A DNA stretch of 64,000 bases from assembly GCF_035084215.1 (NCBI RefSeq), contig NC_090346.1:47244001-47308000 (forward strand). The letters run 5' to 3'. Under the pieces are notes generated by a model. It ran no database searches, was not told where the DNA came from, and saw nothing but the letters and a program-made list of their open reading frames with translations. Shown piece by piece: positions 1 to 64,000 of this stretch (position 1 is its first letter; every line of letters starts with the position of its first letter). The translations under genes were made by a program, and so were the position numbers. The stretch comes from Heptranchias perlo (Eukaryota).

Positions 1-1429
1 TTTAACGTCTCATCCGAAAGACGACACCTCCAACAGTGCAGTAAACTCCTCAGATATCACAAAGCACACATATAGCGACCAAAAAAAACCCCATCAGATC
101 CCTGTCCTTGGTAATTTCTGTACTGCTACAAACCTGATCCTGCACCATTCTAAATTTCAGCATCTCAACCATCAATTTCAACTGGAGGTTTCTTAAAATG
201 TATCTTGGTGCAGATCAAATTTATTGATTAACCTTCTCTTTTAATTATTGTGAGAAACTAATGATTTCAGGAAACTAATCAATAAGATATTATATGCTTA
301 ATTTAGCTTCTATGTTTTCTCAGCATCTGCTACCAAATAATGTTACAAAGCACTTTTGTCAATGCCTGTAAATGCCTTACTTTTCATCCGATCCCAGGGT
401 GATTAAATGGCCCATTCCACTGTTACCATTTGAGCTGAGCTTAGGATGGTTCATTAACAAGCGTCTGTCATTACAACCGGTCCTTGCATTGGGTATTATG
501 GGTCTGCATGAGCTCATTCAACAAGGAGGCTGGAGACTGTAGTCCGTGATACTGGCCCAGAATTTGCTGGAGTGGGGCATCTCGCCCATGAGACCCATCT
601 TCTGCTCCCTTTACCTCATCCCCATTCAACTGCTGATTACCTGACTCCCCTTTTCAGCCCCCATGCTAAACGACATTAACTAGTGTGCCCCATTAGTTGG
701 ACTTTTTCCCTTACAACAGTGACTACACTTCAAAAAGCACTTCATTGGCTGTAAAGCGCTTTGGGAAGTCCTGAGGCCATGAAAGGTGCTGTATAAATGC
801 AAGTTCTCTCTCTTTTCTTAGCAAGGGGGAGGAGCACTGGGGACATTAATCTACTGTTCCTGGGGGAGGGGTGGGCGTGAGACACTCCCATAGTGGTGAG
901 GGTGCCCACCATTCAGATGACAATTAGCGGGCCTCACCCTGACCCCCATGACCTTTGGCAGGGTCAGCGGCGGAAGTCCGACACTTATGTTGGGAATCAC
1001 CAACCTCCCTCCCCCTCTTAATGGGACCACACAGTCAGTGTGTTCAGACCTGACTCAGACTAACAACCAGCTAATCCGAATGTTCTCAAACACTCATCCA
1101 CTCCAATGAATCAGACACTCCAAAACTCAGACTTTGTAACATATTGTGGATCTAAAGGCTGCAATCTTACATTAGTCGAAGAAGAAGAATAATGAGAAAA
1201 CGCGCCCCCAAGACCAAAGCTATTAGATCACACAGGAAGTTTTCCAAAAATGTTGGGTTGAATCAGACAGATTGGAACATTATTCAGCCTTTCACTGATG
1301 TCAGGCCTGAATGAATTTCATTTGAATCTATAATTGACGTTTGCCAATGATTAAAGCCTTTCAGAACTAGCAATGGCATTGAACCAGATGCTTCTGCTGC
1401 TTCCCCCGCCCCAACCCCTTGCCCATCAA

Positions 1430-2580
1430 GCCATACCTCTCCTCAGGCAACTCCGCCCCCCCCCACACCCGCCCCCGCCCTAGCCCTGAATTGGCATCTT
1501 TCTCTAGTTTCTCTCCGATATGCCCTCCCTGAGCTCAGCTCGTCCATGAGACCCACCTCCTTCTCCCTTTACCTCATCCCCATTAAACTGCTGACCACCC
1601 GACTTCCCTTCCTGGCCCCCATGCTAGCTGGCATTGTAAATGGTTCCTTCTCCTCGGGTACTGTCCCCCTCCCTTTCAAAACCGCTGTCCTCGAAAATCA
1701 CCCTCAATCACTCTGTCTTTGCAAACTACCGCCCCATCCCCAACCTCCCTTTCCTCTCCAAAGTCCTCGAAAATGTTCTTGCCTCCCATCTTTCCCGCAA
1801 CTCCGTGTTTCAATCTCTCCAATCAGGTTTCCACTCCTTCCACAGCACTGATACGGCCCTAATCAAAGTCCCAAATGACATCTTCTGTGACTGTGACCAT
1901 GATGCACTGTCCCTCCTCATCCTTCTCGACCTGTCTGCAGCCTTTGACATCGTTGACCACACCATCCTCCTCCAAAGCCTCTCCTCCATCGTCCAGCTCA
2001 GTAGAACTGCCCTCGCCTGATTCCTCTCTTACCTATCCAATTGTAGCCAGGGCACCTCCAGCAGAGGCTTCTCTTCCCACCCCCACACTGCTGCCTTTGG
2101 AGTTCCCCAAGGATCTATCCATGACTCCCTCCTCTTCCTCACCTCCACGCTGCCCCTCAGTGACATCATGTGCTGACGTGAGGTCAGCTTCCATGTGTAC
2201 GCTGATGACACCTGGCTCTACCTCACCACCACCTCTCTCGACCCCTCCACTGCCTCTGTGCTGTCAAACTGTTTGTCCAACATCTAGTCCTGAATGAGTC
2301 ACAATTTCCTCCAGTTAAACATTGGGAAGACGGAAGCCATCGTTTTCAACCCCCGCCACAAACTCTGTACCATTGCCACTGATTCACCCCCACCTCCGGC
2401 CATTGTCTCAGATTGCGCCTGACTGTTCACAGCCTCAAACCTGGGCGTCCTCTTCCACCCTGAGCTGAGCTTCCGACCACATATCCTCTCCATCACCAAG
2501 ACTGCCTACTTCCACCTCTGTCATGTCACCTGCCTCCACCCTGCCTCAGCTCATCTGCTGCTGAAACTCTCCTCCATGCC
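1430..2580 (+). mobile_element. Degenerate L2 LINE ORF2 (RT) fragment
   Basis: NYRPIPNLPFLSKVLE, QSGF, STDTAL, LLDLSAAFD, GVPQGS, YADD and LNIGKTEA motifs spread across frames; C/T-rich L2 composition. Confidence 0.88.
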
Positions 2581-2619
2581 TGACATAGCTTGCTTCGGGT
2601 GGCTATTATCTGCACGAGG

Positions 2620-3320
2620 ACATAAGAACATAAGAAATAGAAGCAAGTGTAGGCCGTACGCCCCCTCGAGCCTGCTCCGCCATTCAATCAGATCATGGCT
2701 AATCTTCGACCTCAACTCCACTTTCCCACCCGATCCCCATTTCCCTTGATTCCCTTAGATTCCAGAAGTCTATCGATCTCAGCCTTGAATATACTCAACG
2801 ACTGAGCATCCACAGCCATCTGGGGTAGAGAATTTCAAAGATTCACAACCCTCTGAGTGAAGAAATTCCTCCTCATCTCAGTCTTAAATGGCCGACCCCT
2901 TATCCTGAGACTATGCCCCCTAGGTCTAGACTCTCTAGCCATGGGAAACATCCTCTCAGCATCTACTCTGTCAAGCCCTCTCAGAATCTTATATGATTCA
3001 ATGAGATCACCTCTCCTTCTTCTAAATTCCAGAGAGTATCGGCCCATTCTACTCAATCTCTCCTCATAGGACAACCCTCTCATCCCAGGAATCAATCTAG
3101 TGAACCTTTGTTGCACCGCCTCTAAGGCAAGTATATCCTTCCTTAGATAAAGAGACTAAAACTGTACACAGTACTCCAGGTGTGGTCTCACCAGGTCCCT
3201 ATACAATTGTAGCAAGACTTCCTTACTCTTGTACTCCAACCCCCTTGCAATAAAGGCCAACATGCCATTTGCCTTTCTAATTGCTTGCTGTACCTGCAAG
3301 TTAACTTTCTGTGTTTCGTG
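2620..3320 (-). mobile_element. CR1 LINE 3' fragment
   Basis: Minus-strand LVRPHLEYCVQF, QRFTRLIPGM and RRNFFTQRVVNL; cataagaa tail repeats at the left end. Confidence 0.9.
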
Positions 3321-3340
3321 GCTAATGCTTGTACCCAGTA

Positions 3341-3486
3341 GCCATGATGTGGAGATGCCGGTGATGGACTGGGGTGGACAAATGTAAGGAATCTTACAAC
3401 ACCTGGAAGGAGAAAGCCTCCGAAAGCTTGTGATTTTCAAATAAAACTGTTGGACTATAACCTGGTGTTGTAAGATTCCTTACGCA
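3341..3486. mobile_element. Non-coding fold-back mini-insertion of the PLE 3' end (partial hammerhead)
   Basis: Antisense PLE tail (gccatgatgtggagatgccggtgatggactgggg) followed by sense GGAAGGAGAAAGCCTCCGAAAGCTTGTGA...; about 20-bp inverted repeat gtaaggaatcttacaacacc / ggtgttgtaagattccttac; TSD TGTACCCAGTA (3330-3340 and 3487-3497). Confidence 0.85.
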
Positions 3487-3877
3487 TGTACCCAGTATGG
3501 GGAAGATTCCCTGAAAGCTACTTACAGCCTGTCCCCATCCCCATTCGTGAGACTTGCATCTGTCCGACTGGAATAGGGAAGTTTGTTGAAGGCAAGTTAA
3601 AAGTTCCATTTTCTAATTAGTAGAAACTTTATTTGCCCCGAGGAAATAACATTTCCCCCGACCAGTATCCCATGATAAATTGCCCCAGTGTTTGGGTTAT
3701 TATCGATCTGACCAGGGAATTGTAAATCATTGTTTTCAAATTTCAATGTCAATTCTTTTTAACAAATACATGCCGAGGGACTTTCCATCATTTGTACGTT
3801 GGTGAAGTTGAGTCAATTTTGTAAATGTCTGGTAAAATATGAGCCTTAACAACATCTACTGGTCATTGTTCGGACTC

Positions 3878-4028
3878 GCTCTTTCTCTCTGTTTCCTTTC
3901 TCTCTTCTCCCTCTCTCTTTCCTTTCTCTTTCCCCTCTCTCTCTCTCTCCTCTATCTCTCTCCTTTTTCTCTCCTCTCTCTCACACCTCTCCCTCTCTCT
4001 CCTTTCTCTCTCTCGCTTCTTTCTCTCT
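3878..4028. repeat. (CT)n-rich low-complexity tract
   Basis: Pyrimidine-rich CT repeats, seen directly. Confidence 0.9.
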
Positions 4029-4555
4029 GAGGGTTTCAGCATCAGTTCTACAGGCAGTGGGCTGTCTTGAAGTCCATTTGGCACAGAAAGAAACCAGATG
4101 GTCCCTTGTCTTGAATCTTATTTTCAAATAAGAATTGGGCAACAGTAGCTCCCCAGCTGCAGGAAAACAAAGTACATGTCTGAGAAGAGTGAATTGTGGG
4201 GAAAAATAAAAATAAGATTGAAAGTACTGCAGAGCGCAGTTCAACATTTGAAGCTTGCCCATCGGGGGATTGCTATAAACTGGGTATTTTGCCCAAGGCT
4301 ACATATCCACAACTCAGCAGGGATCTCCTTTGACTTCACTCTATCGATGCAATTCCTGCAACACTTTCACGGTGTATCAATTTGTCATACATAGAATTGG
4401 ATAGAATTTTACAGCACCGAGACAGGCCATTCAGCCCAACAGCTCCATGCCAGTGTTTTATGTTCCACACGAGCCTCCTCCCAGCCCTCTTCATCTCATT
4501 CTATGTCCTCCCACCTTACTTCATCATACTTCAGGAAGTAACCTCACACTTGTGT

Positions 4556-5002
4556 GTCAGCTGTAACTCAGCACTCTTATCTACTGAGTTAGAAGGTTGT
4601 GGGTTCAAGTCCCACTCCAGGGACTTGAGCACAAACTCTAGACCCCTCCTAGTGTAGGACTGAGGAGGTAGTGTGCTGTCTTTCAGATGAGCTGTTAAAC
4701 TGTTTGCCCTCTAAAGTACATGCAAATGATCCCATGGCATTATTTTGAAGAAGAGCAGGGGAGTTCTCCCCAGTGCCCTGGCCAATATTTATCCCTCAAC
4801 TAACAGCACTAAATAAAACAAATGCTCTGGTTATTTATCACACTGCTGTTTGTGGGAACTTGCTGTGCGCAAAGTTGGATGCCCTGTTTCCTACATTACA
4901 ACAGTGACTACACTTCATAACTACTTTACTGGCTGTAAAGCGCTTTGGGACAGCCTGAGGTCATGAAAGGTGCTATATAAATGCAAGTTCTTTCTTTCTT
5001 TC
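4556..5002 (+). mobile_element. tRNA-headed DeuSINE (SacSINE1/AmnSINE1-like) copy
   Basis: B box gggttcaagtccc; central body gaagagcaggggagttctcccc...tttatccctcaac; tail gctatataaatgcaagttctttctt. Confidence 0.8.
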
Positions 5003-5965
5003 TATTAACATATCCGTCTATTCCTTTCTCCCTCATATACTAGCTTCAGCCCCTGATTAGCAAATGTGAATTAGGACCTTTGGGTTTAGCCATCTGTCCA
5101 GATGCATCCGTTCAAATCAGGAACAATGGGATCTGGGTGTCTTTCCGGGGGGCAATTTTAACTGCTCACCCTCCTGGTTTCAGCCGGGGAGGTAGGCTTA
5201 AAATCCCCCCACCCCACCCCACCCCTCCACCCATAGACAATTGCATCGCAGTACCCACCTTAGCACATGGTATACAAGGTCCGACACACCCTGTGAGAAT
5301 ACGGGCACAACATACTCATTATGAGCAACAGACCCCGGAGATTGGCGAGTCCTGGTTTTTCCTGTTGCCGCTTACCCCATTTACCGTTGACAAGACCAGT
5401 CGGAGACCTTAGCCTGTCAGCTTAATTTTTTTGGAGCTGATGGCTTCTATTTGCTACTTTTCTAGGTTGGGTATGCAATGCATTATTCGGAGTTGACAAT
5501 CAGCACAAATCATTAATAAGCAACCTAGCGAGCTGCAAACAATGATAAAATGCTGGGTACATAATGTCGCTGGTTTTATTTTTTTTTGCTGCGCTTAGTG
5601 CTCATTGAGGCAAGGTACATAAATACTTGGAAATGGAACAGTGATATAAGCAAAGGTAAACACTTTCGTTAGTATTAGTTTCCAGTAACACTTGGAACAC
5701 TCAAGGAGTCAGACAGTGCTTGCTAGCTGTTTAGTACTGACAGAGACAGACTGGTGAACACATTCTTCATGAAATTACTTGAGGGACAGCATGTAGTAAC
5801 TTCTAATTTATGGACTGGGAAGATATTCATGAACTGCCATAAGTTCCCCGCCCATACTAGCACTTACTGAGTTTTAATAAGATCACCGCGATACTAATCA
5901 CTCAGTAATTCAATGGGGTTTTTGAGGGCAGCAGTTTTACATTTTTCACATAGAAGCAAAGAACA

Positions 5966-6160
5966 TAAGAACATAAGAAATAGGAGCAGGAGTAGGCCAA
6001 TTGGCCCCTCGAGCCTGCTCCGCCAATCAATAAGATCATGGCTGATCTGATCCTAACCTCAAATCTAAATTCATGTCCAATTTCCTGCCCACTCCCCGTA
6101 ACCCCTAATTCCCATTACTTCTAGGAAACTGTCTATTTCTGTTTTAAATTTATTTAAGAT
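5966..6160 (-). mobile_element. Short young CR1 3' end between two copies of a 146-bp direct duplication
   Basis: Reverse complement matches the 3' end of the CR1 at 59370-59648; 5820-5965 is identical to 6174-6319. Confidence 0.88.
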
Positions 6161-7324
6161 ATTAAAAAAACTTAAGATATTCATGAACTGCCATAAGTTC
6201 CCCGCCCATACTAGCACTTACTGAGTTTTAATAAGATCACCGCGATACTAATCACTCAGTAATTCAATGGGGTTTTTGAGGGCAGCAGTTTTACATTTTT
6301 CACATAGAAGCAAAGAACAAAGTTGATTTACCTGCAAAAACTGTGCAAAATAAAATTGGACTTAGAGGTCCAACAAGACTAATAAAATTATCCATGTTCA
6401 TTAGTATGGTGGAGGCCATCTATTATTTTAAAACTATTCTGGGTGCGTGCGGAGGGAGACCAGAAATATAAAAAATCAATGATAATAGAATGAACTGGTA
6501 CACTCATAAAAGGTCATTCACTTGACAATAAAGCTAGAGAGAAGCAAGGAGATTTTCCAGTAAGGCAACCCAGTTTTCAAAAATTGGATTTGTTATAGAT
6601 TAACATCGTTATCCCTTCTGCTTTCGATGTAGTTCACTCTCATTACTTTCCTGCTGAGACACTGCTTCATTCTTACTTACTACCTAGGGGCTCACACTGC
6701 TCCAACCCTCCTACCTCTGTTAAATCTGTTTACAACTGATCACATCAATGAAAAATTGGTCTAGTCTGGTATTTTTTTTCCAATTTCCTCACTTTCTCTC
6801 CTGAAGTTGACTGTCCCAACTTTTCCAGTAAATAAAAAAATAGAACCGACAGTCCAAGGGGCTTTGAAATCACACTCAAGGCAGGTAAGAAGTTCTGTCA
6901 GCCCCCTACTCCCCTCCCTAATGGGCAATATAGGTGGGAACCTCCCAACCTCGCTGATCAATCAACACATCTGAAGTTTTACCCGCAACAGTATACAGCG
7001 GTATTAGGTTTTGTGGCAATCAAATATTGGAGCCAGGTGTAGCAAGAGCTGTATCTGCAAATACCTCATCTCCTGATCTGCTTTCCGCAGGAAGGCTGAT
7101 TCCCCCAGAGAGTACTTAGTACAATCTGTGTTGCATTACCTGTGACTTATCAGAGAATATGATATGCTAAGATCTATCTGACCTCAATCCCCTTGATGAA
7201 CTCCTGGCTGAATCTGAATCTCCCTCTAAGAAATTAAAACAAATAATTCCACTCCACTTCACCAAAGGCCAGCTGTGTATCCAAAGAGATGGTCACTATT
7301 AAGTCACCTAGCTTGGATGTGTAA

Positions 7325-7770
7325 TGCTCAGCTCAGTGGGTAACACTCTCGTCTCTGCATTAGAAGGTTGTGGGATCAAGTCCCACTCCAGAAACTTGAT
7401 CACGTTATCCAGGCTGACACTTCTGTGCAGTACTGAGGGAGTGCTACACTGTCAGAGGTGCTGCCTTTAGGATGTGGCTCTGTCTGCCCTCTTAGGTGGA
7501 CGTAAAAGATCCCATGGCCCTATTTTGAAGAAGAGCAGGGAGTTCTCCCTGTGTCCTGGCCGATATTTATCCCTCGACCAACATCAGTAAAATTCAGATT
7601 ATCTGGTCATTATCACATTGTTGTTTGTGGGATCTTGCTGTGTACAAATTGGCTGCCGTGTTTCCTACATTATAACAGTGACTACACTTCAAAGGAACTG
7701 TATTGGCTGTAAAGTGCTTTGGGACATCCTGAGGTTGTGAAAGGTGCTATAGAAATGCAAGATCTTTCTT
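7325..7770 (+). mobile_element. DeuSINE (SacSINE1-like) full-length copy
   Basis: A box agctcagtggg, B box gggatcaagtccc, conserved body and aaatgcaag tail. Confidence 0.85.
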
Positions 7771-8789
7771 TAATTTAGATATTGATTCCTAGAACAGAGC
7801 CACCTGGTGTGTGGGCTGCATAATTACCTGCATCTCTGTGTGAAGGCATATCTGCTGCGAATAGCTGAGAACCAGTATTGCTGTAAATTAATTGCTTTTG
7901 CTTTGAACATACAGCCTGGCTTCTCCTTAATAATTTAAAGAACCAGAAAGGTAAAACAAGGTGTCAGAAGTGTAGTGATTCAGAGAAAGAAGAAAAATGG
8001 CTGAAAAAAGACGTATTTGCAAGTCACACGTCATCAGAAAGTGCAGTAACGGTGACTTTATCATGGCTAAGGAAATTCCAGCAGGGTTACTGTACCCACT
8101 TCAAAAGGTCGTGACCCCCTCGTCTTTCTTCTTTTCCTGCCAGTCTTGGCCATGTTTCCCAGAGAGCGTTGCTTCATTATTGGGCGGTGACAATTTTCTA
8201 CCAAAAACTTATGCTCTATTATGTGCTCTTAGCCTTAGGGGAGAAAGTGTTTATTAGGTGAACTAATTTATGGTGAGAAGTACCTTTCCCCTCCTCCTTC
8301 AAATAGCTTTAACTTTGAAAGGCCTAATTAATACGACTACAGTGAGTAATCCAACAAGCTCTGTGCTGGAATACTGAAAGCTAATTCAATAGCATGGTGG
8401 GAACCAAATGCTTCCTTTTGCTCCATTTCAGCTTTAGAAATTGCTGCACCATTCACTAAAGCCATTAACACATGGTCCAAATAGACCTTTTCATTTCAGA
8501 TAAAGATCCTACTTTGACCCCACTCAACCCACCCACCCAAAACCCTTCCCAATTCCCCACTTCTCTCTCCCGTTAAAAACCTTCTCAAAGATCCATCTTT
8601 TTAGCCAAACTTTCTCTCAACTCTCCTAACTCTCGTACTATGGCTCAGTGCCTGCTCCCCTGCTTGCCTTATTCATCTTTTCCCTCCTCTCTCTGTACAA
8701 CACCTCGGGACAACCTCTAAGACAAAGGCACCAAGCTAATGCAAGTTGTTACTTGTGTTTGCCATTAGTTATGAATTTAATATATCTTG

Positions 8790-9046
8790 TGCATCCCCAA
8801 TTTTCATCGCTCCCCCATTGGCGGTCGTGCCTTTAGCTGCCTAGGCCCTGAGCTTGGAATTCCCTCCCTAAACCTCTCCGCCTCTCTACCTCTCTCTCTC
8901 CACCTTTAAGACCCTCTTTAAAATCTACCTAATATCTCCTCATGTGGCTCGGTGTCAAATTTTGTTTTGATAATTGCTCCTGTGAAGCACCTTGGGACGT
9001 TTTACTACATTAAAAGCACTATATAAATGCAAGTTGTTGTTGTTGG
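8790..9046 (+). mobile_element. L2 LINE 3' end
   Basis: tggaattccctccctaaacctctccgcctctc...gcactatataaatgcaagttgttgttg; same family as 19980-20358 and 46464-46830. Confidence 0.75.
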
Positions 9047-9499
9047 TATATGTCTTTAGACTGTTAATCTATTTTGTTCTGTTCCTTCATGCTGCCTCTC
9101 AGCGTTTCATACCTCTTGTTTTTCACCCTGGGTGTGATTTACCAGGGACTAATGAGCAGCCAATCACAATATTTGATTTTTGCACACATCTCGGTTAGTA
9201 ACTAATTAAGTCTCCTCCTGTTGATTTCCATAGCAATGCTGTTCACTGGGGATATCAGCTGATGTGAGTTGCTAAGCTACCCCCATACGCTCTGTCCCGT
9301 TGGTAAAATTGCATCTATCGTGCTGTAAATAACTTATATCACACGTGTCATCCTCAAGTACCAACAGCCTCTGGTGAAATCTGTTTTTTTTTACACACTG
9401 GAACTAACAACACTATAACATGGGCCTAACGTGGGCTGCGTGGGTGGGGCATTGTCTGAAAGCTCGCTGTCCAAGATTGTTTTTGATCAACCCAATCAA

Positions 9500-10020
9500 T
9501 CCAAAAGGGAATTGGATAAATACTTGAAGGGGAAAAATTTGCAGGGCTATGGGGAAAGGGTAGGGGAGTGGGACTAATTAGATAGCTCTTTCAAAAAGCC
9601 AGCACAGACACAACGGGCCCTATGCCCTCCTTCTGTGTTGTTTCATTCTATGATTCTAAGAACATAAGAAATAGGAGCAGGAATAGGCCAATCGGCCCCT
9701 CGATCCTGCTCCGCCATTCAATAAGGTCATGGCTGATCTGATCCTAACCTCAAATCTAAAGAACACAAGAAGTAGGAGCAGGACCCGGCCACTCAGCCCC
9801 TGGGCCCGCTCATTCTATGATGTGGTGGCAGATGAATATGCTGGAGCTTTGCTTGATGCCCTTCAGAGGGTCAGGGGCATTCATGCCCAACGTTCATAGA
9901 CTCTGACGGCACAGAAGGAGGCCATTCGGCCCATCATGCCTGTGCCGGCTCTTAGAAAGAGCTATCCAGTTAGTCCCACTCTTTCCCCCTAGCCCTGCAA
10001 ACTCTTCCTTTTCAAGTATA
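9500..10020. mobile_element. Cluster of CR1 3'-end fragments (+ 9500-9657; - 9657-9810 with doubled 3' UTR; - about 9895-10018)
   Basis: CR1 3' UTR motifs and attctatg / cataagaa tails; TCATTCTATGAT repeated at 9643-9654 and 9810-9821. Confidence 0.8.
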
Positions 10021-10621
10021 GGATATTTCAACAGATGCTTTAAAATCCATGATGAAAGGTTGTCCTCTGCCTGTGGAAGGATCCAGCCTGATGGATCAAG
10101 GCGCCTTTTCTCATTGCATGCTTTATGGTCTCAAGATCCTATTTGCACACTTCAAAAACACCTTAAAAAGAAGTAGTGAAATATAATGGAGATAAAATGT
10201 AGATGTGTGAATCCTGGAAATCTGAAATATAAAATACCTATATCTATAGAACAGCTTTCAAAGCCTATGATTTCAAAATATTATTTCTTTTAAGTGCAAT
10301 GAGTGTTATTATGTAGTCAAACATAGCAGATGTTCTGCTGCATGCAACATCCCACAAACAGCGGTGAGATGAATGCCCAGTCAATCTGTTTTTAAATGAT
10401 GCAGTGGAATGTCATTGGACTGATCACCAGTCAATCATTTGTAACAACCAAAACTTGCCTTCCAAAAACCACAATCCATGTGGTACCATATTACTGCAAT
10501 TGTCACCGTGATCAGTGCAGTTCAGTTGTAATAGTCACTCAGTTGTAATAATCGTTCCTCATTGTTGAAAGACACTTGCCTCAGTTGTAACATCAAGCTG
10601 CACGTTCTGGTATATATGACT

Positions 10622-10830
10622 AAAGCAAAATACTGCGGATGCTGGAAATCAGAAATAAAACCAGAAAATGCTGTAAATACTCAGCAGGTCAGGCAGCATC
10701 TGTGGAGAGAGAAACAGAGTTAATGTTTCAGGCCATAACTGACCCTTCATCTTCAGTTCCGATGAAAGATCATCGACCTGAAACGTTAACTCTGCTTCTC
10801 CCTCCACAGATGCTGCCCGCACAGTCCAGT
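10622..10830. mobile_element. Palindromic repeat of a second, probably PLE-derived family with a degenerate hammerhead motif
   Basis: Inverted arms from about 10692 to 10817 (ggcagcatctgtggag...ctccacagatgctgcc). AGTT-CCGATGA-A-AGATC(ATC)GACCT-GAAA-CGTT-AACT at 10755-10791 has hammerhead layout with a palindromic ACGT stem III and a U4 to C change. Confidence 0.65.
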
Positions 10831-11707
10831 ACATGAATCGGTAATGAGTTACTAATGGACTGTTAATTGTCCTTAACTGGGTTTAACTGGTTAACTATAA
10901 CAGATCCTGAGACTGACTCGGTGGCTGCACCTCAAACATCTGAGCCGTGCCGCCCCTGAGTGCTGGTTTTGGGTCAAGCATTGGAGCAAAATAAAAGCAC
11001 TAAAGTTCTTTTTCTATAGCACTGACATTCTGAGCAGCACATTGGAGACGAGAGGTCGAGCAGCCACTTAATCAGCTGTTTAAAGTGCCTCTCAGCGCCA
11101 AACAGAGCCGCCCCAACATTGAAGTAAACATCCTGGGTCAAAGGATCAGCGCTAAACGTCAGTGGGAACAAAAACGGGGCGGAGTGTAAAACGAGCTGCC
11201 GATTCGCCATCGCTCGTTTACCGATGACCGGTTTCACCCCCCACAATTTACTTTTGAGTTCTACTCTTGTGGAACTTGGATATGATCATTACACTCTCGG
11301 GCTGGTACGTTGCTGAATTCAGATTAGAACTCATTCTGCCAGCAGATTGGTTTAATTAGGAAGCAGATTTCCTCATATCACTCAAAACCTTCGATGCTAT
11401 CTTTGGAAAAGCTTGGAGAATATATATTAGCCGCGCTAATAAGTATAATGGGTACCTTTAGAAAAGTTTACAATATTTAAGAGCAACTAAATGTTTCCAG
11501 ATATAGACTCGAGGAATGTCAAAGAAACAGATAGTGAGCTCTGTTACCATGATAAATGGATTAGGTTAGGTGACAGAATGAACCAATGTAGCTGAATCCA
11601 GTTGTTAGTTGGGCAAGAAATGACTAGGGTCACTCCTGCACTCTGGTGAAGATGGGAGGAAGGAATTGCAATGCAGTCTGTCTGATAGTTGGCAACAGAC
11701 CACCAAG

Positions 11708-12157
11708 TCTAAAAGAGTTAAATTATGAGGACAGTTTGCAAAGACTTGGCTTGTATTCCCTTGAGTATAGAAGATTAAGGGGTGATCTAATTGATGATTA
11801 AAATTATTAAAGGATTTGATAGGGTAGATAGAGAGAAACTATTTTCTCTGGTGGGGGAAGTCCAGAACAAGGGGACATAACCTTAAAATTAGAGCTGGGC
11901 CGTTCAGGGGTGATGTCAGGAAGCACTTCTTCACACAAAGGGGAGTGGAAATCTGGAACTCTCTCCCCCAAAAAGCTGTTGAGGCTGGGGGTCAATTGAA
12001 AATTTCAAGGCTGAGATCGATAGATTTTTGTTAGGTAAGGGGATTAAGGGTTACGGAGCCAAGGCGGGTAGATGGAGTTAAGATACAGATCAGCTATGAT
12101 CTAATTGAATGGCGGAACAGGCTTGAGGTGCTGAATGGCCTCCTTCTGTTCCTATGT
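11708..12157 (+). mobile_element. CR1 LINE 3' fragment
   Basis: LNYEDSL, LYSLEYRRLRGDLI and RKHFFTQR-type coding remnants plus CR1 3' UTR. Confidence 0.85.
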
Positions 12158-14184
12158 GTAAGTATAATTAGAAACGCAGCCTCCCTCTCTTGTTCAAAAT
12201 GTCAGTAGAGCACATCGGATCCCCAGAATGAGTCTCCCAATAACATAATATCACCTGAAGAAAGGTTCTAGCTACATCAACCTGTGAAAAGAAAAGAAAC
12301 ACCTCAGTCCTTTCCAAAGTGCCCGAAATATACTCTGAGATCATCCTATTACATGCCTTCCGACTCATCGTTGCAGAGAGCATAGAGTAGGTTGGGTAAC
12401 AGGTGGCAACCTTTGCTCACTCCTCCTTAGAGAGAACTAAATTCAGTAAGTCTCCCATCTACCATTCCCTCGATCTGGGAACTGCAGTACACATACACAA
12501 GCCAAGGTTCAGCCATATACTCCCATAGCTTCCTCATGAAGTCACACGAGGCATTAGGTCGAAGGCTTCTCCTGATGGCAGTGACACGTGTCAGGGCACT
12601 ATTCAACACACACTGGTAATCTTTGCCCAAGTGGCTGCTCTTGGTGTGTAATTAACAGTGTGCAATTGCAGGTTATTCAGGCACGGGTGGGGGAAAGAAT
12701 AGTCAGGGAGAGGCACCGTATCTAAGCCAGACCCTCTGCCCAACTGCTGTCCCCTCAGGTTAGGCTTGTTAACTGTGGTGGAGATTATACAGTGATAGAA
12801 AAATAATTAGCATTGTCTCCAAGACACATCTTCCAACACAACTCACATTACAAGATACTGTGTATGCTGTTTGTGTTGTTGTTTGAATGACCTGTGTGGA
12901 AGTGAGTGAGAAGAGGGAAAGACTGGATTGTACTAGCCTTTAGCTTGATCTTCTAGGATGGCCCATTCCAAGATAGTCAAGGGCTGGGCCTTCCTTTTGT
13001 TTATTTCCATGTATTGGGTGCTATCTTGTCATTCAAACAGAGTGATGGACCTGATGTCTTGGCCAACATTCCTCCCTCAACCAACACTACCAAAAAATAG
13101 GGCAACTGGTCATTCTTCTCACTTGCTGATTGTGGGACCTTGCTGTTCTCAATTGGTTGTTATGTTTGCCTATGTAACAACAGGAACTATACTTCAAGAT
13201 CAATAACAACAACAATTTGCATTCACATAGTGTCTTTAATGTAGTAAAACACCTCAAAATCAAGTCATTGGATGTGAAATACTTTGAGATGCCTTGATTT
13301 GTATTAAGGCACAATACAAATGCAAGTTCTTTATGATTGCAAAAACTACAGCAGCAGTTGTTTCCTCCTCCAGGCTCCAGCACATGTATTATTAAGAAAG
13401 GATTATTGTTGAGGCTTCGGTCTGCATTCATATGAGGTGCTCTGCAATGGGAATGTTTGGGCTGAGGGGCAGAGGCAAAGTCTGGGGTCTAGAGCCAGAG
13501 ACCATGGCGCCTGGAACTGTTTGTAGTGTCAGGGAGCAGGGCCAAGCATAGATTTAGCTAAAGGATGGACAGGGAAACAATGAACTCTCAGGGTGATCAT
13601 ATCCCACGGAATTTAACTTTTTTTTGTTGGAATCTTTTTGGTCCAATTACAAAAGTGAAATAACACTTTGTAGGTGGTTCTGGGATCTGATTGGTTGAAG
13701 GGACCAATAATGTTCCATTCCTACATTCTTACAGACACAAAATTTGCAATAATATAGATTTTGCATGTGTGTATGCATTCATTTATTAATAGTTTTATAC
13801 TTCAGAGAAATCAAGAAAACAACAAGCATGAAAATGTTTATCAGATATTTAATCTGACAAGGTTTGTGAAGCCTGGATGACTTTGTAAATGTGAAGTTCC
13901 AATTTTGTTGTGAGACGTGCTTAACTGCGTCAAAGCAATAAATCAAACAAGCAATCTGTGAATTGGAGTCTGTAACCTTTCTGATTCTGTTCTTTCAGCA
14001 AGCCATGACACAAAACCTACTTCAAGTTTATGTTTATTATGCATTGGGTAAATGCGATGCATGGTATGATACTGTGCGGTACAGAAACGATTTGATCCCC
14101 AGTCTGTGCTGACTCACACAGGATGACGAGTGATTCAAAGTGTGCATCACCCTCGCCCGTTTCCCTCCTCCCACGTTCGGCCAG

Positions 14185-14553
14185 GAACTTGAGCACAAAA
14201 TTTCACTTCCAGTGCTGTACTGAGGGAGTGCTGCACTGTCTGAGAGGGCAGACGGGGCCTTCGTTTAACGTTAAACGAAGGCCCCGTCTGCCCTCTCAGA
14301 AGGACGTAAAAGATCCCCTGGCACTATTCAAAAAAGAGCAGGGGGAGTTCTCCCAGGTGTCCAGGCCAATATTTATCCCTCAACCAACATCACTAAAAAA
14401 ACAAATTATCTGGTCATTTTCTCATTGCTGTTTGTGGGAACTGGCTGCTGCGTTTCCTACATTACACTTCAAAAAAGTACTTAATTGGCTGTAAGGAGCT
14501 ATGGGATGCTCTGCAGTCATGAAAGGTGCTGTATAAATACAAGATCTTTCTTT
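14185..14553 (+). mobile_element. DeuSINE copy (head lost)
   Basis: Body and tail match the other copies. Confidence 0.75.
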
Positions 14554-15719
14554 CCCAATGGCCATTTCAAATCCTGTATCTGTTAGTGTGAAAACCTTCA
14601 TTGGAGCATTCAGTCTTTTCACCCAGATTTGTGAGTCACAAATTGTAATATTTTTCTGCCATCTGGTTTTACACCCAGCTGCTGCAGTACTAAAAAAAAG
14701 TAATAATTCTCAGTTGCCTCTGGTTACATTTCCATCATTTGAACTTTGACCAAAGGCAGGGTTTAGAATCATCAGTTTGACATTAGATCCCCAATCCAAT
14801 AATACCCGATTAATACTTCCAGTTGAAACCACTGCTGTGTCTGTAAGTGGTGATAATCTTTACCTGTCTCAGTGTGTAAGCTTTGTCTGCCAAAGGTGAC
14901 TGCTACACATTTGACTGCGGTATTAGATAGACGGAGGTGCCTGATATCTTGGCCATTTTAATTTCCATTCGGATCAAACAGAATAATATTCTCGCCAGGA
15001 AGCTGCATTTGTCAAGACTGCAAACATTCCGTGAGCGATAAGCTGATTTGTTGGACGCACTATATTATACCCTCCTCATCTCATTTTAAGGATGCTGTAT
15101 TATTCATAGTAACCTAAAGCATTCGGAGCGCGGCTTTTTAATTTAATACTCGAATTCACTAATCAAGATGAAAATGGCAGAGCGCATGTAAAGATTTATG
15201 TTTTTTTAACCTTGAGTTAGAAGTTGAGTGACTCGACAGATGCTGTTTTTGTTTACCTAGCTATGAGAACTGTGTCAAGAGGCAAAGAAGGGTAAATTAT
15301 GAGCTCAACGCTCCCCCCCCCACCACCTCTCCCCACGCACACACACAAATCATATTTGCAGCACAGATCCCCGGAGAATGACAAGGCTCCAGCTAGTGCT
15401 CGAAATGCTTCAGAAGGATTCTGTGTGTGGGTATATCAGCAGTGGAACATCTCTGCCTGTGTGGCCTTATGGAAGCAGCTACATAGATTACAGACCTAGC
15501 GGACATTTTTTAAATTTTTAATAAAGGTGGCGTACAGAAGAAAGATCTCCACTCGGTGTGTTACGTGTGACAAAACCGGTTTATAAAGAATGGGTGGACA
15601 CAGCAGAGAAAATGTTACCACGCAGCCCTCCCCCCCACCTCGCCTCCCCTTCCTTAGTGATGAATTTTATTTTCCATTTACTATGACATATATTTAAGCC
15701 CCTGTTCTCCCCCCTACCC

Positions 15720-15810
15720 CAGGGTTGTCATTTCTGCTTGGACATATTCCTGGAGATTAATCTTTAATTCCTGGAGACTCCAGGGCAGTCCTGGAGGGTT
15801 GGCGACCCTA
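15720..15810. mobile_element. Small MITE-like element with (T)AGGGTTGCCA-type terminal inverted repeats; longer copy at about 18470-18682
   Basis: agggttgtca...ttggcgacccta termini; shared internal gattaa(t/c)ctttaattcctggagac. Confidence 0.55.
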
Positions 15811-16997
15811 CTCTGCCGCCATTTGCAATGGTGCATTTTCAAAGCCCTGCAAACCAGCTGCTACCACCCCCAATAAACATCCCACCCAGGGGTAGCCGAC
15901 AGTGTTACGATGCTTTTAAGGTGGCAAGTCCAATCCAATCGGGGCGCAGGAGCGTAACGTCGACAGCACCCCTGTGTTAAATTTATTTATTTAACAGGTC
16001 AGGTCACCCGAATGTTTTCCAACCAAATTAACCATAGCCTTCCGACTTCAGGGAAGTACTGATCTCTGAAACTGTAATTCTGTCATTTCGTTCTTGGTGT
16101 CCCACAGGAATTCTGGTGAGGTGACCTGAAAGTGTGCTTGGAATAGATATAAATGGCTTCATTAATATTTATTCCTAACTTCCCAATGCAGCAGCAGAAA
16201 GCCCATGCTGTGAGGGAGAGTAAACACATTATTAAAAAGTAATTCAACTCCGGCAAGAAAAACAAGTTGGAGATGGGCTGAATTTCTAATACAGTCATAT
16301 CGTACCTGGGTAGTAATAATGGTTATGTGACTGGACCAACATATAATAACAGGAGCATTATTCCACATCATTCTGTGACTTCCCTCCAACTCTGGCCTCT
16401 TGCGCATCTCCCATTCCCTTCGCCCCACCAGTGGCAGCCGTGCCTTCAGCCATCTTGGCCCCACGCTCTGGAACTCCACCCCCCCCCTCCCCACCTACCC
16501 CTCTCCTCCTTTCCACTTCCCATCATTCAGGTTCACGCAAGAAGAACAACCATTTTATTTTTAAGGTCCTGGTGAATTGATGACACCAATGAAATCATAT
16601 CACAGCGTTAGTCACCAAAGTGGATAAACCAAGAGAATCAGAACGACAATCTGAGGGAAAAGCCCATCAGTAACACTGGTAATAATGTAAAATCAGGACC
16701 AAATTTCCACAAAATTGTAATGTGCTTTACTCTCTTCAGGCACTTTAAGTAATGACAAACTATTTTTAAAATACAATTGGGATGAAATCGTGCTATGCGA
16801 AATGGCTTTGTATGAAATTCCTATATTTACACATTGGTTATTTAGTTTAAAATTTCAATTTTAAACACCTCAGTTAAAGTATCGGACAAAATAATTCCAC
16901 ACAAGCACGTTAACACATTCTTACGCTAATATCGCACGGCATAATTACACCCTGAACATTTGGTGCATTCAGAGATGGACGGTGTTTAACAGATAGT

Positions 16998-17440
16998 TAG
17001 CCATGGCTCAGTGGGTAGCACCTCTAGCCTCTGATGTCTAGAAGGTCATGGATTCAAGTCCCACTCCTGAGACTTAAACACATAATCTAGTCTGATACTC
17101 CCAGTTGCAGTACGGAGGGAGTGCTGCTCTGTCAGAGGTGCCGTCTTTCAGATGAGATGTTAAACCAAGGCTCTCTGAGGTAGATGTAAAAGATCCCACA
17201 GCACTATTTTGAAGAAGAGCAGGGAAATTCTCCCCAGTGTCCTGGCTAATATTTATCCCTCAGCCAATATCACTAAAAAAAGATGATCTGGTCATTATTT
17301 CATTGCTGTTTGTGGGACCTTGCTGCACACAAATTAGCTGCCGCATTTCCTACATTACAACAGTGACTACACTTCAAAAGTACTTACTTGGCTATAAAGC
17401 GCTTGAGGTTGTGAAAGGCACTATATAAATGCAAGTTATT
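16998..17440 (+). mobile_element. DeuSINE full-length copy
   Basis: tagccatggctcagtgggtagca head, B box ggattcaagtccc, body and tail. Confidence 0.85.
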
Positions 17441-17496
17441 TTTCTAATCATTGCACATATGATCGATCTGAAGATCTAATTTACTCTTTTTTTAAT

Positions 17497-18242
17497 GCAC
17501 CCAAAATTTGCTGTCAAAATAATGGTGAGGACAATGGCGCTCACCGTTATTTATGCGCAAATCGCACAGCAACTTCGGGCGAGGGCAAGTGCGCGGTTAA
17601 ACGCGGAGATCCGGAAGTTGCTGTCCGAGATACGCCGCTCTGCTGTTAGCTTCATGAAAACAGCATCTCGCCGCCTGACTCACCGTCTAAATGCATTGAA
17701 CGGAGTGAAGTTGCCGTATTTGTGCTGGAGATACAAACTAAACTCGTCACAGGAAGTTAGGACTTGTCCATTTCAGTCTAAGTACCCTTTTTAACGACAT
17801 AATAACTCTTATTTACTGCCAAACAACCTCGCTGGCACTGAAGATTAACTATTTCAAGTGTGGAGGCTCATTCCTTCAGCTTTTAATTGTTGTTGGAGAT
17901 TTTTTTTAAATTAACTTACATTTTTAAAAACTTTTTCTTTCTCTCTCTTTATTTCACTTTCTGTACCTGATTCGACATTGAATTCACTATTCTAACTGAT
18001 ACTTCCTGGTTCAGACTCTGCGCTGTTCATTTCACAATCCTTCAATCTGAATGGTTAAGGTGATACACAGCGGCTTGCCCTGTTCACACAGGTCCCAGAT
18101 GCCCTGTAGAGGGCTCTGCGCTGTTTCCATCTCCTACTTACAGCAACTTGCAGTGCAAAGTCTCATGGAAATTAGATGGGCTTGGGCATGTCTAACAAAG
18201 AGTGAGCGCCATTCGTTCACCGGCTGCAGTAAATACTGGCCC
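17497..18242. mobile_element. About 750-bp non-autonomous DNA transposon (MITE-like)
   Basis: Imperfect TIRs of about 45 bp (aatttgctg...ggtga..aatggcgctcac / gtgagcgccatt..tcacc...cagtaaatactggccc); AAT on both sides; a second, inverted copy lies at about 49895-50634. Confidence 0.65.
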
Positions 18243-19377
18243 AATATCAGAATCAAGAAAAATCTTCTAGTCATGAGCGATTAGGCTCCCTAATCAGCTA
18301 AGGAATTGGTCCTCATTATATTTTAATACCAGAGAACTGTAACAGTAGCAGATACTGCAGTTTGCAAAATTTTTTAATGCGAGAGTCTAAGAGAGGTTAT
18401 GACAGATAAAATATATATTTTTTTATCTCCACAATATTGGTCTGGAGCATGAAGCAACAGGCTCCTCTACAGAGGATTGCCAACTCTGGTTGGATGTATT
18501 CCTGGAGGTTTCATCACATGACCTCCCGCCTCCAATATTTTTATAACTAATAAATGAAAGTGTACAAAGGAAATGGGAAAGACGCACAATGTTTTTAATG
18601 CCCCTATGATTTTTCTCCCAAGTTGCTCACAGCACTGACCGGGAGATTAACCTTTAATTCCTGGAGACCCCTGGACAATCCTGATTTGGAACGTCAGCCT
18701 GGATTTGGTGCTCAAGCCTCTGGAGTGGGTCTTAAACCCACGACCTTCTGACTCAGTCAGATCAGTGGCAAGAGTGCTGCCCACTGAGCCACAGCTGACA
18801 CACAGCATAAATTAGCATAAATGTGGAGCTTTAGAAACATGTGAGAACTCTGCGCGGGCTGTCAGATAATTAGTGGAGGGTGTTGCTGAACTTCTTACTG
18901 AGATAAACAGTATTGGGATCAATCGCAGAAAATGGGACAGCACAAGAAAGATGCTTCAGGCTTTTCAAAGCCCTAATGAAGTCACATTCCACATAAACAC
19001 GCAGCATATACTGGAACGGGCAGAACAGAGGCTTTGAAAGATTAATTATTCTTGCTGCAACATGTTTAAAATTCATTCAGAAGATTTTCTCTCAGTATAA
19101 CCCATTAGAAGAGGAGGTAGGAGGGAGCATTTTTTTAGTTCAGATTTGCAGCCTCTGCGGTTATTTATGACGATTGTATTTTGTTTCTGAAAAGTCTCTC
19201 TAAGGGGCACACTACATGCTGTTTAGTTTTGTTTTGAATTTCAGCAGATTACTCAACAAACAAGACCGTCTGCCTTTTCCCCACTGTCAAGTGCTGCAGG
19301 TATCGTCCAGCAGGGAGTTATACACCTCAGGGACATTGTGTTTTTGTCTTCTCCAATTTTAATGCGAATGCTAAAAG

Positions 19378-19928
19378 CCTTTCCACCATCTATAAGGCAC
19401 AAGTCAGGAGTGTGATGGAATACTCTCCACTTGCCTGGATGAGTGCAGCTCCAACAACACTCAAGAAGCTCGACACCATCCAGGACAAAGCAGCCCGCTA
19501 GATTGGCACCCCATCCACCACCCTAAACATTCACTCCCTTCACCACTGGCGCACCATGGCTGCAGTGTGTACCATCCACAGGATGCACTGCAGCAACTCG
19601 CCAAGGCTTCTTCGACAGCACCTCCCAAACCCACGACCTCTACCACCTAGAAGGACAAGAGCAACAGGCACATAGGATCAACACCACCTGCACGTTCCCC
19701 TCCAAGTCACACACCATCCCGACTTGGAAATATATCACCGTTCCTTCATCGTTGCTGGGTCAAAATCCTGGTTCTCTCTTCCTAACAGCATTGTGGGAGA
19801 ACCTTCATCACACGGATTGCAGCGGTTCAAGAAGGCAGCTCACCACCACCTTCTCAAGGGCAATTAGGGATGGGCAATAAATGCTGGCCTTGCCAGCGAC
19901 GCCCACATCCCATGAACGAATAAAAAAA
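19378..19928 (+). mobile_element. 3' fragment of a second CR1-group LINE family
   Basis: STIYKAQVRSVMEYSPLAWMSAAPTTLKKLDTIQDKAAR remnant; tail cccatgaacgaataaaaaaa; same family at 30398-30968 (-). Confidence 0.8.
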
Positions 19929-19979
19929 AGATAAAGGCACCACAATTCCAACCAATGCAATGTTCCAGGCTGGTACCAT

Positions 19980-20358
19980 GTTCAAATCCCTCCATGGCCT
20001 GGCCTCTCCCTATCTCTGTGACCTCCTCCAGCTCCACAATCCTCTGTGAACTCTGTCTTCCTCCATTGACCTCTTGTGCATACCCCACTTCCTCTGCCCC
20101 ATTATTGGCAGCCGTGCTTTCAGCCGCCTCGGTCCTAAGCTCTAGAATTCCCTCCCCTAAACCTTTCTGCCTCTCCACCTCTCTCTCCTCCTTTAAGACG
20201 CTGCTCAGAGCCTACCTCTTTGACCAAACTTTTGGTCACCTGTCCTAATGTATCATTCATTGGTTCGGTGTCAATTTTTGTCTGATTACTTTCCTGTGAA
20301 GCGCCTTGGGACGTTTTATGATGTTAAAGGCGCTATATAAATGCAACTTGTTGTTGTT
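19980..20358 (+). mobile_element. L2 LINE 3' end
   Basis: FKSLHGL...FKTLLRAYLFDQTF remnant and ggcgctatataaatgcaacttgttgttg tail. Confidence 0.8.
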
Positions 20359-21088
20359 TATTAGGTTTGGAGAATGACATTCTCTGGCCTTTGGAGCAGT
20401 GAGGAGGAAGGAGCAAGCTTTCATTGACTACTGACTGCCAACGGTTATGAATTACTTGCCCTAATCTCTGGGGATTTGAATCTAATCATAAAAGGATGTG
20501 AACCGACACCACAAAACAACACCAACCACGTCACCAGCCGAAATGAAACAGCCAGCTAATATTTACCCCGTTGCGCTACTAAAAAGTAAGGAGTCCTTAC
20601 AAATCTTTCACATGCATAATAGAACTTTTTACATGATACAAACTAACATCACCCCTTCAGAGTACGTTGCTCGCAGATAAATCAGTGACAGACTGCTCGC
20701 CCACCTCACTGAAACTGTCAAAAGAATGACAACAGGTAAATGCAGCAAGCGTCTAAAATTAATTGCACAAATAATGAAAATTCCGGTATGATTACACTTG
20801 CAGTCCAATATTTCAACGTGATAGACGACAAGACACATGTTACGTTGATTCTGGATGACATTCCGGAAATGACAAGCTAATCCTTACATTCAAATACTCA
20901 ACATATCACTCTCTCCAGCACAGTGATAAATCTTTTCCACTCTGAGATTTGCCACTGTCACTCCTGATTAAAGGTCAACATTGTGGAACAGTTTAAGAAA
21001 TACTCCATGAAATGTTTGCCCACACATTGAGTCTCTCCAATGAAATACAAATGATAGGAACTCATATTGACATCAATTAACTCGAGTT

Positions 21089-22433
21089 CTGTATACCCGG
21101 GCTGGGTACATTGGTCTCTGTATACCCGGGCTGGGTACATTGGTCTCTGTATACCCGGGCTGGGTACATTGGTCCCTGTATACCTAGGCTGGGTACATTG
21201 ATCCCTGTATACCCGGGCTGGGTACATTGGTCTCTTTATACCCTGACTGGGTACATTGGTCTCTGTATACCCGGGCTGGGTACATTGGTCCCTGTATACC
21301 CGGACTGGGTACATTGGTCCCTGTATACCCGGACTGGGTACATTGGTCCCTATATACCCAGGCTGGGTACATTGATCCCTGTATACTCAGACTGGGTACG
21401 TTGGTCTCTGAATTCCCGGACTGGGTACATTGATCCCTGTATACCCGAACTGGGTACATTGATCCCTGTATACCCGGAATGGGTACAATGATCTCTGTAT
21501 ACCCTGGCTGGGTACATTGATCTCTGTATACCCGAGCTGGGTACATTGGTCCCCAAATATCTGGAATGGGTACATTGATCCCTGTATACCCGGACTGGGT
21601 ACAATGATCTCTGTATACCCAGGCTGTGTACATTGATCTCTGTATACCCGGGCTGTGTACGTTGATCTCTGTACACCCGGGCTGGGTACATTGATCTCAG
21701 TATACCTGAGTTGGGTACATTGGTCCCTGCATACCTGGACTGGGTACAATGATCTCTGTATACCTGACTGGGTACATTGATCTCTATATACCCGACTGGG
21801 TACATTGATCCCTGTATACCCGGACTGGGTACAATGATCCCTGTGTACCCAGGCTGGGTACATTGATCCCTGTATACTCGGACTGGGTACAATGATCCCT
21901 GTGTACCCAGGCTGGGTACATTGATCCCTGTATACTCGGACTGGGTACAATGATCCCTGTGTACCCAGGCTGGGTACATTGATCCCTGTATACTCGGACT
22001 GGGTACAATGATCCCTGTGTACCCAGGCTGGGTACATTGATCCCTGTATACTCGGACTGGGTACAATGATCCCTGTGTACCCAGGCTGGGTACATTGATC
22101 CCTGTATACTCGGACTGGGTACAATGATCCCTGTGTACCCAGGCTGGGTACATTGATCCCTGTATACTCGGACTGGGTACAATGATCCCTGTGTACCCAG
22201 GCTGGGTACATTGATCCCTGTATACTGGGACTGGGTACAATGATCCCTGTGTACCCAGGCTGGGTACATTGATCCCTGTATACTCGGACTGGGTACAATG
22301 ATCCCTGTGTACCCAGGCTGGGTACATTGATCCCTGTATACTCGGACTGGGTACAATGATCCCTGTGTACCCAGGCTGGGTACATTAATCCCTATATACC
22401 CGGACTGGGTACATTGATTCCTGCATAACCGGG
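21089..22433. repeat. 29-bp minisatellite (about 46 units) with a homogenised 58-bp dimer block
   Basis: Unit CTGTATACCCGGGCTGGGTACATTG(G/A)TC(T/C); alternating A/B units nearly identical from about 21812 to 22390. Confidence 0.95.
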
Positions 22434-22484
22434 CATAATTACACCCTGAACATTCGGTGCTGGACGCTATTTAACAGGTAATTA

Positions 22485-22945
22485 GCCATGGCTCAGTGGG
22501 TCGTACTCTGGCCTTTGAGTCATGAAGGTCGTGGGTCGTGGGTTCAAGTCCCAATCCAGAGACTTGAGCACATAATCCAGGCTGACACTTCCAGTGCAGT
22601 AGTGAGGGAATGCAGCACTGTCGGGAAGTGCTGACGTTCGGATGAGATGTTAAACCAAGGCTCCATCTGCCCTCTCAGGTGGATGTAAAAGATCCCACGG
22701 CACTATTTTGAAGAAGAGCAGGGGGCGTTCTCCCCGGTGCCCTGGCCAATATTTATCCCTCAACCAACACCACTAAAAACTGATTATCTGGTCATTATCA
22801 CATTGCTGTTTGTGGGATCTTGCTGTGCGCAAATTAGCTGCCGCGTTTCCTACATTACAACGGTGGCTACATTTTGAAAAGTATTTCATTGGCTGTAAAG
22901 CGCTTTGGGACATCCTGAGGTCGTGAAAGGTGCTATATAAATGCT
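22485..22945 (+). mobile_element. DeuSINE full-length copy
   Basis: A box tggctcagtgg, B box gggttcaagtccc, body and tail. Confidence 0.85.
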
Positions 22946-23489
22946 TCGTTTGTATGGTTTAGTGCATCAGCGGTTACTCACAGAGTGTTCGAGGGAGCTG
23001 GCAATGCAAAATTTAACTGGTGACGTTCACTGACATTAAAGACAATAACTAAATCACGACAAAAATCTCACCACAGCAGAGCATTGTTCAAGCGGCTTTA
23101 TCTGTTCCCATTTTTTTTTTATTCCACGTTAATCAGACAATGTCACTTTCCTTCTGGAGTGTTTGTGATGGAAATGCAACCTTCTGTTATCTGTTCTGCC
23201 AAGTAGATATTCTCTGGAGTGGAAAAGCTCTTGAAATGTTCGAAAAAAGCATCTCCTGTCACAGGCTCCATCTATCAAAGACGTTGGGTACTCAGAGCTG
23301 ATGTGAGCAGTAGGGTTTAGTAACTAGAAGTGGGCTGCTTCCTGGATTTACAAAGGCTCCTCATCAGAGGCTCTGAGACAGAAACATACCACCAGACGTA
23401 AAGCCAAAGTGTATCAATGTATCCTTTTGTTATCCAATGTCGCATTTTAGAGGGAGGGGGTACGTGTGGGCATATATGATTAACCTTGG

Positions 23490-23822
23490 TTAACAGGCTG
23501 GGGCTCTTTTCTCTAGAAAAAAGAAGGCTGAGGGGTGAGACAGTCTACGTAAAAAATAGTCACCAGTGGGGAATTCAAGAGAATTTACCCAGAGTGGTGA
23601 GAATGTGGAACTTGCTACCACAAGGAGTAGTTGAGGCGAACAGTATAGATTCATTTTAAGGGGAAGCTGGATAAACACATGAGGGAGAAAGGAATAGAAG
23701 GATATGCTGATGGGGTGAGATGATGTAGGGTGGGCGGGGGCTCGTGTGGAGCATAAACACCGGCACAGGCATGATGGGCCGAATGGCCTGTTTCTGTGCT
23801 ATAAATTCAATGTAATTCTATG
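23490..23822 (+). mobile_element. CR1 3' fragment
   Basis: LGLFSLEKRRLRG and TQSGENVE-like remnants plus gggccgaatggcctgtttctgtgc...aattctatg tail. Confidence 0.75.
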
Positions 23823-24721
23823 AATGATGAAGTCAATTATGTCTGTGAATTGTTTCTTTATTCAGTGCTTGCTTTTTGTGCGTTAAAGGCAGCAGCAAGG
23901 CCACGGCAAGGAAACCAGACAGAGTGTGTGTCCCAGAACCCTGCTACAAATCCCTGAATCCCGTGTAATAAAAACAGAATTCGAGCTGTTCCACGACCCC
24001 GAGTACAGGGAGCAGCACCTCCTTTGTACAGAACCCCAGCTACCCACAGCGGCCGTGGATTCGGAGTGGCCACGAATGCACACTATTCCCCGTGCGGATT
24101 CTGACCTGTCAGCGAAGGCGATCGTGCTTCTCCCAACAAAGCTGTGGCTCCAGCAGCAACCTTCGAAGGGGAAAGAAGGAATGAAGCTGCTGCTCGCACA
24201 CACACGTACACGCAGAGCCCAATAACACAGCTCTCCAAGGGTGGTCCAATTTAGCATCAGTTCCTTGAAACGAGGGAGCTCTCTCGCTCTCTCTCACTCT
24301 CTCTCTCTAACAAGCACATAATCAATTCGCCCGCAAGACTGGCAGCTCCAGGCAGCTGCTGCAGACCTCCGAGGAGCTGGTGATCTGTGTTTGTCAGTGC
24401 GCACTGGGTTTCTACCCCCCCCCCCCCCCCGGTCCTGACCTCCGTCCGTTCCTCAAGGTGAAAGAGAGAGAATTTGGTTTCGTAGGCCGCTCAGGAATCG
24501 GCACGTCGAGGTAGGGAGGAGCGACAGTGCAGGACATAAGAGCAAATAAAGACAAAGGGGGTGAAACTCGTCTCGGGCTTTAGCGCAAAACGGACGCTAG
24601 CAGATCGACTGCCTGCTTTACCCACCATCGATTTTATATCGTACTGTCCTCGCAATACACACTAACACCCTATTTGTTTTCCCTCTGACCTCACGGCATT
24701 GATTTGAGCCATTCGGATTCC

Positions 24722-38520: not shown

Positions 38521-39078
38521 CCTTTAAGAAACATACCCCTTTAAGGTTAGATGTCACAATTGAACTATTCACCAGTTCTTCTAGGTGGTGATTTTAGTTT
38601 TTTAAACTGAATGAATTAAACTAATGAGAAGTATTATTACATCTTCAAATTTAAAACTGCCATTCTGCAACTGGGAGTGCTCAAATGTTTTGGGAATTGT
38701 CTGTAAAGTTACACTTTTTAACTCATGTTACTTTAATTCTGCAGTGGAGGCATTGCGATATAGAGGTAGGCTCTGTTCAGTTATCTTGTTGTAATGGCTG
38801 GTGGAGTTTAGTTGCCCTCCAGTGGGATAACCAGAAATAGCATGAAATTAGTAACTTTTTTAAGGAGTTAAAACTTTGATACATCAATCGTCATATGCCA
38901 ATCTTCTGTCTGCTAATTTAGCAGTGGTGTTAACCCATTTAAAATAAACAAGCTGGTGCCGATATTAAAATAGCAGATCTGAGGACTTTCATTTCAAGGT
39001 GTTAAACATTTGGGCTCTGTAAGCACGTGGGAGAGTCCCACCATAACCACAGCGGGACACTGGCGGGACCCCCAAGGG

Positions 39079-39630
39079 AACACACCCAAACACATACCCA
39101 CATACACCCACACCCTCACACACACATACCCACACACTCACACAACCACACACATACCCACACACACCCCCACATACACACAACCACACACACCCACTCA
39201 CACACACCCATGCACACCCACACACACATGCGCACACACCCACGCACACACACCCATGCACACACACCCATGCACACACACCCACGCACACACACCCATG
39301 CACACACACCCACGCACACACACCCACACACCCACCTACATATACCCACACACATCCACACACATAGCCACACACACACACTCACACACCCACACATGCA
39401 CGCACATACCCACACACCCACACACCACACACGCCCATGCACACACACCAACACACACCCACACACATACCCACACACACCCACACACACCCACACATAT
39501 ACCCACACACACTCACACAAACCCGCATACCCACAGCCACGCACACCCACACAAACCCATACACACACTCCCACACACACACACACACACACACACCCAC
39601 CCACACACATGCCCACACACCCACACACAT
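39079..39630. repeat. Complex (CA)n-rich repeat
   Basis: Imperfect CA repeats with ccca/catg variants. Confidence 0.9.
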
Positions 39631-39636
39631 ATTCAC

Positions 39637-39980
39637 GTACACTGTTCGGAGGTGTCACCTTTCGGATGAGATGTTAAACCGAGGCCCCGTCTGCCCTCTC
39701 GTGTGGATATAAAAGATTCCCATATTCACTATTTGAAGAAGTGCAGGGAAGCTCTCCCCATGTCCCGGCCAATATTTATCCCTTAACCAATATCGCTAAA
39801 AAACAGATTATCTGGTCATTATCTCATTGCAGTTTGTGGGATCTTGCTGTGCACAAGAGCAGAGCTTGCTGGCTGCTGCGTTTCCTACGTTACAACAGTG
39901 ACTACGCTTCAAAAGTACTTCATTGGCTACAAAGCGTTTTGAGATGTCGTGAAAGATGCATAATTTATGTAAGTTTCTTT
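39637..39980 (+). mobile_element. DeuSINE body and tail
   Basis: actgttcggaggtgtcacctttcggatgagatgttaaaccgaggcccc... matches the other copies. Confidence 0.8.
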
Positions 39981-40984
39981 GACGTTTAAAAACAGGACAC
40001 CAAGTGAGTGCCTTCAGAAAAGATATTGGCCATTAGATGGCAGCAAAGTCTGCAATCCATTCTGCCCACTGATTACACCCAGTTTACCGCCCAACACGAG
40101 TGGGATTAAACTAGTACTGAGATCAGTGACCCTTACAAAACAAATAAAACAGCAGATTTAGAACTTAACACAGTGAAATCGGAGGACTCCATTTGTGCGA
40201 CAGATTATTGGCCATTATTCCTCCTGTCTGGCAATACTGTGTAAAATGTATAGTTTTAATTTAATGCTAATTAATAATGATTTGTCTTTATTGTGTATTT
40301 TTGTCGTGTATTAAACTGTAACCATTCCCCTAAAGTTAGACCACAAGTGGTGTGGTTACTGTTTTTTTAAATACAGGGTAACACTTGGAAAGGAGTCACA
40401 GGGGAAAGTCTACTTTTGCTTTTGAAAGAGAAAGCAACTTGCAGGGGAAAGTGCATTGGGCATAAACTGATGCCTGCTCTATCGGGGCAAGTCTGCAAGT
40501 CCGCACAGTGGACGGGGAGCTTCGCCCGCCGGCAGCGCCTGTCGGTAATTCGGACCCACAGGTTCTCTGACCAAACGGCGAGGCTCCTGACGGCCAGTGG
40601 AACTGTCTACTGGAGAGGAGAAAATAGGAGAATTAAAAACAAATGTTGGGTGACAAGTTAGTTCCCCCTTGACCAGATTTTGCAAAGGTAACTCAGATTA
40701 AAATTAGCCTGACCCTTTCACGTTCTATGTTCAACAGCATAACCAACTGTTCCACAAAAGTAGGAACAATTAGTGTAAGATCCATAATTAATTGTGATTA
40801 TCCCAGTAGATATATTGGTTGTTCCCTCCGCATTCCACAAAAACAGGAGTTATGTATTTTGAGTTTTGACAAAAATGTGAAACGCCTTGTACTATCATCG
40901 GCCCCTGTTACATAAATCTTATACTCACCCCCACCCACCCCCCCCACAATATACAAAGTGAAGATAAAATGTAAAGGAGTTAAT

Positions 40985-41370
40985 AACAAAGAACTTGCAT
41001 TTATATGATGCCTTCCCAAAGTGCTTTACAATGTAGTACTTTTGAAGTTCCTCACTGTTGTAATGTAGCAGTCACTTTGCACACAGCAAGCTCCCATAAA
41101 CACCAATGAGATTATGACCTGTTTTTGGTGGCATTGGTCGAGGGACAAATATTGGCCAGGACACCAGGAAGAACTCCCCTGCTCTTCTTTGTATAGTGCC
41201 GTGAGACCTTTTGCATCCAGCTTACCAGGTCCAGGACCTCCGACAATGCAGCACTCCCTCAGCACTGCGCCGAAGCAGCGGCCTAGGTTTTGCACTCGAG
41301 TCTCTGGAGTGGGGCTTGAACCCATGACCTTCTGACTCATGGTGGTGAGAGTGCGACCCACTGAGCCGAG
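40985..41370 (-). mobile_element. DeuSINE copy with internal deletions
   Basis: Reverse-complement head (ggctcagtgggtcgcactc...gggttcaagccc) and tail. Confidence 0.75.
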
Positions 41371-42186
41371 ACCGCCATGATGCCTTGAAGAGAAGGGAGA
41401 ATTAGGAAAAATAATTCAATGATTTGGGGCAGCTACTGACTTCCTACATGCCATATTCGGGAACTCAGCTCTAAACTGGATCGAGAAAAGTTTAGGTGTG
41501 GCTGCGTATTAACCCTTAAAGTGCCGATGACAGCCTCTGTTCAGGCCACTATACGCACTTCCTGATTACTATACAAGCCTTTAATTTGCCTGAGTTGATG
41601 CAAGTCGAGGGACTTTGACCGAGAAAAATATTATGATACAAATAGATTCCATCATGACAAAAACAAGGGCGGCGTGTGGATTGAAGAAGAGGAGATATGT
41701 TGTGTGATTGGAAATATTGGTGCTGTAAACCTGTGGGATAAAAAGGCAATGTAAATCACACGTGATATATAGTGGCACTAAACCAGCAGTGAGCCACATC
41801 ATAAATTAAACAAAAACAAATATAAGTAAGTGTTTGAAGCTAAAAGTGTGCCTGGGTTTCTTTTGTTTGTAGGTACTAAACAAAGCGTCATGGTTATTGA
41901 GATTTTCCTCTGTTTCTATTCTCATCTCCGACATAATGATACATAACTCAACAAGTTGTACTCATGCAGTTTTCCACTTCGTGATAGAGGGCTAATGGTT
42001 GGTGCAGGATGCTTGTTTAATAACAACCTCTTTGTGCTACACTCTTGAAGTTAGTAACTAATACAATTTTTGTATTGTTCATCTATCATGGTAAGATAGG
42101 CCTACAAATCAATACTTTTTGTTTCGACTGAATGCATAAGGCCGCCCAGTGTAGCTGATGTCGTTTCACCCAGGCAGGATGCTTCC

Positions 42187-42568
42187 GGAGACTTGAGCAC
42201 ATAATGCAGGCTGACACTCCAGTGCAGTGCCGAGGGAGTGCTGCACTGTCAGAGGTGCCGTCTTTAAGATGAGTCTGCCCTCTCAGGTGGACGGACGTAA
42301 ATCATCCCAAGGCATTATTCAAAGAAGAGCAGGGGAGTTCTCCCAGGTGTCCTGGCCAATATTTATCCCTTAGCCAACAAAACTAAAAGAGATTATCTGG
42401 TCATTTATCTCATTGCTGTTTGTGGGATCTTGCTGTGTGTAAATTGGCTGCCGCGTTTCCCTACGTTACAACAGTGACTACACTTCAACAAGTACTTCAT
42501 TGGCTGTAAAGGGCTTTGGGACATTCTGAGGTCATGAAAGGTGCTATATAAATGCAAGTTCTATCTTT
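42187..42568 (+). mobile_element. DeuSINE copy (head truncated)
   Basis: gagacttgagcacataatgcaggctgacactcc... through aaatgcaagttc. Confidence 0.8.
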
Positions 42569-43279
42569 TAGCAGATCTCCTGTGTTATTGCCCACCGGCC
42601 ACCTGGGATAGGGATCGGGAGAGTGATATGTAGCTGTTCACCAGACCTGTGCCATTAAGGTCACTGGTCAGTTACTCTCTGTGGGAATCCAGGTCTTTGT
42701 AGATACTTGTGAATTGCTGAGATCAATTACAGCTCAGTAAATTATTTGTAAGTTTCAGGTTCAAGGTCAGAAGAACCTAGAATGAAATAGTTGGCTCGAT
42801 TTCTCTCTTTTTTTTTAAAGATTAGTTTGCATCTGTAACCGTTTATGATATCTGAAGAGCGATGGAAATGCTAGATACAAGACTTCTATTGTATTTATTT
42901 GTCATATGTAATTTGCCTGGGTATGAAAGTAGCAGAAGAGCCTATATTTAAGAAAATGCAGTAATTAATTGATTGAATGTTGCTGTGGTGATTGGCCTCA
43001 ACCACAACCATCTTCCTTTGTGTCAGGTATGACCCCAGCCACTGGAGGCTTTTTCCTTTGACCCCGCCCCCCCCCCCCCCCCCATTGACCTCAGTTTCAC
43101 CAAGGCTCACACCAGCAGAAACAAAATTAGGAGGGTTGCTACACAAAGGTACTGTTTGTGAGGGGTCTGATGAAATACCAATAGGTCAATCCATTTTTCT
43201 TCCCCAGATTTCCAACATTCACAGTTTTTTCTTTTCATCAAATGCCAGTAATGGGTCCGTGAACTGGTGCTGTACATTA

Positions 43280-43475
43280 TAGAAAGAAAGAAAGACACAT
43301 TTATACAGCACCTTTCATGACCTCAGGACATCCCAAAGCACTTTACAGCCAATTAAGTACTTTTGAAGTGAAGTCACTGTTGTAAATGTAGGAAACGCGG
43401 CAGCCAATATGATCACAGCAAGGTCAGACAAACAGCAATGTGATAATGACCAGATAATCTGTTTTGGTGATGTTA
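43280..43475 (-). mobile_element. DeuSINE 3' fragment; a similar fragment at 44891-45070 abuts the PLE
   Basis: Reverse-complement tail. Confidence 0.7.
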
Positions 43476-43981
43476 TCCTCACTTCCCCTGTAACTACACC
43501 ATACAGGAGTTGACTATTGCTTAAGTATTCCACATCTGCCATTTGCGCAGTTAAAACAAACCCAACTGCAAGCACATCTGGACAGTCAGAGTACATTATG
43601 TGGAAATAGATTTCAATTACTTTGTGTTGAGAAAAGGTATAGTCAGCTGTTACTGGTGGCCTGATAGTCATGTAAATGTTTAACGTACACCGCCTATACT
43701 TGTATTGTTGATCCAACTTGATGTGGATTTTCTGGTTTGCTCCACAGGCTCAGGCACTTGTACCACGTGGTTCAGTATGTTGAATATACTGCTGCAGCCC
43801 TCCTGCCATCTTCAAAAACTCAAACGGGCATCACCTGATCAACACTTCTTGATTTTCCTCATCTTTTGCCCTTTCCGGTATTGTTCATGTTCGGCACTTA
43901 AGGGCTTTGGTCTTTGGATGGCTAGAAAAAGACATTGGAAACACAATTGATGAGATTTGGTTTCAGATAACTTACAACTTA

Positions 43982-44882
43982 CAACCTCAAACAGACCATC
44001 GTTCGCAGCAAACTACCTAGCTTTCAAGAGAACAGCGTCCACGACGCCACACAACCCTGCCACGGTAACCTCTGCAAGACATGCCAGATCATCGACACAG
44101 ATACCACCATCACACGAGAGGACACCACCCACCAGGTGCATGGTTCATACTCCTGTGACTCGGCCAACGTTGTCTACCTCATACGTTGCAGGAAAGGATG
44201 CCCCAGAGCATGGTACATTGGCGAGACCATGCAGACGCTGCGACAACGGATGAACGGACACCGCGCAACAATCGCCAAACAGGAGGGTTCCCTCCCAGTC
44301 GGGGAACACTTCAGCAGTCATGGACATTCATCCACCGACCTTCGGGTAAGCGTACTCCAAGGCGGCCTTCGAGACACACGACAACGCAAAATCGTCGAGC
44401 AGAAATTGATAGCCAAGTTCCGCACCCATGAGGACGGCCTCAACCGGGATCTTGGGTTCATGTCACGCTACACGTTACCCCACCAGCGAACAAATGTTAT
44501 CTGTTTTTAATATAATGGGTCATTTGCTGGCTCTCTCTGCCTTCCGGATGTTTCTGCCTCTCTCTGTTTTTTTTCTCTGTTTTTTTTTTCCCTGTTTGTT
44601 TTTTTGTTGAATGTGTATTCGGGGGTTCTGCAGGTGACACCTCTCTGTCTGAACACGGTGATTGCCTTGGCAACGGGCAGTTGCAGGGGCAGTCTGTAAA
44701 CACCATGTATTGTTCTATATGTATAAATGCGTAGGCTTCAAGGAGCTCTTGAAACATTTGCCTGAGGAAGGAGAAAATCTCCGAAAGCTTGTGAATTTAA
44801 AATAAAATTGCTGGACTATAACTTGGTGTTGTAAAATTGTTTACAATTGTCAACCCCAGTCCATCACCGGCATCTCCACATC
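43982..44882 (+). mobile_element. 5'-truncated Penelope-like retroelement (Neptune-type), GIY-YIG endonuclease end plus 3' pLTR
   Basis: Open frame from about 43983 to 44510 reads NLKQTIVRSKL...CHGNLCKTC (Cys linker)...VVYLIRC...YIGETMQTLRQRMNGHR...HF...E...GLN, a GIY-YIG domain. Flanked by direct repeat ACAACTTA (43974-43981 and 44883-44890). Confidence 0.9.
44756..44796 (+). ncRNA. Minimal type I hammerhead-ribozyme motif in the PLE 3' end
   Basis: ATTTGC-CTGAGGA-A-GGAGA(AAA)TCTCC-GAAA-GCTT-GTGAAT: CUGAnGA and GAAA cores, a 5-bp stem II, a palindromic AGCT stem III, and stem I with two G-U pairs. Activity is not shown. Confidence 0.7.
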
Positions 44883-45104
44883 ACAACTTAAAGAAAGAAA
44901 GACTTGCATTTATATAGCGCCTTTCACGACTTCAAGACAACCCAAAGCAGCCAATGAAATACTTCTAGAAGTGTAGTCACTGTTGTAATGTAGGAAACGC
45001 GGCAGTTAATTTACATACAGCAAGGTCCCACAAACAGCAATGACATGACCGGTTAATCCGTTCTTGATGGTGTTATTTCATCTAAAATGTATATTTTACA
45101 TTTA

Positions 45105-45360
45105 CAACCAGAGGGGAGATGAGGAGAATATTTTTACGCGGCGAGTTGTTCTGATCTGTAATGCTCGGCCTGCAAGGGTGGTGGAAGAAGAATCAATTGT
45201 CATTTTCAAAGAGGAATTGGATATATACTTGATAAGGGAAACTTTGCAAGGCTATGAGGAAAGAACAGGGGGAGTAGGACTAATTGGATAGCTTTTTCAA
45301 AGAGCCAGCACAGGCACGATGGGCCGAATGGCCTCCTTCTGTGCTGTAAGATTCTATGTG
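45105..45360 (+). mobile_element. CR1 3' fragment
   Basis: ggagatgaggagaatatttttacgcggcgag...gggccgaatggcctccttctgtgctgtaagattctatg. Confidence 0.8.
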
Positions 45361-45999
45361 GATTTCTTAAGCAATTGTCAACTCCTGTATGTATTGTTAC
45401 AGGGGAAGTGAGGATGATGTACAGTACTGCCAAACCCATGGGGGAATTCCCTCAGTGAGGTTCAGCAGGAGATTGGCAGAAACCCTCCCCCTTTCATGTG
45501 GCTCTATCTGGAGTTTCCGCTGAAGTTACGGCAGCCCATATGCAGGGCATCCCCGAGGAAATGAACCAACGGCAATGTTTACGTGGTTTAGAAGCAAAAA
45601 CAGACAACGCTGGAAATACACAGCAGATCAACCACCGTCTATAAAGAGAAAAGACAAGTGAACTTTTATCTGGAACCCTGCCTTAAATCTTGAGGGTCAC
45701 ACCATATGCAGTTTATTTTCCTTTGTATCATTCCACCCATTCCAATCTGCTGACATTTATATTTGGTGTGGCTGTTTAAAATGTCAACATTAAAATTGTA
45801 GAATCGTTGTCAAAGGAACAGGAATAGGCCATTCAGCTCCTCGAGCCCGTTCCGCCATTCAATTAGATCATGGCCGATCTGTACTTCAACCCCATTTACA
45901 TGACTTTGAAACATATCCTTTGATAACCTTACCTAATAAAAAAAAATATCAATCTATTGTCCCTGGTTACTCAGTAACAGGACTGAGGAAAATTAGACC

Positions 46000-46132
46000 A
46001 AATATAGTTAAACTTGTTAAGTTGAGTTATATTTTAATTTTAAGAAGACACAGGAGGAAAATTAGACCAATTTTCCTACTGTGTCTTCTTAAAATTAAAA
46101 TATAACTCAACTTAACAAGTTTAACTATATTT
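46000..46132. repeat. Perfect inverted repeat (54-bp arms) with a 17-bp direct duplication
   Basis: 46000-46053 is the exact reverse complement of 46079-46132; GAGGAAAATTAGACCAA occurs at 45985-46001 and 46054-46070. Confidence 0.92.
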
Positions 46133-46463
46133 AACACATTTTCCCCCTTTTTGGGAGGGAAATTCCCTCCTGCATATTGTCGAATAGTAACATTTTAAAG
46201 GCTTATTTTGTATGAAGCAAATCTACAAAGTGAGACAAAGTTTTACAGTAAAAAGGGCATCACAGCAACGTGAGGAATCAGGAAGGGGGAAATGAAACTA
46301 CAAACAAAACGCATAAAACTGCAAATGCTGGAAATCTGACACAAAAACAGAAAGTGCTGCAAACACTCAGCAGCTCATTCATCATCTGTGGGGAGAACAG
46401 GCAAGAAAACATTTTGAGTGCGGGTCCTTTGTCAGAAAAGAATCTGCACCTGAAGCCTTAACT

Positions 46464-47186
46464 TTGCTGTTCTCGTCCTTGTATTCAAATCCCTCCATGG
46501 CCTCGCCCCCTCCCTTACATTGTAACCTCCTCCAGCCCTTCAACCCTCCGAGATCTCTGCGCTCCTCCAATTCTGGCCTCTTGCGCATCCCCGATTTCCA
46601 TCGCTCCACCGTTGGCGGCCGTGCCTTCAGCCGCCTAGGCGCTAAACTCCGGAATTCCCTCCCTTAACCGCTTCGCCTCTCCCTCCTCCTTTAAGACCCT
46701 CCTTAAAATCTATCTATTTGACCAAGCTTTTGGACACCTGTCCTAAGATCTCCTTACGTGACTCGGTGTCAAATCTTGTTTGATAATGCAGCTTGGGGTG
46801 TTTTACTACGTTAAAGGCGCTATATTAATAGCCATGATGTGGAGATGCCGGTGATGGACTGGGGTGGACAAATGTAAGGAGTCGTACAACACCAGGTTAT
46901 AGTCCAACAGCTTTATTTGAGATCACGAGCTTTCGGAGCTTTCCTCCCTATCACCTGACGAAGGAGCAAAGCTCCTAAAGCTTGTGATCTCAAATAAAGC
47001 TGTTGGGCTATAACCTGGTGTTGTACGACTCCCTATATTAATAGATGCTTGAAGGGGAAACATTTTGCTGGGCTATGGGGGGAAAGAGCAGAGTGGGGAG
47101 AGCTGGCACAGGCACGATGGGCCTCTTGTCTCTGTGTGCTGCATCATTCTAGGAGCCTATGAAATGCAAGTTGTTGTTGTTGTTGC
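46464..47186 (+). mobile_element. L2 3' end whose tail is interrupted by the PLE mini-insertion and a CR1 tail fragment (47045-47150)
   Basis: L2 remnant RSLRSSNSGLL...GGRAFS...RNSLP; tail ggcgctatat breaks at about 46825 and resumes as aaatgcaagttgttgttg at about 47162. Confidence 0.75.
46832..47032. mobile_element. Non-coding fold-back mini-insertion of the PLE 3' end with a hammerhead motif
   Basis: 70-bp inverted arms (46878-46947 and 46963-47032) homologous to 44770-44882; TSD CTATATTAATAG (46820-46831 and 47033-47044); hammerhead motif at 46950-46988 with GAAA changed to TAAA. Confidence 0.85.
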
Positions 47187-47204
47187 CTTACAAGAGGAAG
47201 GGGG

Positions 47205-47460
47205 GGGGAAACTACAATTCCCAAGCATCATTGCGAGCGAGGCGACCAGCGCGCCTGCGCATAGTTGGGGTGGGTGGGGTGCGAGCGGCGCCTGCGCGGT
47301 GCGGGTCGACTCTCCACAGTGTGTGGGCGGGGCGATCGCTGGTGATGTTAGTGAAGGGAGAGAGCGCGAGCTCGCGGGGCAGAAGTTTGACAGGAGCTCG
47401 AGCGGCGAGCGGGAGGGAGGGAGGCCGGCGAAGGAGACGGCTGCAACCGGACCGGGCCAC
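47205..47460 (+). promoter_or_regulatory. CpG-island promoter of BAIAP2L1 with ZNF143/THAP11-type, NRF1-type and GC-box motifs
   Basis: CpG-dense unique sequence just upstream of exon 1. ACTACAATTCCCA at 47211-47223 (ACTACAnnTCCCA, ZNF143/Ronin-type); GCGCCTGCGC at 47251-47260 and 47288-47297 (NRF1-like); GGGCGGGGC at 47325-47333 (Sp/KLF). Confidence 0.8.
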
Positions 47461-47642
47461 AACAAATAAAATAACAATTACCTCAGCTTCTTGGCCAGAG
47501 ATTTAATCTTTTTTTAAAAAAAACAAACAAAAAAAAAAAATAATAATAATAATCAAACTATTTTTAAAAACAAAGCTTGTTAATTTTTCTTGTGTGGAAG
47601 ACTGACTGGGGGTGGTGGGTCGCCGTCGTTGCCAGGGAAACC

Positions 47643-47693
47643 ATGTCTCGCAAAACCGAGGAAATCAACAGGCTCACGGAGAGCACCTACAAG
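47643..47693 (+). CDS. BAIAP2L1: BAIAP2L1 (IRTKS, I-BAR/IMD protein) coding exon 1, MSRKTEEINRLTESTYK
   Basis: ATG in aaaccATG context downstream of a CpG island; 17 codons followed by a phase-0 donor AAG|GTGGGT. The peptide matches my recall of the BAIAP2L1 N-terminus (MSRGPEEVNRLTESTYR) better than BAIAP2/IRSp53 (MSLSRSEEMHRLTENVYK). Confidence 0.93.
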
Positions 47694-49894
47694 GTGGGTG
47701 GGGGAAATGACCCCCCAAAAATTACTCACATTTTATTAACTGTTTGCTTTTAAAAGCATCGTTTGGCGTGGCCCCGTCCATCCCTTACCTGTGTCAGTGG
47801 CCCAGGTGAGCTCCAGGTAAGGGCGTACCTTTGGGTGGGTGGGGGGTGGGGGGGGGGGGGTCAGCTATCGAGTTTCTATAGGAAGTTGCTTTATTTATAA
47901 CGAAAGGCAACATTTTAACCAGCCAAAAAAAAAAATTAATGAAAAATGTTTGCGGTGTCGTGAACACACAAAAAAAGGTCAGCAAATCTTAACTTTTGTG
48001 TATTTAAAAAAAAATCCTATTTTGTTAATCATCAGAGATTGCTCAATGGATTTCCTTTCATTTTTTGGGTGGTGGAGGAATTGGTGAAAGGTCACTAGAG
48101 GGTTGGGTGTCTCTTCCAGCCTGTACGTCAAGGAGTACACTGCACTTACCTGTTCAGTCACCTTTTAAACTGGGCGTGTGGTGCAAACGTGGAGAAAGAA
48201 AGTGTGGCTTATTACATAGCAATTTTTTTTTAGCTTACCAAGGGCAACCTTATAGAGAGTATAATGAAGCCATAACTGAAGTTTGAAACATTTTAGATCT
48301 ATGTCTTCCACAGAAAAGGATCTTTATTTTCTTTTACAGAATTCTTTTACCCCCATTAAATGTGTTTTAACTAAGCACAAGTTGCATATCAAATGGTATA
48401 ATTCACTAGTTTCACACTTTTTTGTCCAAAGGCTATATATGTATAGCAGTATCCCTGTATTAAATCAACTTAGGAGACTTAAAATATCTTATAAAATGAT
48501 GGGTGAGTAAAGACCCAAATGTTTAGATAAGCTAATCAGGAATTTGTGTACTTACATTTATCTCCTGATATTGTCTATTTAGAAAGAGAATCACATTCTT
48601 GCTTTAAAACTCACCTCCACAACCTTAGCAGATAATAAGGTGTTTTGCTTTCACTAAGCTAAGAGGTGTGGTGGAGCTGAAAACTCAACTAACAACCATG
48701 CCATGCAATTTTGATGTTTGCGAATGTCTGTTTTTCAATATTCCAGGTCTCAGTATCCTGTTTTGAACTATAAAGGGGTTGTATATTTGGCAAAAAAAAT
48801 CTCTCCAAGGACGTGGAGATCTGCCTATTACCATTATTATGTATGGTAGGGGTGACGTTTTGCAATCAGCTGATTTGATGTCAGCAGCCTGCTTTGTAAA
48901 TAGTGCACTGTAGAGTATTGACACAACATACTGGAGCTGTCCAGTATATCAAAAGGACATTGTGGAAACCTATTTTATCAAACATTGTTTTCTGATGTAC
49001 AGTCCCGGTGGTACCAGTTGGTGCATGCCAAATTGATGAGGAATAGACCTGGAATATTGGGAGGTGCAGTAACTTTCCAGCTAGAAAATTTTTCAGTAGG
49101 AACACAATTATGTGCTTTAGTTAACCAAGTAGATACCTTAGAAGCCTATTTACAGGAGCTGCCACCGAGTTTTGATAGCAATTGTTTATATACATAGTAA
49201 GTTAATGGTGGTTTGGGAAAGATGTGGTATAATTATGGGTGGGGGAAGAAGAGTGATATCCCAGGAAAGGTAGTTAACACCTCAGGCTAGTGAAGCATTG
49301 GACTTGGCAGATTCTCACGGCTTGGTCTGATTAGGATCTGCTGTTTTTCTGGGGAGTAACTCTACTCAACATATTAAAACAATATGTACTTCCTGTTTCT
49401 TGGGGAATAGCATTAATGGAAGAATCAGATTGGTTTATAGGATCATTTTCTCCCAACTCCCCCAACCCAACCCAATTACAAGAAATGGCATCCAGCCTGA
49501 AATTGCCTAAATGGTTTGAAGCCAAGGGATGATAGGCAAATCAAACCTAGGAGACTGGTGCCATCTCAATTGAGCTTCTTCCTGGGTTGTTTTTGCTGCC
49601 AAAATGGTGCTGGCTACAGTCCACAGCATTGAATTACTAATTCTTTTTGGCAGAAACTGGTGCTAAGAGGTTCTGTGGGTATAGGTTCTTTGGATATCCA
49701 AAACAGTGTAAGACTGTAAGTTTTGTTAAGTTTTGAACAATTCTAAGCTGTGACTTATAGTACATTAATTACACCCAGGATGCCAGTAAAACAACTTAAT
49801 GCCAATATAGAATCCATTGAGAAGTTAGTATTTTAATAAAATGTGTGGGCCTATAGTTTTCTTCCCCTTGGGTAGATTATTTTGGATGTTAAAA

Positions 49895-50634
49895 TATATT
49901 GATTTTCGCGGTGAGCAGCGAACGAACGGCACTCGTTGGATTTAAAGTTACCCACAAACTATCCATGGGCTTTTGGGCACCAGCTTCCTGCAATGGGAGC
50001 CAAAAAAAGTGCAACATCTTCTCCCAGGCATTTGAGCCGTGTGAGCAGGAAAGAAACTGTGTATCCCCTTAACCAATCAGATTGAAACATCATTAACAAG
50101 CCACGCAGACACAGAACCAGGAAGTGTTTGTTAGACTAGTAAATTCAATGTAAAATCAGTTACAGAAAGCAAAGTAAAGAGAGGGCAAGAAAAATTGAAT
50201 TAAGAGACAGGTAAAAGAGAAATAAAGAAAGTAAAAAAAAAAATAATAATTTTGATGGAATGAGACTCCACGCTTGTAAAAGTAAATTTTCAGTGCAGAG
50301 AGGTTGTTTGGCAGTAATAAAGACTTACCGTGCCGTTAAAACTTCGGTTATACTAAAAAAAAAAGCTTGATGTACTTTTTTCTGGCACAAATAATTCGTT
50401 TCCAGCTGGACAGTGCAGCAATTTCGCGCCATTGCAGCCATTTGACTGGGAAGTCAGCTGGCGAGCTGCCCTTTCTGCGCAGTTTTCGGAGGAGCAGGGC
50501 ATCTGGAAGAGCAACTTCCAGATTTCCGTGTTTGACTGCTCGTTTGCGATAGCCAGAAGTTGCTCTTCCGTCTGCCCTGAAATAACAGCGAGCCCTGTTA
50601 GGATTGCTGTTATTTTCAGAGCAAATTCCAGGCC
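49895..50634. mobile_element. Second, inverted copy of the roughly 750-bp MITE, in BAIAP2L1 intron 1
   Basis: 50065-50190 is similar to the reverse complement of 17940-18060; right end gttattttcagagcaaattccaggcc resembles the TIR. Confidence 0.65.
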
Positions 50635-50724
50635 AATGTGTCAAAACACTGAAATTGCTGTAACAAATGTTCCTTCAGAAATGAAATGGTTGAACTTTGT
50701 AACTACAAAAAAATTGTTTGACTA

Positions 50725-51210
50725 TAAGAACGTAAGAAATAGGAGTAGGCCATATACCCCCTCGAGCCTGCTCCTCAACTCCACTTTCCCGCCTGATCCC
50801 CGTATCCCTTGATTCCCTTAGAGCCCAAAAATCTATTGACCTCAGCCTTGAATATACTCAACGACTGAACATCTGTAACCCTCTGGGGTAGAAAATTCCA
50901 AAGATTCACAACCCTCTGAGTGAAGAAATTTCTCCTCATCTCTCCTAAATGTCTGACCCTTATCCTGAGACTGTACCCCCTAGTTCTAGACTCTCCAGCC
51001 AGGTGAAACAGCCTCTCTACCCTGTCAAGCCCTCCCAGAATCCTATGTTTCAATGAGATCACCTCTCACGCTTCTAAACTCCAGAGAGTATAGGCCCATT
51101 CTACTCAACCTCTCCTCATAGAACAACCCTCTCATCCCAGGAATCAGTCTGGTGAACCTTCTTTGCACTGCGTCTAAGGCAAGTATATCCTTCCTTAGGT
51201 AAGGAGACCA
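50725..51210 (-). mobile_element. CR1 3' fragment in intron 1
   Basis: WSPYLRKDILAL...QRRFTRLIPGM...RRNFFTQRVVNLW on the minus strand. Confidence 0.88.
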
Positions 51211-51517
51211 AAGGTTTGGTAACATTTTACTTTGGCAATCAAAGATGGTGAGCCAGTTATGGCTGCTACTACAGAAAACTGCAAAGCATCATCAGTGTTT
51301 ATAACTGAAATACAGGTGCTCAGTCTTGTTTACATATTCATATGTTCTTGCGTCATTTCACAATGCTTCTGGAATTGTTGCCATTTATAGACATTTTTCA
51401 GTTTCAAAGTCATGCAATTAATGTCATCCAACATTTCAAAGAGCTCCACTATGTTATAATAATGATAAAAGTAATACAGCTAAATATTACCTTTAAATTC
51501 TTTTTGTTTTTCTTCAG

Positions 51518-51593
51518 ACTGTAATGGAACAGTTTAATCCAGGATTACGGAATCTTGTAAATCTGGGCAAAAATTATGAAAAAACTGTTAGTG
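51518..51593 (+). CDS. BAIAP2L1: BAIAP2L1 coding exon 2, [25 protein letters not shown](G/A)
   Basis: Polypyrimidine acceptor tttttgtttttcttcag|, 76-nt exon, donor G|GTAAGT. In frame with exon 1 and encodes the IMD helix-1 motif [20 protein letters not shown]. Confidence 0.95.
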
Positions 51594-53269
51594 GTAAGTG
51601 CTCAATTTAAATATTTGCTGAGCAGGTGATAGTTCATTAAGGTGTGCCGTTTACTGCACTTTGTGATTAAGGTTCCTGGCAACGCAAGGAAGAACCACTA
51701 GTTCCAGGCACTGCTTATCAACTTCAGGCAGTGATGTTCTGACAGATAATCCAGACTGGATAGGGATGCTGGCTAGTAAACATAGTGTGGTTGAAAGTTT
51801 TGTTGTTCATTCTTTCAAAACTACATTTTCAAAACTTTCAAAAGTGCAACTTATGATCATAAGCATTATCTGATACTTTTGCTTTATTTGTATACCAGAA
51901 TCTCTGCTTACAGGTTTAGTGATGCCTCGAAGTAAATGTGTCACCAATAATGTCTGTCACTATTTTGGTCTTTGATTCCATTTTTATGAAAGATGCATAA
52001 TGTTAAAACTGAAAATGTTTGTGCAGAAACAAATGGTGCATCTGATTTGTTACAAATGTACAATTTTTTAAAAATAGCGAGATATATTCTATGATATTGT
52101 AACTACATGGGGAGGAATAATAGGAGGAATATGAGGATTGGTTCAAAACTGAAGGGTGGAGGTCATCAAATAATGCTTTCTGGTATTAAGGACAGGAAGG
52201 AAGTTCTCCGAAAGAATTGAGGAGGCAATCAATGTGGCTGGCAGCATTTGTATGGTCAGCCTATCCTGGAAACATGGTTGCATTGAACTTCATGGCCTGC
52301 TGTAGACAATAACCTGTATTCATACACGTAGGGATAACTGGAGAACTTGCAACCGATAAATCAGTTAGCCTTAGAAGTAGAAACACAAATAGCACCCCCA
52401 GGCTTGGTTGTGACCAAGTCTATTTATGCAATAAATTTTGAAATATTTTTCTCCAACTCACTCTTTTTCTGTAGTATGGAGAACTTATTTTAGGTTTCTC
52501 CACGTAAAAACATATATGGGTGTATTTTCCCCCATTTGCTAATACTAGCGAAAATGTTGGCGGAAATATTAAGCAGATTTCATCAAACGCAAAATCCCAC
52601 AATCCAGTTATCGATGTCCTTGCCAAACCCACTGGCTCCCTGTGGCCAAACAAATTGATTTCCTAAGATCTTCATCCTCACTTTGAAATCCCTCCATAGC
52701 TTGGCCCCACCCTACTTCTAGTGATATGTCCCGACACACACACTCCACTACTCTAATACTATTGTCACTGCACCACTGAATTTTCATCTTATTTCTCTCA
52801 AGCTGCAAACATACAGTTCTACATGTTCGTCCTCTCTACATCCTCACTGTATTGAAATCAAGATTCTTTTGTGCTGTCCACTACTATAACTGTTACCTCC
52901 CTCAGCCTTTCCTTCTTACTAGGATGCACTTTTAAACCAAAGCTTGGTGTTATGTAATCATTATTTCCTGATTTACCTCCTTTTTTTCCAGTCAGTAATA
53001 TCTTGCAGTATGGTCTTGGCACTTCACCTTGGTTTATTACTAAAAAAACAGGAACGGGAGCTTATGCATCAGATGGTGTACTGTCCTCCATTCGCTAATT
53101 TAATAATAAACTTGCATATTTATTCTACTCATCTGCTGTTTCAGCCATTATACTATTTGCTCTCTGGAATTCCCTCCCCAATCCTTTCTGCACACCACTT
53201 CCCTCATTGCTTTAAAAGGCCTCCTAAGATCCCTCCTCTCAGATAGCTTTCAGCTCCACACCTTAACTC

Positions 53270-53643
53270 ATTTGATTGAGGCTTTTAGGATTTTGAAAGG
53301 AATTGATAGGGTAGATAGAGAGAAATTTTTTCCACTGGTGGGGGAGTCTAGGACAAGGGGACGTAACCTTAAAATCAGAGCCAGGCCATTCAGAAGAGAA
53401 GTTAAGAAACACTTCTTCACACAAAGGGTGGTAGAAGTGTGGAACACTCCCACAAAAAGCAGTAGATGCTAGCTCAATTAATAATTTTAAATCTGAGATT
53501 GATAGATCTTTGTGAGTCAAGGGTATTAAGGGATGTGGAGCCAAGATGGGTAAATGGAATTTGGATACAGATCAGCCATGATCTCATTGAATGGCAAAAC
53601 AGGCTAGAGGGGCTGAATGGCCTGCTCCTGTTCCTGTGTTCCT
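53270..53643 (+). mobile_element. CR1 3' fragment in intron 2
   Basis: IEAFRILKGIDRVD...KHFFTQRVVEVWN plus 3' UTR. Confidence 0.85.
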
Positions 53644-56464
53644 AGTTGTAGGGAATAGGACTACTTTTTGACTGATATCTCAGTTCTTGCTTGTTTCCTG
53701 CCATTTCATCTTCATTATATCTCACTTTCACACAGATACTCTCTCCTCCCTCTCACTCCTCCCCTCCCTCATATATAAAATGCAATTTTACTTGTCATAG
53801 AGCTTGTTTACATATCTATGGGGATAGTTAAAATTAGTTATTTTTACCAATTTCAACAGATAAATTCCCAGATTTTTCATTTTGGGCGGTGAATTAGTAA
53901 AAAAAAAATTTTTCCCCATGAATTTGAGGATAAAGCACACTATTACCCATTTTTTTTAAACCAAAGTTTGGGTTTGAAGATGAGCATGCTTGTGCTGCTG
54001 TGGAAGCAGTGTTGTCAGCACTGGTGCGATGCACATGCATTGTGGGAACCAATTTTTAGTTGGAAAAGAAACAAAAGCTGTGTAATTTGGATTATTTTAT
54101 GGGAACCTGGATTATTTTTAGGTTTTACTCTGAGGACTATACTATTTATACTGCAGAAAATGTCAATCTTTCATTCCTAGTTAGGTATAGAACAGGGACA
54201 GCAGCACACTGACACTGATGGCTCTCTAAGGACGAAGGTTATTCAAGACTGACTCAGGTCACACATGAAGGCATTGTTTATTAAAAGCCAAATTGCAGTT
54301 GTTGTCCTCTTCATAACCCTCAACAATTTTTATTATCTCACCATTACAGTGGCAGGTAAGTGGCTAGAGCCACAGCGGTAAATATAGGCACCTGGAATTT
54401 CTGCGGGGATCTCCAGATCTTTACCTCCTAGGTTAGGATTGTTGCTTGTGTGCGTACATATGATTCCCAACTGTGACTACCTTTCAAAAGTACATCATTG
54501 GCTAGAAAGCGTTTGTGACATCTTGAGGTCATGAAAGGCACTATATAAATGCAATTTCTTTCTTTCCTTTACATATCTTTTTACTCGCTCTGTGTCGATT
54601 TTCTTTGGTCAACTTGGTGCCTGTATTCCTCTGCTGTGCTGCCCGGCACCTGTCCAAGTGACCTGTGCATTTAGTCTGCTCCTGATTGCATTACAACAGA
54701 GGTTTGCATTCCAGCTTCACCTGCAGCCTATGAACAAATTTAGAACAAAAATGTTGGATGGTCTTCAGTCCTACATTTCACTATTCCAGAATCAGATAAT
54801 TGCAGTTATAGGTCACACTATACAAGCATTTAAATGATGTCCTCCAAAATTCAATTCAGAGTGCACCTATGTACTGATTAGAATATTGCTCCATTGTTGA
54901 TCTTCATAAATTGCTTTCAAATGATGAATCTTTTGTTCTTGTGAAAGATCTCCCACGACACGCTTTCGTTGGTACAGTGTCATATAGGCTAAATTTAAAT
55001 TTTTCATATTTCCCACTGGCTTTCTTGCCAGTGTAGCTAAAATTAAGGTGTGCTGAGGGAAAATGCTTGCTTACCTAGACTAGAAATTGAGGTCCGGATA
55101 AGGGAAATACAGAAATTGCTTAAAAACCTCATTAAATTTGGTGCTAAGCTTTCAGTGTAATTGATTTAGCACAATGACAGCATCAGAGAATCATCATCTG
55201 AGAAGGATTTTAAGGGAAAAGGCCTTAATAAACACATAGTCCTTGAGAAGTGGTTTAGAAGATACAATACAACCAGTTTGTCCCTCTGTCAGCAGTATAA
55301 TCAAGATCAAGGAAGGGCTTGCACACTTTTGTAAAACCAAATTCAAAAGTATTACATATACTAAAAGAATTTAAGGTATTGACTAAGCTGTCTATGATCC
55401 TGAAAAAACCAAAAGGATAAAGAAGAATAAAAGGAGTCCAAAGGTATGAAAAAGCTGATCTGACTAGTAGGTGAAAGGTTGACTTTTAAAGTAACATAAT
55501 TTAGGATGAAATGAACAACTGGGATAATTCCAGCAGGAATAATACTGTTCACAGTATTTGGCTTATCAGAAGATGTGGATCAAAAGTCCAGATTTATATT
55601 CATACAAAAAAATCAAAAGTAGTGCTACTGGTTATTGTTCTAGAGCTGAGGAGAATCGTTTTGTGGATTTTTGGAAAGCTTTAGAAAGGGGTTATTATAC
55701 ACCCATTATTTAAAGTGCCCTAATTCTTGGCTAAAGATCTTGCTTTAAAGTCAATCTATGCCATTTTGCATGTCTGAACTCTCCTTTTTTGTATGTCTTT
55801 GTTTCTTCACTCTTAATTCATGGCTTTGTGTGTCTTTCATTTCTTCATTGCATCTCTGTTTTCATCTCTTATAAATCTATCTTGTTTTGCTCTAAGTTTC
55901 CAAGTTCTAGTTAAAAACCGATACTTTTCAAGTTGATTTACTTATCTGAGAAATTTACCACACTTCCTCATGTTACAATTGTCTGCTGAAATTGCTCATC
56001 AAAGCTGTAGTATTAAGTAGGATAGCTGGCTAGTAAATAGGTCAATCCTATCAGCACTTCTCTACTTAAATAGTCAGAAATTCAATAGTTACTACATTCA
56101 TTTCTATAGAATTATGAATGATTAACATCAACATTCTTTTGTTCAATGCCACCAGCCCACCCTCACAGATTTATGATCTCTAATTTAATTAGTTAATTCA
56201 TTCTATCATGTGAACAAAATGTTAAATAATATTATTTGTATGTGTGACTTTATAATTTGTGTACATCTGTCCCGTGTGAATTATAACATTGTACCCAACT
56301 GCTAAATAACAATGGTATCACATGCTGTACTGCTTACGTCTCCATATCCTGCAGGTATGATTACAGTAAAACATTTGCCTTGTTGCAGATGATGTTTCCA
56401 TACGCTTTTGTTTGCATGTAAATTATGTTTGCACATAGAATTCGTAAAAGAAAGAAATATGCTG

Positions 56465-59400
56465 TTCTAGGAGGAGTGTTTGCTAGTGCTGTTGGGGAGG
56501 GTTTAAACTAAAGTGGCAGGGGGTTGGGAACCTGAGCAGGGAGAGAGAGGAAAGCGTAACAGGAAGGGACAGAAGGTATGGAGTAATAGGTAAAGTGTTA
56601 AAAAAGGAAAAAGCAGGAACTAAGCGTCACAAAACAGATTTGAAAGTTCTTTATCTGAATGCACGTAGCATTCGTAACAAAATGGACGAGTTAACGGCAC
56701 AAATAACTACGTATGGGTATGATCTTGTGGCCATTACAGAAACATGGCTGCAGGGTGACAACGACTGGGAATTAAATATGCCAGGGTATTTAACAATCAG
56801 GAAGGACAGGCAGGAAGGAAGGGGAGGTGGGGTGGCTATGTTAATAAAGGAAGGAATCACTGTAATACAGATAAATGATATTGGGACAAAGCATCAAGAT
56901 AATGAAACAGTTTGGGTGGAGATAAGGAATAATAAGGGGAAAAAAACATTAGTGGGCATAGTATATAGGCCTCCTAATAGTTGCAACTCTGCTGGAAGAA
57001 GTATTAATCAGGAAATAGTCGGGGCATGTAATAAGGGAACAGCTATAATTATGGGGGATTTTAATTATCATATTAACTGGACAAATCAAATTGGGCAGAG
57101 CAGCCTTGAGGACGAGTTCATTGAGTGCATCAGGGATGGATTTCTTGAGCAGTATGTAACTGATCCTACAAGGGGGCAGGCAACCTTGGACCTGGACCTG
57201 GTCCTGTGTAATGAGTCAGGATTAATTAATAATGTCCTAGTTAAGGATCCCCTTGGAACGAGCGACCACAACATGGTTGAATTCCATATCCAATTAGAGG
57301 GTGAGAAGGTTGATTCTCAAACAAGCGTACTGAGCTTGAATAAAGGAGACTATGATGGTATGAGAGCGTAATTGATCAAAGTGGACTGGGAAAATAGATT
57401 AAAGGGTAAGACGGTACATGAGCAGTGGTGTTCATTTAGGGAGTTATTTTACAACTTTCAAAATAAATATATTCCACTGAGGAAAAAAGGGTGTAAAAGA
57501 AATTACAGCCATCCGTGGCTAAGTAAAGAAATCAAGGATAGTATCCGACTAAAAACAAGGACATATAAGGTAGCCAAACTTAGTGGGAGGATAGAAGATT
57601 GGGAATTCTTCAAAAGACAGCAAAAAGTAACTAAAGGATTGATTAAGAAAGGGAAGTTAGATTATGAAAAGAAATTAGCAAAAAATATAAAAACAGATAG
57701 CAAGAGTTTCTATAGTTATATAAAAAGAAAAAGGGTGGCTAAGGCAAACGTAGGTCCCTTAGAGGATGAGACCGGGAAATTAATGGTGGGAAACATGGAG
57801 ATGGCAAAAATGCTGAACAAATATTTTGTTTCAGTCTTTACAGTAGAGGACACTAAGAATATCCCAACACTGGACAAACAGGGGACTCTACGGGGGGAGG
57901 AGCTAAATACGATTAAAATCACTCAGGAGATGGTACTCAGTAAAATAATGGGACTCAAAGCGGATAAATCCCCTGGACCTGATGGCTTCCATCCTAGGGT
58001 CTTGAGGGAAGTGGCAGTAGGGATTGTGGATGCTTTGGTGATAGTTTTCCAAAATTCCCTGGACTCCGGAGAGGTCCCAGCAGATTGGAAAACTGCTAAT
58101 GTAACACCGTTATTTAAAAAGGGTAGTAGGCAGAAGGCTGGAAATTATAGGCCAGTTAGCTTAACATCTGTGGTGGGTAAAATTTTGGAGTCTATTATTA
58201 AGGAGACAGTAACGGAACATTTAGATAAGCATAAATTAATAGGACAAAGTCAGCATGGCTTTATGAAGGGGAAGTCATGTCTGAAATTTGCTTGAGTTCT
58301 TTGAGGATATAACGTACAGGGTGGATAAAGGGGAACCAGTGGACATAGTGTATTTAGACTTCCAGAAGGCATTCGACAAGGTGCCACATAAAAGATTATT
58401 ACTTAAGATAAAAAATCACGGGATTGGGGGTAATATTCTGGCATGGGTGGAGGATTGGTTATCGAACAGGAAGCAGAGAGTTGGGATAAATGGTTCATTT
58501 TCGGACTGGCAACCAGTAACCAGTGGTGTTCCACAGGGGTCGGTGCTGGGTCCCCAACTCTTTACAATCGATATTAACGATTTGGAGGAGGGGACCGAGT
58601 GCAACATATCAAAATTTGCAGATGATACAAAGATGGGAGGGAAAGTAGAGAGTGAGGAGGACATAAAAAACCTGCAAGGGGATATAGACAGGCTGGGTGA
58701 GTGGGCGGAGATTTGGCAGATGCAATATAATATTGGAAAATGTGAGGTTATGCACTTTGGCAGGAAAAATCAGAGAGCAAGTTATTTTCTTAATGGCGAG
58801 AGACTGGAAAGTACTGCAGTACAAAGGGATCTGGGGGTCCTAGTGCAAGAAAATCAAAAAGTTGGTATGCAGGTGCAGCAGGTGATCAAGAAAGCCAACG
58901 GAATGTTGGCTTTTATTGCTAGGGGGATAGAATATAAAAACAGGGAGGTATTGCTGCAGTTATATAAGGTATTGGTGAGACCGCACCTGGAATACTGCAT
59001 ACAGTTTTGGTCTCCATACTTAAGAAAAGACATACTTGCTCTCGAGGCAGTACAAAGAAGGTTCACTCGGCTAATCCCGGGGATGAGGGGGTGGACATAT
59101 GAGGAGAGGTTGAGTAGATTGGGACTCTACTCATTGGAGTTCAGAAGAATGAGAGGCGATCTTATTGAAACATATAAGATTGTGAAGGGGCTTGATCGGG
59201 TGGATGCAGTAAGGATGTTCCCAAAGATGGGTGAAACTAGAACGAGGGGGCATAATCTTAGAATAAGGGGCTGCTCTTTCAAAACTGAGATGAGGAGAAA
59301 CTTCTTCACTCAGAGGGTGGTAGGTCTGTGGAATTTGCTGCCCCAGGAAGCTGTGGCAGCTACATCATTAGATAAATTTAAAACAGAAATAGACAGTTTT

Positions 59401-59648
59401 CTAGAAGTAAAGGGAATTAGGGGTTATGGGGAGCGGGCAGGAAATTGGACATGAAGCTGAGTTCGGATCGGTCAATGCCCTGTGGGTGGCGGAGAGGGCC
59501 CAGGGGCTGTGTGGCCGGGTCCTGCTCCTACTTCTTGTGTTCTTTAGATTTGTGGTTGGGATCAGATCAGCCATGATCTTATTGAATGGCGGAGCAGGCT
59601 CGAGGGGCCGATTGGCCTACTCCTGCTCCAATTTCTTATGTTCTTATG
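56465..59648 (+). mobile_element. Young CR1 LINE: end of ORF1 plus nearly intact ORF2 (APE endonuclease and RT), in BAIAP2L1 intron 2
   Basis: ORF1 end ...GVFASAVGEGLN*; ORF2 motifs YLNARSI, ITETW, GDFN, SDH, KSPGPDG, NYRPVSLTS, YLDFQKAFD, GVPQGSVLGP, FADD; ttcttatg tail repeats; TSD ATGCTG (56459-56464 and 59649-59654). Lesions: TAA at 57369-57371 and a frameshift near 58285. Confidence 0.95.
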
Positions 59649-60696
59649 ATGCTGAACTACAGCATCCATAGGGTATTTGCATTTCAAAATTTTACATGCC
59701 ACTACTTTACATCATGCATTTTTGATTTGTATCATAGTAAAAAAAACTATAAAATGCTAAATAAAGATAATTCTTGCATATCATTTGAGGCTGATGACAA
59801 CATTAATACATTTTCCCCAATGCATATTGTGTGCCTCCAGTTTAGAGAAGGTTTTTTATTATAATATTTTAACTATGGAGGAAAAACTGCAGCAGGCGAA
59901 TTTATTGTCCAAGAAAATTGTAAAATCTAACTTTTTTTTCTTAAGTATGTTGTCTAGATTGGTGTATTATGTATTTGCTGTTAATTTTTATTCAAAGGTT
60001 TTTAAAATATTGAAGTTAAATACAAGCAGATACATACTTCAAATTATCTAAATTGTCTAAATCCAAGTGATAAGACCATACTGGGACTTGTGCGATAATT
60101 TTACACTCATTCATGTTTCTAACATTTGCCCAAGTTAATCTGAATTCTAGTCCCAACACTTTTATAACATTATCTCACACTGAGTCATTCCTGTGAACAG
60201 GGTGAGGTAACAATGAATAATTGTTGCAGACAGTAGGGCTCACCCAGAAGTTAATCGTAATTGAACTTAACAGAGCAGTTATCATTATTATGAACTAGTC
60301 TGGCATTTTGAAGATGGGCAAATGGACTTTGTCTGGTTATAAAAGTACAATTAGTTCATTACAATACAGAAACTATATCCTTATCTGATTGATAAGCTTG
60401 TTCTGGAGTTCCTATATAAAAAAAAATTCCCCTTGTAACTTGCATATCTTTGTATATGCAAAGTATCTTTTTCCCTGTAATTTGCATCACCAAGTCCAAT
60501 GTCTGTTGTAATATTTACTTCTGCCGATTGCATTACCAAAAGTCTGTGTTGTTCACCTTTCCTACGTCAAAGGAATAACAAAACCTATACATTCAGGTAG
60601 TCCAGTGATGAATTAGAGGTGTGTGAGATAAATGCTTTTAGCTGTATGCACAGGAGTAGCTGTACTGTTTATCTGTGTATTGCTGATACAAAAATC

Positions 60697-63600
60697 AGAG
60701 GACTACACTGGAAGCGACAGCACCCTCCAACTCCAGGATGCCGGGAGCAGTGAAGTGCCCAGTGCACACCAGCTCTGGGACACTGGGAGCAGCACCGCAG
60801 AGAGCGAAGACCGGCTCCAGGAAACTGGGAGCAGCAACAACGAGGAGCCCCAGCCGATCGAGGGTCGCACGGGCCCTCCACCTGACACCACGCCGCCGAT
60901 GTCACCCAGGCGGAACTACGGCCCCCTCTCTGAGGCAGAACAGGACTCATACCTCAACTCAGGGAGCGTGGAACACTTTGCACAGATCACCTGGATGCAG
61001 AGACACGGCCAAGAGCTGGAAACAGCAAACGGACTGTCGGGTGAGACTTTAAACAGTTTTTAAAATGGGTCTGAAAGTCGCATCCATTAACGTGCGTAGC
61101 ATTAAATGCACTACGCGATGTGTGTCGACTGTGGACTACCTGGCCAAGGTCAAAAGCGACCTGCTGTTCTTGCAGGAGTGCACCTCAGCAATTGCCGGCA
61201 ATGGTTGCAGTGGTGGGCCGTCGATCTGGTTGGGAGGCAACGATAGCCGTGTCTCCGGCCTGGGGATTTTGCTGCGGGGAGGCAACTTCACCATCACCGA
61301 AGTAAAGGAGGTGGTGGGGGATCACCTCCTCGTAGCAGACGTAATGTACAAAAACGCTCCGCTCCGGCTGATCAACGTGTAAGCCCCGACTCTAAACAGC
61401 GAGCGGCTGGCCATCTTCCAGCAGCTCCCACTGCTACAGGCAAAGTCCAGGCCGGTCGTTCTCGGCGGTGACTTCAACTGCATCATCGATGCAGCTGGAC
61501 GATCCGGCAGAGCCGACAACAAACTGGACACCACGTCCAAACTCCTGATGGAAGCGGTGAAAGACGCCAAGCTGTGCGACATCTTCAGCAACCCTGCAGA
61601 CGGAGCGGCGCGTCAATACACCTGGTCCAGACCAGACGGGTCCGTCCGTTCCAGGATAGCCTTCCTGTTTGTGTCCCCGAAGCTCAAAGTCAGACCCACC
61701 AAGGTCACACCCGTTCTTCTCTGACCACTGCCTCCTCCTGGCCAACTGTCACCTACAGGACGATCAGAGAGTGGGCAGGGGAACGTGGAAGCTGAACGTG
61801 AAACTGTTGAGCCCGGGAAGCACTGAGGAACTGAAGAGGGATTACAAAGGTTGGAGAACCGTACAGCCCCTCTTTGATTTCCCCAGTGCACTGATTGGAA
61901 GCCATCAAGGCAAACATCAAGAGGTTCTTCATCCTCAAAGGTGTTCAGAAGACAAGAGAGAGGCAGAGGAAAACATCCCGACTCCAGAAAGGCATGCAGA
62001 ATAATCTTCTGCTGCAGTCGATAGGGATCGATGTCGGGGAGGAACTCAGAGAGGTGAAGGACCAGCAAGCCTCGCTCTTTGTCTCCGAGGCCTCCAAGAT
62101 CATCATCCGGTCCAGAGTCCGCTCTGTGGAGCAGAATGAGACCTGCTCGCGTTTCTTCTTCCAAAAGGTGCACAGAGAGAGCTCTGTGATCAGCAGCCTG
62201 AAGGAAGAGGACGGCTCGGTCACGTTCTCGCAGCCCGACATACTGAGGATCTGCAAATCCTTTTATGCCGGACTGTACGACGCGAAGCCCATAGACAGCG
62301 AGGCCTCCCAATCCTTTTTGTCGTCTCACGGAGGTTCTAGACGACAGCAAACGGGAGAGTCTGGATCACCCGCTAACTCTGGAAGAACTGACAAAGGCCG
62401 TCTCTTCCTTCGAGAAGAGTAGGACTCCTGGAATCGACGGCTTACCGGTGGAGTTGTACTCGGCTGTGTGGGACTGGATAGGCCCAGACCTGCTGGAATT
62501 ATACGGAGGTATGCTTCTGGCAGGCAGCACGTCAGACTCCATCGGGAAAGGCATCATCACCCTCATCTACTAGCAGAAGGGGGAGAGGGAAGAAATCAAA
62601 AATTGGCAACCCATCTCACTACTTAACGTGGACGACTAAAATTCTGTCCAAGGTCATCGCTAATCGGGTCAAGTCAGCCCTGGAGGTGGTGATTCACCCC
62701 GATCAGACCTGCGCTGTACCCGGCAGGAAGATCTCTGATGGCTTGGCGCTACTCAGGGATACGATCGCCTACGTACAGGACAGGGGGGTGAACAACTGCC
62801 TGATCAGCCTGGGCCAGGAGAAGGCCTTGACAGAATATCCCACACGTACATGATGGATGTGCTCTCCAAAATGGGGTTTGGGGAGGAAATCCGCAATTGG
62901 ATCCAACTGCTCTACACAAACATCAGTAGCGCCGTTTCAATCAACGGGTGGGAATCAGAAAGCTTTCCGATCAAATCTGGAGTCAGGCAGGGCTGTCCTC
63001 TCTCCTCCGTCTTGTTCGTGTGCTGCATCGAACCCTTTGCCAAGTCCATCAGGAGGGATGCGGGCATAAGAGGGGTGACGATCCCAGGCAGCAGAGGCAC
63101 TCAGGTCAAGGCCTCCCTGTACATGGACGACGTCGCCGTCTTTTGCTCGGATCAGCTGTCGGTCCGCAGATTGATGAGCATCTGTGACCAGTTCGAACTG
63201 GCCTCGGGCCAGGGTAAATCGTACCAAGAGCGAGGCCACGTTCTTTGGGAACTGGACCGACCGATCCTTTGACCCCTTCACCGTCAGGTCGGATTACCTG
63301 AAGGTGCTGGGGATCTGGATCGGAGGGGCCGGGGCGTGCACCAAGAACTGGAAGGAGCGTATTTCTAAGGTGAAGCAGAAACTGGGACTGTGGAATAGAC
63401 GATCCCTCTCGATTGTGGGCAAAAACCTGGTCATCAAGTGCGAGGTGCTCTCTGTGTTGCTGTACATGGCACAGGTCTGGCCTATACCTCGCTCCTATGC
63501 CGCGACAGTCACCTGAGCCATCTTCCATTTTGTCTGGAGATCAAAAATGGATCATGTCCGCAGGGACACGATGTACAAATCTCTGGAGAAAGGGGAGGAA

Positions 63601-64000
63601 AGACGTGCCCAACGTGGCCCTCATCCTGATGGCCACTTTCGTGTGCGGCTGCATCAAGCTTTGCGTGGACCCTTGGTATGCATACACAGTGTCACTACGT
63701 GCTGAGGTTCTACCTATCCCCGGTGTTACGAAGGATGGGCCTGGCCACGCTGCCACGGAATGCTCCGTCCAGTTGGACTGTTCCGCCCCACCTGTCCTCC
63801 GTTGAAAAGTTTATGCAAAAAAACACCTTCGACCACAAGGCGATCAGTAAGTGGTCCGCACGTAACGTCCTCGAGACCCTGCGGGAAAAGGAGATAATGG
63901 ATCCTGCCAGTTGGTTCCCCGAGCAGATTGTCAATGTCATTTGGCAGAACACCTCATCGCCAGAGCTCTCAAACAAGCACCAAGACATAGCTTGGCTGGT
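60697..64000 (+). mobile_element. L1/Tx1-clade LINE (ORF1 tail plus disrupted ORF2), running off the window end
   Basis: ORF1-like frame ends at 61063; ORF2 starts at 61065 with MGLKVASINVRSIK...LFLQE; GGDFN, FSDH, WKLN, PGIDGL, GVRQGCPLS and YMDD present. Several stops and frameshifts; 5' boundary approximate. Confidence 0.9.

What the first reader, a model, noticed from the sequence alone, without database searches (positions are those of the whole stretch)
43982..44882. Penelope/Neptune element carrying a minimal hammerhead ribozyme, with covarying copies in the same window
Seen: an uninterrupted Cys-linker plus GIY-YIG frame, an 8-bp TSD, and at 44756-44796 stem I-CTGAGGA-A-stem II-GAAA-GCTT-stem I'. 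The copy at 46950-46988 keeps the pairing with different bases (stem II GGAGC/GCTCC versus GGAGA/TCTCC; stem I ATCAC/GTGAT versus ATTTGC/GTGAAT), which looks like compensatory change. Known: PLE pLTRs often carry minimal type I hammerheads whose palindromic stem III is thought to allow cleavage as dimers. Inference: this lineage has a recently active, ribozyme-bearing PLE family, with an extra A after the CUGAnGA core and predicted cleavage after ...GAAAGCUU.
Basis: partly seen in the sequence, partly recalled or inferred. Interest (0 to 1): 0.7.

Follow-up and report, generated by a model that had tools for sequence, protein, structure and literature searches.

The report
Shark-type Penelope copy with uncut hammerhead
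This is a young, cut-short copy of a very abundant jumping gene of a known kind carrying an already described tiny self-cutting RNA motif; its sister copies do not start or end at the predicted cut site but often start about 30 letters after a TATA box, so they were likely copied from RNA that the motif had not cut.

Summary
Real, and mostly known. 43982-44882 is the 3' 901 bp of a 3081-bp Penelope-like unit (902-aa RT, Cys-linker, GIY-YIG frame), 898/902 identical to an intact tandem copy, inside an 8-bp TSD. Its pLTR holds a minimal hammerhead with every feature of the published metazoan motif, the 'extra A' included. The family is huge and young: 43,684 exact hits to a 44-nt pLTR anchor, 6,571 to this exact ribozyme region. 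The 46950 copy is another subfamily, has G12 changed to T, and its stem I 'A' is not in 4 of 4 sister copies. Real covariation appears between distant lineages (9 of 13 pairs; 0/500 shuffles). Copy ends do not mark the cut site: 164 breaks there against 129 and 212 at control positions. Instead 45 of 93 sampled 5' ends lie 5-22 nt above the core, peaking 29-30 nt below a TATA box in two subfamilies. Templates were therefore likely uncut RNAs copied to their start. Cleavage itself is untested. This scan noted the start-site pile-up before, in this genome and in others.

The parts
43974..43981 (+). left target-site duplication ACAACTTA
   Evidence: 6 of 12 sister loci with both ends in view have TSDs of 8-15 bp
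43982..44882 (+). 5'-truncated Penelope-like copy, nt 2181-3081 of the 3081-bp unit
   Evidence: 898/902 identical to an intact tandem unit in L061; the 4 differences lie in a poly-T tract
43983..44510 (+). C-terminal 175 codons (aa 728-902) of the RT-endonuclease frame; no RT and no start codon of its own
44058..44084 (+). CX4CxxC linker (aa 753-761), the Neptune/Nematis mark
   Evidence: definition in PMC8557442 passages
44172..44228 (+). GIY-YIG motif VYLI...YIGET with C796 and C800 (H820 and H836 follow)
44511..44882 (+). 3' UTR / pseudo-LTR, which in tandem copies is the leader of the next frame; ends at the base before the ATG
44722..44727 (+). TATAAA box, shared by both subfamilies examined (40 or 46 nt above C3)
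   Evidence: promoter role inferred
44752..44752 (+). predicted transcription start (TATA+30), modal 5' end of short sister copies of this subfamily
   Evidence: 6 of 28 ends at this position; start site inferred
44756..44796 (+). minimal type I hammerhead: stem I 44756-61/44791-96 (two G-U pairs), core 44762-68, extra A 44769, stem II 44770-74/44778-82, GAAA 44783-86, AGCU palindrome 44786-89, predicted cut 44790/44791
   Evidence: activity untested
44847..44882 (+). optional tail between the two 3' end clusters of the family (about -36 and about +1 from the ATG)
   Evidence: 42 and 23 of 70 mapped 3' ends; 5 run on into the next frame
44883..44890 (+). right target-site duplication ACAACTTA
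46832..47032 (.). fold-back pLTR insertion of another subfamily; + arm hammerhead 46951-46988 with G12 changed to T (46976); - arm lacks CUGAnGA; 12-bp TSD 46820-46831/47033-47044
3341..3486 (.). fold-back pLTR insertion of a third subfamily, core incomplete; 11-bp TSD 3330-3340/3487-3497

Best explanation
This is a recent, 5'-truncated, non-autonomous copy of a very abundant Neptune-type Penelope-like retrotransposon whose pLTR carries a known-type minimal hammerhead motif; the motif is likely a slow, dimer- or protein-dependent ribozyme that stays uncut in the RNAs that get copied into DNA. Shown: identity to intact units, TSD, copy numbers, two fixed 3' end points 50-95 nt below the predicted cut, no excess of ends at the cut, and a pile-up of 5' ends 29-30 nt below a TATA box. 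Inferred: RNA polymerase II starts about 10 nt above the core. The element's enzyme nicks the target with an 8-15 nt stagger and starts reverse transcription inside the RNA, at either end of the tail. At the 5' pLTR of a transcript it runs off the RNA start after 100-140 nt, giving the many short and fold-back copies. At a downstream pLTR it continues back into the frame and stops at random, giving copies like this one. The ribozyme most likely cuts only when two motifs meet through the AGCU palindrome, as in read-through RNA of tandem copies, trimming it to 3081-nt units (about 0.5 for this role).
For: Element identity and age. Ends: 3' ends bimodal, 42 and 23 of 70. 5'-side breaks at the cut 164, against 129 at -3 and 212 at +2, among about 43,700 anchor hits. 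3'-side breaks 448 against 61,911 continuing; 13 of the 15 inspected continue as element sequence after a point change. Of 93 sampled copies 45 begin 5-22 nt above C3 and none at the cut; 45 of 68 within 137 nt against 8.9 expected, p 7e-24; 40 of 81 after merging identical junctions. The mode moves with TATA spacing: -10 in this subfamily, -17 in the other; 1,271 breaks genome-wide at that one -17 position. Constraint on the fold: among 125 copies picked without the ribozyme pattern, no core position has more than 1 deviant, while N7, loop II and stem I vary by subfamily, mostly between G-C, G-U and A-U. Across 18 representatives 91.5% of cells pair and 9 of 13 pairs change on both sides. Literature: the Anolis PAc ribozyme cuts only with protein, and uncut RNA is the main template in vitro (PMC11167929).
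Against: No cleavage or start-site data: all 24 runs offered were contigs and showed no ends. The 5'-end sample is the first 5.7 Mb of one contig, and arms of one fold-back are not independent. The covariation is carried mostly by two or three lineage changes, and the alignment's core was fixed by the search pattern. The whole stretch from the core to the ATG is conserved, so some constraint may come from RT binding. The untemplated G expected from a cap is clear in only 2 of 7 TSD-flanked solo copies, and the G excess (51 of 100 listed) can largely come from G-rich inverted arms. Six of 93 5' ends lie 2-7 nt below the cut, so a small cleavage-derived class is not excluded. Long copies such as this one would look the same if copied from a cut and re-ligated circle.
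Confidence: 0.72

Rival explanations
1. Rolling-circle model: paired hammerheads cut out the 3081-nt unit, it is ligated into a circle, and long and tandem copies (this one included) are reverse-transcribed round the circle.
For: Exact 3081-bp tandems with one motif per unit; long copies run through the cut site without a scar; proposed in PMC4209133.
Against: A circle has no end at TATA+30, yet about half of sampled 5' ends lie near there, so at least the short copies need linear uncut RNA. PAc ribozyme mutants still insert in vitro. No circle evidence obtained.
Confidence: 0.25
2. The fold is kept as a protein-binding or translation-control structure in the leader and no longer cuts in this lineage.
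For: No footprint of cutting in copy ends; stem I of this subfamily has two G-U pairs and an unremarkable folding energy; a CUU triplet is a weaker substrate than GUC (recalled); 8 of 9 Xenopus dimers did not cut in vitro (bioRxiv 10.64898/2026.07.22.740005).
Against: Lineages with only about 32-40% protein identity keep the exact catalytic boxes, a free N7 and a swapped palindrome (AGCU or ACGU), which fits selection for catalysis; related motifs cut weakly in vitro.
Confidence: 0.15
3. The 5' pile-up marks RT stalling or template switching at the hammerhead fold, or a mapping artefact where subfamilies diverge, not a transcription start.
For: The pile-up is broad (5-22 nt) and adjoins stem I; 34 of 45 copies starting at the -17 position are fold-backs where microhomology can set the junction.
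Against: Ends were mapped against 41 full-length references of both subfamilies, and the mode tracks the TATA box (29-30 nt) rather than the core (10 versus 17 nt); 7 of 11 non-fold-back copies have a TSD of 6-13 bp at or within 2 nt of that position.
Confidence: 0.12

Closest known systems
Minimal hammerheads of metazoan PLE pLTRs (Cervera and De la Pena 2014, PMC4209133; parts 1-2 of 4 read, figures and supplements not seen)
   Same: Type I core, no helix III loop, palindromic 15.2-16.2, extra nucleotide between 9 and 10.1, G10.1-C11.1 pair, location in pLTR, many families with covariation; already reported in Neptune PLEs of fishes, coelacanth and Xenopus.
   Different: About 112,000 core matches above control here against about 4,000 and 9,000 reported there by another method; helix II is 5 bp; cartilaginous fishes are not named in the parts read.
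Neptune/Nematis clades of endonuclease-positive Penelope-like elements (PMC8557442, passages)
   Same: Single RT plus C-terminal GIY-YIG frame, CX2-5CxxC linker, CCHH residues, tandem and inverted pLTRs, optional 30-40 bp tail.
   Different: Nothing of kind; the clade was not placed by phylogeny.
Poseidon_Ac (PAc) of Anolis in vitro (PMC11167929; parts 1-2 of 4 read)
   Same: Two RT start sites bounding a tail, an A/C-rich hairpin there, both-strand cutting, ribozyme not needed for insertion.
   Different: In PAc the ribozyme overlaps the start codon and RT starts inside the frame; here the ribozyme lies about 90-125 nt above the ATG and the tail ends at the ATG.
Adineta vaga Penelope pLTRs (PMC3846280, passages) and Drosophila virilis Penelope promoter (PMC2377424, passages)
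   Same: TATA plus initiator in the pLTR, 8-10 bp TSDs, palindromic junctions (Adineta).
   Different: D. virilis uses a TATA-less internal promoter and has a leader intron; no intron was seen here. The passages read do not map copy 5' ends to the start site.

Membership tests
Endonuclease-positive Penelope-like elements | single frame with RT and C-terminal GIY-YIG endonuclease | tested here: met
   902-aa frames in sister copies; RVT_1 40.5 bits, above cut-off; GIY-YIG E 5e-4, just below cut-off, motifs present. The window copy keeps only aa 728-902.
Endonuclease-positive Penelope-like elements | pLTRs from tandem arrangement, inverted 5' copies, 30-40 bp tail, TSD | tested here: met
Neptune/Nematis | CX2-5CxxC linker between RT and endonuclease | tested here: met
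   C753-HGNL-C758-KT-C761
Neptune (versus Nematis) | placement of the RT in the Neptune group of a PLE tree | not tested
   no named reference sequences were fetched; no solved relative at E<=0.01
Minimal type I hammerhead of PLEs | CUGAnGA and GAAA boxes with U16.1-H17 | tested here: met
   44762-44790; at most 1 deviant per core position in 125 copies chosen without the motif. Not met by the 46950 copy (G12 is T).
Minimal type I hammerhead of PLEs | extra nucleotide between 9 and 10.1; G10.1-C11.1; palindromic 15.2-16.2 | tested here: met
   A44769; G44770-C44782; AGCU, with ACGU in other lineages
Minimal type I hammerhead of PLEs | stems I and II supported by compensatory change | tested here: met
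   9 of 13 pairs with two-sided change, 30 cells, 0/500 shuffles, slid controls 22-50% paired; few independent events; not supported by the in-window pair
Minimal type I hammerhead of PLEs | self-cleavage as dimer or with protein | not testable with these tools
   no raw reads offered; no footprint in copy ends
Rfam hammerhead families (canonical) | match to a curated covariance model | tested here: not met
   no hit at gathering score or at E<=10; expected for a motif without helix III (inference)
Non-LTR retrozymes | short non-coding tandem repeats with a hammerhead in each unit | tested here: not met
   the unit is 3081 bp and coding; the window copy is single

The most novel reading that the evidence does not exclude
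In this lineage the hammerhead sits in the first 45 nt of the capped RNA and works as a sorting switch, not as the tool that defines insertion ends: uncut, capped RNA is the template, and thousands of strong-stop-like run-off copies record its start site in the genome, while cut (decapped) RNA is removed from, or diverted into, another route such as circles.
Probability: 0.25. Interest if true: 0.6.

Novelty: new member of a known kind. Interest (0 to 1): 0.3.

Why it matters
The element and its ribozyme are of a described kind, so the finding as given is ordinary. Its use is as test material for an open question, what PLE hammerheads do. A family with tens of thousands of near-identical copies lets the genome report on templates: ends avoid the cut site and gather at a predicted start site. 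That agrees, at genome scale, with the in vitro result for PAc that uncut RNA is the template, and it gives exact coordinates for cap mapping and cleavage assays.

Tried and rejected
DNA search of the element in its own genome returned nothing because very common words are skipped; no information. Rfam: no hammerhead hit; the miRNA-like hits are only the fold-back insertions and are far below gathering scores. Folding energy of the window motif alone does not beat shuffles; a two-copy co-fold did not give the dimer hammerhead as its lowest state, and the AAGCUU duplex is only -4.3 kcal/mol. RNA evidence: 24 runs, all contigs, kind mostly guessed; 4 laid, with no start or end pile-ups and no credible splice joint; expression is not shown. 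First alignment A1 misplaced the 14-nt-stem family C row, so it was dropped and A2 has 18 of the 19 rows. First 5'-end mapping without gaps gave false ends at subfamily differences and was redone with gapped extension against 41 references. Cap-derived G: significant in the listing (51 of 100, p 3e-7) but not in non-fold-back copies (4 of 11, p 0.34), so not used as support. Rejected: cleavage defines insertion ends; the 46950 copy shows compensatory change; the extra A is new. No solved structure relative. No covariance model was built and R-scape is not available. A genome-wide denominator for one search was not obtained; from the sample, 9 of 21 copies of that subfamily reaching -17 end there.

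Full report
Setting. The window is G000:C25:47,244,001-47,308,000 of a 3.25-Gb animal genome. I call it shark-type from its repeats (recalled) and from earlier scan notes; I did not test this.

1. The observation. The frame 43971-44510 is open, carries CX4CxxC and VYLI...YIGET motifs and matches Pfam GIY-YIG weakly (E 5e-4, 20.7 bits against 22.6). Against an intact tandem unit (L061) the element is nt 2181-3081 of a 3081-bp unit, 898/902 identical, all differences in a poly-T tract; both junctions abut ACAACTTA. TSDs of 8-15 bp were found in 6 of the 12 sister loci (of 30) with both ends in view. The second copy is not. It reads CTCC-TAAA, so G12 is lost (46976). It is an arm of a fold-back insertion (46832-47032, 12-bp TSD) of a different subfamily, and the A at 46950 is T in 4 of 4 sister copies. 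A third fold-back (3341-3486) lacks the CUGAnGA box.

2. The family. A protein search gave 38,615 candidates; all 150 scored were 100% identical over 162 aa. Full copies encode 902 aa with RVT_1 above cut-off. Exact pattern counts, where fold-backs count twice: 6,571 for the 61-nt ribozyme region of this subfamily, 43,684 for a 44-nt anchor below the ribozyme, 61,911 for the lineage's motif, and 119,285 against 6,755 control for the bare core. The family is young and was recently active.

3. Is the fold under constraint? In 125 of 139 copies picked by anchor or protein (14 truncated or gapped ones left out), no core position has more than 1 deviant, while N7, loop II, the last stem II pair and the 5' strand of stem I differ between subfamilies, mostly among G-C, G-U and A-U. 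On 18 hand-picked subfamily representatives, 91.5% of cells pair, 9 of 13 pairs change on both sides, 0 of 500 shuffles reach that cell count, and slid controls pair 22-50%. Limits: the core was fixed by the search, most two-sided changes come from two or three lineage splits, and the tool's shuffle ignores relatedness. A further family at 32% protein identity has wholly different stems with the same core. The extra A, G10.1-C11.1 and the palindrome are the published hallmarks (PMC4209133).

4. Do copy ends record cleavage? No. 3' ends fall in two clusters, about -36 (42 of 70) and about +1 (23 of 70) from the ATG, 50-95 nt below the predicted cut, the tail signature explained for PAc by two RT start sites (PMC11167929). 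That mapping used an anchor below the cut, so ends at the cut were counted separately: 448 breaks against 61,911 continuing matches, and 13 of 15 inspected were point changes, 1 an internal duplication, 1 a true end. On the 5' side, breaks exactly at the cut number 164, against 129 three bases above and 212 two bases below; 17 of 20 inspected were true junctions, so these counts measure background truncation of about 0.4% per base.

5. Where copies do begin. I mapped 5' ends of 93 distinct copies in the loci covering the first 100 anchor hits (first 5.7 Mb of C1) against 41 full-length references. 45 begin 5-22 nt above C3, none at the cut, 6 at 2-7 nt below it. Among the 68 ending within 137 nt, 8.9 were expected in that interval (p 7e-24); after merging identical junctions 40 of 81 remain. 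Both subfamilies have TATAAAT upstream, at -40 (or -39) and -46, and the modal ends are at -10 (6 of 28) and -17 (9 of 27), that is 29-30 nt below the TATA box in both. Genome-wide, 1,271 copies of the second subfamily break at that one base. Of 45 such copies examined, 34 are fold-backs and 7 of the other 11 have a 6-13 bp TSD. An untemplated G is clear in only 2 of those 7, so the cap is suggested, not shown. TATA-to-start spacing of about 30 nt is established knowledge (recalled). I reached this reading before looking at earlier scan notes; notes e1-8656122 (same genome), e1-8021936 and e1-8159767 say much the same, and e1-9938807 reports ends at the cut site in another genome, which I do not see here at the exact site. 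These notes are not independent support.

6. Mechanism. Shown: anatomy, copy numbers, end distributions, constraint on the fold. Inferred: transcription from the pLTR starts just above the ribozyme; the enzyme primes on staggered nicks and starts inside the RNA at the tail; at the leader it runs off the start, and at a downstream pLTR it copies back into the frame and stops, as at 43982. Copies that reach the start must come from RNA uncut at 44790/44791-equivalent. Long copies could come from uncut read-through RNA or from a re-ligated circle, and my data do not separate these. The ribozyme lacks helix III, so it would cut only as a dimer or with protein help (PMC4209133; PMC11167929); the likeliest role is trimming tandem read-through RNA to units. 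The window copy cannot move by itself: it has no RT. It does keep the TATA box and a complete motif.

7. Novelty. Minimal hammerheads in Neptune PLEs of vertebrates are in print, and a 2026 preprint finds retrozymes and PLEs in a chondrichthyan (abstract, Results part 1 of 2 and passages read). I found no paper mapping PLE 5' ends to the start site in searches (listings, plus the passages); the library lacks most subscription journals, so this is weak. Verdict: a new member of a known kind, with a useful but modest mechanistic clue. Interest 0.3.

Noticed in passing
L221, L222 (G000 C1 0.93-1.02 Mb, C1 198.12-198.27 of 198.56 Mb, C4 141.42-141.76 of 141.86 Mb): A distant two-frame Penelope-like family (754-aa frame with SGNH-esterase-like motifs, Pfam Lipase_GDSL_2 E 0.011 below cut-off; 744-aa RT, Cys linker, GIY-YIG frame, 32% identical to the window family) forms tandem arrays of about 7.7-8.3 kb period near contig ends. 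Its 3' region is rich in degenerate telomere-like repeats and its hammerhead has a perfect stem I and a GUC triplet. Esterases in fish Neptune-like PLEs are in print (PMC5408684 passage); subtelomeric arrays of an endonuclease-positive family may not be (one search, listing only). No look-alike in the scan index. Worth its own follow-up.
   Followed up: partly
window 10653-10817 and 46343-46394: Decayed fold-back and fragment of a second hammerhead-bearing lineage (stem I AGTT/AACT, stem II AGGTC/GACCT, ACGU palindrome); in L029 and L090 it lies below GIY-YIG remnants about 40% identical to the window family.
   Followed up: partly
window 47643-47693: A likely first coding exon in a GC-rich stretch, followed by GT, resembling the start of IRSp53/BAIAP2-family proteins (family name recalled, not searched). 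The element's TATA box lies about 2.9 kb upstream on the same strand.
   Followed up: no
window 46014-46119: AT-rich long hairpin flagged only by weak miRNA-family matches; origin not worked out.
   Followed up: no
window 44756-44778 against sister subfamilies: Stem I appears as TTCAC, TTTAC and TTTGC against a fixed GTGAA, and the last stem II pair as G-C, G-U and A-U: a stepwise series through wobble pairs among young subfamilies; direction not established.
   Followed up: partly
L212 (G000 C1 about 5.1687 Mb): The end of the reading frame is joined directly to the predicted start-site region, skipping the 3' UTR: possibly a template jump from the RNA start.
   Followed up: no
window 44891-45080, 41010-41230, 42190-42560, 43280-43480: Several copies of another short interspersed repeat; the element inserted next to one of them (seen; not classified).
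   Followed up: no
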